Virus record (IMG/VR): IMGVR_UViG_3300046791_000454 | Coordinates: 1-64,000 of that record | Direction: 5' to 3' (one strand) | DNA from: a virus | Length of the DNA stretch: 64,000 nt | Part shown: positions 1 to 64,000 of the stretch, piece by piece | Layout of the letters: each line of letters begins with the position of its first letter | Position numbering within the stretch: position 1 is the first letter of the stretch | The notes under the pieces: model-generated | The model's input: only the letters and a program-made list of their open reading frames with translations | Databases searched by the model: none | Told to the model about the DNA's origin: nothing | Program-made: the position numbers and the translations under genes

Positions 1-741
1 GCAGTACAGATCCTCTGGATGTAACGAATGCTCACCAACGCTTTTGGTGGCGAACGGGTTTTTTCGAAGTGGCACTTTCGAGTGCCACCAGCATTCCTTA
101 CAGCGCGGCGCGCACGTCTCGAAACAGGCGCGCAGTCCCGCGAGCTCGGCCGCCCGCTGACGGAGGATCTCTCCGCACGCCTGCGGACCATCGAGCGGGT
201 TGTGCACCAGCGGCGCCACCGCTTGTTGCCAAAATGCGTTCCGAGCGATCCACCATTCCACGGTCTGGCCACGCAGCTCCGCCTGTCGCGTCTCACACAC
301 GGATTGGCACACGAGGCACGAGCGCTCAATTTCGTGGGCCTCGGAGCCGTGACCGCATGAACAGCCAGCGGCGTCCGCGGGGGCGCCGCGCATGATCTTT
401 CGCAGCGCCTCAGTCGGCGGGCGCGCTGGACCTGTCGCCATGTCGTAGGCCGCATCCGACGTGATCACGGTCTCGGGCTCATCTGCCGAGGTAGCGGCGG
501 CGAGCAGGGCACGGAGGCGGTGAACACGAGCATGCGCCTCGGGGGCGGTCATGATCGGCAGGTCCAGCGCCTCCCGCAGCCCCGCCTCCAGCGCCGCCGC
601 GCGCGTCTGCCATTCGAGCGCCGTGGCCATGAACATCTCGGCGCGCTCGTGCTCCTCTTCCCACGCGTCAACGGCATCGAGGGCCATTTCGTAATCATAG
701 TTGGCGCCCTCAATCTGCTCCCGCATCTCGGCGGGCGTCAC
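1..741 (-). CDS. hypothetical protein, runs off the left edge (absent from ORF track)
   Basis: GTG at 741 overlaps the TGA of 738..956; manually translated open to position 1 (MTPAEMREQIEGANYDYEM...CSCGH...CLVC). Confidence 0.65.
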   Translation of the reverse strand, partial: MTPAEMREQIEGANYDYEMALDAVDAWEEEHERAEMFMATALEWQTRAAALEAGLREALDLPIMTAPEAHARVHRLRALLAAATSADEPETVITSDAAYDMATGPARPPTEALRKIMRGAPADAAGCSCGHGSEAHEIERSCLVCQSVCETRQAELRGQTVEWWIARNAFWQQAVAPLVHNPLDGPQACGEILRQRAAELAGLRACFETCAPRCKECWWHSKVPLRKNPFATKSVGEHSLHPEDLYC

Positions 742-956
742 GGGCGCACCTTCGGGAGCAGGGCGCGCAACCGGGCAGGGACCGTGTGCAGCGGATGGTC
801 GGAGCCTAGTACGACGTGGCCCTCGCACGCGAGCAGGTCCACCGTGTGCTCAATGAGGGCCAGCGCCTCGGCCAGGCCCGCCTCTGCGGCCTCAGCGCGG
901 TCGAGCGCCTGGCGCGCGGCCTTGTTGGCCGCTGCCACTGCTGCCGCCGGCGTCAT
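738..956 (-). CDS. hypothetical protein
   Basis: ATGA overlap with upstream gene, GAGGAG SD. Confidence 0.6.
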   Translation of the reverse strand: MTPAAAVAAANKAARQALDRAEAAEAGLAEALALIEHTVDLLACEGHVVLGSDHPLHTVPARLRALLPKVRP

Positions 957-1150
957 ACTCCCTCCTCAAGGCGAAAGCTCGCCGCGTACACCCCGACCGG
1001 GCAATCCCAATCATCGCCATCCGCGATGGTGTCGTGTCGCTGGGGCCGGTCGGGCCCGTCGAACCCACCGCAGCATGGGCACTGCCAACCGTCAGTCACG
1101 AGGTCGGACACGTGCTCCGCGACGGCGATAGCGGCTTCGGCGCGCGTCAC
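953..1150 (-). CDS. small Cys/His-rich hypothetical protein
   Basis: GTGA coupling; CPCC...H...C pattern. Confidence 0.55.
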   Translation of the reverse strand: MTRAEAAIAVAEHVSDLVTDGWQCPCCGGFDGPDRPQRHDTIADGDDWDCPVGVYAASFRLEEGV

Positions 1151-1413
1151 TTCGACACCTTGCGGTAGGCGCGGGCGGCTGCGCACAGCCGATGACTACA
1201 GGGGATCGGGCAATCGGTGCCCGCCCACGCCAGCGCCGCCGCGACCAGGGCGTCCCGCGCCTCGCGCTCGCGGCGGGGGATGACGTGCCCAACACGACAG
1301 GGCTTGCGCGAGCTGTGCAGCATTCGCGCGAAGGCCCACGCCTCCTCAGCCGTCGCAAACCGGCGCTTCCAAAGCTCGCCCGTGTTCGTGCGCACGTAGA
1401 ACTTGCCCATCAC
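1147..1413 (-). CDS. hypothetical protein
   Basis: overlap-coupled at both ends, GGAGG SD. Confidence 0.55.
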   Translation of the reverse strand: MMGKFYVRTNTGELWKRRFATAEEAWAFARMLHSSRKPCRVGHVIPRREREARDALVAAALAWAGTDCPIPCSHRLCAAARAYRKVSK

Positions 1414-1820
1414 CGCACCTCCGGAATCGTCGTCTGCCCGCTCGCCTCGTCCGCCTTGCGCCGTCGCGTCTCAGCCGCGTTCCGCATGTGGTCGGCGAGG
1501 TCATGCCGCAGGTGGTCCCTTTGGCAAAGCGCCGCGAGATTGTCGTCCGCGCAGTTCTCAGGACTCTTGTCGTGCACGTGCGCGATCGTGAGCACGATGC
1601 GGAACGTGCGATGCGCCGGCGGCGCGCAGGACCCCGTGTCCGTGTCGAACGCGTCGAGAGCGCACGGGTGAAACGTCCCGTCCTTGTCGCGGTAGCCAGT
1701 CGCGCCGTTGGCGACGCCGCACCACTCGCACTTGTTCTCGGCCCGCGCGAGGATGCGGGCGCGGATGGCCTTCCACGCCTTCGGGTAGCGGCCTCGGTTG
1801 TCGGCTCGAATCGGCATCAT
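1410..1820 (-). CDS. HNH endonuclease-like protein
   Basis: CEWC...LTIAHVHD..PENCADDNLAALCQRDH. Confidence 0.8.
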   Translation of the reverse strand: MMPIRADNRGRYPKAWKAIRARILARAENKCEWCGVANGATGYRDKDGTFHPCALDAFDTDTGSCAPPAHRTFRIVLTIAHVHDKSPENCADDNLAALCQRDHLRHDLADHMRNAAETRRRKADEASGQTTIPEVR

Positions 1821-2078
1821 CTACTCCTGGGCCCGGGCCCACTGCCTCCGAAGCCTTGCCGCCTGCCTGCGCGCGATGCGCGGCAGCTCGAAGCGAAGCG
1901 CCTCCTCGACGTCGTGCCGCGTGAGAAACGGGTACAGCCCGACGATCCGCAGGACCGAGAAGCCGTCGACGAAGAGGGCGCCGATCGCGGCCGTCGTCAC
2001 GCGAGTCCCCTTCACCCGCGGCTTGCCGGAGCAGCGGCCGGGGGTGGCGACGATGCGCGGCGGGTAGACGAGCTTCAT
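1821..2078 (-). CDS. DUF433 family (antitoxin-like) protein
   Basis: PGRCSGKPRVKGTRV...YPFLTRHDVEEALRF matches the DUF433 pattern. Confidence 0.85.
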   Translation of the reverse strand: MKLVYPPRIVATPGRCSGKPRVKGTRVTTAAIGALFVDGFSVLRIVGLYPFLTRHDVEEALRFELPRIARRQAARLRRQWARAQE

Positions 2079-2161
2079 CGCTTGTCCCTCGGCCCGAGCA
2101 GGTCGGCGAACAGGAGCCCGAAAGCGCAGCAGACGGCGAAGATGGCGAGCTCCACTGTCAT
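2075..2161 (-). CDS. 28-aa hydrophobic peptide
   Basis: MTVELAIFAVCCAFGLLFADLLGPRDKR; ATGA overlaps at both ends. Confidence 0.5.
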   Translation of the reverse strand: MTVELAIFAVCCAFGLLFADLLGPRDKR

Positions 2162-2565
2162 GACCACCTCGGCGAGAACGGTTGAATCGAGAACGCGATG
2201 CCGAACCCGCTCAGGATGGCGGCCATGCGCCGAGCCCCCTCAGGGTTCCAGCTGTGAATCACGACGAGGCGCGGTGCCTTCGAAGAAGGAAGCGCGCAGA
2301 TGGCTTCGACAACGTGGGTGCCCGTCTTGCCGGTTCGCTCACCGGGTACGACGAGGTGGGGCGCATGCTCGGCGTCGAGGTCCGCAATCTCGAAGTCCTC
2401 CAGGTCGTGGTCCAGCCACATCTCCTCGAAGCGCTTGCCGCTCAGGGCCTCGACGGCCTCGGCGTAGCTGCGCGCTTCCACGACGTCGTGGCCGAGGCCG
2501 CGGAGCATGGGCCCGATGACCTCGTGCCGCTCCGGCATGTCGTCGAGGACGAGAACGCGGCTCAC
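2158..2565 (-). CDS. cyclic-phosphate-processing receiver-like domain protein
   Basis: VLVLDD...WLDHDL...TG...VIHSWNPEGA. Confidence 0.75.
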   Translation of the reverse strand: MSRVLVLDDMPERHEVIGPMLRGLGHDVVEARSYAEAVEALSGKRFEEMWLDHDLEDFEIADLDAEHAPHLVVPGERTGKTGTHVVEAICALPSSKAPRLVVIHSWNPEGARRMAAILSGFGIAFSIQPFSPRWS

Positions 2566-3041
2566 GCTTCCCCCACGAAGTTCTCGCCCGCCACCGGCGC
2601 CAGCGCTTCGTAGGCCCGCCGTGCCGCGCAGAGCTCCGGGCACCGGTCGAGCGGCTCCCCGCACGCAGCGCAGAGCCCGCGCTGCCGCACGGCCGCGAGG
2701 AGCACCTTGAGCGCCGCGGCCCTGCCCTCGGCTGCTTCTTTCCAGTCGTCGCGCTCGCCGCAGAGCTCGAGCATGTCCTGCCCGAGCTGGGCCTGGTAGA
2801 CTGCAAGCTCCCGCCGGGCGGCGTCCCGCTGCTCGGTCCTCATGTCAATCAGCACCGTCGCGTTGGCGTAGGAGCGTTCAAGCGCGTCGAGACGGTCCGC
2901 GAGGACCGTGAGTCGCTGGCGGTAGACGGCGGCGCGCGTGGCATGCGCAAGCAGCTTGGCATGCTCGGAGACAGCCAGGACAACGACGCCGTAGACGCAC
3001 TGCACGTTCTTCAGCAACTGCACGAGCCAGTCGGGCATCAC
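2562..3041 (-). CDS. coiled-coil hypothetical protein with C-terminal CxxC
   Basis: overlap-coupled; heptad character; CAAC..C...C. Confidence 0.55.
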   Translation of the reverse strand: MMPDWLVQLLKNVQCVYGVVVLAVSEHAKLLAHATRAAVYRQRLTVLADRLDALERSYANATVLIDMRTEQRDAARRELAVYQAQLGQDMLELCGERDDWKEAAEGRAAALKVLLAAVRQRGLCAACGEPLDRCPELCAARRAYEALAPVAGENFVGEA

Positions 3042-3844
3042 ACACCTCCGAGGGCCGTCAAGAGACGGCGGCGGGCGTTGTCGTCCAGGAGAGAGACGAA
3101 GCGGGCTACGTCGACGGGCGCAAAGGCGACGACGGTTCGTGCGAGCTTAGCTACACGGTCCTCTTCGACGCCGAGCGCTTCGCGGACGACGGCGTTAATC
3201 TTCTGCTGGAGCTTCTTCCGCTCCGGCTCCGTCTTGGGCCTGGGCTCGGCCTTGGCGGCTTCGGCGGCGGCGCGTGCGACCTCCGTTACCTTCGCCGCCT
3301 GCTCAGGCGTCGGGTTCTTCGGCCCGAGCTTGGCGGCCTCCTTCTGGCCTAGCAGGCCGGCCTTGTAGAGGTTCACGGCTGGCTCGGGCGCTCGGAGCAC
3401 GGCACGGTCGCGAACCTGCTCCCTGGTCATGGGAGGATTCCGGGCCTTAGACCCTGAATCCTCATCCGGCTTGCTGTGTTGGTTCGCGCCGTTCGCCTCG
3501 CGGCCGTCGCCTTCCGGCGCCGTCACCAGGCGGAGAGCGGGCTTGCCGATCGCGGCTTCGAGGAAGGGCGCGATCTCGGCGTACGGCTTCCCAAGACCCC
3601 ACGGCTGGCGGTGCTCACAGAACTCCTCGAACGTGCGGAAGGTCGAGTCGTCGGGCTTGTTCATGAGCGTCCACGCGCGGTGCTCCCGACAGAGCTCGAC
3701 GTAGCCCTTGAACCGCTCGGGCGCCTTCGGCAGGTCGTGGACAATCGACTGCATCGTCAGGCGCACGTGCTGCGCCCACTCGACAGTGCCAACCGCCGCC
3801 GCCTTCTTGCCTACCCCCGGATCAGCCAGCACGAGCCGCTCCAT
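3038..3844 (-). CDS. hypothetical, possibly DNA-binding, protein
   Basis: 268-aa ORF overlapping the helicase end; FRTFEEFC..PWGLG motif. Confidence 0.7.
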   Translation of the reverse strand: MERLVLADPGVGKKAAAVGTVEWAQHVRLTMQSIVHDLPKAPERFKGYVELCREHRAWTLMNKPDDSTFRTFEEFCEHRQPWGLGKPYAEIAPFLEAAIGKPALRLVTAPEGDGREANGANQHSKPDEDSGSKARNPPMTREQVRDRAVLRAPEPAVNLYKAGLLGQKEAAKLGPKNPTPEQAAKVTEVARAAAEAAKAEPRPKTEPERKKLQQKINAVVREALGVEEDRVAKLARTVVAFAPVDVARFVSLLDDNARRRLLTALGGV

Positions 3845-5333
3845 TCGTCGGTGGCTTCGGTGCGGGCGCGGCCGCCGGAGCTCCGCGGAAGTGCTCGCCG
3901 AGCTTTAGAATCTCACGCGGGGGGAGATGTCGGAGTGCGGGGAACTTGCCGCGGGCTTCGTCCACGATCTCGTTCTCTTCGGGCGATAGGCGCCCGTGCA
4001 AGTCAGCGTATTCGTCTCCCCCCATCTCGGCCCCGTAGGGCCGGAAGGACGACTTCCAGTGCTTCGGCGCGACACCGCCCTCGCCCTTCTCGCGAAACGT
4101 CTCTTCCTGCTCCTCGAGGATTCGATCGATGAACCCGCGCATCGGAGGATCGTCGGGCACGTAGATGTAGGCGAGCTGCTGTTCCCATGGGCGCCCGCAG
4201 TTCGGGTCGACGCGCGTCGCGCGCGCGAACGCCTGCTCAAGCCACGGCTCCGAACGCTTGTCCGTCAGGCAGACAAGATGCGTGACGTCCGGCACGTCGA
4301 GCCCTTCGTAGGCCATGTTGACCGTCACAAGCACGTGGCATTCACCGTTCTCGCGGAAGCGCCGCAAGGCGCGCTGGGAGCGAGGCGCGTCTGAGACGCA
4401 CAAGGCGACCTGGAAGCTGGTACCGAGTCGCTCCTTGATAGACTTCGCCATCTGCTTCGCAGCGTCCTGCGAATGGCAGATGACGATCATGCGGCTCTGA
4501 TAGACGTTCCGCCGGAAGTCGAGCCAATCGTCCAGCGCCTTGCAAGCGAACTCGGCTCGGAATTCAGGGTCAAGCAACGCCGCCTTGAGCGCGCGCCCGG
4601 TCTCCTTCTTGCTAGCCTCCTTGAGGGCGACGCGATGCGATCGATTGCGGTAGTCGTAGTGCGAGGTCCCATCCGTCAGGCGGAAGAACGCCTGGAGCAC
4701 CGCGTGCTCCTCGAGTGCTTGCCGACGTGTGTACTTGATGGTGGGTTTCGCGCGCTTGGTGTCCTCGTCGTATTCAACGAACGGGATACGCTCCCCGTCG
4801 TGGCGTCGTAACGTCCCACTCATGAGCAGCGTCAGGGTCGCGAACTCCTTCAGTTCGCGGATGGCCTTCGCCCATTGCGCATGTTCTGCATCGGCGAGGT
4901 GGTGAGGCTCGTCCAGCACGAGCAGGTAGCGCTTGCCCATGAAACGCTTGATATGTCGCTTTACCGCACGCACCACGGCCGCGTATGTGGTGACGTAGCC
5001 GCTCGCCGCGAAGATCGCTTGCTGCGTCGACCCGAGCGACTTGTTTCCTTCTGCGTTGATGTGCCGCGGCAGCCCGTGTGCCGGATCGTGGAATGCCAGC
5101 TTCGTCTGATGGCGAAGAGCATCGTTCGGCCCGATGATGCACACGGCATCGACGATGCAGGCGTCCAGGAGCTCGTGCGCGAAGATCGCCGCGAGCCTAT
5201 TCTTGCCACCACCAGGCGTGACGGACGCGACGAACACCTTCTCGGTTCGCCGTCCGTTGATGATGTCTTCGGCGAGGGCCTTCCCCTCCCACTGGTGAGA
5301 CCGAAGAAGCCCGTATCGTTCGTCCTGAATCAT
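3822..5333 (-). CDS. superfamily 2 (DExH) helicase
   Basis: TPGGGK (I), LDEPHH (II), MSGT (III), EGLDVP (V), QAFARATR (VI). Confidence 0.9.
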   Translation of the reverse strand: MIQDERYGLLRSHQWEGKALAEDIINGRRTEKVFVASVTPGGGKNRLAAIFAHELLDACIVDAVCIIGPNDALRHQTKLAFHDPAHGLPRHINAEGNKSLGSTQQAIFAASGYVTTYAAVVRAVKRHIKRFMGKRYLLVLDEPHHLADAEHAQWAKAIRELKEFATLTLLMSGTLRRHDGERIPFVEYDEDTKRAKPTIKYTRRQALEEHAVLQAFFRLTDGTSHYDYRNRSHRVALKEASKKETGRALKAALLDPEFRAEFACKALDDWLDFRRNVYQSRMIVICHSQDAAKQMAKSIKERLGTSFQVALCVSDAPRSQRALRRFRENGECHVLVTVNMAYEGLDVPDVTHLVCLTDKRSEPWLEQAFARATRVDPNCGRPWEQQLAYIYVPDDPPMRGFIDRILEEQEETFREKGEGGVAPKHWKSSFRPYGAEMGGDEYADLHGRLSPEENEIVDEARGKFPALRHLPPREILKLGEHFRGAPAAAPAPKPPTNGAARAG

Positions 5334-5938
5334 CGTCCCTCTCCCGTCCACCCCTGCTCCCGCAACCGCCCAGCCACATCCGGCCCGACCCACGAGGCGC
5401 TCTTCAGCACCTTCCCCCGCTCGTCCACCGTCGTCGGGAACTTGCGCATGTTCGCCGCGTGAATCTCGGCGGCAATCGGCGCCCCGTTGATTCCGAACTC
5501 CAATCGCGTGCCAGCCACCACATAGTCAATGTCTCCGCACGCGTCAGCGAATGCCGGCAAGTCGACGCAGAGCGGATGATTGTCAATCGCGTGCATGAGC
5601 CACGACTTGAGCGACATGTCCGTGCCGGGTGCGGCGAAGTCCAGGCCGCATGCCTCCAGGGCCTCGAAGCACTCCTCGACGATGAGGCGCAACCGAAGCC
5701 GCACGCGGTCGTCGCCAGGCACGCGCGGCGCCTCGAGCACCGGCGCCCCCGCTGCTTCGTGGAACTCGCGGACCATGGCCGGCAGGTCCAGCGCGCGGCG
5801 TTCGAGTACGAGGCGCGTGTTGCTCGCCTGCAACTCGTCACGCTGCCGCCGCAGCTGGTCCCGCTCGCAGAGCACCCGCGCGAGGGCATCGGCCACCGTT
5901 TCGCCAGGCAGCTCGGGTCCGAGGTCGGCGGCGCTCAT
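5330..5938 (-). CDS. MazG/PRA-PH-like NTP pyrophosphohydrolase
   Basis: VREFH...LRLRLIVEECFE...DACGDIDYV...EIHAANMRK...GKVLK. Confidence 0.85.
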   Translation of the reverse strand: MSAADLGPELPGETVADALARVLCERDQLRRQRDELQASNTRLVLERRALDLPAMVREFHEAAGAPVLEAPRVPGDDRVRLRLRLIVEECFEALEACGLDFAAPGTDMSLKSWLMHAIDNHPLCVDLPAFADACGDIDYVVAGTRLEFGINGAPIAAEIHAANMRKFPTTVDERGKVLKSASWVGPDVAGRLREQGWTGEGR

Positions 5939-6369
5939 CGGTCCGAGCTCCCCGGCTCGCGCTGCTCGAGAATCCAGCGCAGGGCCGTCTCGTGGTCGGG
6001 AAACGTCTCGTGGCCCTGAGAGAGGAAGATGCTCCGCGCAGCGTCGCCGCTCACGACGAGCTGCGGCTTCTCACCACCAGTTTCGACCGCGCACGCGAGC
6101 GCGTAGCCGAACTCTACCCAGGCGCCGACGGACGGCTCCGTCGGGACTAAGAGCCAGAAGACGTCCGCGTCCTCGATGCCTTGCAAGTCGCCGGCGGAAG
6201 CGTGCAGACGATCCGACCGGGAGAGGTCGCGGTCCGTCTTGCCAGCGGCGCGCACGGCGGCGACTTCGCGGTCCCAGCGGTGGACGCGGTGGCCGGCGGC
6301 TTCGAGGCGATCCATGAAGCCGCCAGCGATGGCGAGGCTTTCTGACGCGGCTGCCAGGTACACGTTCAC
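5935..6369 (-). CDS. nucleoside 2-deoxyribosyltransferase-like protein
   Basis: VYLAA...DLQGIEDADV...SVGAWVEFGYA. Confidence 0.75.
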   Translation of the reverse strand: MNVYLAAASESLAIAGGFMDRLEAAGHRVHRWDREVAAVRAAGKTDRDLSRSDRLHASAGDLQGIEDADVFWLLVPTEPSVGAWVEFGYALACAVETGGEKPQLVVSGDAARSIFLSQGHETFPDHETALRWILEQREPGSSDR

Positions 6370-6641
6370 GCCTTCCTCCCAGCGAGCGCCTCGACGGCGG
6401 CACGGCGGTCGAGCTCGCAGGCGCCCAGCGCCCGCATGATGCGGTCGGTCTCTTCCTTCGACTGCTTGAGCTCCTCGCGAAGCTCGGCAATCTCCGTCTC
6501 GAGACGCATAGCCAACGCTTCCCAGCGCTCGGCGCGACCTTCGAGGTTGGCCAGCTCCTCGGCGTCGGGGAGCGTGGGCGTGGTCGTTCGCGGCCGCCCG
6601 GTCACGTCCACGGGAGAAAGCGCTTCATAGGCGGTACTCAT
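6366..6641 (-). CDS. coiled-coil hypothetical protein
   Basis: ATGA/GTGA coupling, GGAG SD. Confidence 0.55.
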   Translation of the reverse strand: MSTAYEALSPVDVTGRPRTTTPTLPDAEELANLEGRAERWEALAMRLETEIAELREELKQSKEETDRIMRALGACELDRRAAVEALAGRKA

Positions 6642-7171
6642 CGGCCAAACTCCCCGCCGCGTTGCACCGCGGCCATGACGGCCTGGACGCCGAACACGTC
6701 GACGCACACGGCCAGAAACAGTTCAGCTCCAGTCAGGTCCGCAATGGTCGACAGGTAGCGCCTGAGGAACGCGACCCGCGCCGCGGGCAGCCCGCCGATA
6801 ACCAGGAGCACGCTGCCGGCGCTGAAGAAGCGCTCGCCGATGCGAAGCTGGCGGGCATGCTCGGCGCTCAGGTCGAGAGCCGCGCCGAGGTCCGGATTGC
6901 AGGCCTGCGCCTGAACCAGGGCCTCGTGGAGGATGTGGGCGACTACGGCGTCGGCTGACGCGCGGCGTGGGCTCCGCTTGGTGAACGCAGTTCCAGGGGT
7001 GGCCGGGCACGTTGCGGGAACGCCGAGCGGGGCCACCTTCGTCTCATGAGCAACAGCACGAACCGCCGACCGGATGCCACTGTCGCGAGGCCCGAGCCGC
7101 TTTGGCGCGAGGCGCTCCGCCTCGTCGATGGGCGAGGCGACAGCGGTGACGATGTTCCGGGCGGCCGACAT
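6638..7171 (-). CDS. hypothetical protein
   Basis: AGGAG SD, operon context. Confidence 0.55.
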   Translation of the reverse strand: MSAARNIVTAVASPIDEAERLAPKRLGPRDSGIRSAVRAVAHETKVAPLGVPATCPATPGTAFTKRSPRRASADAVVAHILHEALVQAQACNPDLGAALDLSAEHARQLRIGERFFSAGSVLLVIGGLPAARVAFLRRYLSTIADLTGAELFLAVCVDVFGVQAVMAAVQRGGEFGR

Positions 7172-7177
7172 GTGGAT

Positions 7178-7366
7178 TCAGCTCCTGAGGAAATCGCGAA
7201 CATCATCGAGAGGGCGAAGCGGGCGCTGCTCTTGCTGCACGCGCAGCGCCTGGATTTGCCGGGCGTAATCGTCAACGACAATGACGCGGGACCGCCACCC
7301 GATAGACCCAGGGGGGCGCACCCTCGCCGCGAGGACGTGCAGAAACCACGGCAGGCGCGGGACCAT
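7178..7366 (-). CDS. hypothetical protein
   Basis: fills the operon gap in tandem orientation. Confidence 0.4.
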   Translation of the reverse strand: MVPRLPWFLHVLAARVRPPGSIGWRSRVIVVDDYARQIQALRVQQEQRPLRPLDDVRDFLRS

Positions 7367-7369
7367 GAG

Positions 7370-7633
7370 CTACACCGTCTCCGCAACGCCGCAGGTCGCC
7401 GTGGCCTGCTGGTCCTCAAACGCCACGCGCGAGATTGCGGCCATTACCCGTTCACCCGCTTGCCGTTCCGAACCCTCGGGAAGCGAATCCACGGCGCGGT
7501 AGCCGGCGCTCAACAGGATAAGCTTGTGCTCGTCGAAGGCGCCGACGATACGGCGAACGACACGAGCGCGAGCACCCTCGACGAACTCGAAGTCGGCGAC
7601 GATCCGCTGGGCACGCTGGGTAGCTGCGTTCAT
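7370..7633 (-). CDS. hypothetical protein
   Basis: GGAGGAG SD. Confidence 0.55.
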   Translation of the reverse strand: MNAATQRAQRIVADFEFVEGARARVVRRIVGAFDEHKLILLSAGYRAVDSLPEGSERQAGERVMAAISRVAFEDQQATATCGVAETV

Positions 7634-7636
7634 GGG

Positions 7637-8014
7637 TCAGGTCTCCTCCGTCGGGAGCAGGTCGAGCTGCATCGCGCCGAGCTCGCTGCTGATGGTGTAG
7701 AGCGCCTCGCTGACGCGTTGCTTGCGAGCGGGGTCGCCGCTGCTATCGGCTCGCTCGGCGACCGCGCGCAGGGTCGCTACCGCCTGGCCGAGGGCCGCGA
7801 GGTCGTCTGGCTCGAGCTCAGGGACGGCGTGTGGTGCGTTCCGGTCGAGGTGCTGCGCAATCGCGCTGCGGAGCGCTTCGGCGGCACTCTCTGTCCACGC
7901 GCGGGAGCCAGTGGTCAAGCCGACGCCCGAACCTGCGACAGCCAGGCCGTAGATGTCGCGATCGATGTGGCGGACCACGACGAGCTCGCGGAGGTGGGCG
8001 GGGTAGTGTGGCAC
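7637..8014 (-). CDS. hypothetical protein
   Basis: directly downstream of the cro-like gene. Confidence 0.55.
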   Translation of the reverse strand: MPHYPAHLRELVVVRHIDRDIYGLAVAGSGVGLTTGSRAWTESAAEALRSAIAQHLDRNAPHAVPELEPDDLAALGQAVATLRAVAERADSSGDPARKQRVSEALYTISSELGAMQLDLLPTEET

Positions 8015-8016
8015 CG

Positions 8017-8304
8017 TCAGGTCCCCGTCTTCGGCCGAGCCGGCTCGGGCCTAGTCGCCGTGTCGCGCTCTTCCCTCGTCTCCCAGGCCGACGCGGGCAC
8101 CTTGCCGCGCGACCACCGCTCGATGGCACCTCGCAGCGGATGCCGCGGTCTCCCGTGGCCGTTGAGCCACTCAGACATCGTTGCGTTGCTCACGCCGATC
8201 GCCCTGGCGGCATCGAGGGCCGTGAAGTCGAGCTCCTCGATGAACTTCTGGAGCAACTGCCGGCCCAGGTCGGGGTGCGGCACTGGCGATTCGGTCCTCG
8301 GCAT
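8017..8304 (-). CDS. Cro-like XRE HTH regulator
   Basis: ALDAARAIGVSNATMSEWLNG..RP...IERWSRGKV; divergent from the repressor. Confidence 0.8.
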   Translation of the reverse strand: MPRTESPVPHPDLGRQLLQKFIEELDFTALDAARAIGVSNATMSEWLNGHGRPRHPLRGAIERWSRGKVPASAWETREERDTATRPEPARPKTGT

Positions 8305-8397
8305 GTCGGTGAACCTAACCGAATGCGGCGGGGCGCGCAAGCCTGGACGCAAAAAAAAGTTAGGTCGCCTAAATTTGTGGGCTTCTACGGTGGTCCC
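8305..8397. promoter_or_regulatory. divergent cI/cro promoter-operator region
   Basis: minus TTGCGC-17-TAGGTT 7 nt before the cro ATG; plus TACGGT 6 nt before the cI ATG; palindrome TTAGGTCGCCTAA 8360-8372. Confidence 0.7.
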
Positions 8398-8976
8398 ATG
8401 CCGAAGCCGCCGGAGCTGACCATGGGCCGATACCTCCAGTTTTTGGCGGTGGCCTGGATGCGCACGAACCGCGCAACGGCGAAGGAGCTCGCGGCCGCTG
8501 TTGGCGTCACGGGGGCCCAGATCCACGACGTCATCAGCTTCGCGCGGGGCGCTGGGCCCAAGACGGTGCGTGGCTTCGCGGCACTCCGTGGCGTCGAGGA
8601 GTGGGAGCTCCGACGTGATGCGGCCGCATGGGAGGCGGAGAACCCCGTGCCGTTAGACGGCCCGGTCGATCTCGAAAACCTCGGCGCTTCCTTTCGAGAC
8701 GCGGTGGAGCGCAACCCGGGCCGCTGGTCTCATGACGAGATCAAAACAGCTGTGGCGGCGCGTGGGTCCGACGGCTTCGCCAGCATGACGCCCGAGGGCA
8801 TCGTCGACTTCATCGATAGCGTGGCGCAGGCGAATCGACGGGCGAACCGCGAGGCTCAGCTCATCAAGACGAGCCGCCCTCATCGCGTCCTCTCACTGCC
8901 ACCAAAGCCTGAGGAGCGCGACGAAGTTGCCGAGCGCCGAGCGCTACTCGCGAAGAAAAAGCGGAGGACGAGGTAG
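8398..8976 (+). CDS. CI-like repressor (N-terminal XRE HTH, no S24 peptidase domain seen)
   Basis: TAKELAAAVGVTGAQIHDV; divergent position. Confidence 0.7.
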   Translation: MPKPPELTMGRYLQFLAVAWMRTNRATAKELAAAVGVTGAQIHDVISFARGAGPKTVRGFAALRGVEEWELRRDAAAWEAENPVPLDGPVDLENLGASFRDAVERNPGRWSHDEIKTAVAARGSDGFASMTPEGIVDFIDSVAQANRRANREAQLIKTSRPHRVLSLPPKPEERDEVAERRALLAKKKRRTR

Positions 8977-8981
8977 GAAAT

Positions 8982-9185
8982 ATGGCTCTAACAACATGCG
9001 CGACGTGCGGGATTCAGCTATCCGACGAGGCGCCGACTTGCCCACGCTGCGGCGCACCGCAGAAGACCGTCCTAGAAAAGCAGGCGAACGCATCGGCCTG
9101 GCGATCGCTTGCGAGCCTACTCGTCGGAGTGGTCTTGCTGTGGGGCTTCTACCGGCTGCTTTTCATGGCCGCGTGCGGCAAGTAG
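8982..9185 (+). CDS. zinc-ribbon membrane protein
   Basis: CATC..SDEAPTCPRCGAP plus a C-terminal TM helix. Confidence 0.75.
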   Translation: MALTTCATCGIQLSDEAPTCPRCGAPQKTVLEKQANASAWRSLASLLVGVVLLWGFYRLLFMAACGK

Positions 9186-9869
9186 CTACTGCCAGACGCC
9201 GCCCGTGCCGTTGCAGCCGTACGTGTCGCACGGCGCGATGGTGCACGGCGTCGCGTTCGAGATGAAGAGCGTGAAGACTCCGCCGAGTCCTGGTGCCTGC
9301 TGTTGCAGGACCGCGAACGAGCCTTCGGTGATGGTCTCGCACCCGCCCGTGGGCGAATCGCAAGACAGAGGCTGAGGCGAGCCCAGCGGCGCGATGCTTG
9401 GGATCGCGCCACCGTATGCGAACGTCCCGCCGCACGTCGTGCCAGCGGGGAACGCGACCGGGAGCGCCCAAAGCGTAGCGCTAGACGTGTCGCACGCGCA
9501 GCGCGGGTCGCGGAGCGCCGTCTGCGGCGCCTTGACCTTAGTCGTTCCGAAGCTGAGCATCAGGACCTTCGAATCGTTGCAGACGTCGGCGCACACCGTG
9601 TCGACGGGGCCGCACGTCGGGTCGCAGTTGATGATCGTGTCGGCGTCGCCGGGCTGTAGACACGCGGCATCCGGGCACCCCGTCCCGCCGCCGGTGCTAC
9701 TCGATGACGAGGAGCTCACGCTGGACGTGGCGCCTCCCGTTCCAGCCGCCGACGAGCTCGCGCTGTCCGTCGTGCTCCCGCTACCTCCTGAACCACCGGC
9801 ACCCTCAAGACCCTGCGCCGCCGAGCACGCCACCGCCGACACTGCAACCGCTATCGCAATAATTCTCAC
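9186..9869 (-). CDS. Cys-rich lipoprotein (moron)
   Basis: MRIIAIAVAVSAVAC lipobox, Gly/Ser linker, Cys-rich domain. Confidence 0.75.
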   Translation of the reverse strand: MRIIAIAVAVSAVACSAAQGLEGAGGSGGSGSTTDSASSSAAGTGGATSSVSSSSSSSTGGGTGCPDAACLQPGDADTIINCDPTCGPVDTVCADVCNDSKVLMLSFGTTKVKAPQTALRDPRCACDTSSATLWALPVAFPAGTTCGGTFAYGGAIPSIAPLGSPQPLSCDSPTGGCETITEGSFAVLQQQAPGLGGVFTLFISNATPCTIAPCDTYGCNGTGGVWQ

Positions 9870-10005
9870 GTCGTCATGGTAAGCCGACGAACGGCATGGC
9901 GCTACGCTGCGCGCGTGAGCAGCGGCGGACTTCGACCTAGCTGTAACGCACCTGGTCCGCCACGATCCATCTTCCGCCGCGGGCAAAGCAGAGCCATCCT
10001 GCGAC

Positions 10006-10638
10006 ATGGATCTGGGGGATCTTGAGGCGCTCGCAGTAGAGGCCATTGAAGCGGTAAACGAGGACCCGGAACGTCCGCCGTCGGCGTTCCGGCTCGCTCG
10101 CGCCCACCTCGGCGCTGGCTCCGTCGACCGGCCGCGCATGATGGTCGGGCCTCCGGCCGTCACGTTCGAAGTGGCGGGGCAACAGCGGATCGCGATCAAG
10201 GCGTCCGTGCCGCTCGAGTACGCGCACTTCTGCTGCGCGCACGAGCTCGGCCACGTGCTCCTCGCGCGCGCCGGCTTCCGCGGCCCGCTCGACGAGGAAG
10301 AGGTCTGCGCCAATTACCTTGGCGCTGCGCTGCTCATGCCGCGGCCCGCCGTGCGCTCGTTCTACCGGGCCGAGGGCCTTTCTCCGCGCCGTCTGGCGAA
10401 GGTCATCGTCTGCACGCAGACGGCGGCAGCGCTCCGCTTCGGCGAGGTGCTCATGTCGCCGCTCGCCGTCGTCGCGCCGGCCAGCGTGCGCGTGCGTGGC
10501 CCCGAGGCGTGGGTCTGGCCTGACGAGCGGACGATCCGCCGCTGGGCATCGGGACGGCCCGGGCCCGGCGTCGCGAAGATCCGGCTGACCGACCAGAAGC
10601 GCGTCGCGCTCGTCGGCAGCGACAACGACGCGGCGTAG
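10006..10638 (+). CDS. ImmA/IrrE family metallopeptidase
   Basis: FCCAHELGHVL...EEVCANYLGAALLMPR. Confidence 0.9.
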   Translation: MDLGDLEALAVEAIEAVNEDPERPPSAFRLARAHLGAGSVDRPRMMVGPPAVTFEVAGQQRIAIKASVPLEYAHFCCAHELGHVLLARAGFRGPLDEEEVCANYLGAALLMPRPAVRSFYRAEGLSPRRLAKVIVCTQTAAALRFGEVLMSPLAVVAPASVRVRGPEAWVWPDERTIRRWASGRPGPGVAKIRLTDQKRVALVGSDNDAA

Positions 10639-10703
10639 CTTCTTCTCGCCGAAGCCGCCGCCTAGGGCTTCGCCGAATTTTTCGGCGCGTCGTCGATTTT
10701 TAC

Positions 10704-10738
10704 TTGCGCTTCGATTAGGTTCGCTTAACCTATCCGAA
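10704..10738 (+). promoter_or_regulatory. early rightward promoter with operator
   Basis: TTGCGC-16-TAACCT overlapped by the inverted repeat TTCGATTAGGTT/AACCTATCCGAA. Confidence 0.65.
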
Positions 10739-10740
10739 CG

Positions 10741-11082
10741 ATGGCAACGCGAACCGAGACCCTCTTCACCGTCGACCGCGACGGCGAGTCCTTCTCCCTC
10801 CCGCTCTCGGCCCTGACCGACGACGAGCGCGACCAGCACCTCGCCGGTGACTACCGCTGGCTCTCCGACGAGCAGGCCGCCGCGCTCGCTGCGACGGTGA
10901 CGCCCGCCGAGTTCCGCGCGCACTGCGCGTGCTGGGACGAGAACCTGCTCGCCGCCTACTGGGCGCGTCACCCGACGAACGAGACGCTGCGCGTGCTCCG
11001 CGAGCAGATGAACGCGGCCACGAGCAGCGGCGACGCTGGCAACCTCGTCATCAAGCTGTTCTTCAGCACGAGGGCAGCGTGA
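10741..11082 (+). CDS. hypothetical protein
   Basis: first ORF after the promoter. Confidence 0.65.
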   Translation: MATRTETLFTVDRDGESFSLPLSALTDDERDQHLAGDYRWLSDEQAAALAATVTPAEFRAHCACWDENLLAAYWARHPTNETLRVLREQMNAATSSGDAGNLVIKLFFSTRAA

Positions 11083-11366
11083 ACACCTTTTTTCGCAGCC
11101 GCCGCCTCCGCGCCACGCAGGACACCCGCGCCATCTCGCTTGCCGAGTGCCGCCGTGGCCCGTTCGACGTGCGGAGCGACAAGACCGCGCGCCACGCTAT
11201 CGAGACGATCGCGGCGGCGCGCGTCGGCGACAACGCCGCACTGCTCAGGCTGCACCAAGCGGCTGTCCACGAACTGGATCGCTGCGGCAACGCGGACGAC
11301 GTGCGGGCAGCGATTGAGGCGTACCGCCTGGCCGTCGTGGCCTCGCGCGAGAAGGGAGCAGCATAG
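11079..11366 (+). CDS. hypothetical protein
   Basis: GTGA coupling. Confidence 0.55.
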   Translation: MNTFFRSRRLRATQDTRAISLAECRRGPFDVRSDKTARHAIETIAAARVGDNAALLRLHQAAVHELDRCGNADDVRAAIEAYRLAVVASREKGAA

Positions 11367-11368
11367 TA

Positions 11369-11713
11369 ATGGCCGCGTCACCTCTCTGGAAGGTCTACAT
11401 CGGCCTCGAATACCGCGCAGCCTGCAAGGGCGTGGAGGAGGCCGCGGTCCTCGTGGACTTCCTCGGCAAGGGCGCCACGATTCGGTGCGATCACAGCCTC
11501 GTTGTTTGGCACGAGGGGCACGAAGACCAGGCGGCCGCCGAAAGCTGGGACCACGTTGTTGAGGTCGTTCACGCGCGGCTCGACGCCCATCGCGCTGCGG
11601 TCACAGCGAAGCGCGCGGCGCGCGAGAAGGGCCTCCACGTCGAGGCATGCCCGCACTGCTTGGGCATGCGCGGCGCTGGGCCGTGCCCGGTGCACGAGAA
11701 GGGAGCGGCGTGA
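11369..11713 (+). CDS. hypothetical protein
   Basis: GGAG SD; C-terminal CxxC..CxxH. Confidence 0.6.
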   Translation: MAASPLWKVYIGLEYRAACKGVEEAAVLVDFLGKGATIRCDHSLVVWHEGHEDQAAAESWDHVVEVVHARLDAHRAAVTAKRAAREKGLHVEACPHCLGMRGAGPCPVHEKGAA

Positions 11714-11714
11714 C

Positions 11715-11921
11715 ATGAAGGACCTGACCAACTGGGAAATCGATTGGCTTCTGGGCAAGTGCGCCGAACTCGACACGGCCGGCAGGGTCCGCCTTTTTGA
11801 GGCCATGATCGACGCGGACGGGAGTCTGCCCCGCTCGGTTCGCGGGGAAGTCGGCATGCTTGTCCAGCAGATCAAGAAGGTCCTGCGCGACCGCATGTGC
11901 CTTGACTCGAAGGGAGCGTAA
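11715..11921 (+). CDS. hypothetical protein
   Basis: GGAG SD. Confidence 0.55.
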   Translation: MKDLTNWEIDWLLGKCAELDTAGRVRLFEAMIDADGSLPRSVRGEVGMLVQQIKKVLRDRMCLDSKGA

Positions 11922-11925
11922 CTAA

Positions 11926-12444
11926 GTGACCTGGGAAGAGCGACGAATCGAACTGGCGCCCAATGGGACTGTTCTCCTTCCTGTAGCCGCAATCGCCTAT
12001 AGCGCCGGGATCTTCGATGGTGAGGGGTCTGTAAGTTTGGCGCTGCGCTCTAATCGCAAGACAGTATCCGGACGATTGGCCGTGTCGCCAAAGTTGCTTA
12101 TTCAGATCGCCAACACAGATCGCCCGCTCATCGACTGGCTAATGACAACGTGGTCACTTGGTTCGGCAATCGTGTCACATAGACCCAAGAGGCCGAATCA
12201 TCGGACTGCCTATAGTTGGCGCTTGTGGGCTAGGGAGGCTGGGGCGTTCATCAAGACCATAATGCCGTTCGTGCGCGTGAAGCGAAAACAGTGCGAGCTT
12301 GGGATGATGTACCAAAACATGCTTACGCATGCCAACACCAAGATTGGGGACGACGAGATGATGCGCAGGCTCGCAATGAGAGACGAGATGGTCCGACTGA
12401 ACGGGCGCGTTCGCCTTGATTCGCTGTGGACAGGGCGCCCATGA
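11926..12444 (+). CDS. free-standing LAGLIDADG homing endonuclease
   Basis: AYSAGIFDGEGSV...IQIANTD...IMPFVRVKRKQ; visibly lower GC. Confidence 0.88.
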   Translation: MTWEERRIELAPNGTVLLPVAAIAYSAGIFDGEGSVSLALRSNRKTVSGRLAVSPKLLIQIANTDRPLIDWLMTTWSLGSAIVSHRPKRPNHRTAYSWRLWAREAGAFIKTIMPFVRVKRKQCELGMMYQNMLTHANTKIGDDEMMRRLAMRDEMVRLNGRVRLDSLWTGRP

Positions 12445-12650
12445 ACGACCTACGCCTCTCCGACCTCGGCGGCTCCGTCGCCTTCGCCGTTCGCGGACGT
12501 CGCCCGCTGCGCATGATGTTCGCCGCGCTCCGTTTCGGGCTCGCCCCGCGCGAGGCTGCCCGGGTGGCGCGCGAGGCCGAATGGCTCGGCGAGGACGCGC
12601 TGGCCGAGGACAGCGACGTGTTCGCTCGGCTCCGCGAGGTGACGTCGTGA
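12441..12650 (+). CDS. hypothetical protein
   Basis: ATGA coupling. Confidence 0.5.
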   Translation: MNDLRLSDLGGSVAFAVRGRRPLRMMFAALRFGLAPREAARVAREAEWLGEDALAEDSDVFARLREVTS

Positions 12651-12835
12651 AGAAGTCGAAGCCGAAGAGTCCGCACCGGTTCGTCTCCTGGGGCGCGACG
12701 CACACCTACCGGTGCCGCCATTGCAACGCCGAGCGCAAGGTCGACCTGTACGGAGGCCCGCAGGGCGGCATGGTGTACCTCTACCGCGCTGCCAGCGAGA
12801 CCAAGTGGAGCAAAGAGGTTCCGCCGTGCAAGTAG
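12647..12835 (+). CDS. small Zn-binding hypothetical protein
   Basis: H..CRHC...C; GTGA coupling. Confidence 0.5.
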   Translation: MKKSKPKSPHRFVSWGATHTYRCRHCNAERKVDLYGGPQGGMVYLYRAASETKWSKEVPPCK

Positions 12836-13116
12836 AGCGCTGCCACACGTGCGACCGGCCGAAGGCCACGGACGAGGACTGGAAGAAGATTCCCGAGGGC
12901 CAAGGCGAGCACCTCTGCTGGGAGGTCCCGTGCAGGGATACGCCTGTCGACTGGCGGGCTCGGGCGCTCGTGGCGGAAGCGGTGGCCGACGAGGCGACAT
13001 GTTGCGAGAAGTGCATCGTGTGTGAGCGCTGGATCGGCGCTGGCCGCAATCACGACGACGGGTGCCGGGTGCTTACGTATGAGCTCGCGAAAGAGCGAAG
13101 GGAGATGGCGAAGTGA
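12826..13116 (+). CDS. Cys-rich hypothetical protein
   Basis: CHTC...HLC...CIVC...HDDGC. Confidence 0.5.
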   Translation: MQVERCHTCDRPKATDEDWKKIPEGQGEHLCWEVPCRDTPVDWRARALVAEAVADEATCCEKCIVCERWIGAGRNHDDGCRVLTYELAKERREMAK

Positions 13117-13934
13117 CCGAAGCATTGCGACCAGGCCTGCACAAGAACGTACCGCCGCACATCTACCACACGCGTCGCATCGGCACCGTGTCGAAGTCGG
13201 CGCTCGACCACGTGCGTCGCTCGCCAGCGCACTATCTCCAGTGGGCTCGCGGCGAAGACACGGAGACGACGCCCGCGCTCGCCTTCGGCTCCGCGTTTCA
13301 CTGCGCGCTGCTCGAGCCGGAGCGCTTCGAGCGCGAATACGCGGCCGAGCCCGACTTCGGCGACTGCCGCTACAAGGACAACAAGGCGAAGCGCGACGCG
13401 TGGCGCGAAGCGCATGCCGGCACGACGCCGGTCGCCGTCGATGACGACAAGGCCATTAGAGCCATGCTCGCATCAGTCCGCGCTCACCCGCTTGCCAGGA
13501 ACATGATCCAGGCCGGCGAGCCCGAACTGACGGCCGTCTGGACTGACCTCGAGACGGGCCTCATGTGCAAGTGCCGCGCGGACTACTACGTAGAGCGGCT
13601 CGGCATGGTCGTCGACGTCAAGACGACGCTCGACGCGCGCAGCAACCCGTTCGGGCGCTCCGCGTTCGACCACGCGTATCACGTGCAGGACGCGCTCTAT
13701 CGCGCCGGGTTTCACGACGTGGGAAAGCCGATTCAGTTCTTCGTTTTCATGGCAGTTGAGAAGACGCCGCCTTATGCTATTGCGACGTACGCGCTTGACG
13801 CTCGGGGGATCGGCATCGGGTATTCGACCGCGCGCCGAGACATCGAGCGGTTGGCCGACTGCATCAAACGAGACGAGTGGCCGGCCTACGATGTCGGCAT
13901 TCAAGAGCTAAGCCTCCCTCCCTGGGCGGCATGA
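13113..13934 (+). CDS. recE: RecE/exonuclease VIII-like PD-(D/E)XK nuclease (DUF3799)
   Basis: SKSALD...FGSAFHCALLEP...KCRAD...DVKTT...YHVQDALY...AVEKTPPY. Confidence 0.85.
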   Translation: MTEALRPGLHKNVPPHIYHTRRIGTVSKSALDHVRRSPAHYLQWARGEDTETTPALAFGSAFHCALLEPERFEREYAAEPDFGDCRYKDNKAKRDAWREAHAGTTPVAVDDDKAIRAMLASVRAHPLARNMIQAGEPELTAVWTDLETGLMCKCRADYYVERLGMVVDVKTTLDARSNPFGRSAFDHAYHVQDALYRAGFHDVGKPIQFFVFMAVEKTPPYAIATYALDARGIGIGYSTARRDIERLADCIKRDEWPAYDVGIQELSLPPWAA

Positions 13935-14740
13935 AGGAGACCAACGTGACCACGAATGCACCGACCGAAACGAAACCGGCCAACGGCAGCGCTACCGGAG
14001 CCGCGAAGCAGACTACCGCCATGGTACCCGCCTCGGCACACGAAGGCGGCGCGATCCACGCCTTCTCGAGCGCCTCCAACTTCGAGAGCGCGCAGCGCAT
14101 GGCGAAGGCGCTCGCCGCGAGTACGCTCGTGCCGAAGGCGTACCAGAACAACCTGCCGAACGTGCTCATCGCAATGGAGCTGGCCAGCCGCATCAGGGCG
14201 AGCGTGTTCGCGGTGATGCAGAATCTCGATATCATCCACGGACGCCCGAGCTGGCGCGCCCTCTTCCTCATCGCAACGGTCAACTCCAGCGGCCGGTTCA
14301 CGCCCATCCGCTACAAGTTCGAAGGCAAGCCCAACACGGACGCGTGGGGCTGCGTTGCCGTGGCCAAGGACCGCGAAAGCGGCGAGGAGCTCGAGGGCCC
14401 GCTCGTCACCATTGCTCTCGCCAAAGCCGAGGGCTGGTACAGCAAGGAGGGCAGCAAGTGGAAGACGATCCCTCAGCTCATGCTGATGTACCGCTCGGCC
14501 GGATGGTGGGCGCGCGTCTACTGCCCGGAGCTCTCTCTCGGCATGCAGACCGACCAGGAGGTCATCGATACGACGGGCGTCGAAGTGAGGGACCTTCCTC
14601 CGCAGCTCGCTCCTGGCAGCGCGAAGGCGCTCGAGGCGCAGCTCATGGGCGAGGAGAAGGCCATGGCCCAGGCGGCCGAGAAGTGGGATGAGACGACCGG
14701 CGAAGTCCTCGCCCAAGAGGAGCCTGGTTCCGACGGATGA
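13931..14740 (+). CDS. recT: RecT-like ssDNA annealing protein
   Basis: LVPKAYQ..NVLIA...MQNLDIIHGRPSW...W...PQLMLMYR; adjacent to RecE-like gene. Confidence 0.8.
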   Translation: MKETNVTTNAPTETKPANGSATGAAKQTTAMVPASAHEGGAIHAFSSASNFESAQRMAKALAASTLVPKAYQNNLPNVLIAMELASRIRASVFAVMQNLDIIHGRPSWRALFLIATVNSSGRFTPIRYKFEGKPNTDAWGCVAVAKDRESGEELEGPLVTIALAKAEGWYSKEGSKWKTIPQLMLMYRSAGWWARVYCPELSLGMQTDQEVIDTTGVEVRDLPPQLAPGSAKALEAQLMGEEKAMAQAAEKWDETTGEVLAQEEPGSDG

Positions 14741-14979
14741 CCGCCCAGTCCCCTCGCCAGTCGCCCGGGTACACCTTCCCGCTCCGCCGCGTCATCGCCG
14801 AGCGGGAGGTCCCCCGCGAGCACCGCAACGCCGAAGGCGACCTCGTGCGGACTGTCATGGTCATGGTCGACCTACTCGAGTGTGGGCACACGACGGAGCC
14901 GTCGGACAGGCACACGATGCGCGCGAGGAAGAGGCTGTGCGTGAAGTGTCCGAAGAAGTTACCGAGGGATGAGAAATGA
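14737..14979 (+). CDS. small Zn-finger protein
   Basis: LECGH...CVKC. Confidence 0.6.
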   Translation: MTAQSPRQSPGYTFPLRRVIAEREVPREHRNAEGDLVRTVMVMVDLLECGHTTEPSDRHTMRARKRLCVKCPKKLPRDEK

Positions 14980-15995
14980 GTCACTTTACCGTTCTGGTTC
15001 GTGTCTCTGGCGAGCGCCTTGCGCGTCACGGTGGAGCCGTAAACCATGCCGTTGCTGAGATGATGGCGCCGTACAATGAGGAACTCGAGGCCGAGTGGGT
15101 CGACGATGAGCCAGAGATGCGGAAGGATTACGAACAGGAGTCGACTGAGTACGTCCGTCTACCGGGCGGTCGACTCGTTCTTTCTTGGGACGAGGAGTTT
15201 CGCGTTCCTGGCTCGCTTGGATTCGGCGGCGGCAGTCACCACGTGCCAAGCGACTACGAGCGGGTGGGGGTTCCCTTCCGTGAGACCTATGCGACGTTTG
15301 AGGAATACGCCAAGGACTGGTGCGACCAGACGCGCGACGAGCTTGGCCGTCTCGGTCACTGGACGAACGAGCGCGGGTTCTGGGACTGGTGGGTGATTGG
15401 AGGGCGGTGGTCGGGCCACTTCCCCCTGAAGCCCGGAGCCGAGCAGAGGCTTGGCAAGCCTGGGACCTTCGACAACAAGGCGCCCCCGAACTGCGGCGAC
15501 GTGGTTTCCACCGACGATATAGACTTGGAGGCCGTCGCGGCGAGCACGCTCCGCAACGCGACGAAGTTCGTCGACGAATACCAAGCGATGCTCGACGGCA
15601 CGCGCTTCGACTCGTTCGAGGGGCCGCGCGATATGGCCATGCGGCTTGGACTTCTCCGCGTTGAGCGCGGGCCAGCGACGGCAGCGGCGGGCGAGGTGTT
15701 GCAATCTTGGCGCGAGGTGGTGCGCGGCGGCGATAGCCGTGTCGACTGGAACGACGTCGCGAAGATCATCGAACGCGAGGCGTTCATCGCCGAATATCTC
15801 GAGTGCTTCAACACGCTCGTCACGTTCGCGGCGCTAGACGACGACGGGTGGCATGCCCCGGGCAAGATGGGGTGGTGGGCGAGCAGCACTGAGGGCCCCG
15901 ACGAATTCATCCGGTGGCGGCGCGGGTTCATGGGCCGCTTCGTCAGGGAAGCGAAGCGCTCGGATCGGCTCGTGCTGGTGGACGCGCACGTATGA
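14976..15995 (+). CDS. phage hypothetical protein, Trp-rich
   Basis: MSHFTVLV...WDWWVIGGRWSG...GKMGWW...VDAH. Confidence 0.75.
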   Translation: MSHFTVLVRVSGERLARHGGAVNHAVAEMMAPYNEELEAEWVDDEPEMRKDYEQESTEYVRLPGGRLVLSWDEEFRVPGSLGFGGGSHHVPSDYERVGVPFRETYATFEEYAKDWCDQTRDELGRLGHWTNERGFWDWWVIGGRWSGHFPLKPGAEQRLGKPGTFDNKAPPNCGDVVSTDDIDLEAVAASTLRNATKFVDEYQAMLDGTRFDSFEGPRDMAMRLGLLRVERGPATAAAGEVLQSWREVVRGGDSRVDWNDVAKIIEREAFIAEYLECFNTLVTFAALDDDGWHAPGKMGWWASSTEGPDEFIRWRRGFMGRFVREAKRSDRLVLVDAHV

Positions 15996-16114
15996 ACCCG
16001 ATCGATCGATTCCACTGGCTCCTGCTCTCCTATCGCCTCCACCGGGCCGCCGGCGCCTCTCCTCGCCAGGCCGCTCGGATGGCCTGGCGCGCATGGTGGA
16101 GGGGCGGCCGATGA
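15992..16114 (+). CDS. 40-aa basic peptide
   Basis: ATGA overlaps at both ends. Confidence 0.5.
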   Translation: MNPIDRFHWLLLSYRLHRAAGASPRQAARMAWRAWWRGGR

Positions 16115-16962
16115 GCGCGGCCGTCAACGTCGCCTGCGGCGACAAGACCTACGGGCCCGGCGGCCCCTACGTCTGCCAGCGCGAACGGGACCATTGCGAC
16201 TACCACCGACACGAGGACGCGGAGACTGTCGCAACTTGGGGCGGCAGGCATCTCGTCATCAAGCATAAGCCTGCGTCTGTCTCCCGCGCCGACGTCGACG
16301 CCATGGTGGACCGTCTCGCCGCGCTCGCTCGAGCTGAGCTCGACGCCTTGACGGACCGTGTGGCGGCGCTGGAAGCCGCCCGGCCTGCCGTCGTTGAACT
16401 GCCGAGCCTCGGAGACCTCGCCGAGACCATCAACGACCTGCGCGCCGACTACTACGACCTCGTGGCGCAGAATGAGGAACTAACGCGCCAGCGCGACGAC
16501 GCCCGGCGTGAGCGCGACCGGTACCGAGCGCACTACGAGGCCGTCTCGCCGACGGGCAACGCGGAGCTTCGGGGCCGTGTCGCCGGCCTCCAAGACGCGC
16601 TTGACGGTGCCCGGCTCGCTCTCATCGAGCGGGACGCCCGCATCGCTCAACTGGAGGGGCTTGTCGACGGGCTCGGGCGGGCCCGGCGGATGTTCGACGA
16701 CGGTGTACTGAAGGTGAGCGCGATCGACACGGAGAGCGGGCCACGCCCCGTGCAGGTCGGAGACATCTGGCAGCACCGAAACAACGCGGAGCCTTCGGTC
16801 ATCGAGGGCTTCACAAGCTCGGCGCTCAATCGGCAGCCGATGGCCATCGGTCATGACAAGCAGCCCATGTATCTAGCGCCCGACGGGACGCCGGAGAGCG
16901 CGGCGGACTGGACCCTCGTGCGCGCTGCCCAGACGATCGACACGGAGAGCGGCAAGCCGTAG
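16111..16962 (+). CDS. mosaic coiled-coil protein
   Basis: N-terminal C..C..H..H, central coiled coil, C-terminal segment bounded by IDTESG repeats. Confidence 0.65.
   Translation: MSAAVNVACGDKTYGPGGPYVCQRERDHCDYHRHEDAETVATWGGRHLVIKHKPASVSRADVDAMVDRLAALARAELDALTDRVAALEAARPAVVELPSLGDLAETINDLRADYYDLVAQNEELTRQRDDARRERDRYRAHYEAVSPTGNAELRGRVAGLQDALDGARLALIERDARIAQLEGLVDGLGRARRMFDDGVLKVSAIDTESGPRPVQVGDIWQHRNNAEPSVIEGFTSSALNRQPMAIGHDKQPMYLAPDGTPESAADWTLVRAAQTIDTESGKP
16721..16952 (+). repeat. 19-bp direct repeat CGATCGACACGGAGAGCGG (16721-16739, 16934-16952)
   Basis: exact match, 213 bp apart, in frame. Confidence 0.9.
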
Positions 16963-16977
16963 CCGACAGGAGAGCCC

Positions 16978-17955
16978 ATGTCAGAGTTTCACATTCGCGT
17001 TGTCTCGATTGGCCCCATCGTCAAGCACCCGAACGCCGACGCACTGAGCATCGTCGACGTCGAAGGCTACCCGGTCATCATGCGCACCGGCGACTTCGCC
17101 GAGGGCGACAAGGCCGTCTACGTGCCGGTCGACGCCATCGTCCCGGCGGACGATCCGCGCTGGGCCTTCCTCGCCGGGCACTGGCGCATCAAGGCCAAGA
17201 AGCTTCGCGGAACGTTCAGCATGGGGCTTCTCACCGCGTCGGACCCCGCTTGGGAAGTTGGCCAGAACGTGCAGGCCGAGCTCCGCATCGAGAAGTACGA
17301 CCCGGAGATCGCGGAGCAGAACAGCAAGGGCCCGTGCCCCGACGATGAGCCCGACCCCGGCCTCATTCCCGTCTACACCGACATCGAGGGCCTTCGAAAG
17401 TACAGCCGCATTCTCGAGACGGGCGAGCAGGTCGTCCTGACGGAGAAGATCCACGGCGAGAACTTCCGCGCCGTCTTCGCCGATGGTCGCCTCTGGGTCG
17501 GCTCACGCACGCGCTTCAAGCGGCCTGATGCGGGCACGAAGTGGTGGGCTGCGGCGCGCTCCGCTGGCTTGGAAGAGAAGCTGGCCCGCTTCCCCGGCGT
17601 GGCCGTCTACGGCGAGTCGCACGGCTACACCGGCGGATTCCCGTACGGGCAGCCGCCAGGCAAGCCCGCGGTGCGCCTGTTCGACGCGCTTGACAGCAAG
17701 ACGCGGCGCTACTTCCACGACGCGGACTTTCAAGCGTTCGCCGAGGAGATCGGCGTCGATACGGCGCCGGTGCTCTATCGGGGTTCGTGGTCCGAGGACC
17801 TGCGTTCGCACGCCGAAGGGCGGAGCACCCTGGATGCGAGCCACGTGCGCGAAGGGTTCGTGGTTCGCCCGGTCGTCGAGCGGCACGACCATCGCGTCGG
17901 GCGTGTCATTCTCAAGATGGTGGGAGAAGGTTATTTGCTCCGCAAGGGCGCGTGA
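16978..17955 (+). CDS. ATP-dependent RNA ligase (DRB0094-like)
   Basis: HPNADAL N-domain; TEKIHG, YGE, FD, REGFVVRP, K motifs. Confidence 0.9.
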   Translation: MSEFHIRVVSIGPIVKHPNADALSIVDVEGYPVIMRTGDFAEGDKAVYVPVDAIVPADDPRWAFLAGHWRIKAKKLRGTFSMGLLTASDPAWEVGQNVQAELRIEKYDPEIAEQNSKGPCPDDEPDPGLIPVYTDIEGLRKYSRILETGEQVVLTEKIHGENFRAVFADGRLWVGSRTRFKRPDAGTKWWAAARSAGLEEKLARFPGVAVYGESHGYTGGFPYGQPPGKPAVRLFDALDSKTRRYFHDADFQAFAEEIGVDTAPVLYRGSWSEDLRSHAEGRSTLDASHVREGFVVRPVVERHDHRVGRVILKMVGEGYLLRKGA

Positions 17956-17956
17956 C

Positions 17957-18211
17957 ATGAACGCAGACTCGGACCTAGGCCGCATCCTCGCCCTGGCCCT
18001 CCAGCGGGCCGAGGAGCGCCTCGCCGCCGACCGCGACGTCGAGGTCGCCGCTCGGTTGCTTGAGGCCTACGCGGCTGTCCTGGCGGCGCAGCGGGCAGAA
18101 GGCGAAGCGCCATCCGCCTACCGCCAGGAGCTCACGTACGCGTGCGAGCTCATCCAGGACCTTCGGGCGAGGCTTGCGGCGGCGGGGCCGTGCAAGAGGG
18201 AGCCGACGTGA
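17957..18211 (+). CDS. hypothetical protein
   Basis: operon context. Confidence 0.5.
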   Translation: MNADSDLGRILALALQRAEERLAADRDVEVAARLLEAYAAVLAAQRAEGEAPSAYRQELTYACELIQDLRARLAAAGPCKREPT

Positions 18212-18636
18212 CGCTCATCGTCCGCACCGCCCGCGTTTCGTTCGGAGGCCCCGACCGCTTCGACGTGACCCGCAAGTCGGGCGGCGAGGCTGGCGCTCCG
18301 TTCGCCCCGTCGTGGAAGCTTCTCGGGCCTGCTCTCGAGGCGCGTAAGCATGCCGATCGAATGCGTCGGTTCGGCTGTCACTCGCTGGCGAACGCCTACG
18401 AGCGAGGCTCGTGGGAGGAGTACGAACGCAAGTACCTCGACGAGATGCGGGCGAGCTACGCGGCGAACCGAGCGGCCTGGAGCGCGCTTCTCGCGCGCGA
18501 AACGATCGTGATCGTCTGCTACTGCGTCGACGCGGAGCACTGCCACCGGCGGCTCTTGCGGGCCGTCATCCTGCCAAAGCTCGGCGCGGTGGACGGCGGG
18601 GAAGTTTCCGAAACGGCAAAGGAGAGCATGCGATGA
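18208..18636 (+). CDS. DUF488-like protein
   Basis: FAPSWKLL...WEEYERKYLDEM...VCYC....CHR. Confidence 0.75.
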   Translation: MTLIVRTARVSFGGPDRFDVTRKSGGEAGAPFAPSWKLLGPALEARKHADRMRRFGCHSLANAYERGSWEEYERKYLDEMRASYAANRAAWSALLARETIVIVCYCVDAEHCHRRLLRAVILPKLGAVDGGEVSETAKESMR

Positions 18637-20273
18637 TGGCCACGACGATGATGGATCCGGCAGACGACGAACAATACCAGGCCTACGAGCGCGCGCTCGT
18701 CGACCACTTCTCGCTCGAGATGAACGACGACGCCCCGCTCTTCACGACCGACGTCGAAGACATCTTCGCGGTCTTCCTCGCCGCGCTGCCCGAGGGGCGC
18801 CGCCAGCACTACAACTGCCACGCCTGCCGCCGGTTCCTGAACCGGTACGGTGCACTCGTCCGCATCAACCACAAGGGCCAGAAGCGGACGCCGATCTGGA
18901 ATCTTGAGGCGCCGTCGTTCTTCGCCCCCGCGGCTACGGCATGCGCCCACGCCGTCGCGCGCGCGAAGGTGACTGGCATCTTCCTCACGTCCGAAACGAC
19001 CTGGGGCCTCCGAGAGAACGCGACCCCGAAGCCGCCTGGCATCTGGCGGCACTTGCACGTCGTCCCGCCGCGTACGCTCGTCTTCGCCAAGACGCCGCTC
19101 CAGACGGCCGAGCAGCGCGCGGCCGAGCGTCGCGAGGAGCACCACATGCTCTGCCGTGGACTCGCCGAGTTCCCGCTCGAGCACGTTCGGGAGGCGCACA
19201 CGCTGCTCACGAGCGGCAACCTCTACCGGTCGGAGAAGTGCATCGGCGTGGCCAAGTGGCTGCTCGACCTGCACACGGCGCGCGAGGCCGCGAAGGGCGA
19301 GGCGCGCGACAACGTGGTCTGGCTCGCGGTCGCGACGGCGCCGGCCGGCTTCTGCCACATCCGGACCGGCATGATCGGGACGCTGCTCGAAGACATCCAG
19401 CTCGGGCTCGCGTTTGCCGACATCAAGGCGAAGTTCGACGCGAAGATGCACCCGCTCCAGTATCAGCGCCCGCAGGCGGCGCCGAGCGCGGGCCAGATCG
19501 CCCAGGCGGAGAAGGTCGTTGCGGCTCTCGCCTCTGCCGGCTCGCTTGCGCGTCGCTTCGCGCGGCTCGAAGACCTCGAGACCATCTGGACGCCGAAGAT
19601 GGTAGAGCCGTCAGCGCCGAAGGGTGGCGTCTTCGGGCACCTCAAGCCGAAGGGGGAGTTGCCGCGCGGCGGCAACGTCGAGCAGCCGGCGGTGACGATG
19701 ACGTGGGAGAAGTTCGCGCGGACCGTCCTGCCCGATGCCGAGACCATCGAGCTCCACGTGACGCCGACCCCGCGCCCGTACGCGGCCCTCGTGACTGCGG
19801 CGAATGCCGACGCCCCGCCGATCATCCAATGGGACCGCCTTGAGAAGCGGAACCCCGTGACATGGTACCTCTACGCCGGCGGCTCGACGCCTGGGGGGTG
19901 GGGCCTTGAGGTCGGATGGTGCCGCGTCACGGCAATCACCCTTCAGCCGTCGATGTGGAGTGGTGCGCCGCCGTCCACGCATCAAGGCGCTTCGCTCTTC
20001 ATGATCCTCGAAGGCGCGAAGGATACGCGCAAGGCAAGCGTGGTTGTCGAACGCGGCGGAGGTTTCTTCCCGGAGCACCTGCGCAGCGAATATCATCCGG
20101 TGCGCGCGACGATGGAGGCGTTCGCGCACGCAGCGGAGATCGCCGGCTGGAACGAGGCGACCGCGTGCGGCCTCAAGGTCGAGAAGGGCGCTCCCGGCGC
20201 GTGGAACTATGTCGTGCGCGTCACGTCGAAAGACGGGACTCGGCTCGCGTACAACCTCGACCGCTGGGACTGA
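18633..20273 (+). CDS. large phage hypothetical protein
   Basis: 546 aa; QHYNCHAC..F...YQRP...SLARRFA; GGAG SD. Confidence 0.8.
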   Translation: MMATTMMDPADDEQYQAYERALVDHFSLEMNDDAPLFTTDVEDIFAVFLAALPEGRRQHYNCHACRRFLNRYGALVRINHKGQKRTPIWNLEAPSFFAPAATACAHAVARAKVTGIFLTSETTWGLRENATPKPPGIWRHLHVVPPRTLVFAKTPLQTAEQRAAERREEHHMLCRGLAEFPLEHVREAHTLLTSGNLYRSEKCIGVAKWLLDLHTAREAAKGEARDNVVWLAVATAPAGFCHIRTGMIGTLLEDIQLGLAFADIKAKFDAKMHPLQYQRPQAAPSAGQIAQAEKVVAALASAGSLARRFARLEDLETIWTPKMVEPSAPKGGVFGHLKPKGELPRGGNVEQPAVTMTWEKFARTVLPDAETIELHVTPTPRPYAALVTAANADAPPIIQWDRLEKRNPVTWYLYAGGSTPGGWGLEVGWCRVTAITLQPSMWSGAPPSTHQGASLFMILEGAKDTRKASVVVERGGGFFPEHLRSEYHPVRATMEAFAHAAEIAGWNEATACGLKVEKGAPGAWNYVVRVTSKDGTRLAYNLDRWD

Positions 20274-20405
20274 AGACGAACTGACAAGAACGGCAGCAGT
20301 TGGGCCGGCCCACTACGGGCAGCGCGAGCCTCGGCGGAAGAGAGGCGACCTGTTGCCCCACGCCCGTGTTAGGCGCCGGGGGGAAGGGCCCCAGCGGCGC
20401 AGGAC

Positions 20406-21239
20406 TCAGACAGTGGCGAGACCGTCGCGCCGGCCTTCAGCGCCCCCGTTCGTCGGCTTGATGTTCTTGCCGCCCGCAACCTCGTTCAGCGTGCGGAGCA
20501 GGTCGAGCCGCAGGAACTGCAAGTGCAGGTTGCCGTTCCGGAAGCACTTGAATCGGAAGTAGCGCGTCTCTCCGCGGCCCTTGTCGCCGCTGGCCTTGAT
20601 CGCGTCGGAAAGCTCGCCATGATAGCTCTTGGCCACCGTGCCGCGACCGTCGAGCATGCTGAACACGTTGTCGAGCGCCACAAACTCAGCCTCGCGCCCG
20701 TAGCGGACGTGGTAGCCGGGCGACCACGCGCGCTCGACGCGGTGCTCCAGCACGACCTTCGGCCCGATCTCGGTTCGGCTGTTGGTCTTGTACGTGTCGC
20801 GCCATGGGCGCAGGAAGCCGAAGACTTCACGCACGGCCTCGGCCATCATGACCGGCGCCGCCTCGAGGTAGAACTCCGCGAAGTCCGCCACGTTCTCGAC
20901 CGTGAGCGGCGGCAGGTCTCCGCGCTCCAGCCGCTCGTCCAGTTCCTTCGCGCGCTTGACGGACAGCATGCGGCGAATTTCGAGGCGCTCGGCAACCGCG
21001 CCCCACGCGTTACGGGCCATGCGCTCGACGGCCGCATCGGCGTCCCAGTCGCAACCGGTCCGGTGCCTGCTCGCCTCGACGGAGATGTGCCCTCGGCGCG
21101 AGCTGTCGCCGTAGAGCGCGCCGAGACGCTCCTCGACGGCGAGGACGATGGCGAACGCGCGGCGGACGTCGCGCTCTGCTTCCTGGAAGGCCGCCACAAG
21201 CTCGTGGACGGCGGCGTGACGGGCGAGGTCGGTGCTCAC
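20406..21239 (-). CDS. DUF4942 domain protein
   Basis: YKTNS...YFRFKCFRNGNLHLQFLRLDLLRTLN. Confidence 0.8.
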   Translation of the reverse strand: MSTDLARHAAVHELVAAFQEAERDVRRAFAIVLAVEERLGALYGDSSRRGHISVEASRHRTGCDWDADAAVERMARNAWGAVAERLEIRRMLSVKRAKELDERLERGDLPPLTVENVADFAEFYLEAAPVMMAEAVREVFGFLRPWRDTYKTNSRTEIGPKVVLEHRVERAWSPGYHVRYGREAEFVALDNVFSMLDGRGTVAKSYHGELSDAIKASGDKGRGETRYFRFKCFRNGNLHLQFLRLDLLRTLNEVAGGKNIKPTNGGAEGRRDGLATV

Positions 21240-21445
21240 GAGTGCACCCGCTCCGCTTCCTCGGCCAACGCGGCCGCTTGGCGCAGAATCGACGCCACCT
21301 CGCGCCACGCGTTGTATCGACGAGGCATGTCGCTATCCAAGTCCGCCTGGACCTCGACGGACGCGAGCGCGGTGTCAATGAGCAGTTGCGGGCCCACCTC
21401 GGTCGCCAGGTTCAGGAACGCGGTCAGCTTCTCGTCGGGCAGCAT
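21236..21445 (-). CDS. hypothetical protein
   Basis: GGAGG SD. Confidence 0.6.
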   Translation of the reverse strand: MLPDEKLTAFLNLATEVGPQLLIDTALASVEVQADLDSDMPRRYNAWREVASILRQAAALAEEAERVHS

Positions 21446-21463
21446 GGGGAACCTCCAACGCCC

Positions 21464-21497
21464 AAAGCCCCGGCCCCTTTCGGGGTGCGGGGCCGAG
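21464..21497 (-). terminator. GAAA-loop hairpin, copy 1
   Basis: CTCGGCCCCGCACCCCGAAAGGGGCCGGGGCTTT on the minus strand. Confidence 0.6.
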
Positions 21498-21511
21498 CGA
21501 TCCGGCTGCGT

Positions 21512-22042
21512 TCAGGCAATCGCCTTGCGGACCGTGGCGAGCGCCTTGGCACGGCCCTTCGCCCCGGCGTTCTTCGCGGACCACTCGGCCCAACCGAGGA
21601 GCGTCTCACCCTTCTGCGCCATGAAGGCGTTCGGGTGGGGCTGCGTGGCAAGCTTTGCGCGCGCCGTCTCGTCGGCAAGAAGCGCGGCGAGGTCGGCGAG
21701 CTTCGCGGACGCGCGGGCCATGGTGGCCACCTTGCGGCGCTTGGCGAGGTCGCGGTCCACGCGGGCGACGAGGGCGGCGTCGACCTTGCGGATGCAGTCG
21801 GAGCCGACGTGGAAGCGCTTGCCGTCCGCGCTCTCGACGTTGCAGAGGACGATGATGGCCATGCCGCAGTATTCGCAGGTGCCGCCGGGCTGCGTGACGA
21901 CGCAGAGGCCGCCGGGAAGGCGCTCCGTCACGACCATGCCGTACTCGCGGTCCTGCTGACCGAGGCCGATGTAGCGGAAGGGGGCCTTGCCGAGGCCGGC
22001 GAGTTCGAAGGGGTGGACTGCGGAGGGGGTCGTCGTGTTCAT
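21512..22042 (-). CDS. hypothetical Zn-binding protein
   Basis: HPFELAGLGKAPF...CEYCG...VGSDCIRK. Confidence 0.75.
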   Translation of the reverse strand: MNTTTPSAVHPFELAGLGKAPFRYIGLGQQDREYGMVVTERLPGGLCVVTQPGGTCEYCGMAIIVLCNVESADGKRFHVGSDCIRKVDAALVARVDRDLAKRRKVATMARASAKLADLAALLADETARAKLATQPHPNAFMAQKGETLLGWAEWSAKNAGAKGRAKALATVRKAIA

Positions 22043-22053
22043 GCCTTCCCTCT

Positions 22054-22069
22054 AGCGAGGACCATGCCA
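22054..22069 (-). promoter_or_regulatory. putative sigma54 (-24/-12) promoter, leftward
   Basis: TGGCATGGTCCTCGCT = GG-N10-GC; ATG about 13 nt after the C. Confidence 0.6.
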
Positions 22070-22073
22070 CGAT

Positions 22074-22528
22074 ATGACGCACGTGGCATCGCGGCGCGCC
22101 CCATGCTACGGAGCGGAACCCATGACCAAGAGCCGCCCGCCGCCCATTCCCGACCAGATTCGCACCGCACGCACCGCTGCGCACCTTTCCCAGGCTCAGC
22201 TTGCAGAAAGCACGGGCCTTCAGCAGTCGGCCATTGCCCGCTATGAGACCGGCGAACGCGATCCGAACCTGCGAACGCTCCGGATTCTGGCCGGAGCACT
22301 GAACACGGTGTGGCTCGTTTACCCGTAGATTTCGCGCGCTACGCATCCAAGTCATAGCCCATGACGCCGGTGTCATCGTGGCCCATGCGTCGGTAAACAT
22401 AGACTAATATGCGCTTTCTGAGGCACGCTGTATCAACTCCGATGCCGCCGGTGTCATACTGAACGGTCCTCCACACGGCGGCGGCGGGGCCTCTAATGCC
22501 GGTAATCAGCCAATGTCTCCAGCGGCAT
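22074..22528. promoter_or_regulatory. four 16-bp palindromes ATGnCnC-NN-GnGnCAT (22074, 22361, 22442, 22513)
   Basis: ATGACGCACGTGGCAT, ATGACGCCGGTGTCAT, ATGCCGCCGGTGTCAT, ATGTCTCCAGCGGCAT. Confidence 0.75.
22122..22328 (+). CDS. XRE family HTH regulator
   Basis: IRTARTAAHLSQAQLAESTGLQQSAIARYETGERDP. Confidence 0.9.
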   Translation: MTKSRPPPIPDQIRTARTAAHLSQAQLAESTGLQQSAIARYETGERDPNLRTLRILAGALNTVWLVYP

Positions 22529-22532
22529 TGGC

Positions 22533-22548
22533 TGGCACACCCCGTGCA
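22533..22548 (+). promoter_or_regulatory. putative sigma54 promoter, rightward
   Basis: TGGCACACCCCGTGCA = GG-N10-GC, near consensus. Confidence 0.7.
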
Positions 22549-22561
22549 ATGCCTCTCTGAC

Positions 22562-22732
22562 ATGAAGACGCTGACGAAGCAGATGAGCCTGGTGGGGATG
22601 ACGGTTCGCTCGACGACCTGCGACATCGCTGGCACCATCGAGTACGTGACCAAGGACGGCTGGGCCGGCATCCGGGACGCCTCGGGCCGCCTGGACGAGG
22701 AGAAGCTCAGCCGACTGGAGCAGGTGACCTGA
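22562..22732 (+). CDS. 56-aa hypothetical protein
   Basis: first ORF after the promoter, high GC3. Confidence 0.6.
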   Translation: MKTLTKQMSLVGMTVRSTTCDIAGTIEYVTKDGWAGIRDASGRLDEEKLSRLEQVT

Positions 22733-22737
22733 GGGCC

Positions 22738-22772
22738 CCCGGCCCGGTTCCCGAAAAGGGGGCCGGGCCTTT
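22738..22772 (+). terminator. GAAA-loop hairpin, copy 2
   Basis: CCCGGCCCGGTTCCCGAAAAGGGGGCCGGGCCTTT. Confidence 0.6.
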
Positions 22773-22789
22773 CGAGTCAGGAGACCAAG

Positions 22790-22981
22790 ATGACCTTACC
22801 GAAGCTCCACCACCTCTTCCGCCGCCCCGAGCAGTGCCTCCCGGCTAACAGCAATTCGGTGCCGGCGTTCTGCTCGGTCGAGTCGATCCCCGGCTGGCTC
22901 TACACCCAGGCGGCTGCCCGCGTCAGCGCGCGCCGCGCCCGCTTCTCGTCCGTGGCCTTCAACGCGAAGGTGTCATCGTGA
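22790..22981 (+). CDS. hypothetical protein
   Basis: AGGAG SD. Confidence 0.55.
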   Translation: MTLPKLHHLFRRPEQCLPANSNSVPAFCSVESIPGWLYTQAAARVSARRARFSSVAFNAKVSS

Positions 22982-23124
22982 GCCGCGCGGCCCGCATCGC
23001 CGTGGTCGTGCTGATTGAGGCCGAGCTTGCGGCGGCAGACGACATGCCGGAAGAAGACTACGCCGCGGCACGGGCGTTGCTAAAGGAATTGGAAGAGACG
23101 AGCGAGACGGAGGAAGAGCGGTGA
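22978..23124 (+). CDS. 48-aa acidic peptide
   Basis: GTGA overlaps at both ends. Confidence 0.5.
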   Translation: MSRAARIAVVVLIEAELAAADDMPEEDYAAARALLKELEETSETEEER

Positions 23125-23303
23125 ACCCCGACACAATGCTACGGATGACCGATGACGGCGACACGTTCGAGTGCACGTGGGCGAGCTTCGCGGAAGCGAA
23201 CGCGGATACGCCGAGCGTGGTTGCCGAGGTTGCAGCGCTGGCAGTCGGTGAGCGCGTGACGCTGGCCGGAGGCGGACTTGTGGAAGTGGAGCGCGTGTCG
23301 TGA
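23121..23303 (+). CDS. hypothetical protein
   Basis: overlap-coupled. Confidence 0.55.
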   Translation: MNPDTMLRMTDDGDTFECTWASFAEANADTPSVVAEVAALAVGERVTLAGGGLVEVERVS

Positions 23304-23752
23304 GCTACTGGAACGGTTTTAAGAACGCGCGTGTGAAGACGCCGGTCGCGACCTGGACTCGCTGGGACGTCTCTTGGTCCCCCTGGGGCCGCAACCCCGT
23401 CCGAGGCACGAACTACGTCCAGCTTGAGACGCTAGACGCGGTTGTCATCGGCCTCTACGACGTGAACGCGGATGGCGTACGCGTCGGGCGTCGACCTCGG
23501 CAGGTCGAGGTCTACGCCAAGACCAAGCGGAGTCCGAAGTGGCTCGGCTATGACACCAGCGCGCGACTCGCGGCGCTTTTCTACAACGTGCTTGCGCGTG
23601 AGGCAGGCTCGGACGACTACGGGCGGGTCGTCCGCTGGGGCGTCGGCATTGCCCCGAAGCACTACGACGACAGCAAGGCCATTCTCGCCTTCATCGCCAA
23701 GTTGGACGCCGCCGAGCGAGCGGCCAAGGAGCAGACCCGTGAAGCCGCTTAG
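23300..23752 (+). CDS. hypothetical protein
   Basis: overlap-coupled. Confidence 0.6.
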   Translation: MSYWNGFKNARVKTPVATWTRWDVSWSPWGRNPVRGTNYVQLETLDAVVIGLYDVNADGVRVGRRPRQVEVYAKTKRSPKWLGYDTSARLAALFYNVLAREAGSDDYGRVVRWGVGIAPKHYDDSKAILAFIAKLDAAERAAKEQTREAA

Positions 23753-23939
23753 CATCGAGTACACCTTCCACGGCGGCCCCAACGAGGACGTGCTCGTGGA
23801 CCGCAAGCGGTGCCGCTCGGACGCCGCTGCCCGCCAGCACGCCGCGAAGCTGGCCGACCGCCTTGGCGGCTACATCTGCGTCAGTCGCAACGGGCGCCGC
23901 ATCGTGAGCGTGAACGAGAACTGGAGCGAGCCGTCATGA
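23739..23939 (+). CDS. hypothetical protein
   Basis: AGGAG SD. Confidence 0.55.
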   Translation: MKPLSIEYTFHGGPNEDVLVDRKRCRSDAAARQHAAKLADRLGGYICVSRNGRRIVSVNENWSEPS

Positions 23940-24280
23940 CCAAGACCAACCGAATCCCCGCCCGCCTCGACGCGGACCGCGCCGCGACGCCGAGGGCGCG
24001 CCTCATCCAGCGCCAACAGGTCCGCGACGGAGACACCATCTCGGCGACGAACGCGACGCACTACGAGGCGGAGGACGGGAGCCGGGTAGCGCTGGCGGAT
24101 GCTCTCGAGGCGGCCCGCTCAAGGCTCGCCTACGCCGACGACGCCTGGCCTGGGTCTCCGAGGGAGGTGCGCGCGGCACAGGCAGACGTGGACCGGCTGG
24201 AGGCCGAAGTGGAGGCGTTGCGCAAAGCGGCGCTGCCCGAGCCCCGCGACGGCGTGGACGACGAGCCCGGAGACGTCTGA
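23936..24280 (+). CDS. hypothetical protein
   Basis: ATGA coupling. Confidence 0.55.
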   Translation: MTKTNRIPARLDADRAATPRARLIQRQQVRDGDTISATNATHYEAEDGSRVALADALEAARSRLAYADDAWPGSPREVRAAQADVDRLEAEVEALRKAALPEPRDGVDDEPGDV

Positions 24281-24291
24281 GCCAAGGCGCG

Positions 24292-24330
24292 AAAAGAGAA
24301 GAGCCCGTCTCCGGGCGTGGAGACGGGCTC
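24292..24330 (-). terminator. intrinsic terminator between convergent operons
   Basis: 12-bp perfect stem GAGCCCGTCTCC/GGAGACGGGCTC followed by TTCTCTTTT on the minus strand. Confidence 0.8.
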
Positions 24331-24352
24331 GAAGGTGAGACGGCGGGCGCGG

Positions 24353-24640
24353 CTAGAACGACGTTGCAGTCACCTGAAACGTGGCCTCGTCGACGGCAAC
24401 AACGGTGCCCGACGCGACCCACTTGACGCGCCACGTTCCCGCCGCACTCGGTGTGAGGTCGTAGTGGTACGCACCGGTGCTGTCCTTGACCATGGCGCTG
24501 GACCCGTAGGCCCACGTCGAGACGATCCCGTTGGGCGCCTTGGCTTGGAGCTCGACCGTCGTCGGGTCCGCTACGCCAACCGAGTCCGCGAACGTGCACG
24601 AGGAGCGGACACGCGATCCGAGCTTGACGCTTAGGGACAT
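24353..24640 (-). CDS. small Ig-like virion accessory protein
   Basis: DPTTVEL..PNG...KDSTGAYHYD...GTWRVKW. Confidence 0.65.
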   Translation of the reverse strand: MSLSVKLGSRVRSSCTFADSVGVADPTTVELQAKAPNGIVSTWAYGSSAMVKDSTGAYHYDLTPSAAGTWRVKWVASGTVVAVDEATFQVTATSF

Positions 24641-24641
24641 A

Positions 24642-25799
24642 TCAACTCACGGCGGACAGGTGCGAGGTTGCGCGGCCGACTTGGGAGAGCGACGAGCGGG
24701 CGTTGCCGAGGGCGGAGAGGGAAGCGGCGGCGGAGCCGACGAGGGAGAACGAGAGCCGCGCGGTCGCGATGCGCGGCTCGAGCACGAGCAATCCGACTGC
24801 CGAGCTGGCGACCGCGAAGGTCGTCCCGATGCACGGGAGCATATGCGCTGCGCGGAGCGATGTCGCGTTCCCGGTCAGCTGGACGCTTCCCGTTGCGGTC
24901 GCCACACGGAGCTCGCGGGCAAGCGCTACGGCTTGGCCCGTGAGCGCGAACGTCCCGGTGCTTGCCTGAAGTGTTGCCCCGGTCTGGAGCGTCAGCGCAG
25001 CCGGTTCGCCAGTGAGTGCGAAGCTTCCAGCGCTGGCCGTGAGCCGGTGGGCCGCATCGAGCGAGGCCGGTTCGCCAGTGAGCGTTAAGGAGCCCGGGGT
25101 GGCCGTCAGGAGCCGGCTCGCGACGAGCCCGGCCGCCTGGCCTGTCATGGCGAAGGAGCCGGTTGCAGCGGCCTCCTGAACGCGGAGCGCGGCGTCCTGA
25201 CCCGTGAGCGCCAGGCTGCCCTGCGCAGCGCTCAGAAGGCGCGATGCCTTTGGAGCGGCAGCCACCCCTGTCAGGGCGAAGCTGGCCTGCGCGGCCGGCA
25301 TGGTGACCGCGAACGTCGCGGTCGAGCCCGTGAGCGCGAAGCTGCCTTGCGAGGCAGGCAGCGCGACCTGGAGCGCCGCCGCAACGCCCGTAAGCGTGAA
25401 GCTCGCTTGCGTCGTCGTGAGCAGGCGCGACGCCACCAGCGAAGCGGCGTTGCCCGTCAGTACGAACGAGCCGACCGCGGCAGATAGAGTGACGGCGTGC
25501 GAGAGGCTGGCGTTCTGCGCAGTGAGGGAGAACGTTGTAGCCGCTAGTGCAAGCGCATGCGCAGCCGCGAGCGTCGCGGGTTCGCCGGTCAACGCGAAGG
25601 CGCCGAGCGTGGTCGCGAGTGAGTACGCGGAAGCCGTCGGCGGCAGTGCGCCCGAGAACGAGCGCCACGCCACGACGTCAGGCCCCGCAACGAGCGGGGG
25701 GAAGGCGAATAGGCTGGCCTCGCGCGCGTCGTTGTAGGCTGCGACGTCGGGCGCGACGACCAGCGACGGGCGCGCTACGACGTCGGCCGCGGTCGCCAT
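24642..25799 (-). CDS. repeat protein (about 13 x 20-24 aa, GSFALTG core)
   Basis: repeats read directly from the translation. Confidence 0.8.
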   Translation of the reverse strand: MATAADVVARPSLVVAPDVAAYNDAREASLFAFPPLVAGPDVVAWRSFSGALPPTASAYSLATTLGAFALTGEPATLAAAHALALAATTFSLTAQNASLSHAVTLSAAVGSFVLTGNAASLVASRLLTTTQASFTLTGVAAALQVALPASQGSFALTGSTATFAVTMPAAQASFALTGVAAAPKASRLLSAAQGSLALTGQDAALRVQEAAATGSFAMTGQAAGLVASRLLTATPGSLTLTGEPASLDAAHRLTASAGSFALTGEPAALTLQTGATLQASTGTFALTGQAVALARELRVATATGSVQLTGNATSLRAAHMLPCIGTTFAVASSAVGLLVLEPRIATARLSFSLVGSAAASLSALGNARSSLSQVGRATSHLSAVS

Positions 25800-25800
25800 C

Positions 25801-26304
25801 TTACGCCGGAACTAGCGTGTCCACACTCGCGCCGGCGATGTCAGGCGGACCCGTTCGGTGGACCGTCAGGAAGTGGGCCTCCGAGTAGGGTGACGTCGCG
25901 ATGAACGTGCCGCTGATGTCGCTCGTCACCTGAGAGACGAGCTCACCGGTGCTCACGCGGTAGCAGCGGACCGTGCAGTTCGCGGCTGCGCTCCCGTACT
26001 GGTCGCGCGTGACGCCGGCGAACGAGAGCCGCCCATTGCAGCCTGAGTTTGGCCAGACGCGTTGATAGTACGCCGCAGCCTTCACGTCTGAGACGCCTCC
26101 GGTGTCGAGCGTATAGCCCTGACCGGGCCACCAGTCGGTGCTCCAATCGTCGACGCCTAGAAAGTCGCTGTTAGCGAAGATGAGCCCGATAATAGGCGCC
26201 GGCTGAAACTCGTCCGCGCGGTCCCATTCGTCGTCAACGGCGCGGGAGTCGGACGCGAGAAGAAGTGGGACGCCGGTCGCAACCGACGAGACGAACCCGC
26301 TCAC
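25801..26304 (-). CDS. virion accessory protein with transthyretin-like C-terminal domain
   Basis: GVTRDQYG....CTVRCYR.STGELV....SDISGTF. Confidence 0.6.
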   Translation of the reverse strand: MSGFVSSVATGVPLLLASDSRAVDDEWDRADEFQPAPIIGLIFANSDFLGVDDWSTDWWPGQGYTLDTGGVSDVKAAAYYQRVWPNSGCNGRLSFAGVTRDQYGSAAANCTVRCYRVSTGELVSQVTSDISGTFIATSPYSEAHFLTVHRTGPPDIAGASVDTLVPA

Positions 26305-26564
26305 GGATCGCCCCGCTCGTGGCGCGCCAGATCGCCGAGCTCGCGGAGCCCGGCGCGCGGAACTACGTCGACGTCCCGAGATGGGACGACGATACCGGCG
26401 TCCGGAACCTGGCGCGTGATGGCGTCCTTTGCGTGATCAAGCATGCGCTTGGCCATCACCGCATCGCCGATGGTTCCGCCCACGGAGAGCATGCCGTTCG
26501 CGTGAAGGCGGACCGTGATCCAGGCCACGGCATCTTCGGGCTGCGGAGGAACTAGGCTACTCAT
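26301..26564 (-). CDS. hypothetical protein
   Basis: overlap-coupled. Confidence 0.55.
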   Translation of the reverse strand: MSSLVPPQPEDAVAWITVRLHANGMLSVGGTIGDAVMAKRMLDHAKDAITRQVPDAGIVVPSRDVDVVPRAGLRELGDLARHERGDP

Positions 26565-26985
26565 CGATCGCGCAATTCAAATCGAGCGCGACGCTCGCGG
26601 TCACGTTGAACACGACCAGGCTCGCCGAAACGGGGACGACGAGACCGCGGGGGAACGTGAAGATCATGCCGACGCCGACCGTCGCCGCGCTGTTCCAGCG
26701 ACGATGGTAGTTCGTGGGCGCAGTGGGGGACGTACCCCACGTGAGCGACGCGGTTGTCACGCACGCCGGGTCGCCTGAGTTGTCGCGCTGAAACGTCGAC
26801 GTCGTACCTGGAGTGACCCCTTGCGCGGCAGGCCGACCGATCCCGAACGAGCTCGCCGTGCCAGTGACCTGCACGAGGGACAGTTCCAGGACGCGAGCGA
26901 CGACGCCGGCCGTCGTTCGAAGTTCCCAGTTGGCATTGCTGATCGTGACGTTCGACGTGCGGAGTGCGATAGATGCGAGGCTCAT
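26557..26985 (-). CDS. beta-rich virion accessory protein
   Basis: AAGGA SD; Thr/Ser/Val-rich. Confidence 0.65.
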   Translation of the reverse strand: MSLASIALRTSNVTISNANWELRTTAGVVARVLELSLVQVTGTASSFGIGRPAAQGVTPGTTSTFQRDNSGDPACVTTASLTWGTSPTAPTNYHRRWNSAATVGVGMIFTFPRGLVVPVSASLVVFNVTASVALDLNCAIDE

Positions 26986-26994
26986 GGTGTTCCT

Positions 26995-27408
26995 TTAGGC
27001 CAGCTGGAGCACGCCGTTGGCGGCGTCGAAGTCGATGAGGATAGACTCTCCGTTGTTCAGCGTGAGATCGGAGCCGTAATCGTACCAGCCGATGAGCTCC
27101 TTGTTCGTCGCCGTATCGTTGTAGATCACGATGTACCGAAACGCGGCAACGGTGCCCGAGGCCGTGAGTGTGAGGTCTTGAAGCACCAGCTTGTAGGTGC
27201 CGCTCGTCTGCGACGAGCTCGTGGTCGTGATGGCGCGCGCGCTGAGATTCGTGTACGCAATCTCGGTCAGATTCGAGAGCTGCGTATTCGACGCAACGGG
27301 CGCGTTCGCCGCAGCCGTGAGCGCCACCTTGAGCGCGTCGCTTCCGAGGTTGTGGACCTTCTCGGCGACGGCCTCGACGAAGCTGTTGAATTTATTAAAC
27401 GATGCCAT
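26995..27408 (-). CDS. phage structural (fibre/appendage subunit-like) protein
   Basis: MASFNKFNSF...LKVALT...FRYIVIYNDT...LIGWYDYG. Confidence 0.75.
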   Translation of the reverse strand: MASFNKFNSFVEAVAEKVHNLGSDALKVALTAAANAPVASNTQLSNLTEIAYTNLSARAITTTSSSQTSGTYKLVLQDLTLTASGTVAAFRYIVIYNDTATNKELIGWYDYGSDLTLNNGESILIDFDAANGVLQLA

Positions 27409-27474
27409 TGGGCGCTTCCTTACACGGCAAAACGGACCGCCTTTTGAGGCGCCGCCCTACAGGTTGATCTGGGC

Positions 27475-27506
27475 AAAAAAAGGCGCCGCTCAATGCGGCG
27501 GGCGCC
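27475..27506 (-). terminator. intrinsic terminator
   Basis: GCCGC-ATTGA-GCGGC GCC followed by T7 on the minus strand. Confidence 0.7.
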
Positions 27507-27785
27507 TCAGAGGGGCATCGTTGGCGTGCGCTCCAGGATGGCCATCAGCGCCTCCGCCTCATCGGGCCGCTCAGCCCAGGCGCGCTTGGCGATTCTGGAG
27601 ACCAGCGCCGCCCGAGCGGGCAGCGGGTGATGCGTCGTCGCGGCGTAGGCGACCGAGACCTCGAGGGGCAGCGCGTCGACGTCCACCGCGTTCAGCGCGG
27701 CGGCGAGGTCGTCCAGGCGGCCGTCCCGCTGGAGCGCGTCGGTCAGCTCGAGAGCCTCCTGAACGAGCGCCAGAACGTCGGTCAA
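27507..27785 (-). CDS. hypothetical protein
   Basis: TTGA coupling. Confidence 0.55.
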   Translation of the reverse strand: MTDVLALVQEALELTDALQRDGRLDDLAAALNAVDVDALPLEVSVAYAATTHHPLPARAALVSRIAKRAWAERPDEAEALMAILERTPTMPL

Positions 27786-28345
27786 GGGGCGCCCCGACGC
27801 ATCTTGCCTGCGCGGTCGAGCCACTTGCGCACCTCGGCGAGGCGGACGCGCGACGCTTCGAGCGCCTCGGGGTCGTCGCACCCGGCGCCATGCCACAACG
27901 CGAACGGCGCCTCGGGGCAGGTGACCATCGAGCCCCGCAGCCGGCGCAGCCCGGTGCGGAAGACTTCGGCCCTCGAGCCGACGAGCCGCTCCCGTTCCTC
28001 GGGGCTCTGCGCGTGCAGCTGAATCAATCCGATAGCCAGCCCGTTGTCGCACCGCCACGGCTCAAGCCTCTTGGCTGCGTCGAGGCACGCGAAGCTGTCC
28101 ACGTCGAGCGAGTAGTCCGACTCGACGCGACTCAGCGCCAGTAGGACCAACGCACTGCCGGCGGTCGTGTAGCCTGGCAGTCGCGCTGCGTCGGGTTCGT
28201 GGGCGACGAACCAGGCCGTACGCGCGATGTCCTTGAGACGGGTCCGGCGTTCGTCGACCGACTCGACGGCGTTGCCCGGCTGCGGGCGCAGCGCGAGCTC
28301 GGGCGGGGCGGCCGCGAGCACGAGGGCGATGAGCGCTTCGAGCAT
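27782..28345 (-). CDS. secreted lysozyme-fold / lytic transglycosylase-like protein
   Basis: hydrophobic N-terminus; LALSRVES...GLIQLH. Confidence 0.6.
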   Translation of the reverse strand: MLEALIALVLAAAPPELALRPQPGNAVESVDERRTRLKDIARTAWFVAHEPDAARLPGYTTAGSALVLLALSRVESDYSLDVDSFACLDAAKRLEPWRCDNGLAIGLIQLHAQSPEERERLVGSRAEVFRTGLRRLRGSMVTCPEAPFALWHGAGCDDPEALEASRVRLAEVRKWLDRAGKMRRGAP

Positions 28346-28347
28346 CG

Positions 28348-29703
28348 TCACAGCGGCCTCTGGAACTGCACGGCGTACAGGCTGGAGCACTCTTCCGCAC
28401 CCGTGTTCGACCCGCACAAGTACGCCGTCGCCGGCAGCGAGATGGCCGCCGCAGCCGCTGCCGACGCAACGCCGTTGCCCGCCGTCGCTCCCAGGACCTC
28501 GAGGACCTGCTCGCGCGGCGTGTGCCGCGCCCGGATGCAGAGCGGCGTCTCACGGCTCCAGGTGAGCGCCGAGCTCACGGTGTTGTTGGCGCCGCCGAGT
28601 CGGAGCACGAGCTTCGAGTCGGCCTGCCTCAGGAAGAGGCGGTTGTTGGCGTCGAAGTAGAGCAGGTTGTGGTCCGAGCCCTGCTCGGCCGTCGCGTAGT
28701 GCGGAGCGAACACCTTCAACATGTCGAAATAGCCGCCGGGGGCGATGATCGACGGCGAGGAGAGGGAGAGGACGTCGGCTGCGCGCGAGGCGGCCGCGCC
28801 CGTCGTGGGGATGGCGCTGGTCGGGTACTTGCCATCTTCGATCTGCACCCACGCCGCGTCGACCTTGCCCTGCGCAGTGGCGAAGGCATCGCAGGGAATG
28901 ACGCTCACGTTCGCACCAGTGGCCGTGTAATTCGCAACGTTGTCTCCGCGGTGCCACAGGCTCAGGTAGACGATGCCGCCCGTGTTCATGGTGCCCGTGC
29001 CGCCCGAGCATCCCGTGAATGTCGTGCTCGTCTTGCCCGTGTAGGCAACCGTCTGCACGCCCGCCCCAGTCGTGACGTTCAGCGTGCCCGAGGCCGGGAA
29101 GGCCGCCGTGTCCGCGACGCTGATGGTCGTTTGCGGCAGGTTCAGGCCGTCCGACGCGGCCGCGATGGTCGTCTGCACGTCGGTGTCGGCGATCCTCTGC
29201 CCGCTGTTCGAGTTGACCGAGCTCTGCGTCGCTGCACCCGACGTGATGACGCCGTTCGTGAGCCACGCCGACATACACCCAGGCTGCCCAATCGTGGCGC
29301 CGGTCCAAGCCGTGAAGACGAACCCCAGGTTCACGGCGTCGGCGTCCGCAACCCTTGTGGCCTCGGTGGCGCCACTCGGCCCCGCGACATGTGTGACGGT
29401 AGCGTTTGAGGTTGTCCACGTGAACGCGTCGCTAAGCGGATTGCGGTTCGTCGCAGCACGCTCGACGGATAGACCCCAGACGGCGCCGTTCACGCTCCGA
29501 GCTCGAGCAGCGTTCGCGCCGAAGCCGGTGCGCAGCGTCTGGGCCGAGGTCTGCGACGTGCGGCCCGTCGTCGCGCAGGTGATGGCCACGCCGCTCGGCA
29601 AGTTGAACCCGTCGGCGCCAGGGTCGCCCGCGAAGAACGCGGACATGAGAACCCGGCGACGCCGCTGGGCGAAGAACCGCGCGGTTTCCTCGTCGACGCG
29701 CAC
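28348..29703 (-). CDS. head-spike/fibre-like protein
   Basis: GLSVERAATN...QIEDGKYPTSAIPTTGAAASRAADVL. Confidence 0.65.
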   Translation of the reverse strand: MRVDEETARFFAQRRRRVLMSAFFAGDPGADGFNLPSGVAITCATTGRTSQTSAQTLRTGFGANAARARSVNGAVWGLSVERAATNRNPLSDAFTWTTSNATVTHVAGPSGATEATRVADADAVNLGFVFTAWTGATIGQPGCMSAWLTNGVITSGAATQSSVNSNSGQRIADTDVQTTIAAASDGLNLPQTTISVADTAAFPASGTLNVTTGAGVQTVAYTGKTSTTFTGCSGGTGTMNTGGIVYLSLWHRGDNVANYTATGANVSVIPCDAFATAQGKVDAAWVQIEDGKYPTSAIPTTGAAASRAADVLSLSSPSIIAPGGYFDMLKVFAPHYATAEQGSDHNLLYFDANNRLFLRQADSKLVLRLGGANNTVSSALTWSRETPLCIRARHTPREQVLEVLGATAGNGVASAAAAAAISLPATAYLCGSNTGAEECSSLYAVQFQRPL

Positions 29704-29999
29704 TAGCTCTGCTCACTCCACCCAACGCCCACGCAGGTGATAGCCCCCGAACCGGCCACGGTTCGATTCACCCGGAGCAGCTGCGTGTTGTTGGGAACCT
29801 CGACCTGTTGGTCTGCGGTAAGCGAGCCGGTGCACGCATTGAAGTTCGTCTTGTCGATCGAAGATTCGATTACGACGGTCGCGCTCGCCGCGCCGATGCC
29901 GATGAACTGGAACCACATGCCTACGTAGGTGCTGCAATCGACTGCCGCGCCGGTAGCGGCGCCGGCAGGCACTAGAAGCGTGATGGTGTCTTTTCTCAA
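29703..29999 (-). CDS. small beta-sandwich virion protein (spike base-like)
   Basis: GAGGAG SD plus TTG; TAGTG coupling to the fibre gene. Confidence 0.55.
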   Translation of the reverse strand: MRKDTITLLVPAGAATGAAVDCSTYVGMWFQFIGIGAASATVVIESSIDKTNFNACTGSLTADQQVEVPNNTQLLRVNRTVAGSGAITCVGVGWSEQS

Positions 30000-30009
30000 T
30001 GTGGTCTCC

Positions 30010-31170
30010 TCAGGCCGCCGCAGGCGACGGGTCAGTGTCCGGTTCGAGACTGGTAAGCGCCGCCCGAATGGCGGCTCGCGTTTTGGGACCGACCACCGCG
30101 TCCGGCGTGAGCCCATGACGCTTCTGGAACGCGACAACGGCGGCCGTGGTTGCAGGCCCAGGAAGCCCGTCCTCGGCAAGCGGCGGGCGTGCGCCGATGA
30201 TGTTGAGCGCTCGTTGGCACCCGAGCAGCGTCGAGAGGTCGACGTGTGTCCGCGCGTGTGGCAGCGCCGCACCTGAGCACCAGGCGAGGAGGTCGACCGC
30301 AGAGCCAGCGAAGCGGTTGGCGTCGGCGTGGCCCGGGTAGCCGGAGACCGAGGCCGAGTCGGTCCACTGCCAGAAGGCCCAGCTGGGCCAATCGCTCGGC
30401 GTGAGCGGTGAGCCAGTAGTGTAATGGGCAAGCCACAAGTCGCAGCGTCGGGCCGCCTCCGCACGCTCCGCGCGAGGCAATAGGGACCAGAACCCTGGCG
30501 CCGTGTAGAGCAGCGGCCGGCGGGGCATCAAGAGCTCGCCGAGCTCCTCGACGGCCGTGAGCACGAGATCGCCGAACGCTCCGGCATCGAGGCCGCCGAG
30601 CGCCGACGTGGACGACTGCCATTCGACGTCGACCGCGAGGGGGAGGTCGACAGTGCCCGCGCGGTCAACGACCTCGACGAATCGCCGCATCTGCGCGCGA
30701 GGATCGGTCGTGCGTAGGAAGTGGTAGGCGCCGGTGAGGAGCGCCGCGTCCTTCGCACGCGCAATGTGCTCGCCGAAGGCGGAGTCCGTGAGCGTCATCC
30801 CCTCACTCGCTTTGGCGATGACGAACGTGTTGCCCGCCGCGGCGATGCGTTCGAGGTCGGCACCGCGCTGGTAGCTCGAGAGATCGACGCCCTTGGCCTG
30901 AGGTCGAGCTGGGCTGTAGTCCGCGTCGAACGGAGCAACCGGCGGCAGGCTCGTCGCGACGTAGAGGTTCGTGCCGAGGATGTGGACGCCAGTCTGCCCG
31001 GTGCGGCCGATGGTGTCGTGCCAGGTCACGCGCGCGGTCACGTATAGCGGCCCGAACTGCCGGTGCTCCTCGTAGCCGACGTGACGCTTACTCTTGTCGT
31101 ATTCGATCGACTCGGCCCACGCGGTCATCGCGGGCGTCACCTCGGAGTCGCGCATCGGGCGGTCGCTCAT
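30010..31170 (-). CDS. endolysin: GH25 muramidase plus peptidoglycan-binding domain
   Basis: GVDLSSYQ, KASEG, GAYHF, DVE, FWQWT; DGLPGPAT..AVVAFQKRHGL.PD.VVGPKT. Confidence 0.92.
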   Translation of the reverse strand: MSDRPMRDSEVTPAMTAWAESIEYDKSKRHVGYEEHRQFGPLYVTARVTWHDTIGRTGQTGVHILGTNLYVATSLPPVAPFDADYSPARPQAKGVDLSSYQRGADLERIAAAGNTFVIAKASEGMTLTDSAFGEHIARAKDAALLTGAYHFLRTTDPRAQMRRFVEVVDRAGTVDLPLAVDVEWQSSTSALGGLDAGAFGDLVLTAVEELGELLMPRRPLLYTAPGFWSLLPRAERAEAARRCDLWLAHYTTGSPLTPSDWPSWAFWQWTDSASVSGYPGHADANRFAGSAVDLLAWCSGAALPHARTHVDLSTLLGCQRALNIIGARPPLAEDGLPGPATTAAVVAFQKRHGLTPDAVVGPKTRAAIRAALTSLEPDTDPSPAAA

Positions 31171-31457
31171 GCATCCTCAAACTTGCTTCGCCAGATTAGG
31201 AGGTCGCGAATGGCCTGGGTGCGGTCGCCGTACAGAAGCTCGGACCGAACGCGGTCGCCCTCGCGGCGATGCTCCATGGGGCAGCGCGCGAGGCTCTCAT
31301 CGACAAGGCCTAAGATGGCGTCGTCGGACATCTTCCTGACGGTGGAAGACGATCCCGGTCGCATCGTTGGAGTCTTGCGGCACGCGCACGGCTCCGCAAT
31401 CGAGTATGGTGAGCCGCAGCGATTACAATACACCGTTTGAGCTCCCCGCTGTGTCAC
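31167..31457 (-). CDS. hypothetical protein
   Basis: GTGA/ATGA coupling; CNRC...CAC. Confidence 0.5.
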   Translation of the reverse strand: MTQRGAQTVYCNRCGSPYSIAEPCACRKTPTMRPGSSSTVRKMSDDAILGLVDESLARCPMEHRREGDRVRSELLYGDRTQAIRDLLIWRSKFEDA

Positions 31458-32110
31458 GCAACGGGAAACGTCGCGTCGCCGTGGTCGGCCAGTGCAAGCG
31501 CGAAGTCGTCGTAGCTCATGGCGAAGTAGCCGTCCTTGCCCCACGAGGTGCCCCAGCTATTACAAAACCAGACGAGCCGTGCGCCCGCGTCGTAGCCGAC
31601 GAGCTCCACCTCGTGGCCGCCGCGAACGGTGCCGCGATAGCGAACCACGCCGTGCGCATCGGGCTCGTCGCAACCTGTCAACCACGTGAGCCCCGAGATC
31701 CCAGGCCCGAGCATGAGCGCGCCGATGGCGTGCGACGGCGAGAAGGCGTGCTTGTACCCAGAGATCCAGCCACGCGTCTTCATGACCCGCATCACGGCGA
31801 GGCCGCTTGAGCCGGTGTCGAAAGGCGGGTAGACGCCGAGGATGTGGTCGTGGTGCGTCGCCTGGGCGTAGACGCTCACGGCGTCCGCCTCGGTCATGTG
31901 CCTACCGAAGGGCGCCGTAGAGACGCAGCCAACGGCCGCATTGCCTGTGCAGGACCCAAGCTGACCCTGGTCGAAGGGAGCCACGTTGCGCTCCCAGCGA
32001 ATCGTCCGGTGCTCCGCCTGCTCGGCGGGGAACGCGAGGGACCGGTCGTCGTGTGCAACGTGGCGGCCGAGGCGCGGGTCGTGAGGGAGGAAGCGCGACC
32101 GGAGAATCAC
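31454..32110 (-). CDS. papain-like (C1) cysteine peptidase
   Basis: DQGQLGSCTGNA, GGHEV, NSWG. Confidence 0.9.
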   Translation of the reverse strand: MILRSRFLPHDPRLGRHVAHDDRSLAFPAEQAEHRTIRWERNVAPFDQGQLGSCTGNAAVGCVSTAPFGRHMTEADAVSVYAQATHHDHILGVYPPFDTGSSGLAVMRVMKTRGWISGYKHAFSPSHAIGALMLGPGISGLTWLTGCDEPDAHGVVRYRGTVRGGHEVELVGYDAGARLVWFCNSWGTSWGKDGYFAMSYDDFALALADHGDATFPVA

Positions 32111-32787
32111 TTGCCGGCGTCCTTCGCGCGCTTCGCCGCGAGCCTGCGGTGCACGTCTGCCATGCTCGGGCGCCATGGCGCTGCCGTGCGCATGCCCCCG
32201 TCGCCGACGACCGTGCTGCCGAGCTTGCTGCTGTGCTCCGAGACGAGCTCGGCGATGATTGACTCCAACTCTGTGACGCCGACGCAAAGACCCGCGAGCT
32301 CTGGAGCCGCCAAGAGCCGCAAGCCCTCCTCGCAGACCGGCTCTGCCGCGTTGGCGATGTCCGCGGCCGTCTTGCGCTCGCCGGCAGTGCACGCAGCCCA
32401 CGTGAGCCCAAGCCCGCCCCATACGGCGAGCAGGCCCGTTGCCCACGCGATGCGCGCCACATCGCTCGGCGGCGGGGCCCTCGGCGACTTCGGGGTCGGA
32501 GGCCCGTCGCCCGCGGGGGCGCTTGGCGGCGCCTTGGCGGCCTTCACGTTCTCATGCATGCCCGAGCCAGCCAGGCCTGCGACGAGGCCCGTCAGGGTCG
32601 ACATGAGCGCCGCCTTCGGGCCCTCGCCCATGCCGAGGCCGTGAGCGACACCGATGGCGATGCCGCCCGCCGTCGAAAGGACCGGAAGCAGGCGATCGGA
32701 GACCTTGCCCTTGAGGCTACGGCAGACGAGGTAGAGGGCCACGCAGGCCACAAGCAGAACGGAGGGATCTTTCAGAATATCGAGCAT
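32107..32787 (-). CDS. holin-like membrane protein
   Basis: three N-terminal TM segments, LLPVLS...GLVAGLAGSGMHE; lysis context. Confidence 0.7.
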   Translation of the reverse strand: MLDILKDPSVLLVACVALYLVCRSLKGKVSDRLLPVLSTAGGIAIGVAHGLGMGEGPKAALMSTLTGLVAGLAGSGMHENVKAAKAPPSAPAGDGPPTPKSPRAPPPSDVARIAWATGLLAVWGGLGLTWAACTAGERKTAADIANAAEPVCEEGLRLLAAPELAGLCVGVTELESIIAELVSEHSSKLGSTVVGDGGMRTAAPWRPSMADVHRRLAAKRAKDAGK

Positions 32788-32794
32788 GGGGTCC

Positions 32795-33589
32795 TCAGTG
32801 GGGAGCAGCGGCCGGAGCCGCTGGAGCAGTGGGCAGCGGCTGAGCAGACACCCCGAGCCGGGCGGCAACGTAGCCAACGGCCAGCGTGACGACCGCGACG
32901 ACGACGAGCCGCACGAGGTCGCGCCGCCAGGTCGACGCCGATTCCTTCGAGCCGTGGCTGAGCGTGAGCTCCGTCTTCTTGAGTTCGACGTCCGCAATCG
33001 ATGCGCGCGTTGCAACGTCGACAGTGAGCTTGCGGTTCTCGGCGGCCAGCACTTCGACGGCGTGCTCCGCCGACATGATCTCGCGCTGCTTCGTGTCAAC
33101 CACGTCGTGCCGAATCAGTCCGACCTCGCGCTCGGTCTGCTTCTGCCGCTCGTCCAGTGTGGCCATGAGGACGGTCATATCGTTCCAAGACTTCCGAACG
33201 GCGTCGACGTCGGCGAGCGTGACGGAGCGCTCGCCATCCATCCGCCTCACGCGCGCGGCCACGTCCTGGAGCGCAATGCGCTGATCGCGAAACTCCTTCG
33301 CGATCTTGAGACTCAGCTCGGCGTGCTTCGAGTCCCAGAGCTCAAGTACGGCCTTGATGGCCGATAACTCGTTCGCGATGGTCAGTCCAAAGCTACCAAG
33401 CTCGCCCTCGATTGCGCTCAGCTTGCGGCCGTTGTCGACACCACGCTGCAGGCCCTCGATGAGGCCGTGGCCGATGACGAGCAGCGCCTCGGCCGTCTTC
33501 TCGTCCGCGAAGTCCTCGGCCTTCCACGCGAGGACTGTTGCGCGGAGCGAGTCCGCCTCGTAGCCGTTGCCGTTATCGTTAGCGGACAT
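32795..33589 (-). CDS. coiled-coil protein with C-terminal TM anchor
   Basis: heptads followed by LVVVAVVTLAVGYVA. Confidence 0.65.
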   Translation of the reverse strand: MSANDNGNGYEADSLRATVLAWKAEDFADEKTAEALLVIGHGLIEGLQRGVDNGRKLSAIEGELGSFGLTIANELSAIKAVLELWDSKHAELSLKIAKEFRDQRIALQDVAARVRRMDGERSVTLADVDAVRKSWNDMTVLMATLDERQKQTEREVGLIRHDVVDTKQREIMSAEHAVEVLAAENRKLTVDVATRASIADVELKKTELTLSHGSKESASTWRRDLVRLVVVAVVTLAVGYVAARLGVSAQPLPTAPAAPAAAPH

Positions 33590-33592
33590 GCG

Positions 33593-35908
33593 CTACCCAG
33601 CTTTCCAGTCGTAGGTGGACGTGTCTCCAGACGTACCCTTCACAGAGAACGAGTTGGCGGCCTTCGCGGTGAGCACCGGTTGCGCGCCCTGCGTCCCGCC
33701 GAGCGTACGGAACGATAGCGCGACGGGATCGTCGGCGAGGAAGTATCCAGCGACGGCGACGGGGGTGGAGCCCGTGAGCGCGACTTGGCCGAAGTTCGCT
33801 CTACTCGCAGCGTCGATGCTCCACGGAGTCAGGCACGACGACAGGTCAACATCATCGCCACGACGGATGAGGCACGCTACGGCAGCCGTACCCACACCGA
33901 TATCGATCGCGCCAATCGTGCGCACGCGTCGCAGAGAAAGCGTCGCGACACCCGAGACGCCGACCAACACTTTCACCCCCGTGTGGCTTCCGACTTTTTC
34001 GCCCACGTACTCGTCTAGGCTCACCTTGCCGGCGGTCAGTACGGCGCTCCAGAAGTTGTCTGTTGTGGTCGCGGTATACGCCTGAGCGATCGACAAGCTC
34101 GAGTCGGCAGTGATGGCCCAAGGTCCCGCACCGTCGCGCGACTCGTACCCAACCACGTGGACGTTGGCGCCTGCGCCATTTACGTTGATGCCGTACTGCG
34201 CGCAGCGGTCGGCGGTGAGTCCGTGGGCGATCAGGTGACCTCCCGCCTCGACCCCAAGGCCCGCGTTACCACAGTCGCTTACGGTGATGTCGGTGAGCTT
34301 CGCTCCAACACACGCAACGCCGTCCCATACGACGAAGGCCGCGCCGGTGCCGCCAGATCGGGAGCCATTGAATCGCTCAATGTCGATCCCGGCGCCGCCG
34401 TAGACGATGAGCCCGCTCGTAGTGGAATCAAGCGCGGAGCAGTCGACGACTGCGCCATTACGGCATGCTTCCGTGTCATCCACCGAACTAGGGCCCAACG
34501 AGATGCCGAGATAGCTTGCCGTCGCGTCAACATGGGCGACATGAAATTGACGCGACGCCGATACAAGAACCCCACCCCCCTGACCATTGCTTCCAACGCG
34601 CCGGACGCGCGAACGAAAGATGCCCGACCTCACCTGGTTCTCTAGCGCAAGGCCGCCGAATGCGATGCCGTCTCCGTCTACCTCCATGTCATCGAAGATG
34701 TTGTCGCGTCCGGCGATGTCGAACGAGCATACAATAGAGGTGAAAAAGCCGGACTCATTCGTCACCCGCCACCCAGTGACGCGGCAACGTTGCGCGGCCG
34801 AAATTTCGAACGCCCGATCGCCAGTGCCAGTGATGACCGCACCATTGCCAAACAGTCGGATGTCATGCGGCGTTTGAACGGCCGTGACCGTTTTCCCTAC
34901 GGCGAAGGTGAACTCAACAACATCGTCGAGGGTCAATGTGGCTCCTGTCTTGGACAGGATCCGAAAGGTTTGCCCTACGCTGGTCGCCCCAACTACACGA
35001 ATCCAGTCACCGACTGAGAACACGTCATCGACACATACCAGCGTGCGCGTTCCCAATGCTGGCTGAGTTGCGATGGTAGTCGCCGGACCAAGCGCAATGG
35101 CTATCGCGTAGAACACACATTGCGAAGCACCTGGACCTGGCGGCAGCGACGACACGATCCGAGTGCCAGGCCCCTGCGCTTCGATGGTCACGCCGCTAGC
35201 GTTGGACAGGTCGCAGACCGTATCCCACTGCCACGTGCCGGACAGCATGACGACCTTGCCCGCGTAACCGGCCGCGATTGCAGCGGCCTGCACACGAGGA
35301 GCGTTGTCCGTGCTCGAGAGCGGCGCGAGGTACGCGATCGTGACTGGCACGACGATGGCTGTGCCGCCTAGCGACAGGTCGAAGGCCTCGACGCCTGGTG
35401 GCGTGTCGACGATGCAGTTGACCGTTAGCGTCACACCCGCTGCCGGCCGCAGCGCGCTGCCAGACGTCACCCGGAGCGTGTCGCCCATGGTGCCGAGGCT
35501 GGTGTTCGTTGAGATGGTGGCGCCGCCAGGTTGAGACACGACAACGCCATGTGCGTAGAGCGCGGCGAAGGCCTTGGAGAGGCCCGCCTCTCCGCTTCCG
35601 AACCACGCCGCCTGGACGACGCGAGGGGCATTCGGCCCGAAGCGGACGGTGCCGATGCCGTCGAAGATTTGCCACGGGCCGGCGTCGATGTCGCCGTCGA
35701 TGGTCGTCGTCGCGCCCGTCGACGTGGTGATGGTTGCGCCGCGCTGGAAGCGCAGGCGCGTACTCGCACTGCCGATGCTCGCCGAGCTGAGGAACAGGAA
35801 TGGCCCGCCCTCGAGCATCAGCTCGCTCGTGGAGCGCAGCGCGTTGGTCACCCGTGCAACGTCGGAGTTGCCCGACGGTTGGAGCGTGCGCGGGAGCGGG
35901 ATGGTCAT
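33593..35908 (-). CDS. tailspike / beta-helix depolymerase
   Basis: TDNAPRVQAA start followed by parallel beta-helix-like repeats. Confidence 0.75.
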   Translation of the reverse strand: MTIPLPRTLQPSGNSDVARVTNALRSTSELMLEGGPFLFLSSASIGSASTRLRFQRGATITTSTGATTTIDGDIDAGPWQIFDGIGTVRFGPNAPRVVQAAWFGSGEAGLSKAFAALYAHGVVVSQPGGATISTNTSLGTMGDTLRVTSGSALRPAAGVTLTVNCIVDTPPGVEAFDLSLGGTAIVVPVTIAYLAPLSSTDNAPRVQAAAIAAGYAGKVVMLSGTWQWDTVCDLSNASGVTIEAQGPGTRIVSSLPPGPGASQCVFYAIAIALGPATTIATQPALGTRTLVCVDDVFSVGDWIRVVGATSVGQTFRILSKTGATLTLDDVVEFTFAVGKTVTAVQTPHDIRLFGNGAVITGTGDRAFEISAAQRCRVTGWRVTNESGFFTSIVCSFDIAGRDNIFDDMEVDGDGIAFGGLALENQVRSGIFRSRVRRVGSNGQGGGVLVSASRQFHVAHVDATASYLGISLGPSSVDDTEACRNGAVVDCSALDSTTSGLIVYGGAGIDIERFNGSRSGGTGAAFVVWDGVACVGAKLTDITVSDCGNAGLGVEAGGHLIAHGLTADRCAQYGINVNGAGANVHVVGYESRDGAGPWAITADSSLSIAQAYTATTTDNFWSAVLTAGKVSLDEYVGEKVGSHTGVKVLVGVSGVATLSLRRVRTIGAIDIGVGTAAVACLIRRGDDVDLSSCLTPWSIDAASRANFGQVALTGSTPVAVAGYFLADDPVALSFRTLGGTQGAQPVLTAKAANSFSVKGTSGDTSTYDWKAG

Positions 35909-35909
35909 G

Positions 35910-36578
35910 TCACCACGTGGCGTATCGACGACGCATATAGTTCTCTAAGCGGACGCGGCCAGTGCCTGAGAGCGCCTGCCTCGTAAAGCCAACGTCGGCG
36001 ATGTCGCCGTCCCAAGGATTTGACCCGAGCAGATAGGCCGCCGCCCCGATAGCAAACTGCGACAGTCCTTCGACTGTAGTACCTGATGCGATTTGCGATC
36101 CGTTGGCACGCAATGCAGACGACGCACCGTTGAAAACGCACACGAAGGACGTAAACGCAGCCGTCATGTCGAACGTTGCGGCGAATGTGCCGCCATTCGT
36201 GAACATGGCTACTTGTGTTGCTGACGGGGCGTATACGATGGCTTCGCCTGACAAACCACCCAATGCAACCGGGACTCCGCCCTGGCTTGCTGCTTTGCAA
36301 ACGAACCAGATGGTGAACGGTTGCGGAATGGCTGTGAAAGACGCCGATACGAGATGTTGGAGCGACGCGCCGACGAACCGGACAACGTGGCGCCCGTTGA
36401 CAACGCTCGCCACCTGCGTCGGCCGGTTGCCCGCAGTCCCCTGCGTGACGTCGCGCCCCGCGCCGCCGATGTCCTGCCACGTGGACACCTTGCCGCTCGT
36501 GAGCGTCACGTTGTCCGCGCGCCACCAGCCGCCCGGGCTGCCGAGGTGTTTCGGGGTCCAAAGCGCCGGGTACGTCAC
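35910..36578 (-). CDS. LamG/ConA-like receptor-binding protein
   Basis: WWRAD...VSTWQD.G...WDGDIAD...ENYM..RY. Confidence 0.7.
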   Translation of the reverse strand: MTYPALWTPKHLGSPGGWWRADNVTLTSGKVSTWQDIGGAGRDVTQGTAGNRPTQVASVVNGRHVVRFVGASLQHLVSASFTAIPQPFTIWFVCKAASQGGVPVALGGLSGEAIVYAPSATQVAMFTNGGTFAATFDMTAAFTSFVCVFNGASSALRANGSQIASGTTVEGLSQFAIGAAAYLLGSNPWDGDIADVGFTRQALSGTGRVRLENYMRRRYATW

Positions 36579-37645
36579 GTCTTGCGAGCCGTTGCCAGGA
36601 ACCAGTCGCCGCTCATTGAGTCGTACACGAAGCGCAGCGTCATCTTCGTAGAGTTGGCCACCGTGATGAGCGTGCCGCCCGAGGTTCCGCCGTTGACGAA
36701 CGCCATCGTGTGCGCCGCCGAGTTGATGACGTAGGCGACGAGCTCCGCCGTGTCGTAGACGCCGGTGAGGCCGAGCGTCTTCGTGCGGTCTCCCGTGAGC
36801 GCGCCATCGAAAACCCAGTCGACCGCAGTGCCGACGTTGATGGTCTCGTTCCCATCGGTGAGCGTGCCGCCCGCCTGCACGAAGCGGCCGGTGAGCTTGA
36901 TGTTCTTGGTCGCGCTGCCCGCCGTGAGGTTGATGGCATCAGCCGACGTGATATCGATCGCGCCCGCCGTGTCAGCCGCAATCCGGTCCACTCCGTCCAC
37001 TTGCAGAACGATGCGAGACACGGCGTTGACGATGAGAGCCGACTCGACGGAGTAGGACGTGTCAAGCGTCGCAACGTCATCCCCAGCCAGGGCGAGGAGA
37101 TGCACCGTGTCATACTTGATCTTGAGTTCGCCGGTCCCCGTAAGGCCGATGTCGCCGCTGGCCAGCGACTGCGGCGTCGCGCCTCCAGCAACGATCTGGT
37201 AGAAGTCGGCGATCGGCTCCACAGAGAGGCCGTGGATGGTGGCGTTCAGGTCTACCGTCCAGTCGGCACCAAACTGGTTGGTCTCTCCCGAGCCCACCTC
37301 GCGCTCGCCGTTCAAGCCGTGGAGGCTCAGCCACGTGTACTCGTCCGTGGGGAGCCCGTAGACGGTCAGCGTGAAGTTCCACTTGCCGAACGTCGTACCC
37401 GCAGAGAACGAGGGCGGCGGCGTCCCGCTGAAGTCGTAGTAGTACCCGTTGGCGTCGCTTGACCAACCAGCGGGCAGCGCGAAGCTCGGCGGGAACTTGC
37501 GAATGCGGTACCGCGGAGCCGGCACCATGGGCCAGCCGACAGTCGACGTCGCGCCGAGCTGGATGGTGTCCGAGGCTGCACACGTGATGCCGCCGCTAGC
37601 AGGCGTTCCGCCGTTCTTGGCGACGGTGAGAACTGCGGTCGTCAT
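36575..37645 (-). CDS. tail fibre-like protein
   Basis: position and Thr/Gly-rich composition. Confidence 0.6.
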   Translation of the reverse strand: MTTAVLTVAKNGGTPASGGITCAASDTIQLGATSTVGWPMVPAPRYRIRKFPPSFALPAGWSSDANGYYYDFSGTPPPSFSAGTTFGKWNFTLTVYGLPTDEYTWLSLHGLNGEREVGSGETNQFGADWTVDLNATIHGLSVEPIADFYQIVAGGATPQSLASGDIGLTGTGELKIKYDTVHLLALAGDDVATLDTSYSVESALIVNAVSRIVLQVDGVDRIAADTAGAIDITSADAINLTAGSATKNIKLTGRFVQAGGTLTDGNETINVGTAVDWVFDGALTGDRTKTLGLTGVYDTAELVAYVINSAAHTMAFVNGGTSGGTLITVANSTKMTLRFVYDSMSGDWFLATARKT

Positions 37646-37648
37646 CTG

Positions 37649-38491
37649 TCAGCCACCCGTTCCGTAGCGAAGCACAACCCAGTTGGTCCCATTGAAGTAG
37701 AGCTCGAGCCACGGGTCGCCAGTGCCGGTGTTATCCATCACGTGCAGCACGGCGCTGTTCCAGTTCAGGATCGTCGCAAGCTTCGCGTTGGCGAGTGGGC
37801 GCGAGATGCGGACCATGCACTTGATGCTGTTCGGCGGAACCGAAAACAGGAAGTTGGAATCGTTCGTCAACGCGCCCAGAATGACCACGACGTCGAAGGC
37901 GCCGCCCGCGACTGTCTGGCTTGCGTCGCTGAGCGTCGTAAGGCGATAGCCGATGCTTGCCGAGCCGCCGCTCAGGATGGTCTGCCCGCTGCGCGTCAGA
38001 ATGCCGCTCGAGGTCTGTCCGCCGTAGGCCACCGTCGTGGCCGCGTTGTAGCTGACGACGGCGGTCGCACCGAAGGTCGTCGCGCCGTTGAGCTGGACCG
38101 TTGTGCCGTTGGCTGCCGACAGGAGCGCGGTGCTCGTCAGGAGCAGCGCCGCGGTGCCTGAGAACGTCAGCGTCGCGTTGCCGTTCCAGGTGCCGATGGC
38201 CCCGTTCAGCATGTCGAGTGTCGCGCCCGCCACGAAGTAGAGAAAGCCTCCGTTGGCCACGGTGAGCGTTCCGTTGATGGTGCCGCTCGTCAGGTTCGCG
38301 AAGGCGAACGCGCCCGTGACCGACATGCCTGAGCCGCCGAGGATGATTTGCGCTGCGGGAGCCCAGCTGCCCCCGTCGTCACCGTTGACCTGCTTGAACA
38401 GCGAGGTGTCGAACGAGGCCATCTCCGTGGAGAGCAGCGTGGACCCATTGGTCCAGGTGCCACCTGCGCGGATGCGTACGTTGTGAGCCAT
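37649..38491 (-). CDS. tail fibre-like protein, paralogue A
   Basis: LFKQVNGDDGGSWAPAA; ends FNGTNWVV. Confidence 0.65.
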   Translation of the reverse strand: MAHNVRIRAGGTWTNGSTLLSTEMASFDTSLFKQVNGDDGGSWAPAAQIILGGSGMSVTGAFAFANLTSGTINGTLTVANGGFLYFVAGATLDMLNGAIGTWNGNATLTFSGTAALLLTSTALLSAANGTTVQLNGATTFGATAVVSYNAATTVAYGGQTSSGILTRSGQTILSGGSASIGYRLTTLSDASQTVAGGAFDVVVILGALTNDSNFLFSVPPNSIKCMVRISRPLANAKLATILNWNSAVLHVMDNTGTGDPWLELYFNGTNWVVLRYGTGG

Positions 38492-38494
38492 TGT

Positions 38495-39367
38495 CTATCC
38501 GCCGAACCCGTATCCAGTGCAGATCCAGTCCACCGCCACCGTGTCGAATTGGAGCTCCACCCAGGAGACGAGCGAGGAGAGCAGCGTCGGCGTGATGTCC
38601 ACGCCCGCGTTGTTCTTGATCTTGAAGGTGAACCCGGTGCCCGCCTCACGCGAGATGGTGCACTGGCACGGTGCGTTGTTCGCCGGCAGGTTGCAGGTGT
38701 AGGTGCGAGCGGCAACCATGTGAGGCGGCAAGAAGATGACGTCATAGACGCCCGGGTCGATGTTCTGGTTCGCGTCGCTGTACGTGTGGTCGCGAAGGCC
38801 AACGCTTGCCAGAGGCCCGTCGAGCACCGTCTGCCCCGTGCGGGTCTCAGTCCCGCTCGCCGTCTCGCCATTGTGGATAACACGAGAGCCCGCTACGTAG
38901 GTCGTGGCGTTCGTCGCCGTGAACGCGCACGTCCCGTTGATGAGCACCGTCGACGTGCTGCTCGCCTGCAAGGAGCTTGTGCCCGTGAGCGCCAGCGTCG
39001 CGGTGTCCGTGAACGTCCACGAGGAGCCGCCGTCGATGATGCTTGCCGAGCCGTTCTGTGCTTCGAGGTGGCCGCCGCTGTTCACGGTGACGCTGTGCCC
39101 GTAGGTCAGGACCACGTTGCCGAAGACGGCGCCAAGGGTGACGTTCGAGAGGCTCAGCGGGCCGTCTACGCGGAGCCCGGCGCCGTTGATGATGACGGCC
39201 GCGGCAGGCGCCCAGGTGCCGCCCTCGTCGCCGTTGACTGCCTTGTAGAGATTGGCGTCGAGGGTCTCGAGCTCCGTGTGAAACGTCGAGAGCGCCGGGT
39301 CGGTTGTGCCGCCGTCGACGGTGAGCGTTGCCCAGCCGCCGGGGCGAATCAGTGAGAAGTGCGCCAC
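38495..39367 (-). CDS. tail fibre-like protein, paralogue B
   Basis: LYKAVNGDEGGTWAPAA. Confidence 0.65.
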   Translation of the reverse strand: MAHFSLIRPGGWATLTVDGGTTDPALSTFHTELETLDANLYKAVNGDEGGTWAPAAAVIINGAGLRVDGPLSLSNVTLGAVFGNVVLTYGHSVTVNSGGHLEAQNGSASIIDGGSSWTFTDTATLALTGTSSLQASSTSTVLINGTCAFTATNATTYVAGSRVIHNGETASGTETRTGQTVLDGPLASVGLRDHTYSDANQNIDPGVYDVIFLPPHMVAARTYTCNLPANNAPCQCTISREAGTGFTFKIKNNAGVDITPTLLSSLVSWVELQFDTVAVDWICTGYGFGG

Positions 39368-39368
39368 G

Positions 39369-40541
39369 TCAGTAGGTGATGTCGCCGAGCGTGTGTCCGC
39401 CAAGCGTCGACGTGCCGATGATGAAGGCGCCCGTGTGCCCCGGCGTGGATTCGACGACGATCTCCCATGTGCTCACCTCGCGGGCGATGCGCTTCATGAG
39501 CGCGTGGACCTTGCGGCGGACGTCGAGCGAAGCGGCCGCTGCGGCCGTGAGAACAATCAGGCTGTGTCGCTTCGTGGAGCTCCAGTACGGATATGGCATG
39601 GTCGTCCCAATGCATCCGACGCCGTGTGCGTTCGCGAAGGTCGCCACGAGGGCATTCCCGGGCCATGTGCTCACTGGGATGCCTGTCGGAGTGAGGAACG
39701 TGTGCAGCTTTGAGAACGTGGCCGTCAACGTGGTTGCCGTGATCGCGTCGATGCGCACGTACTCGGTCGGCAGGATGAAGCCGAGGACGTCGCCCTCAGC
39801 GAGCGGCGTGGCGCCGAGCGCCTGCGTATAGTTGACCGTGTGTGCGCCAGTCGTCGTCACGGCCGTCGTAACCGTTGCGAACTTCAGGACGGTCGACGAG
39901 TAGCCGTGCGTGACGGCGACGGTCTCCGTGATACCGCGCGTCTCCGGCTCGACTACGAGCGCGTCCGCATCCGTGAGCGCAACACCCTCGGCGAGGCTGT
40001 ACCTGATGACGACGGGGAGCGCCGTCGTCGTTACAGGATCGATGAAGGTGACGCGCTTGCGCGTGACGTCGGTGCGCTGAAGGTTCATCGGCTGGCCGCC
40101 GATGGCCGGCGGAGAGAGCACGGCCTCACTGGTCGTCGTCGTGCGGTACGCGATGAAGTCCGGGCCGAGCAGGCTCGTGAGCGCGTTCTCAACGTTGTTC
40201 TTGTTGCACCCGAGCGGGAGCAGGTAGCGCGCCTCAAGCGTCGCTCGGCGCTGCGTAACCGTGTCGCCTGGCGACGGGACAACTTGAAACTCCGCCTCGC
40301 GTTTCTCGAGACAGTCGACGAGCCTGGACGGATACTGCTGGTTGACGGCGCGGTCGAGCTTGCGGCGCATGCGCGCCTCGCCCATGGCCTGCGCGTAGCA
40401 GAGGGCATCCATGCGGCTGCCTTCGGTCACGTTGAACTGGTCGCCGAGGCCGGCGATCTTCGACGTGTAGAGCAGCTCGGCGTCGCTCGGCTTCGAGGTC
40501 AGCCGGAGATGGCCACATTTAGCGAACACGGAAAAGCGCAT
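39369..40541 (-). CDS. baseplate wedge protein (Mu gp48-like) with inserted domains
   Basis: REAEFQV....DTVTQRRATL; follows the baseplate J cluster. Confidence 0.6.
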   Translation of the reverse strand: MRFSVFAKCGHLRLTSKPSDAELLYTSKIAGLGDQFNVTEGSRMDALCYAQAMGEARMRRKLDRAVNQQYPSRLVDCLEKREAEFQVVPSPGDTVTQRRATLEARYLLPLGCNKNNVENALTSLLGPDFIAYRTTTTSEAVLSPPAIGGQPMNLQRTDVTRKRVTFIDPVTTTALPVVIRYSLAEGVALTDADALVVEPETRGITETVAVTHGYSSTVLKFATVTTAVTTTGAHTVNYTQALGATPLAEGDVLGFILPTEYVRIDAITATTLTATFSKLHTFLTPTGIPVSTWPGNALVATFANAHGVGCIGTTMPYPYWSSTKRHSLIVLTAAAAASLDVRRKVHALMKRIAREVSTWEIVVESTPGHTGAFIIGTSTLGGHTLGDITY

Positions 40542-41044
40542 CAGAAGATGTAGAGCGCGAAGTTCGTATCCGTCGCCGTGCCCGCCGAGTTCCACGTGCG
40601 CACGCGAACGCCGTTCGTCGCGGCCGTTGTCGTGATGATGCGCGCCGAAGTGGACGCTGCCGTAGCGATTGAATTGGCCACGGGCAGCGGCACAGTCGGC
40701 GGCGACGACTGCGCTGGCCACGTAATCGTGGTGTCGCCGTTGCCGTTGTCGGTCACCGTGAACGTGCCAAAGTTCACGAGCGATCCGGCGGCACTGAGCT
40801 GCGTCAGCGCCGGCGCACCGGCCGTGAACTCCACGAACAGAACAGCTGCGTGGATGACCTTGGCGATTGCGCTCGCCTGCAAGGTCATCTGGTTGAGCGG
40901 AGCCGCGCTCGGCTCCGACGGGTTCGGGTTCGGGTCGTCGTCCTCGAGCTGGGCGCCGCCGAGGTCGTCGAGCGACGGGCGCCGAGGGCCGCCGTCTCCG
41001 GCGTCGAGGTCCCAGGAGAGCGTGTCGAGTGCGTCGGTAGCCAT
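40541..41044 (-). CDS. baseplate/fibre-associated protein, paralogue C
   Basis: WD...PRRPSLDD. Confidence 0.6.
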   Translation of the reverse strand: MATDALDTLSWDLDAGDGGPRRPSLDDLGGAQLEDDDPNPNPSEPSAAPLNQMTLQASAIAKVIHAAVLFVEFTAGAPALTQLSAAGSLVNFGTFTVTDNGNGDTTITWPAQSSPPTVPLPVANSIATAASTSARIITTTAATNGVRVRTWNSAGTATDTNFALYIF

Positions 41045-41047
41045 GGG

Positions 41048-41620
41048 TCAGAGCGCGAATGCGAACGTGAATGGGACGCGGATGCCCGCCGGCGCGGTCG
41101 AGAACGTCAGCACGCGGACACCGATCGTTCCCGGGCCAACGTTGATCGCGCCCCCGTAGGTGATGCTCGCCGCGGTCGCGCCGTGGACGCCGAGCATGGG
41201 CGGGATCGCGAGGCCCGCGCCAGACGGCAGTGCAGCACTGGGCCACGCGACCGCCACGTCGCCGGCAGCGTTCTCGACCACCGTGAAGGGCGCGTCAGAG
41301 CCGACGACGGGGGACGAACCGGGGACCCGTGGATTGAGGGCGTCGAGCCAGGCGCCGGGCGTCATAGCGCGCGCTACGTATGGCGTTGTGCCGTCGTACT
41401 CGACGTCAACGACGAGTGAGAAACAGACGCGGCCGAAGGCTGCCCACTGGCCCGCGACTTGGTTGGCCCAGTTGGCAGTGCAGAACTTGCCGGTGCCTGG
41501 GTTCGTGGGGTCGGTCGGGGGCGGATAGCGCGTATCATTCTGATAGTCGACGCCATTGATGAAGTCGGCGAGAACCGGGCGCCGCGGTGGCACTTCGTCC
41601 CAAGTGACGACGGTGCTCAT
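41048..41620 (-). CDS. baseplate/fibre-associated protein, paralogue D
   Basis: WD..PRRPVLAD. Confidence 0.6.
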   Translation of the reverse strand: MSTVVTWDEVPPRRPVLADFINGVDYQNDTRYPPPTDPTNPGTGKFCTANWANQVAGQWAAFGRVCFSLVVDVEYDGTTPYVARAMTPGAWLDALNPRVPGSSPVVGSDAPFTVVENAAGDVAVAWPSAALPSGAGLAIPPMLGVHGATAASITYGGAINVGPGTIGVRVLTFSTAPAGIRVPFTFAFAL

Positions 41621-43119
41621 TCCGGGTACGCCGCCACGTCGCCCACGGTCAAAAGATAGGACAGGACGCCGGGCGTTCCCGTCGGCGCATCATATGGCAC
41701 AACCGGAAGCGCTAGCTGCGCGTCGAGCACCGATTGCGTGTTGAAGAGTCCTTCCACGATTCGGTTCGTGAGCGCGCTCGGCCATTGCGCCGGCGCCTCT
41801 GGCTGCCGCCTCTGCCGCAAGCCCGGGTCAGGCAGTGGAGAGACCTGCTCGCCAGGCCCGAGCTTCGCGAAGTGCGCGAGCGTCGGCTGTACGATGGTCG
41901 GCAGCGAGTCGCTCCAGGGCGAGGCAATCTGAAGGTTGACAGGCACGTAGCTCGTGTCGCTCACGGCGTTCGACGTGCTGCACGTGATGTCCCACGTCTT
42001 GTTTGCCACGATGACAGCCACGGCACCGATGCGCTTGCGCACGAAGGTCTTGCCCGCTGCGTTGTAGAAGCCGATGGTCTGCCCGACGACCGGGGTTGCC
42101 AGCGTGCTCGTCGTCGTGAGCCTGAAGAACGTCGCGGTCGGCGTGACGGCCGTGGTCACGTGTACGGGACTCGACGCGTCGTACGGCGGCCAGGTGGTGG
42201 TATCCATCCAGTCGGATGCTGTATCGTTCCAGTCGATCTTGTAGACGACGGCGACCGGCGACTCCGTGAGGTCCGCGGCGAAGATCCCGTCGTCGCCAGG
42301 CTCCTTCGCCGTTAGTGCGGCGAGGGCCGTGGCAATCTGCGCCGCGTTCGGCACGCGCGAGTCGCCAACGGCGTCGGTCCTCATGGTGAAGACGAAGCTC
42401 ATTGAGCCCGGCCCGTTGATGGCCGGATACGTCCACGCCTTCTCGACGGCGAGGCCTGGAATGTTCTCGACCGTCTCCTGGTACTCGGCGTCGTTGCCGC
42501 TCGCCGGCGGGTTCGCGCGAATCTCGAGGAGCGCAGCAGCGTACTCGTCGTCGCTTTCCTCGGGGTGGCCGCCCGTTAGGCCGCTCCCGTCGCTCTCGGC
42601 GAAGACGACGGCCGTGGGGCCGATGCCTGGCCGCGGAGCCGTCCACTGGAGCACAGTGCCAGCGGCGAGGTTCGTCTGCGTGCCGGTGTCGATCGCTTCG
42701 ATCGGCACCTCTTGGCCGTTCGTGTAGACAGCGGTGGCGCTGCACTTGAACCGGAGGCCGCTGTTCGGCTCCTTGGCCTCGTCGCCCTGCTGGATGAGGC
42801 CGCCACCGCCGGCAGCCGTCGCGATGACGAAGCCGCGGGAGCCAGTCGCTGCTGCGCGTGCTCGGCCCAGGGTCTCGCCCCAAAGGTCGAGCCGCTTGCC
42901 ACGCGCGTCCGAGATATTCGTCGCGTCGGCGACCGTGCTGGCGTCGTTGTAGAGGACCTGCCCGGTGTCAGCGTGCACCGACGCGTCCAGGAACGGCTGC
43001 GTGCCGTCCGACACGTCTGCGGCCGGCTGGCGGACCTTGTAGGAGCGCGTGTACCGGTCGCGCTCCTGGTCGCGCGTGTAGACGACGAGCTGGCTGTTGA
43101 TGTCCGAGATCGTGCCCAT
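41617..43119 (-). CDS. baseplate J-like (Mu gp47) protein
   Basis: LDLWG...GGHPEESDDEY...PPASGNDAEY...AWTYP..GPG. Confidence 0.85.
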   Translation of the reverse strand: MGTISDINSQLVVYTRDQERDRYTRSYKVRQPAADVSDGTQPFLDASVHADTGQVLYNDASTVADATNISDARGKRLDLWGETLGRARAAATGSRGFVIATAAGGGGLIQQGDEAKEPNSGLRFKCSATAVYTNGQEVPIEAIDTGTQTNLAAGTVLQWTAPRPGIGPTAVVFAESDGSGLTGGHPEESDDEYAAALLEIRANPPASGNDAEYQETVENIPGLAVEKAWTYPAINGPGSMSFVFTMRTDAVGDSRVPNAAQIATALAALTAKEPGDDGIFAADLTESPVAVVYKIDWNDTASDWMDTTTWPPYDASSPVHVTTAVTPTATFFRLTTTSTLATPVVGQTIGFYNAAGKTFVRKRIGAVAVIVANKTWDITCSTSNAVSDTSYVPVNLQIASPWSDSLPTIVQPTLAHFAKLGPGEQVSPLPDPGLRQRRQPEAPAQWPSALTNRIVEGLFNTQSVLDAQLALPVVPYDAPTGTPGVLSYLLTVGDVAAYPE

Positions 43120-43122
43120 GGG

Positions 43123-43578
43123 TCAGGTGAGCGGGAGGCGCTTGGTCTGCTGCTGGCTCGAGAGCACGCGGAGGTTGCGGTACGGGATAGCCACCAAGAA
43201 GCCGCCGAGCGGGATGGTCTCGACGACGATGGTCCCGAGCTCGATGTCGCTCGCGTCGAGCAGCGCCTTCAGCGCCGTGCGGATGCGTGTCTCGACGTTG
43301 TTCTGGAGCGTCGGGCCGCCGGCCTTGATGATGGCCTTGAGCGAGTTGCCGAGGGTGGGGTCGCCTGCGACCTTCCCGAGTTGGATGCCGAGAGCGAGGC
43401 TGACCGCCTGGTCGACGGGATGCGTCGCGCGGTACTCGCCGAACGAGTCCAGCGGGAAGTCCTTCGACTGAAGGTCGTAGAGCGGCACCGGGAACCGCTT
43501 GTCGACGGCTGGCCCGGTCGAGACGATGGGGTCGCTGCCGGCTGGGCCTGCGCCTGCGGGGTAGTCTCCGGCGCCCAT
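43123..43578 (-). CDS. baseplate wedge (gp25/Mu gp46-like) protein
   Basis: DPTLGNSL...IRTALKALL; position. Confidence 0.65.
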   Translation of the reverse strand: MGAGDYPAGAGPAGSDPIVSTGPAVDKRFPVPLYDLQSKDFPLDSFGEYRATHPVDQAVSLALGIQLGKVAGDPTLGNSLKAIIKAGGPTLQNNVETRIRTALKALLDASDIELGTIVVETIPLGGFLVAIPYRNLRVLSSQQQTKRLPLT

Positions 43579-43688
43579 CAGGCGGACTCACCAAACAGCC
43601 ACCCGACGAAGCGCTCCCACGCCGTCGGTTCATAAGGGAACGTCGGCCGTGGGCCGGGCTTGATCCAAGGAGCGAAGCCGGGGCGCAT
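43578..43688 (-). CDS. 36-aa peptide
   Basis: MRPGFAPWIKPGPRPTFPYEPTAWERFVGWLFGESA; TGATG overlaps at both ends. Confidence 0.55.
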   Translation of the reverse strand: MRPGFAPWIKPGPRPTFPYEPTAWERFVGWLFGESA

Positions 43689-44029
43689 CAGTTAGGGATC
43701 AGGTCCAGAGGGCAGGGCGGGATCGCGAACGTCGGGAGCGACGGCAGCGTCGGGAGTGAGAAGCTCGGCAGCGCGAACCCGAACGTCGGCAGGGTCGGCA
43801 GTTTCAAGTCGATCCCGAGGTCCAGGCTGAACGAGAGCGTCGGCAGCGTCGGGAGGCTCGGCAGGCTGAACGACGGGAGCGCGAACGCGAACGTCGGCAG
43901 GGTCGGCAGCTGGAGGTTGATGCCCAGGTCCAGGCTGAACGAGATCGACGGTAGCGAGGGCAGCGCAGGCAGCGAGAACGATGGCAGCGCGAAGCCGAAG
44001 ATGATGATCGGAAACGCGCACAGGCTCAT
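43688..44029 (-). CDS. Leu/Pro/Phe/Ser repeat protein (about 2.6 x 36 aa)
   Basis: FALPSFSLPxLPxLP three times. Confidence 0.7.
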   Translation of the reverse strand: MSLCAFPIIIFGFALPSFSLPALPSLPSISFSLDLGINLQLPTLPTFAFALPSFSLPSLPTLPTLSFSLDLGIDLKLPTLPTFGFALPSFSLPTLPSLPTFAIPPCPLDLIPN

Positions 44030-44030
44030 C

Positions 44031-44810
44031 TCACGCAGCCTTGAACTTCGTGCTTGTGCCGAGGACGATGGGCGGCACGACGAGCGGCGTTGGAGACAGC
44101 GCCAACCCGGCAGCCGTCAGAGCGGCGAGCCACACCGTGAAGGGTGTTCCGAGCACAACAGCGTCGGGAGGGACCGGTGGAGGCACAACCTCGAGCGGGC
44201 TCGGGATGCCAACGTTGAAGTTGCCGACGTGGTTGATCTTGCCGTTGAGCGTGATGCCGTTGTCGCCGATCTCGATGTAGGCGTCGCCCGCCTTGTTGCT
44301 CAAGATGATTGAGTTGTTGCCGCCGGCCTGCATCGAGATGACCATGCCGGAGCCGTGGACGATCTGGATGTTCTCCGTGCCAGGAGTCGACACCTTGACC
44401 GAGATGGCCATTGCCGTCTCGGCGTAGGGCACGTAGAGCGTCGTGTCTCCGTTCGTGCCGTCGAGGTTGAGAAACGTAACCTTGCTGTCGTCGCGGTTCG
44501 CGTAGAGCTGCACGCCACCCTTGTTGAGTGGCGGGAGTTGCGCGACCACGCGCGGGTCCGGACCAAGGGGCAATGCGTGCCCGCGAGAGCCCTCCCAGAA
44601 GGTGAGGGAGGGAGCGCCGGCCGTGGGCGTGCCGTTCTTGCTGTCCGGGTCGCGCGGCCGCCCAGCGAGCCCGCACGGGTAGTAGGCCGTCATCGGCGGC
44701 ATCGTCGCGTTGTTGCCGAGTCCGATGTGCGTCACGGTCTGAAAGCCGTTCACGTACTCGGAGAACCCCACGACAGAGAGCTCAGCTTGAAGGTGCGGGT
44801 CTTCTGCCAC
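44031..44810 (-). CDS. baseplate spike (Mu gp45-like)
   Basis: YPCGLAGRP...DPR...LNKGGVQLY; position. Confidence 0.7.
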   Translation of the reverse strand: MAEDPHLQAELSVVGFSEYVNGFQTVTHIGLGNNATMPPMTAYYPCGLAGRPRDPDSKNGTPTAGAPSLTFWEGSRGHALPLGPDPRVVAQLPPLNKGGVQLYANRDDSKVTFLNLDGTNGDTTLYVPYAETAMAISVKVSTPGTENIQIVHGSGMVISMQAGGNNSIILSNKAGDAYIEIGDNGITLNGKINHVGNFNVGIPSPLEVVPPPVPPDAVVLGTPFTVWLAALTAAGLALSPTPLVVPPIVLGTSTKFKAA

Positions 44811-44811
44811 G

Positions 44812-46041
44812 TCAATCCTCGAGTCCGAAGATCAGGTAATCGGGTTTCAGCAGCTTGACCTCGGTCATCGTGCCGCCGCCCATGTCGCGGCGCCGCGTCA
44901 CGGACTCGACCCACATGGGCCCTGCGATGCCCAGCTCGTCGTCTCGCACGTCAACGATGGTGTCGACGGACCAGACCATGCGGCCGCCCGCGAGCGCCGG
45001 GATCGTGTGTCCCGAAACCTTGTAGGTGAGCTCGAACTGATGTCTAGCGGCCTGCGCGCCCATCTTGCGAGCGAGGTACTCCGCCTGCTTGCTGCTCGTG
45101 ACGTGCTTGTCGCGCTTCACCCAGACGTTGGTGAACCCGAGCTCGACCATCTCGGGGTCGACGTACTCGCCGCGAATGCCTACACGTGAGCCGACCGGAG
45201 CGCCGAGGTCCGCGAGCTCATCGGGCAGCGGGTCGCCCGAGCTCGTGGGAGCGCCGCCGCCGCGGCCAACGACAACGTACCGGGCCGAGCGCCCCACGGT
45301 GTCGAACCGGAAGCGGTAGTCGATGACGTTGACGAGGTTCGGCGAGGCGCCGCGCTGCCGAGCGATGCGGCAAGCCGGCGCTTGGTTACGAGCCGGCGCG
45401 GAGAGGTAGTATTGACCGTTGACGCCGCAGTAGAGAAACAGTCCGGCGCGGTCGAGCTCACGCTTCAGGTAGTGATAGACCGTCTCGCCTGCCTTGCCCT
45501 GCACCTGCGGCTTCTGCGGCAGGGCCGTCGAGAGGATGTCGGCGAGGTCCGGCGGGATCTCGGTGACCTGCACCGGAACACCGGCGGCCTTCTTCCGGTT
45601 GTCGCCCACCTGGTTCTGGTCCGTCACGAGCACGAACGAGATGCCCAGGAACGTCAGGATGTCCTGAATGAGGCCCGAGTAGGTAGCGTTGCTGAAGGCC
45701 TTGTCAGCTTCTAGCTTGTTCTCGATGAGCGCCGACATGCCGTCGCGCCCGTGAATGGTGACCGTCGTGGCGCTCGCGTTGCCGTTCGCCTCGATGGCCG
45801 TCGTCATGCCGACGAACTGGACGATATTGCCGATGCGCAGTTCGAACGGGATGTTCGGTCCGTACGTCTGGAGGAAGTACTTGGCGACGTCGCCGCTGCC
45901 GAGCGTGATGCTAAACGTGCTCGGCTGCTCGAAGTAGCTCTGCCTGACTTCGTAGCTCTCGGCGATGAGGACGTCGCTGCCGTTCAGGCGAAGCGTCACC
46001 TGGTCGGACAGGCCGCCGATGTCGTCGGATGACGAGGCCAT
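44812..46041 (-). CDS. baseplate hub (Mu gp44/P-like)
   Basis: GRDGMSAL...GETVYHYL...VDVRDDELGI. Confidence 0.8.
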   Translation of the reverse strand: MASSSDDIGGLSDQVTLRLNGSDVLIAESYEVRQSYFEQPSTFSITLGSGDVAKYFLQTYGPNIPFELRIGNIVQFVGMTTAIEANGNASATTVTIHGRDGMSALIENKLEADKAFSNATYSGLIQDILTFLGISFVLVTDQNQVGDNRKKAAGVPVQVTEIPPDLADILSTALPQKPQVQGKAGETVYHYLKRELDRAGLFLYCGVNGQYYLSAPARNQAPACRIARQRGASPNLVNVIDYRFRFDTVGRSARYVVVGRGGGAPTSSGDPLPDELADLGAPVGSRVGIRGEYVDPEMVELGFTNVWVKRDKHVTSSKQAEYLARKMGAQAARHQFELTYKVSGHTIPALAGGRMVWSVDTIVDVRDDELGIAGPMWVESVTRRRDMGGGTMTEVKLLKPDYLIFGLED

Positions 46042-46044
46042 GGG

Positions 46045-46929
46045 CTACGCTGCGAGCACGAGGAGCGTGCGGCCCTGCGGGATGTTGAGCGGGTCTTCGA
46101 GCGCGTTCAACTTGAGGAGCGCGGTCGTCTTGGCGCTGGAGTTGTAGAGCGCGCGCGACACGTCGGAGATCGACATGATCTTCGGCGTCGTGAACGGCAT
46201 CAGCTTCGCGCTGTTGCGCTGCGAGTCAGCCTGGAGCTTCTGCGCGCTATCGCGGAGGAGCATGAACCGCTCGAGCAGGTCGGCGTTCGTGGCGAGGTTC
46301 AGGGCCGAGACGGTGGTGTCGAGGAACGACAAGAGGCCCATGAGCGCGTTCAGCTTGTTCATGAGCAGGTTGCCGTAGAGCTGCACCGTGTTGATGAGCC
46401 CAATCACGGAGTTGACCAGGGCTTGGAGCTGGTCAAAGATGTTGGGCGTCTTGACGCTGGCCAGGATGAAGAAGTCGTTCGCCGTGGCGCTCAGGCTCGA
46501 CGTCGTGACGTTGACGATGCCCGTGATGAGGAAGTCGTTGGTCTGGTCTTCCTCGAAGGTGAACGATGCGCGCTCGCCGTTCAGCAGCTTCTCGAAGTCG
46601 GTCGTCTGCTCCCAGGTGCGCAGCTTCGCCGGGATGTCGCCGATCGTCGGGACGTGGAGTGTGGCCGTGTCGCCGGCCTCTCCTCGTGCGCGAATCTCGG
46701 AGAGGCTGTTCGGCCATAGGGTCGGCGGGTAGCCAGCGGCGCCCTGCACGAAGAACGCGTCTACCTGGAATGTGTAGTTTTTCCGGCCCAGGATCTCGGG
46801 GCTGCCGCCGGGCGTCTTCGGATATTCGTGCGTGTGAATGCGATGCTCGCCGCGCGTGACGCACTTGGAGATCGGAAACGCAATCCCGTCGAAGCTCATC
46901 TTGGTGAGCTGGTCGAATGCGGTGGCCAC
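46045..46929 (-). CDS. DNA circularization / tube initiator protein (Mu gp43-like)
   Basis: SFDGIAF...HEYP....EILGRK...LHVPTIG; LysM-like end LN..EDPLNIPQG. Confidence 0.8.
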   Translation of the reverse strand: MATAFDQLTKMSFDGIAFPISKCVTRGEHRIHTHEYPKTPGGSPEILGRKNYTFQVDAFFVQGAAGYPPTLWPNSLSEIRARGEAGDTATLHVPTIGDIPAKLRTWEQTTDFEKLLNGERASFTFEEDQTNDFLITGIVNVTTSSLSATANDFFILASVKTPNIFDQLQALVNSVIGLINTVQLYGNLLMNKLNALMGLLSFLDTTVSALNLATNADLLERFMLLRDSAQKLQADSQRNSAKLMPFTTPKIMSISDVSRALYNSSAKTTALLKLNALEDPLNIPQGRTLLVLAA

Positions 46930-46934
46930 GGGGG

Positions 46935-49205
46935 CTACTTGATGTCGCCGGAGTCGACGTTCTGCCCGGCGCTGCCACCGACAACCTTGACGGTGAGCGT
47001 GCCCTTCATCGCCTCGACGAGGCGCTCCTGAACGGCCTTGCTCTGCGCAAGCTGCTCCTTGAGCTCGTCCAGGTTGCCGGCGTCCGCTCTGGTGCCCGAG
47101 TCGGCGCTCGTGCCCAGTAGACCGAATGTGCTCTTGCTGAACATGTCGCTTGCGACGCCCACGAGGCTCGACGCGTTCTCCGCATCCATCACCTTCGTCT
47201 GGAGCTGCTGCTTCTCGTTCGTGGCCTGAAGGAGAGCCAACTGGTCTTCCTTCGTCATCGTGCCAGCCGCGACCGAGCCGCGCGCCTGCTTCAGCGCTTC
47301 GGTGTCCGCCTCGACGGACTTCATGTTGTCGGTGGTGCGCGTGAGCTCCTCGGACGCCGACGACAGGATGGCCGACCCGATTGCGACACCGCCGCCGATG
47401 CCAAGCATGGCCGCGCCGGCCTTGCTGCCGAGGCCCGCGGGGCCGCCACCAGGACCGCCCGTGCCCTGGACCATCTTCTGGAGGGCGCCGGCAATCACCT
47501 GCCCGATTGCGGCCTTCGCGATGCTCGCCACGATGGCGCCGACGATGACCTTGCCCGGATTGTCGGCGGCCCACGCGACGGCCTTTGCCATCGACTCGGC
47601 GAACTGGAGCAGTGACGGCGCCGCTTTCTCGAGAACGGGCAGGACCCTCTCGGCGAGGGCTCCGGCGCTACGCTCGAGCGCGTTGTTGAAGAGCTGCGCG
47701 CGCGCGGTGCTCTCCTTCAAACGCTCGGCGTTGTCCTTCTCGACCTGAGCCTGAGAAAGGACGGCGCCGCCGAGCTCCTTGAACTCCTTATTGATGGCGT
47801 CGAGGCCCTTCTGCCCGCCGCCGGCCGAGACGAACGTCTGCCGCAGACCCTCGACACCCTTCAGGGCTTGCTGCGAGCCGAACAGCTGGGCCAGTTGGGC
47901 CTGGTTGCCGCCCGTCTTGAAGAGGGCGGCCTTGATGATCTGCATCGGGTCTTTGAGCGTCGTCTTGGTCTTAGGGTCGTCCCAGACGTTGATGCCCTCT
48001 TTCTCGAAGGCCTGAAGGCGCGCCTTCTTCCCGAACGTGGCCGCGATGGCCGACACGGCGGTCACAGCCTGCGCGGCGCTGCCGCTGCCGCCTGCCTTCG
48101 CGGACTCCTGAGCGAGGAAGCCGACCGTCTTCATGAGGTTCGCTCGGTCACCTCCGAACCGGCCTGCGACCGCAAGCAGCTTCGGAAGCTGAGCGGCGAG
48201 GTCGGCCATGTCGATGGCACCGAGCTTTCCCTGCGCGGACAGGGACCGCATGATGTCGTTGATGGCGAGCATCTTGCCGCGCTTGTCGGCGCCGAAGCTG
48301 TCGTCGAGCTTCAGGCTGAGGACGCCAGCGTCGGCGGCGAGTTTCTTGAAGTCGGCGCCCGTCGAGTTGGCGAGCATGCCGATGCCGCCAATCATCTCGC
48401 GCGCGCCTTGCAGGTCGCCGCTCTTGTTGACGAATTCCATCATGGCGTCGCCAACGTCTTTGGTGCTGTGCGCGGTGGCGTCGGCCGCCGTCTGCATGTC
48501 CTTGAGGATGGCGGCGGGGTCTTGCTTCTGGCCTGGGATCCCGGCCTGGCCCTCCTGAAAGCCTTTGCGGCTCAGGAGCGAGGCCGTCTCTTGGGCACCC
48601 ATCGCCGCGCTCGCCTGCGCACCGATGTCGAGCTTGACGCCGGCCGCGCCGGCGAGCTCCATGCCGAGGCGGCCGGCGCCTCGCGCCATGCCGCCGAACG
48701 TGCCTACGGCGTTCCTGGCGCCGGCGGCGAGACCGCCACGGCCCTGCTGGCCGGCGAATGCAGCTGCCTTCTCCTCGGCCTTCATCTTGGCCGCGGCAAC
48801 GCGCTGGATGTCGCGCTCCTCGGCGTCGTAGGCCTTCTGCGAAGCGCGGACCTTCGCGTCGAACGCCTTCATGTCGGCGCGCTCTCGCTGTTGGGCGGAG
48901 CGCTGCGCCGCGGTGGCCTCTTGCTGCGCCGCCTTCTCGAACGACGCCGCGATCTTCGCGTTCGCCTTCTCGGCGTTCGCGAGCGCCTTAGCGTACTCCT
49001 TCTCCTGAGCCGCGCTCGACTTCGCAGCCGCCTTCTCCGCCGCGGTGGCCGCCTTCATGGCAGCGGCCTCCTGCGAGGTCCCCATGGCAGCGGCGTCGGC
49101 GGAGACTTTCGCGCGCGCCTTCGCGCTGATGCCTTCGATCTGACCGAAGACGGCGGCAAACGAGCCGTCGATGGCGGCACTTACGCCGATGCGGATGTCG
49201 CCCAC
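46935..49205 (-). CDS. tape measure protein
   Basis: 756 aa, Ala/Gly/Lys-rich helical; position. Confidence 0.85.
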   Translation of the reverse strand: MGDIRIGVSAAIDGSFAAVFGQIEGISAKARAKVSADAAAMGTSQEAAAMKAATAAEKAAAKSSAAQEKEYAKALANAEKANAKIAASFEKAAQQEATAAQRSAQQRERADMKAFDAKVRASQKAYDAEERDIQRVAAAKMKAEEKAAAFAGQQGRGGLAAGARNAVGTFGGMARGAGRLGMELAGAAGVKLDIGAQASAAMGAQETASLLSRKGFQEGQAGIPGQKQDPAAILKDMQTAADATAHSTKDVGDAMMEFVNKSGDLQGAREMIGGIGMLANSTGADFKKLAADAGVLSLKLDDSFGADKRGKMLAINDIMRSLSAQGKLGAIDMADLAAQLPKLLAVAGRFGGDRANLMKTVGFLAQESAKAGGSGSAAQAVTAVSAIAATFGKKARLQAFEKEGINVWDDPKTKTTLKDPMQIIKAALFKTGGNQAQLAQLFGSQQALKGVEGLRQTFVSAGGGQKGLDAINKEFKELGGAVLSQAQVEKDNAERLKESTARAQLFNNALERSAGALAERVLPVLEKAAPSLLQFAESMAKAVAWAADNPGKVIVGAIVASIAKAAIGQVIAGALQKMVQGTGGPGGGPAGLGSKAGAAMLGIGGGVAIGSAILSSASEELTRTTDNMKSVEADTEALKQARGSVAAGTMTKEDQLALLQATNEKQQLQTKVMDAENASSLVGVASDMFSKSTFGLLGTSADSGTRADAGNLDELKEQLAQSKAVQERLVEAMKGTLTVKVVGGSAGQNVDSGDIK

Positions 49206-49206
49206 G

Positions 49207-49782
49207 CTACCCGCCTTCGATCATGGTGAGCGCACGTCCAAGGAGCCGGCGCACCTTGCGGGCCTGCTCGAACGGCATGGCGGACCACGCGTCGCCGGCC
49301 GCAATGAGCTCGCCGAGCGCGTGGAGCCGAGCATCGTCGACCTCCTCGCCGAGCGGGTCGGTCGCCGCCTTCAGGACCTCGTACTCCTCGCACAGCGTCC
49401 GCACGCCTGCGGGCGTGAGCGCCACGAACACGGCGTCGGCCTGCACGTCCCAAAAGGGCAGCGAGGCGTCGTCAGGCTGGCACAGCGCGCGCCCCAGCGC
49501 CTCGCGGCAGAAGGCATCGTGGAACGCCTCGATGCGGCGCTCCTCGTCGTCCGGGAAGGCCCGGGCGGCGCGCTTGCTGGCCTCGGTTCGGAAGTATTGC
49601 AGGTCCGCCGAGCTCGTGAGCCTGAGGCCGACCTTGACCGTCTTGCCGAGCTTCGGGCGGTTGCCCCAGGTGTCCGCGAACGCGGTGCCGGGGAGCTCCA
49701 CGACGCGAGGCGCCGCGCGCGTCTCGACCTTCTCCGTCGTGCCAGCGAGGGCCCGGAAGAGCTCGTTCTTGAAGGCGCCCAT
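49207..49782 (-). CDS. hypothetical protein (second tail chaperone-like)
   Basis: lies between chaperone and tape measure. Confidence 0.6.
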   Translation of the reverse strand: MGAFKNELFRALAGTTEKVETRAAPRVVELPGTAFADTWGNRPKLGKTVKVGLRLTSSADLQYFRTEASKRAARAFPDDEERRIEAFHDAFCREALGRALCQPDDASLPFWDVQADAVFVALTPAGVRTLCEEYEVLKAATDPLGEEVDDARLHALGELIAAGDAWSAMPFEQARKVRRLLGRALTMIEGG

Positions 49783-49785
49783 GCG

Positions 49786-50388
49786 TCAGCTATCAAGCTT
49801 GGGACTTGGGTCGGAGCTGCTCGGCTTCTCGGCGGAGTCCGATCCAGTAGGCGACTTGCGCTCGAGTAAGCTCACAAGCAGGTTGGCCGAAAAAAGAAAC
49901 GAGCTCTCGAGCCTGGACCGCGGCCACAAGGCGAAAGGGAGGTCCTCGCCCTCGGCGGCGGACGCGATCTTGTAGATGTCGGCGATGTACTCCTCGGCGG
50001 AGCTCGACGACGGGCGCGGCGAGACCGACTCTTGGTGCCGCGCCTGCCACTCGGACAGGAGGAAGATGCGCTCACGGTCAAGGCCTGCCTGGATCTGCTC
50101 GGCGCTTTCGAAGTACGGATCCGGGTTCTTGGGATCGCTCTCCGAGTCCACGCACGCGTGGAGACAGACAGCAATGGCCTTGCCGAATTCGTAGAGCGGG
50201 TTGCCGTCCTTCGGGTCGGCTACCTTGTGAGAAATGGCAAAAGCCCGCGCCTCGTCCAGAACGATTGCATCGTCTGAACCGAGGAGCGGGCGCAAAGAGC
50301 ACGTCGCTTGGGTCTCGCCGTCCAGCAGCGGGAAAGTGACTTGCTTTAGCGCTCGGGTGCCTTTCGCGATCTGGGAGAACTTGGCCAC
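49786..50388 (-). CDS. tail assembly chaperone
   Basis: follows the tube gene; GGAGG SD; contains a slippery site. Confidence 0.7.
   Translation of the reverse strand: MAKFSQIAKGTRALKQVTFPLLDGETQATCSLRPLLGSDDAIVLDEARAFAISHKVADPKDGNPLYEFGKAIAVCLHACVDSESDPKNPDPYFESAEQIQAGLDRERIFLLSEWQARHQESVSPRPSSSSAEEYIADIYKIASAAEGEDLPFALWPRSRLESSFLFSANLLVSLLERKSPTGSDSAEKPSSSDPSPKLDS
49933..49939 (-). other. putative -1 ribosomal frameshift site C CCT TTC
   Basis: X XXY YYZ heptamer in frame; -1 frame open to 49793. Confidence 0.7.
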
Positions 50389-50407
50389 TTGGCCTCCAGG
50401 TTGGACT

Positions 50408-50785
50408 TCATCCGACGAGCTTCGGCTCCTCGGTGTTGATGAGCGTGAGCGCCATGGTCGTCTCGCCGGATTTCGACGTCGACTTGACCGACGCCTTCGT
50501 GGCCTGCACGCCGCACGAGAAGAGCTTGGTGCCAAACAGGAAGGAGACCGTTGCGGTCTTGCGGTTCATCACGTCGGAGGTCATGCCTGCCGCGTCGGTA
50601 TCGTCGTTCGCGAACACGAAGTCGCCCGTGATCTGGACGGTCGCGACACCCTGCGCGATAGAGATGACCTTGCCGTCGCCGATCATCTGCGTCGCGTTGT
50701 TGTCGATGTCGACGTTGGAGTTCTGGGCGGCTTCGATGCGCTTCGAGTTGTAGTAGAACGACATGAAGGTCGTCGTGCTTGCCAT
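50408..50785 (-). CDS. tail tube protein
   Basis: 125 aa directly after the sheath. Confidence 0.75.
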   Translation of the reverse strand: MASTTTFMSFYYNSKRIEAAQNSNVDIDNNATQMIGDGKVISIAQGVATVQITGDFVFANDDTDAAGMTSDVMNRKTATVSFLFGTKLFSCGVQATKASVKSTSKSGETTMALTLINTEEPKLVG

Positions 50786-50848
50786 GACTGTGCCTTTCGG
50801 AGCCGAGGGCTTCCGTCGTTCTTGAGCGAATCCGTGTCAGCGAGCGCG

Positions 50849-52354
50849 TTACGCGTTCAGAGCGGAGACCTGCACGCCGATCTGGTGCTGGATGGGAGTA
50901 GCGATGACCGCGACTGCCGTGAGGATGTGCGGAGTCGGCCCGCTGTCGTCGAAGGCGGAGACGGGCGGATTGAGCGCCGTCTCCGTGAGGATAGTTTGGT
51001 CCTCGAGTTGCGACAGGATGACCGCCACGCGGTCATTCCAGGACTTGGGCGTGGCAACGCCTGCGGGGCGCGGCTTCTCGCCGGCTGCCGTGTCGGGGTT
51101 GTCTGCGACCTTCGGGTTCGCGATGACGAAGCTGGTCGTCCACTCGAGGTTCAGCACGTCGCGCACGTAGTCGGGCACGACAGCTTGCGACACGTCGAGC
51201 GTGCGGTAGTCCGGCGTGGAGCCGTTGAGGCTGTGCGTCGTGACAGCGCGCACGACCGAGACCGTGCCGTCGCTATTCGTCACGAGCGGCGTCACGCCTT
51301 CGCCGAGCGCCGTCTCCTGAGTCGTGCTGGAAGCCCAGTCGCTCGGCGCCGCCTGCGGTGCGATGCCAGCGAGGACCGTGCCGTCATAGCCGCTGTCAGG
51401 GTCCGTCTGTTCCTTGAACGTGCGGAGCGCCGCCATGTAGGCGCTGATTTCGCTCGAGTGACTCTCAGAGTTGAGGAGCCAGCACGCCTGGAAGCGCTCG
51501 TTGTTGAGCGTGGTCGTCGCGATGGTCGCGAGGGACGCGAGCGCGATGTTCGTCGACACGACGGCGTGTTCCATCCGGCCCTCGGTCGATGCCGCCTTGT
51601 TGTTGAGCTGCGTCTTCCAGGCCGCCAGCGACGTCGCGTCGTTCTGCGCGATCGCGATGCGGTGGTAACGCCCCGGGAAGAGCGTCGCGAGCATCGTGGT
51701 CATGGTCTCGGAGACCGTGCCGTTGTGGAACAGAACGCCGCCGCCCGTGACCGACGCGCCGCCCGCGAGCGTGACCGTGAGGCCTGTCGGCGCCGCGGTG
51801 AGGTCCTTGAAGACGATGTATTCGTTGCCGCGGATGCCGACCTGCTTGACCGTGAGCGTGACGACGCTCGTGAGGTCAGCGGCCGTCACCGGCGCAGTGG
51901 TGTCGGCGTTGATCGACGCGGCGAGCGCGACACCAACCTGGTCGGTCGTGTCGCCGGCGCCCACCGCGGCCGTGTAGAGCTTGCCACCGACGCGAACGCC
52001 GACAGTGCCGCCAACCGTCCAGGTGCCGCCGATTGTCACCGTGGCGACCGCGGCGACGCCGCCGCCGCTCGTGGGCGAAGCGATCTTGAGCTGGACTCCC
52101 GGGACCCTGAGGGCAGCGTAGCCCATGCGCGCGAGCTCGCTGCCCGCTCCGGCGTACGTGTTGAGCGTCGTCTGGTCCGAGACGCTGAGCACGTCCGTGT
52201 CCGCCGTCATGGTGCCCGCCGAGCTCTTGAGACCGCAGAGCAGGCAGATGAGCGGGATCGACCCGATGCTGATGGGGCCGGCGCCGAATACGGTTTGGCC
52301 GAAGAAGCCGGGGCGCTTCGTGCTTGCCGAGAAGCCGGCGATGATGATGGGCAT
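50849..52354 (-). CDS. tail sheath protein (Mu gpL-like)
   Basis: GAGSELARM...GIRGN...ALGEGVTPL...RAVTT. Confidence 0.88.
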   Translation of the reverse strand: MPIIIAGFSASTKRPGFFGQTVFGAGPISIGSIPLICLLCGLKSSAGTMTADTDVLSVSDQTTLNTYAGAGSELARMGYAALRVPGVQLKIASPTSGGGVAAVATVTIGGTWTVGGTVGVRVGGKLYTAAVGAGDTTDQVGVALAASINADTTAPVTAADLTSVVTLTVKQVGIRGNEYIVFKDLTAAPTGLTVTLAGGASVTGGGVLFHNGTVSETMTTMLATLFPGRYHRIAIAQNDATSLAAWKTQLNNKAASTEGRMEHAVVSTNIALASLATIATTTLNNERFQACWLLNSESHSSEISAYMAALRTFKEQTDPDSGYDGTVLAGIAPQAAPSDWASSTTQETALGEGVTPLVTNSDGTVSVVRAVTTHSLNGSTPDYRTLDVSQAVVPDYVRDVLNLEWTTSFVIANPKVADNPDTAAGEKPRPAGVATPKSWNDRVAVILSQLEDQTILTETALNPPVSAFDDSGPTPHILTAVAVIATPIQHQIGVQVSALNA

Positions 52355-52355
52355 G

Positions 52356-52916
52356 TCAGGTCCCCTTGGCCGGCGCGACCCGCGCGCTCGACGGAGGTGC
52401 CGCGGCCTGCGCGACTGCTTTCGGTTCGGGCTTGGGTTCCGCCTTCGCCGGCGGAGGCGCGTGGAGCGAGCCGTTCTCGGCTTCGTGGGCGAGGAACGCG
52501 GGCTCCTCGCCGTAGGCGGCCTGCCACTTGGCAACGGCCTCTTTGCGGGCCGAGTCGAGGGCCTGCTCCAGCGGGAGCACTTCGAGCTTCTGCTCCCCGT
52601 AGCTCCCGCGACGAGCGGTGTGCGGATTGGCCGGAAAGAGGTGCCCGGCGCGAAGAGCCGCGCGGTGGTCGCGCGTATCGTCGATCTCGACCTGAGTGCC
52701 CGAGAACTCGAACCAGTTATCCTGGTCCGAGACCTCTTCGACGCCCTTGACCATCTGCGATGCGTTCACGCGCACGCAGAGCTTCGCGCCGACCCAGCGG
52801 CGGATGCGGCGGTCCGTATCCTCGCGAACGGCGCCGCATGGCATGCCGTTGTGGTCCAGGGCGAAGTAGGGATTGGCAAACACCACGAGTCGACGCGGCG
52901 GGCGAGGTGCGGGCAT
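52356..52916 (-). CDS. hypothetical protein
   Basis: late operon ORF before the sheath. Confidence 0.6.
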   Translation of the reverse strand: MPAPRPPRRLVVFANPYFALDHNGMPCGAVREDTDRRIRRWVGAKLCVRVNASQMVKGVEEVSDQDNWFEFSGTQVEIDDTRDHRAALRAGHLFPANPHTARRGSYGEQKLEVLPLEQALDSARKEAVAKWQAAYGEEPAFLAHEAENGSLHAPPPAKAEPKPEPKAVAQAAAPPSSARVAPAKGT

Positions 52917-52936
52917 GTTGACCTGTGGGGTTGGAG

Positions 52937-54013
52937 CTACGGAGTAAACGACTCGATGACCGAGCCGTCGGAGCGCAGAAGCGAGGCCGTCAGAGAGGCG
53001 TCTGCGAGGTCGTCGGTGTCGCGAACGCGCTGCTCACGCACGACGTACGAGAACTCGACGGCCGGGTATGCGAGCGGCTTGCCGTTGTCGCGTTGAATCT
53101 TGAGGTAGCGCCAGGCCGCTTGCTTGAGCGCCCAGACCTTCATGGCGCCGAGCGCAGGAAGGAGCAGCGTGCCACGACCGGCGAAGGCGCCTGTGCCAAC
53201 GGTGATGGTGCCGGCAGTGCCGGTCTGCGCGTCGACTGCGACGCTCACGACGGCAGTGTAGCCGTTGGCCGAAGCGAACGTCTCCGCGCCCGTCAGGATG
53301 ACGAAGACCTCGCTCTGCGCGAAGCCGAGGACGTCGAGGCCCGAGAGCGTGATGGTCGAGCCGAGCGTGAAACTGCCAGCCGTGCCGCCGAGTGCGATGG
53401 TCACGCCGCGCGGAGGCGTGATGACGGCAGGGCCGATGCTGCCGTCGAGGCCAGCGCCGGCGTACGTGTGCTGCGACGTGAGCGTCGCCTTCGTGAGCAG
53501 GATGCTGCTCGGCAGCGCGGCGACGTTGAGCGCCTTCGAGTCTTGGTCCAGAGGATTCTGGTAGGCCGGGTGGCGCGTCTTCCAGATGGCGTCCGAGATG
53601 ACCTTGGAGAGGCCGGAGATGATGGGCTTGTAGGGCCCGGAGCGCGCTTGCGGCTGCTCGGGCGGGACCCAGAGAAACGTCCAGGCGTCCTCTGCGACGA
53701 GCCACTCGCCTGTGTAGTCGTAGGGGGCGACGTTGGGCTTGCGGTAGCCGTAGAGAGCGCCGCCCTTGGCGTCGTTGAAGAACCCGCCGCCCGCCTCTTC
53801 CGGGTTGTACGGGAAGACGAAGCGGATGGGGTCTTGGCCCGGAGCGCGCTTGCGCCACGCGTCGCCCATCTCGGCGTTCACGACTGCCTTGATGAAGGCG
53901 AGCATGACGTCGAGGCCCGGGTCGGAGACCGCGGAGAGCGACGCTACGTTGGGGTCAGGGCCGTCGGTCGGCGCCAGAACCGGCAGCTCGGTCGCGCCGT
54001 ACGTGTCGGCCAT
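52937..54013 (-). CDS. tail completion/terminator-like protein with inserted beta domain
   Basis: position; internal PRGVT...TITLSGLDVLG...SE segment. Confidence 0.55.
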   Translation of the reverse strand: MADTYGATELPVLAPTDGPDPNVASLSAVSDPGLDVMLAFIKAVVNAEMGDAWRKRAPGQDPIRFVFPYNPEEAGGGFFNDAKGGALYGYRKPNVAPYDYTGEWLVAEDAWTFLWVPPEQPQARSGPYKPIISGLSKVISDAIWKTRHPAYQNPLDQDSKALNVAALPSSILLTKATLTSQHTYAGAGLDGSIGPAVITPPRGVTIALGGTAGSFTLGSTITLSGLDVLGFAQSEVFVILTGAETFASANGYTAVVSVAVDAQTGTAGTITVGTGAFAGRGTLLLPALGAMKVWALKQAAWRYLKIQRDNGKPLAYPAVEFSYVVREQRVRDTDDLADASLTASLLRSDGSVIESFTP

Positions 54014-54016
54014 GGC

Positions 54017-54463
54017 TCAGCCCTTCAGGCGCGCTTGGATGTCTCCGACGACCTTGCCCTCAATCGTCGCCTTCGCGATCTCGGCTGCGTGCTCCGCCGC
54101 CGGCTGCATAAACGGCTGCGCCGAGGTCCCAGGGTGCTGAACACGCTGAGCGAAGCGGTGGCCGCCGTCGCGACCAATCCAGTGGAGCGCCCGCGCGTTC
54201 TTGACTTCGATCTCGTGCGGAGAGGTGGCCTCTTCCACGAAGCTCGCGTAGTCGGCCTTCGCGACCAGGGCGTCGCCCTCGTGGCCGATGCTGGCCGTGA
54301 GGTTGGCCGTCTGGTCCTTGTAGGTGTGGTTCGCCTTGGCGAAGGCCACGCCGGCGTCTAGGCCCGTCTGGATGGCGTCCGACACGCCCGTGTCGAGCAT
54401 GCCGTCGGCGTCCGCCATGGCGGCCTGGAGCTCGGATAGGTCCCAGTCGACGGAGAAGGACAT
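54017..54463 (-). CDS. HK97 gp10-like tail completion protein
   Basis: TANLTASI...YASFVEE...HPGTSAQPFMQPA. Confidence 0.8.
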   Translation of the reverse strand: MSFSVDWDLSELQAAMADADGMLDTGVSDAIQTGLDAGVAFAKANHTYKDQTANLTASIGHEGDALVAKADYASFVEEATSPHEIEVKNARALHWIGRDGGHRFAQRVQHPGTSAQPFMQPAAEHAAEIAKATIEGKVVGDIQARLKG

Positions 54464-54925
54464 CTAGAAGTCGCCTCCGATGTACCTTCCGTCGGACGTG
54501 TCGAGGAAGGCCCGAGGACCGTTCGACACGACCACGCCGCCGACGTTGGCTGGCTTCGCGGTGGTATCAGGGAGCCGCTGCGTGGCTGCCTGCACGCGTA
54601 GCGCGAAGGTGTCCGCGCGCTTGCGCATCTCGGCGGCCTGCCCGCTGCGCACGAGCTCGGGGTGGCGCTCGAACGCGTAGGAGCGGAAAAACTCGAGAGC
54701 GAGGATTCGCACGAGGCGGTCCGTCGCTTCGATGACGCCGATGGCGTACTCGGGCAGGAGGTACGACGCCGTTTGCCCCTCGGCAGCGTCAATGTCGAGC
54801 AGCACCGCCGCCGAGGTCGCCGGGTCGAAGACGCCCGGACCCAGGTTGGTGTCGTCGTAGATTTCGCGAAGCACCGCGGGCGACAGGAAGGCCTCTACGT
54901 CGGCAGAGGAGATCCAAACGCTCAT
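54464..54925 (-). CDS. head-tail adaptor (DUF1320 / Mu gp36-like)
   Basis: IDAAEGQTASYL..Y; position. Confidence 0.7.
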   Translation of the reverse strand: MSVWISSADVEAFLSPAVLREIYDDTNLGPGVFDPATSAAVLLDIDAAEGQTASYLLPEYAIGVIEATDRLVRILALEFFRSYAFERHPELVRSGQAAEMRKRADTFALRVQAATQRLPDTTAKPANVGGVVVSNGPRAFLDTSDGRYIGGDF

Positions 54926-54934
54926 GGTGAGACC

Positions 54935-55108
54935 TCAGAGCGGTGCGAGGACTCCGCTGGCCACGAGGCGCGCAGCCTCGTCTTCGGGTACTTCGATCGG
55001 GTCCCCAGTCGGCACGCTGAGTCCGCCGCCGATGATGACGGACCCGAACGTGACCTTGTAGGTTCCCAGCTTGGGGCTGGGGTCCTTCTTCGGCTCTTCC
55101 TTCGCCAT
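54935..55108 (-). CDS. small virion-associated protein
   Basis: GDPIEVPEDEAARLVASGVL. Confidence 0.6.
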   Translation of the reverse strand: MAKEEPKKDPSPKLGTYKVTFGSVIIGGGLSVPTGDPIEVPEDEAARLVASGVLAPL

Positions 55109-55116
55109 CGCCTGAC

Positions 55117-56337
55117 TCACTGGTAGGCGGCGGCGATCAGGCCACCGACGAACTTGGAGGTCATGACCTCCGCGTCCTGGTGAACGATGACGACCTTGTT
55201 GCCGCCCATGGGGCCGCGGTCCTGCACGAAATATTCGCGCACCATGAAGCCGCCGCTTGCCACGCCGTCCGTGACCGTTGCGCCGTCCCAGCGGAACGTG
55301 ATGCTCGTGGCCACGTCGTCCTGGTTCATCGGCGGCATCTGGTCGGGCTGGCGAACCAGCACGACGTCGCCGCCCCAGGTGTAGACGAGGGTGCCAGCCG
55401 CGTTGATGTGGCGGAACTTGGCCACGTAGATCGGCGGCAGCTGGAGCAGGGCGCTCACCTCCGCCGGCTTCGGGATGGGCGCCGTGCTGTCCTTGTAGGC
55501 GTAGTAGCCCTTGACCGCAGGGTTGCGGACGAAGGCATTGTACGTGGGGTAGGCCATGATGATGCCGGTCGCCGTGCCCCACGACGCTTCGAGGCGAGCG
55601 TGCAGGTCTGCGATCGGATCGCTCGTGGCGCCGCCGTTCCACTTCGCGCCCGAGAGCACCGAAGCGTAGACGCTCGCATCCCAGTTGCCCTGCGTGCGGG
55701 CCAGGCTTGCGACGCGAATCTCGCGCTCGATGTTGAGCGCGTTCATCACGCGCTTTGCCGCCGCCTGACGAATGCGGAGCGGCGCGTCTGCGGCCGCTTC
55801 GATCTCCGTACCGACGAAGGCACCGACGGCGCGCTCGACGGTCGTGAAGCCCGTGTTCGCGAGACGGGGGGCGATCTCGTCCACGCCGCTTGCCGCGCTT
55901 GCGCCGACAGGCAGCGCGCGCTGGAAGGCGTCGTTCTTGTCGAACGTGTAGAACTTGCCGGCCGGCTTGGGCTGCCGCAGCGGAGGCGAGAACATATCCG
56001 CCATCGGCATCTCGTTCCGGTACCCAGCCGCGTAGTTCGGAATGGGCGCCGACTGCTGGATGTCGGACACGCCGAGATCCATGGCGACGATTCCGGACTC
56101 TTCGGCGAACGATTGCGCCATGGCATGAGCCCGGTCCGGGTCAGCGCCCTTCATGGCGGCAATCATGGTCGCCTGGCTGTAGCTCAGGGCGTAGTCCGCG
56201 AGCGGCTGACGGAAGTCGTCGACCGGATCCCACTTCGCGACCTGATTGCCGGACAGGTCGTAGACGTGGCCCGTGTCGATGTCGAGCTTGAGATCGCGGT
56301 TCGAGTTCTCGTCGCGATAGGAGATGACGTTGCTCAT
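55117..56337 (-). CDS. major capsid protein
   Basis: YAAGYRN...EREIRVA...KW....SDPIADL...WGGDV; GAGGA SD. Confidence 0.85.
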   Translation of the reverse strand: MSNVISYRDENSNRDLKLDIDTGHVYDLSGNQVAKWDPVDDFRQPLADYALSYSQATMIAAMKGADPDRAHAMAQSFAEESGIVAMDLGVSDIQQSAPIPNYAAGYRNEMPMADMFSPPLRQPKPAGKFYTFDKNDAFQRALPVGASAASGVDEIAPRLANTGFTTVERAVGAFVGTEIEAAADAPLRIRQAAAKRVMNALNIEREIRVASLARTQGNWDASVYASVLSGAKWNGGATSDPIADLHARLEASWGTATGIIMAYPTYNAFVRNPAVKGYYAYKDSTAPIPKPAEVSALLQLPPIYVAKFRHINAAGTLVYTWGGDVVLVRQPDQMPPMNQDDVATSITFRWDGATVTDGVASGGFMVREYFVQDRGPMGGNKVVIVHQDAEVMTSKFVGGLIAAAYQ

Positions 56338-56344
56338 TGGTTCC

Positions 56345-56794
56345 TCAGGCGTTCTTCGCGATGGCGACGAGAACGAGAACAGGCTCGCTGTCCGCGCTGG
56401 TGGTGTTGAGGGCGTAGCCAATCTGCGCGAGCGCAGCGGTTTGGGCCTTGGCGAAGCCGACCTTGAGAGAGGTCGAACTGGCCATGACGGCCACGCCAGC
56501 AGTGATGGCGCCGTCCGCGAGCATCGGAGCGATGCCTGCCGTGCGCACGCGGCACGTCTGGCCGGCCTTTGCCGTCTCCATCGTGACGCCGACGACGAGC
56601 TGCCCGTCACCCGTCACCGGGATGATCCCGGGGGTGTCGACGGTGCCCCACGTGGCGTTGTCCGCGCCGCCGAGCACGTTGGTCGTGTCGATCTTGACTG
56701 CGACGTTCGCCGCGATGTCCGTCGACGCGGAGTAGTTCTTGAACGTGAAATCCGAATACGAGGGCGCACCGGCCCCCTGGAAGTTGATGGCCAT
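56345..56794 (-). CDS. capsid cement/decoration protein (DUF2190-like)
   Basis: VVGV..ETAKAGQ..RV...G...A.GAITAG...G.AL. Confidence 0.75.
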   Translation of the reverse strand: MAINFQGAGAPSYSDFTFKNYSASTDIAANVAVKIDTTNVLGGADNATWGTVDTPGIIPVTGDGQLVVGVTMETAKAGQTCRVRTAGIAPMLADGAITAGVAVMASSTSLKVGFAKAQTAALAQIGYALNTTSADSEPVLVLVAIAKNA

Positions 56795-56828
56795 GCTGCC
56801 CTCTTCGTGTGTTGGAGTGGTTGTGTGC

Positions 56829-58649
56829 TCAGCCGGCCTTCTTCAGGATCCGGTACGCTTCGCGCTGCGCTGCTTCGAGCGAGATGTGCTTCGTGCGCGC
56901 AATCTGCCGAGACAGGTCGCGGAACGAGAGCTGCACGGTGTCAGTCGAGCCGGACGCCGGCGGACGCTGGGCAGGCGCGCCAACGCTCAAGCCCGTCAGG
57001 TTCGAGAGCAGGTGGCGCTTGTCTGCCGAGACGCGCGGATAGAGCTTCTCGAACAGCTCAGGGTTCGCGCGGAGCGTGAGGCCCATGGCCTCGCGGTCCT
57101 CCGCGCAGAGCGCCTTCTTGTCCTTGTAGGTGTCGAAGGCCTCGGCCACGCGGTCCGTCTGGGCCAGCTGGACGCGCGCCGTCTCGGCATCGCGCAGCGA
57201 CTTGACCTCGACCTCGAGTGCGCCCGCGCGCGACTCGGCGTCCTTGAGCTTCAGGGAGAGCTCGGCCTTCTCGGTCTTCTGGGTCTCGACCTGCGCCGTG
57301 AGCGCGACGAGTTTCTCTTCGTGGTCCTTCAACTGTGCAGTGAACTCGACCGACATGGCGGTATCTCCTTCAGGAATCGCCACGTCGGTGGCGGTCAACA
57401 AACCTTCGTCTTCCATCTCGGAGACGTCGGCGGCGGCGTCCGGATGCAAGATGGCCTCGTGCTGCGCGATGGCCGCATCGATCATCTCTTGGACTGCATT
57501 GAGCAGCTGCTCGACGGTGCAGCTCCCGCCCATGCCCATGAGCGAGGACAGGGCGTCGGTGTACCCGCCGAGGTCGACGCCCTGATGAGTGGCGTACGCG
57601 TGCGGCGCGGTCTCGTAGAGGTCGCGCAGCCGACCCACTTGGTCCGAGCATTCGCGCATTGAGGCGAGCTCATTCATCTTGAGAGCGGCGCGGACCTTGG
57701 GCGCGAATGCGTCGAGGTTGCTGGCCACCATGGCTCCGGCGCGGCTCGAGAACACAACCGAGCTCCAGTCGCCTGCGTTGTCGGACACCGAGCCGAGGGA
57801 CATCTGGCCGCTCGCGGCAAGCGGGGCCATGCCGGCGAGATAGGGTGAATTCGTCATGGCTCCAGACGACATTCGGGCGCCGATGATCTCACCAGTGACC
57901 CTATCCTTCGCTCGGAAGTTGATCGCGGGGCTGAAGTAGCGGTACTCGTTCGCGCGAATCTGATTGCGTGCCTTCGGATTCCACTCGACCAGGCCGTAGA
58001 GGTTCCCCGCCTCGATCTTCATGTCGCGAATCCAGCCCTGTGCCGGTGCGCCTTCGGGCCCGAGGTCGCCGGGCGGGAGCTCGCTTTGGTGTTCGTGGTC
58101 GATCGGGATGGGCTGGCCGTCGCGCTTGAAGTTCGAGACGATCTGCCCGAAGACGTCGCCGTTGAGCTCGAACGGGCCGGCTCGGTGACCGCGGAACGTG
58201 CCGGGCTTGGCGAGCTGAATCCACTTCGCCGGCTCGGCCGCGGACATCTCGACCGTTGTGACGGGGGCGATGAGCTCGAACCCAGGGAACGAGTACACGT
58301 CGTCGTGCAGGTGCCGAATCTCGACCTTGTGCCCGTCCGGGTGCGTGACCGTCATCTCGAGCGGGCGGCGCCGGCGTGCAGCAACCGGAGCCGCTTGGCT
58401 CACGTCCGACACGCCAAGATCCATGTTGTATTGACTCTTGATGCCGAAGCGCTTGGCGGCGGCCGCAATGGCCTTCTTCGCCTTCGCGTAGTCGGACGGC
58501 GAGACGTCGCCGGACTTCTTTGCCGCCTCCAAGCGCGCAGCCGCATTCCGAACGTGGCTTGCGTTCTCCAGGGGGTACTTGCGTTGCTCGGGCAGCGCGA
58601 ACGTCCCCGCCGGCAACGCCTTGCGTGCCTTCGTGCTGATCTCGGCCAT
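56829..58649 (-). CDS. Mu gpI-like prohead protease/scaffold with N-terminal DUF6582-like domain
   Basis: PIDHEH..APAQGWI...VEW...YRYFSPA...AMTNSP; N-terminus FALPEQRKYPL..HVRNAAAR. Confidence 0.88.
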   Translation of the reverse strand: MAEISTKARKALPAGTFALPEQRKYPLENASHVRNAAARLEAAKKSGDVSPSDYAKAKKAIAAAAKRFGIKSQYNMDLGVSDVSQAAPVAARRRRPLEMTVTHPDGHKVEIRHLHDDVYSFPGFELIAPVTTVEMSAAEPAKWIQLAKPGTFRGHRAGPFELNGDVFGQIVSNFKRDGQPIPIDHEHQSELPPGDLGPEGAPAQGWIRDMKIEAGNLYGLVEWNPKARNQIRANEYRYFSPAINFRAKDRVTGEIIGARMSSGAMTNSPYLAGMAPLAASGQMSLGSVSDNAGDWSSVVFSSRAGAMVASNLDAFAPKVRAALKMNELASMRECSDQVGRLRDLYETAPHAYATHQGVDLGGYTDALSSLMGMGGSCTVEQLLNAVQEMIDAAIAQHEAILHPDAAADVSEMEDEGLLTATDVAIPEGDTAMSVEFTAQLKDHEEKLVALTAQVETQKTEKAELSLKLKDAESRAGALEVEVKSLRDAETARVQLAQTDRVAEAFDTYKDKKALCAEDREAMGLTLRANPELFEKLYPRVSADKRHLLSNLTGLSVGAPAQRPPASGSTDTVQLSFRDLSRQIARTKHISLEAAQREAYRILKKAG

Positions 58650-58680
58650 GGCTGTCTCCGTCAGGTGTCCGCAGGAGACG

Positions 58681-60342
58681 TCACGACAGTGCGAGCTGGC
58701 CCTGTGCCGTGTATTCGAGCCAGGACCCGCAGAGCAGCAGGTCGTCGGTACCCAGGAAGCTGTCCGTGGGCTTCAGGCTGATCGACAGGCGCCCATTGGT
58801 CGCAGTGAACGTGTTGCCGGGAATCGTCAGCGTCAGACGCGAGACGGTCTTGGCCGTTGCCGTGGGCGACGCGATTGCCGTGGTAAGGCCGCTGAACGTC
58901 GGGCCCGCGGACTCGAGCGAACCTGCGAGCTGCTGCCAGATGGCCACCGTGAACGGAGCGGTGTCCGCAGCCGTGGCGCCCGACTTGCTGACGAGCAGCG
59001 CGAGCGTCATCGGCTGCGTGAAGTCGAGGTTCAGCGGGAGGTCCGTCTCGGAGAAGATCGCCGTCTGCGTGGCGAAGTTGTTCCAGCGAATCCCCATCGC
59101 CTTCGAGTTGTTGAGCCGAACGCCGGGGGCCGAAGCGCCCGAGTTGTCGGCCCACGCAGCCATCGGCGTACCCGCTGCGAGCACCGACGCCTTGAAGTCG
59201 ATCGGAATGATCGGCGTCGCGACCTTCTTGGTGTACTCGAACCAGAAGCCGTTACACATCGCGTCGTCGGTGCCGAGCGTGCCGTCCGTGGGCTTGATGC
59301 TCACGGTCACGCGGTGCGGACCTGCCGTGAAGATGTTGGCCGCGATGCCGAGCGTGACCTTTCCGACCGTCTTCGCGGTCGCGGTGCCGACGAGCGCGCT
59401 CGTCGTGCCACCGAAGCTCGTAGTCGCGTCCTCCGCTGCGCCTGCAACCTGCTCGAACACGGCAACGTCGAACGTCGTGGCGTCACCGCCGGTCGCGCCG
59501 CTCTTGCTGGCGAGGACCACGAAGACCGAAGGCTTCGTGACATCCATGTCGGCGGGCAGCTCGAAGTAGCTGAAGATGGCCGTCTGGCCCGCCTGATTGT
59601 TCCACCGAATCCCGACCGCTTTGGCGTTGTCGAGGGTAACGCCTGGAGCCGAGGCGCCTGCGTTGTTGACCCACGCCGCCATGGGCGTGCCGGCGGAGAG
59701 GATTGCTGCCTTGAGATCGATGACCACGCGCGGACACGCCGGGCGACGCGTGTACGAGAGGTAGGCGCTGTTGAGCATCAGGTCGTCGGTCACGAGCGTG
59801 CCGCTCGGCGTGAGCGAGACCGACAGACGCGCCGGCACCGTGGGAGGCAGGTAGATTTGCGCCTGGAGCTGCGTGACGGTCTGCGCCGTGAGAGATGCCT
59901 GAGCGGTCGTGAGCGCGGTCGAGACGGAGCCGATGTTCGAAGGCGCGTCCTCGAGAGCGCCGACCGTTTGCGCATACGCGGCAACCGTGATCGATGCGAC
60001 ATCCGTGGCCGTCGCACCGCTCTTGGAGACCAGGAAGACGGCAGTGACCGGATACGTCGGATCGAGGTCGAGCGGCAGGTCGACGTACGTCCAAATCGTC
60101 GTGAGCGTACCGCCCTTCCAGCGGACACCGACGGCCTTGGAGTTGTCGAGCGTGATGCCGGGCGTCGAACCTGCGTACGCAGCGAGGGGCGTGCCGGCCG
60201 CGAGGATGGCGCCCTTCGTGTCGATCACGGCCATGGGCGTCGTCGTCGCCTGAAGCGCGGCGGCCAGGCTGACCGCGTAGTCGCCAATGGCGTAGGCGTC
60301 GCCGCCGAGGTGCTCTCGCGTGGGGGTCGAATACGTGGGCAT
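58681..60342 (-). CDS. triple-repeat beta-rich protein
   Basis: three tandem ~170-aa units (ID.K..+L.AGTP..A...PG+.L.N.KA+G+RW). Confidence 0.8.
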   Translation of the reverse strand: MPTYSTPTREHLGGDAYAIGDYAVSLAAALQATTTPMAVIDTKGAILAAGTPLAAYAGSTPGITLDNSKAVGVRWKGGTLTTIWTYVDLPLDLDPTYPVTAVFLVSKSGATATDVASITVAAYAQTVGALEDAPSNIGSVSTALTTAQASLTAQTVTQLQAQIYLPPTVPARLSVSLTPSGTLVTDDLMLNSAYLSYTRRPACPRVVIDLKAAILSAGTPMAAWVNNAGASAPGVTLDNAKAVGIRWNNQAGQTAIFSYFELPADMDVTKPSVFVVLASKSGATGGDATTFDVAVFEQVAGAAEDATTSFGGTTSALVGTATAKTVGKVTLGIAANIFTAGPHRVTVSIKPTDGTLGTDDAMCNGFWFEYTKKVATPIIPIDFKASVLAAGTPMAAWADNSGASAPGVRLNNSKAMGIRWNNFATQTAIFSETDLPLNLDFTQPMTLALLVSKSGATAADTAPFTVAIWQQLAGSLESAGPTFSGLTTAIASPTATAKTVSRLTLTIPGNTFTATNGRLSISLKPTDSFLGTDDLLLCGSWLEYTAQGQLALS

Positions 60343-60351
60343 AGTGAGTCC

Positions 60352-61773
60352 TCAGGTCGGCGGCTCGGCCGCCTGGTCGTGGGTATCGACGGGTTCGGTG
60401 CCGTCAGCCTCGGGGGCGACGACGGATTCGTTTGGGTCGGGAGGCGCGGCCGTTCTCCCCGGCATGAGCATCCGAGTGCGGTCGTCGTCGGGGTCCTCGG
60501 GGTCGGCCATCGGCAAACCCGTCAGCTCGGCGAGCCCCTTGATGCTGATGGGCATGTCAATTGACGTGCCCTGCGCGGCGAGCTCCATGATCCGCTTCGG
60601 GTCCGGCTTCTCGTCGGTAACGACGCGAATCGTGGGAGCGAGATGCACCTTGTCCGGCCAGTTGAGCCGGACGATGGCGCCGAAGAGGTCCTCTTGAAGG
60701 GTGTCGGCCAGGCACGCGCCGTCGTAGCGAGTGATGACCTGCGTGCCGTTCTCTCCGACCTGCGCCGTGGAGCGCGAGCCGAACTTGCCGGCTTCAGTCG
60801 TGAAGGTCTGACCGAGCAGCGACTTGCTAATCTGCGCGTCGATCCATTCGAGGAACTGCTGAGCGTCCAGCGAGCTCGCGGCCTTCAGGATATCGATGCG
60901 CACCGTGTCGGGCAGCGTGGCCGCGTTCAGCGACCCAGCGCCTAGTGCTTTCACCGCGTCGTCCGCCGACGCAATGTCCTCGTCCGATGCAATGGCCTTG
61001 CCATCGCCTTCGGCGCGCCGGTTGAAGTACGCGACGACCCAGGGCCGGATCGTGCGCTCGAAGTCCTGTGCGCTCGCGCGGAGGATGATCCGCTTGATGA
61101 GCAGGAGAAACGCGATGTACCGCCCCTCGCCGTCGCGGGTCGGATAGTCGCCGTTCAACTGCGGCGCGTGGATGACGAATTTGTTGGGGTAGTCTTTGAC
61201 CCGAAGGCCGTAGAGTCCGGCCGAGGTGAGCGGACCACCGACCAGCGCGCCCTGGTCCCAAATATAGACGTCCCACGCGGACGAATTCGGGAAGCTCAGG
61301 CGCCGCGAGTGGAGGAATCGCAGCCCCCTGGCGCACCAGAGTTCGCTGCGGTCCCAATCAATCTCAAGGCCCGAGAGGCCGTAGATGATGCCCCAGCACA
61401 ACGATGCGATGCGCTGCGACCGATAGGGAATGCGGTCCCACTGGTAGCGGCACTCGTCCGCAATGGTCTTGGCGAGCTCCTCGTCGGGGTCGTCTGGCTC
61501 GAGCTTCGCGGGGTCGAGCTCAACGCGGGCGCCAGCGACGGCGAGCACACGCTGCCGGGTGACACCGCGCGCGTGGCCGTCGTGCTCGAGCAGCTCATTC
61601 AGCGCGTCGACGAACTGGTGCCGATAGCCGCTCGTGCAGAGCCGAAAGGCCGCCGAGAGGTAGGCACCAGTGAGGTTTTGGCCGATGACGATCGGCCATC
61701 GGTCGATCGTTGGCGGCGGCGCCAGCTGTGTACCAAGGGCCGCGGTGCGCGTCGGCTTTTCGTCCAACGCCAT
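60352..61773 (-). CDS. portal protein (DUF935 / Mu gp29-like)
   Basis: LEHDGH...R..AV...YGLSGLEIDW...QISKSLLGQT.T. Confidence 0.88.
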   Translation of the reverse strand: MALDEKPTRTAALGTQLAPPPTIDRWPIVIGQNLTGAYLSAAFRLCTSGYRHQFVDALNELLEHDGHARGVTRQRVLAVAGARVELDPAKLEPDDPDEELAKTIADECRYQWDRIPYRSQRIASLCWGIIYGLSGLEIDWDRSELWCARGLRFLHSRRLSFPNSSAWDVYIWDQGALVGGPLTSAGLYGLRVKDYPNKFVIHAPQLNGDYPTRDGEGRYIAFLLLIKRIILRASAQDFERTIRPWVVAYFNRRAEGDGKAIASDEDIASADDAVKALGAGSLNAATLPDTVRIDILKAASSLDAQQFLEWIDAQISKSLLGQTFTTEAGKFGSRSTAQVGENGTQVITRYDGACLADTLQEDLFGAIVRLNWPDKVHLAPTIRVVTDEKPDPKRIMELAAQGTSIDMPISIKGLAELTGLPMADPEDPDDDRTRMLMPGRTAAPPDPNESVVAPEADGTEPVDTHDQAAEPPT

Positions 61774-61898
61774 CGTGCGGTGCTCCGTGGGTTAGGGTTG
61801 CTGCCCACCGGAACGCACGAAGGAGGGAAACGCGCGGCGGCTCTCGGCCCGGGCAGCGGGGCCGGCTACTCGTGGGGAGGTTCGAGGTGCTGAAACGC

Positions 61899-61925
61899 GA
61901 AAGCCCACCGGGCGGGTGAGCTTTC
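61899..61925 (-). terminator. hairpin in the late leader
   Basis: GAAAGCTCACC-CGCCC-GGTGGGCTTTC followed by GCGTTT. Confidence 0.5.
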
Positions 61926-61966
61926 TAGTGCGCTAGACGGCGGGGGCTCGTCTGGACGCGCGTTGG

Positions 61967-61994
61967 ACAATAGCCGGACTGCGGCGGGCATCAA
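61967..61994 (-). promoter_or_regulatory. putative late promoter
   Basis: TTGATG-16-TATTGT; the -35 sits inside the inverted repeat GCGGGC/GCCCGC. Confidence 0.45.
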
Positions 61995-62021
61995 CGCCCG
62001 CGTTCGGGCATTGCCAACGAT

Positions 62022-62354
62022 TCATGCTCTACGTTTTGCGGGCTTATCGATCGCGGTGCGGTCACTCGGCGGAAGCTCGGGAAGACGCCGGGAAGTTCTC
62101 AGGTGCTCCACGAGGGTTCGCAGGCGTTCGAGCTCTGTGACGTCCTGCGTCGACCGGTCATGCCGCTGGACCCAGGCCACCAGGGCCGCCTTGTGAATGT
62201 ACACGATGCCGCGGTGGTCCACGCGCGTCGGGAGTGGGTCGACCTCTCGGGCCGCATAGCGACGCGCCGTCTTCTCGTCGACGGCGAGCGCCGCAGCGAT
62301 GCCTTTCCAGCCCTCGACGACCTCGAGGCCGGTGGCGGACGACTGTGCGGCCAT
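62022..62354 (-). CDS. Xis/MerR-like winged-HTH DNA-binding protein
   Basis: EGWKGIAAALAVDEKTARRY....PLP......VY.....L.AW. Confidence 0.7.
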   Translation of the reverse strand: MAAQSSATGLEVVEGWKGIAAALAVDEKTARRYAAREVDPLPTRVDHRGIVYIHKAALVAWVQRHDRSTQDVTELERLRTLVEHLRTSRRLPELPPSDRTAIDKPAKRRA

Positions 62355-63115
62355 CACGCCCACCGTCCTCCGGGCGCCCTCACCCGCTCGACGTGGCCGA
62401 TGGGAATGCGCTCGCGCGTGCCATTGACTCGCGCTTCCGAGCTCATGAACGGGTCCACGCCCACGGAGTCCGCGAATGCCGACAGAGCTCCCCGTGCCAT
62501 CTGCGCCGCCTCGTCGCGCACAACATCCAGGCTCTTGCCCACTTGGTCTCGCTGCATGCAGCACGCGACCAGCCACCCGCCGGGCGTGTCCCACGGGCGG
62601 GCGTTGGTGGCCCGCTTGGGGCTCTCACCTGGCCGCCACGCGTCGAGGCGGCCGGTGCGGAGGAACACTGTGGCCGGCACCTCGAACGTCGCCGCCTTGC
62701 GGTCCCTGTCGCGCTCGTAGCCCTTGCGCACAGCCTCGGTCAGGAGGGCCACGCCAACGAGCTCACCGAGCGCCTTAACGACCTTGATGCCCATGCCCTT
62801 GCCGAACGCATGGTCGACCGTGTGCGGCCAGTCGTTCATGCCGAACATGGCGTCGAGCACCGTCTCGTGCTGCGAACCGATAGCGAGGAGCATGGTCCGC
62901 ACCTCTCGCGCCCGAGAGACCGGGGACGTGGCATGCGGGCCGAGGCGGTGCCTCCGGTCAAGGGCCCGCTCGCGGTCGCTGCTCGACGACCAGCCGCCCA
63001 ACGCTGCGTCTACGAGAACGCCGAAGCTCGACCGCATACCGAGCTCGCTCTCCGCGCTCAGGAAGTACTCCGTGAGCATTGCCCGAATCCCGGGTGCGAC
63101 TTGAAACGTTGCCAT
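62354..63115 (-). CDS. hypothetical protein (possible late regulator)
   Basis: GGAGG SD; position before the late leader. Confidence 0.6.
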   Translation of the reverse strand: MATFQVAPGIRAMLTEYFLSAESELGMRSSFGVLVDAALGGWSSSSDRERALDRRHRLGPHATSPVSRAREVRTMLLAIGSQHETVLDAMFGMNDWPHTVDHAFGKGMGIKVVKALGELVGVALLTEAVRKGYERDRDRKAATFEVPATVFLRTGRLDAWRPGESPKRATNARPWDTPGGWLVACCMQRDQVGKSLDVVRDEAAQMARGALSAFADSVGVDPFMSSEARVNGTRERIPIGHVERVRAPGGRWA

Positions 63116-63149
63116 GCTTTCCTCCGCACCGGCGCCTGTCCGGTGTGCC

Positions 63150-63998
63150 TCAGTCCGTCTGCGATCTGTACGTCTGCAACTTGGGCGGTGCTCCAGGGGC
63201 CCGATTGAGCTTCTTCGCCGCTCTAGCGATTGCGAGCACCGCCGCCATCAGAATGTCGCCGTGCGCCTGGCCCGCCTTGGGGAGCTGAATCTGAATGACA
63301 CCGCCGGGACCGGCCCGGCTCTTGGCGCCGCGAAACTGGTTCAAGAGGCGCGGGTCGTCGGGGAGCTCCAGAAGTCCCTCGGCCGCGAGCCGCCGCACGA
63401 TCGTGAACTCCTCAGCCTTGAACGCCGCCGTCGGCTGCACCTCGTCGTAGACCACCTCGTAGCTGTGGGCCTTGCGCCACTTCGCGAGCTCGTCGTGGGC
63501 CATGTCGACGTAGTGCATGTCGCCACGCATCGCCCGAGCGCGGAAGCTCCTGCACGTCGAGGCGAACTGCCCAATCACCGCGCTCGGCACCAGCGGCTTG
63601 CCGGGCAGCGGCACAAGCTCCTCGTAGTGGGCGAGCTGCACCTTGCCGCCCTCGACGCGCGCAAGGGCCAGCGCCGAGGAGTTCTTGCGAAAGCCGAGAT
63701 CGACGCCCGCCGCGTGCTCCGCACCGTTCGGGGGTAAGAGCTGACGACCTCGAACCACGGCGATGTCGAGCGCGGTCTCCGGGAAGAATGCCGACGAGTT
63801 GATGTCGAGCGGGATGGCGTCGTATTCGCGCTCGGCCGTGTGCGGGTCCTTGGCGCGCTCGGCCTCGACGGTCGCCGCCATCTCGGGCGACGTGTTCATG
63901 CTGCACGTGTCGGAGTGGAACGAGAACTCGCGGCCCGGCTTGCCGAACGCGGCCTCGAAGTTGATGTAGAAGTAGCCCTCGCGCGACCAGGGCGAGCT
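63150..63998 (-). CDS. terL: terminase large subunit, C-terminal part (5' truncated)
   Basis: frame open to the window edge; SSPW coupling motif, AEREYDA, AGVDLG..NSSA, HGD nuclease motifs. Confidence 0.85.
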   Translation of the reverse strand, partial: SSPWSREGYFYINFEAAFGKPGREFSFHSDTCSMNTSPEMAATVEAERAKDPHTAEREYDAIPLDINSSAFFPETALDIAVVRGRQLLPPNGAEHAAGVDLGFRKNSSALALARVEGGKVQLAHYEELVPLPGKPLVPSAVIGQFASTCRSFRARAMRGDMHYVDMAHDELAKWRKAHSYEVVYDEVQPTAAFKAEEFTIVRRLAAEGLLELPDDPRLLNQFRGAKSRAGPGGVIQIQLPKAGQAHGDILMAAVLAIARAAKKLNRAPGAPPKLQTYRSQTD

Positions 63999-64000
63999 CG

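Follow-up and report, generated by a model that had tools for sequence, protein, structure and literature searches.

How might a phage that encodes no recognisable activator come to carry two divergent blocks of small genes, each preceded by a sigma-54-type promoter box, with a single small XRE gene between them? Bacterial sigma-54 (RpoN) promoters of the -24/-12 type work with enhancer-binding proteins, as glnAp2 does with NtrC and nifH with NifA, and they stay silent until an ATP-driven activator acts. Two published accounts place the GG and GC boxes at -24 and -12 from the start (PMC4842269) and describe a requirement for an activated enhancer-binding protein (PMC3844500). With phage genes behind such promoters, either their timing is handed to a host signal or the phage brings an unknown way of opening them.

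To understand the locus, we analysed the 81.5-kb record of an uncultured soil phage, the first 64,000 nucleotides of which made up the window. The 68-aa XRE gene lies between a leftward block of three genes and a rightward block of seven:

20406..21239, minus strand: A3, third left-arm gene, 277 aa, DUF4942 (Pfam PF13708 at 9.4e-34)
21236..21445, minus strand: A2, 69 aa, no family (ORF list)
21512..22042, minus strand: A1, first left-arm gene, 176 aa, with a Cys/His zinc-ribbon-like N-terminal part and a helical C-terminal part
22122..22328, plus strand: XRE-family HTH gene, 68 aa (HTH_3 at 2.1e-14, above the Pfam cut-off)
22562..22732, plus strand: B1, first right-arm gene, 56 aa, no family (homologues of 58-60 aa start near the same Met)
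22790..24280, plus strand: B2-B7, six small genes, overlapping or abutting, no family (ORF list, family searches), at 22790-22981, 22978-23124, 23121-23303, 23300-23752, 23739-23939 and 23936-24280

Nine of the ten arm genes, putative effectors in the earlier proposal, gave no significant family match in Pfam, PHROGs, PADLOC or NCBIfam (A2 gave no match in any of the four), the remaining one being the DUF4942 gene A3, whose GTG start overlaps the A2 stop and which has homologues in the kin phages G001 and G004 (41-44% identity). A1 has 112 homologues, in which C56, C59 and C83 are invariant and whose N-termini back the start ATG at 22042; its structure was predicted with a pLDDT of 89, and fold comparison of the model gave no informative match. 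The sequence GGAG stands 8 nt ahead of the ATG of the XRE gene and also precedes B2.

Four palindromes and two promoter boxes lie around the XRE gene:

22054..22069, minus strand: P_left, sigma-54-type box TGGCATGGTCCTCGCT, its -12 C 13 nt from the A1 ATG
22074..22089, unstranded: O1, 16-bp palindrome ATGACGCACGTGGCAT, upstream of P_left with a 4-nt gap to its -24 box
22361..22376, unstranded: O2, palindrome ATGACGCCGGTGTCAT, exact motif copy
22442..22457, unstranded: O3, palindrome ATGCCGCCGGTGTCAT, exact motif copy
22513..22528, unstranded: O4, palindrome ATGTCTCCAGCGGCAT, upstream of P_right with a 4-nt gap to its -24 box
22533..22548, plus strand: P_right, sigma-54-type box TGGCACACCCCGTGCA, its -12 C 15 nt from the B1 ATG

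Both arms follow the same order, namely a 16-bp palindrome, 4 nt, TGGCA-N8-GC and then an ATG 13 or 15 nt past the -12 C, with a GAAA-loop hairpin downstream of the first gene. On the left, TGGCATGGTCCTCGC (22069..22055, minus strand) places the -12 C at 22055 and is followed by the A1 ATG at 22042; on the right, TGGCACACCCCGTGC (22533..22547, plus strand) places it at 22547, followed by the B1 ATG at 22562. The GG and GC doublets are exactly 10 nt apart in both boxes. The palindromes, boxes, ATGs, hairpins and XRE gene of the preliminary description were all found in place, and the mirror symmetry that it had proposed holds for the order of the elements but goes no further, as the arms share no further sequence outside the boxes.

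Within the record the boxes were not set apart by number. The loose pattern TGGCA-N8-GC was not enriched in the 64-kb window (18 matches versus 12.5 expected, a count reached by 9 of 100 shuffles), nor were ATG-proximal boxes enriched in the record alone, where 3 of 25 sites had an ATG 12-18 nt away with ~2.3 expected and one of the three fell within an ORF. P_left and P_right each match 6 of the 8 flanking positions of the extended consensus TGGCACG-N4-TTGCW, and 13 sites in the whole 81.5-kb record reach at least 6/8 by this strict consensus. Since the loose pattern is unenriched and 13 sites score this well, the weight of the case falls on where the boxes lie and on how they compare with those of other phages.

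A search of related phages for the same layout had been suggested at the outset, and the box near an ATG indeed recurs in G001, G004 and G005. In G001, a kin phage of 198 kb, TGGCAC-N6-TGC gave 58 matches versus 5 for the reversed control, and the corresponding counts were 15 versus 1 in G004 and 16 versus 0 in G005. An ATG lies exactly 14 or 15 nt past the -12 C at 31 of the 58 G001 sites, against a chance rate of 2.7%. Among the GG-N10-GC sites of G001, TGGCAC boxes numbered 33 where the ATG lay at 13-15 nt versus 5-7 at other offsets; the offset-specific boxes numbered 12 at 16-18 nt versus 0-2 elsewhere in G004, and 9 versus 0 in G005. ORFs of at least 40 aa begin at 47/52, 20/21 and 12/13 of the box-proximal ATGs of the three comparison phages, the fraction for random ATGs being 0.48-0.61. 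That the ATG follows the -12 box at a fixed 13-17 nt in more than one phage implies leaderless messages from sigma-54 promoters, a combination that our literature search did not find.

We then scored the studied record with a matrix (PWM) trained only on 86 sites from G001, G004 and G005. Among ~163,000 positions of the 81.5-kb record, P_right ranked first (18.4 bits) and P_left second (14.6 bits), both below the training median of 21.3 bits. Taken alone, the two boxes are moderate matches only. P_left scored only 0.3 bits better than a site inside the portal gene, and part of its match could derive from the operator, because the TGGCAT of the left box is an operator half-site as well. A1 homologues in L046 and L034 have this box too, at 13 and 15 nt ahead of the ATG, that of L046 being identical to P_left at 14 of 16 bases, and the upstream residues of P0114, a B1 relative (84% identical), would fit a conserved TGGCAC...GTGCA spaced in the same way. 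This comparison supports the assignment of both boxes, by their sequence, to an exact GG-N10-GC promoter class found elsewhere 13-17 nt before the ATGs of real ORFs. To that extent the earlier proposal of a sigma54-type regulatory module stands; reading by sigma-54 itself and wiring to a host activator, which it also included, are putative.

The palindromes might suggest a different kind of promoter. Centred at 22081.5 and 22520.5, those next to the boxes are 39.5 and 41.5 bp upstream of their ATGs, and would then serve the XRE protein as class-II-type activator sites, in a geometry like that of lambda CI at OR2, from which it drives leaderless cI transcription at PRM. Consistent with this, the half-site ATGCCAC holds TGGCA on the opposite strand, the statistics of the box within the record alone are weak, and a sigma-70 -10 box ends 6-7 nt before the ATG in 7 of 73 distinct upstream regions of A1 homologues, on which ground leaderless sigma-70 expression would be common in the A1 family. 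However, no -10-like hexamer was found at the right distance, TGCAAT ending 11 nt before the right ATG, and a scan called no sigma-70-like site in 20300-24400, which is weak evidence as the same scan calls no more than 2 across all 81 kb. Moreover, the two boxes are the top two matches to a matrix built from other phages, and L046 keeps a near-identical box at the same distance without the palindrome. We consider activation by the XRE protein improbable.

If the boxes are of the sigma-54 type, which protein would read them? PF00158, PF04552, TIGR02395 and PF04542 were all without a match in the 81.5-kb record, so that the claim of no encoded AAA+ enhancer-binding protein, made for the window, extends to the full record (no PF00158). 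Neither rpoN nor an AAA+ activator (PF00158) was found in the studied record, G001, G002 or G003. As to a putative myxobacterial host, the best match of the portal protein among 401 Myxococcota genomes was at 27% identity. The reader could be an unrecognised lineage-specific phage factor, sigma-like or redirecting RNA polymerase, with the -24/-12 likeness being convergent. The studied phage, G001 and G004 are distant kin with many proteins in common (24-46% identity), including DUF4942, so a shared phage factor may act in all three, and no activator is encoded though the ~60 promoters of G001 would need one. The DUF4942 gene, which belongs to the left arm here and stands beside the promoter array in G004, is nevertheless absent from G003, G005 and G006. 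At a cut-off of E 1e-5 no protein of G005 matched one from G001 or G004, although G005 uses the same box, which favours a host-encoded reader, and G006 likewise uses the box and shares no protein with either. Sigma-70-family region 2 was not found in the studied record, and in spacing, invariantly GG-N10-GC, as in flanks, TGGCAC and TGCA, the boxes are those of sigma-54. A phage factor in place of host sigma-54 thus strikes us as improbable.

Next, we considered what the palindromes contribute. The 16-bp motif ATGnCnCnnGnGnCAT, a pattern derived from its four copies (which an independent repeat search found as D2, D3, I2 and I3), occurs exactly four times within 455 bp and nowhere else in the 64-kb window; with one mismatch allowed, there were 9 matches versus 2.38 expected, a number reached by 0 of 100 shuffles. 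O4 sits within a 9+10+9 inverted repeat (22507-22534). Several related palindromes adjoin the XRE gene and both promoters, as for an XRE/Cro-CI-type repressor with its operators, and it is plausible from this arrangement that the XRE protein and the four clustered palindromes act as a gate for both arms. To our knowledge, no known sigma-54 regulator usually binds a palindrome set just 4 nt off the -24 box. The promoters could also be of the sigma-54 type with the palindromes bound as enhancers by a host enhancer-binding protein, the XRE protein acting elsewhere. O3 and O2 fall within the usual enhancer range, at about -105 and -185 relative to the right start, palindromes of 16-17 bp are typical of such proteins, and the L034 boxes too have upstream palindromes with a GTGGCA half-site. 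However, O1 and O4, at about -38, would leave an activator ring too little DNA to loop, O1 is the sole palindrome close to the left promoter, and the sites cluster round the XRE gene like the operators of an autoregulated repressor. We therefore regard enhancer sites as unlikely, and a gate by the XRE protein as the better account. Of a separate CI/Cro switch there are at best candidate parts, namely an M78 peptidase (10138-10638) and, at 8017-8304, a weak HTH match below threshold; the record gave neither an integrase nor an rve transposase.

Three hairpins accompany the arms:

21467..21494, minus strand: left hairpin, GC-rich interrupted stem, GAAA loop, then UUU (fold)
22741..22769, plus strand: right hairpin, 12-bp GC stem, GAAAA loop, then UUUCG (-34.5 kcal/mol, z -2.2)
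24301..24330, unstranded: terminal hairpin between the right arm and converging minus-strand genes, a terminator-like site called on the minus strand

The left and right hairpins have the GC-rich stem-loop expected of an intrinsic (Rho-independent) terminator. Both stems are followed by just UUU, short of the U-tract rule (at least 5 T in 8), and neither was called by the scan; for the left hairpin, the whole 81-nt stretch folded no better than shuffles (z -0.4). Lambda-type N/nut antitermination would call for a short boxB stem with a GNRA-like pentaloop, a boxA and an arginine-rich N protein; here the GAAAA and GAAA loops sit on stems of ~12 bp, and neither a boxA nor, among the arm proteins, an arginine-rich N-terminus stood out.

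Taken together, we give a probability of roughly 55% to a module of two outward-facing units on sigma-54-class promoters, with leaderless messages, gated by the XRE protein via the palindromes and attenuated by the hairpins. Host sigma-54 holoenzyme would sit on both boxes as a closed complex, firing only with an ATP-driven activator. A start ~12 nt past the -12 C would agree with ATGs at 13 and 15 nt; the stretch itself was found in no RNA run. Because the ATG is so close to the promoter, the mRNA of each arm would have no leader or one of 1-3 nt, and no Shine-Dalgarno for the first gene. The XRE protein would most likely bind the four 16-bp palindromes as a dimer. One palindrome per promoter covers about -46 to -31, and a further half-site, ATGCCAC, coincides with the left -24 box, so that bound XRE protein would hinder the holoenzyme or its contact with the activator; the distal palindromes would add cooperativity or looping. 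The GC-rich GAAA-loop hairpin with its short U run would attenuate read-through past the first gene, which may leave the first gene product in excess over those of the distal genes.

The phage appears to start its gene blocks from sigma-54-type promoters, a rare yet recurrent means by which phages would tie genes to a host activator. It is an unlikely though bolder proposition that a soil phage lineage uses the host sigma-54 holoenzyme without a recognisable enhancer-binding protein, on messages starting at the ATG, through a new phage activator or bypass factor or a co-opted host activator, and that an XRE protein with a -24-mimicking half-site makes two such promoters of this phage a repressor-operated sigma-54 switch. 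The module is a compact, testable case, with two promoters, four putative operators and one small regulator within about 520 bp, and is well suited to asking how a repressor just upstream of the -24 box gates a sigma-54 promoter.

The module resembles bacterial sigma-54 promoters in its GG and GC doublets 10 nt apart, its TGGCA and GC(A/T) flanks, the lack of a -35/-10 pair and the presence of upstream sites, here O3 and O2 ahead of the right start. It differs from them in the ATG 13-15 nt past the -12 C, which would leave the first gene leaderless and lacking a Shine-Dalgarno sequence, in the palindrome 4 nt from the -24 box and in the lack of an activator gene nearby. The lambda immunity region combines the OR and OL operators with a leaderless cI message from PRM and with the pL-N-tL1 and pR-cro-tR1 units. 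Like lambda, the module has units that diverge, palindromes repeated as putative operators of a small HTH protein, a first message that would be leaderless and a hairpin after each first gene; unlike lambda, the module has another promoter type, the regulator gene between the arms and 517 bp between the starts, with no N-like protein or boxA noticed in it and no integrase in the record. Among phages, our literature search for sigma-54-like promoters found only that of Pseudomonas phage YuA, a single promoter mapped by ONT-cappable-seq according to PMC10914365 (citing Ceyssens 2008). Like YuA, as described there, the studied phage has a sigma-54-type promoter without encoding sigma-54; unlike YuA with its one mapped promoter, it has two divergent ones, known from sequence alone, with putative operators and first genes that would be leaderless. 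It shares with the phage-wide box sets of G001, G004 and G005 the box itself, its fixed and short spacing from the ATG, first genes that are small and unknown, and the lack of an encoded AAA+ activator. Whereas phages of that type carry 15-60 copies of the box, the studied phage has just the two of a single module, in which an operator-like palindrome abuts each box and the XRE gene lies between.

The module at 20406–24330 consists of two divergent arms on either side of one XRE gene, and all of the layout elements listed in the preliminary description were found there:

22042..21512, minus strand: A1, 176 aa, first gene of the left arm
left arm beyond the hairpin, minus strand: A2, 69 aa
left arm, third gene, minus strand: A3, 277 aa, matching DUF4942 at 9.4e-34
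22122-22328, centre between the arms: XRE gene, 68 aa, matching HTH_3 at 2.1e-14
22562-22732, plus strand: B1, 56 aa, first gene of the right arm
after the right hairpin and up to 24280, plus strand: B2-B7, overlapping or abutting genes
24301-24330: terminal hairpin at the end of the right arm
22069..22055, minus strand: left box TGGCATGGTCCTCGC, its -12 C lying 13 nt 5' of the A1 ATG
22533..22547, plus strand: right box TGGCACACCCCGTGC, its -12 C lying 15 nt 5' of the B1 ATG

The A1 start was backed by an alignment of 34 homologues. For B1, the start was placed at 22562 rather than at the in-frame ATG 22496 upstream, as its 58–60-aa homologues start near the 22562 Met; a relative with 84% identity to B1 (P0114) is encoded on a 2,815-bp Logan contig. 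PMC4842269 places the sigma-54 doublets at -24/-12 from the transcription start. A start 12 nt past the -12 C would leave only 1–3 nt before each ATG.

We examined how frequent such boxes are within the record itself. The window had 18 copies of TGGCA-N8-GC, where 12.5 would be expected. The strict consensus gave 13 sites with a score of at least 6/8 in the whole record (G000), both module boxes scoring 6, and permitting G or T at -15 gave 25 such sites, three of which had an ATG 12–18 nt off. The third of these ATG-proximal boxes, at 218 on the minus strand, was rejected as its position is internal to an ORF. An excess over chance was thus not clear from the record-only counts, and the case for the boxes comes instead from comparison with other phages.

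Homologues of A1 were found 112 times in metagenomes, with 113 matches in viral contigs. TGGCAC-N5-(G/T)TGC(A/T) was present in two of 73 distinct upstream regions of these homologues, 15 nt before the ATG at locus L034 and 13 nt before it at L046, whose box TGGCACGGTCCTTGCT is identical to the left box of the window at 14 of 16 positions. A sigma-70-type -35/-10 pair with the -10 ending 6–7 nt before the ATG was seen in 7/73 regions, a predicted leaderless layout. The A1 family is widespread in phages (80 viral loci, L001-L080), has no Pfam entry, and its members often appear as the first gene behind a putative promoter adjoining the ATG.

L034 lies in G001, a complete phage genome of 198,045 bp with direct terminal repeats, in which TGGCAC-N6-TGC had 58 matches compared with five for the reversed control (68 matches if the sixth position is C or T). 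An ATG stood exactly 14 or 15 nt past the -12 C in 31 of the 58 boxes, where chance would give 2.7%. Scanning viral contigs with the G001 consensus identified further phages, among them G004, with 15 matches on a single strand (control, 1) and the ATG mostly at 17 nt, and G005, with 16 matches (control, 0) and ATGs at 14–15 nt. The offset between box and ATG is specific in each of the three. The box-linked ATGs opened an ORF of at least 40 aa in 47/52 (G001), 20/21 (G004) and 12/13 (G005) cases, compared with about half for random ATGs. The search for the same layout that had been proposed showed the box class to recur at a short, fixed ATG distance in all three genomes.

A position matrix, trained only on 86 ATG-proximal sites from G001, G004 and G005, was then applied to the approximately 163,000 positions of G000. 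The right box ranked first (18.4 bits) and the left box second (14.6 bits), with a site of 14.3 bits within the portal gene third; both module boxes score below the training-set median of 21.3 bits. The invariant GG-N10-GC with its TGGCAC and TGCA flanks is the sigma-54 signature, and the sigma-54-type reading of both boxes, judged from sequence, is well supported by comparison. The early promoters of the Streptomyces phage phiC31, considered as a counter-example, were rejected as such, since their common motif CCGGGTTGCCGACTCCCTTAC differs from the box. Also set aside was CGGCGCGCCCCATGCT (CGGCGC-N5-ATGCT, 22092-22107), a weak GG-N10-GC box that ranked only 22nd in G000 by matrix; it lies 16 nt 5' of the XRE ATG and 2 nt from palindrome O1, with GGAG between box and ATG.

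Several features of the compared phages may be recorded here. In G001 (L118-L127), an enriched repeat of ~100 nt with TTCACCA-N6-CAAAATCGACGCGCAAAC lies ~110–170 nt upstream of at least nine boxes; possible roles are those of an enhancer, a further promoter or a mobile repeat. The G004 boxes (~39.3–43.3 kb and 32.1–36.2 kb, minus strand; L169-L172) are often 200–300 bp apart, in a dense array of small genes each with its own predicted promoter and with a DUF4942 gene directly downstream. The phage record G003 carries at ~45296 (L088 / L183) an 8/8 box TGGCACGATGCTTGCT with an ATG 13 nt after the C, a doubtful gene start as it opens an ORF of only 34 aa.

We then considered what might read the box. 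G000 is a linear IMG/VR virus record of 81,496 bp, with the window as its first 64 kb; it is ~81% complete, with ~67% G+C, encoding a Mu-type portal, a Mu-like protease/scaffold, Baseplate_J and a GH25 endolysin with PG_binding_1, as well as an RNA ligase, a DnaB helicase, a DNA methylase and an SNF2 helicase. This gene content, portal and baseplate included, marks it as a tailed phage; no tRNA gene, tyrosine integrase or rve transposase was found in it. No close cultured phage was identified, the portal being <60% identical to those of 27 cultured-phage records (23–26% among the matches listed). The TerL-like protein had a single match, in one uncultured virus, and 50,697 phage records contained no relative of 20406-24330 at the DNA level. 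The public runs containing the stretch comprised one soil-metagenome DNA run, which may be the source, with no RNA run listed.

G000, G001 and G004 are kin, having portal, capsid, baseplate and replication genes and DUF4942 in common at 24–46% identity, and G005 and another phage, G006, stand apart from this group. G005 had no protein in common with G001 or G004 at E 1e-5; its overlap with G000 was a TerL-like protein alone, and with G006 it was four proteins. The use of the box by G005 without proteins common to G001 and G004 favours a host-encoded reader, as far as gene content can indicate. DUF4942 was considered as a common cofactor and rejected, since G003, G005 and G006 lack it; it is therefore a kinship marker. 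Searches of G000 found no rpoN, sigma-70 region 2 or PF00158 activator, in agreement with the earlier statement that no AAA+ activator is encoded in the window, and neither rpoN nor a PF00158 activator was found in G001-G003. As for the myxobacterial host originally supposed, the portal had at best 27–29% identity in 7/401 Myxococcota genomes. The box-plus-ATG pattern was present in 156/401, with at most six per genome, a result uninformative on the host as Myxococcota only were scanned. Homologues of A1 occurred on seven MAG contigs labelled Bdellovibrionales, Alphaproteobacteria, Polyangiaceae, Phycisphaerae, Planctomycetales, Aquaspirillum and Pirellulaceae.

Two of the four palindromes adjoin the boxes closely. 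The 16-bp motif ATGnCnCnnGnGnCAT, a pattern written from these same four copies, has exact matches at 22074 (O1), 22361 (O2), 22442 (O3) and 22513 (O4) and no others in 64 kb, and a repeat finder recovered all four independently (D2, D3, I2, I3). The three strongest copies are identical to one another at 13–15 of 16 positions, and O4, read as its reverse complement, agrees with O3 at 13 of 16; the half-site consensus is ATG(A/C)C(G/A)C. The outer copies, O1 and O4, each lie exactly 4 nt from the TGGCA of their own arm. In the left arm an extra half-site ATGCCAC (22064-22070) coincides with the -24 box and forms with the right half of O1 an 8+10+8 inverted repeat (I15); in the right arm, O4 lies within a 9+10+9 inverted repeat (I12) that extends 2 nt into the -24 box. 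At L034 (2560-2675), the palindromes GTGGCA-N3-TGCCAC and GTGGCAGAnCGCCAC are located between divergent sigma-54-type boxes, and their GTGGCA half-site resembles the -24 box, like the operator half-site in the window.

As its gene is encoded among the palindromes, the 68-aa HTH_3 protein XRE is the obvious candidate to bind O1-O4. Protein bound at about -46 to -31 would impede contact by holoenzyme or activator, and O3 (about -105) and O2 (about -185 from the right start) may serve as auxiliary operators. Alternatively, O2 and O3 could be enhancer sites for a host activator. A role for XRE as an activator acting from the operators in class-II geometry also fits, as a rival reading, the operator centres being 39.5–41.5 bp before the ATG. 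By exact peptides, neither A1 nor XRE had a close relative in viral contigs, and when the ten module proteins other than A1 were compared with the 87 loci by tblastn, the sole matches were two weak ones for XRE. None of ten divergent neighbours of A1 homologues tested had a Pfam domain; the XRE-A1 pairing is therefore not conserved.

In the right hairpin a 12-bp GC stem carries a GAAAA loop, and UUUCG comes after the stem (-34.5 kcal/mol, z -2.2). The left one is similar in sequence, with an overall fold not better than shuffles. Allowing 0–1 mismatch, the loop word occurred four times in the window, twice in the module hairpins. Both failed the U-tract rule of the terminator scan, and they resemble weak terminators or attenuators, a boxB-like role being possible. 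An Rfam search gave two sub-threshold matches, judged to be chance.

In A1 the Cys/His pattern (C56, C59, C83) is invariant and the C-terminal half is helical; the A1 model (pLDDT 89) had no Foldseek match at E <=0.001, and the best VIA-align match (Z 6.1) covered the helical half only and was uninformative. A2 and B1-B7 had no significant family match, and PADLOC and NCBIfam returned for the module nothing besides generic HTH matches for XRE. Since these eight arm genes are without a significant match, A1 is without an informative structural match and A3 is a DUF4942 protein, the label 'effector' is a guess. Elsewhere in the window, a second divergent regulatory region (~8017-8976), which may or may not be a CI/Cro switch, pairs a leftward 95-aa protein with a sub-threshold HTH_3 match and a rightward 192-aa protein, with an intergenic inverted repeat AACCTAAC...GTTAGGT beside an A8 run; a Peptidase_M78 (ImmA/IrrE-like) gene lies downstream at 10138-10638. 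By eye, a Cys-rich ORF at 9186-9877 (minus strand) has an apparent lipoprotein-type signal, in which a Cys comes after a hydrophobic segment, with Gly/Ser/Thr-rich linkers behind it.

Full-text literature searches turned up no publication that describes phage promoters of the sigma-54 type set directly against a start codon. The sole phage precedent that we found for a sigma-54-like promoter is P015 of the Pseudomonas phage YuA, mapped by ONT-cappable-seq (PMC10914365). Sigma-54-type promoters as such are known, and what sets the module apart is their arrangement as predicted leaderless, operator-abutted promoters placed divergently round an XRE gene.
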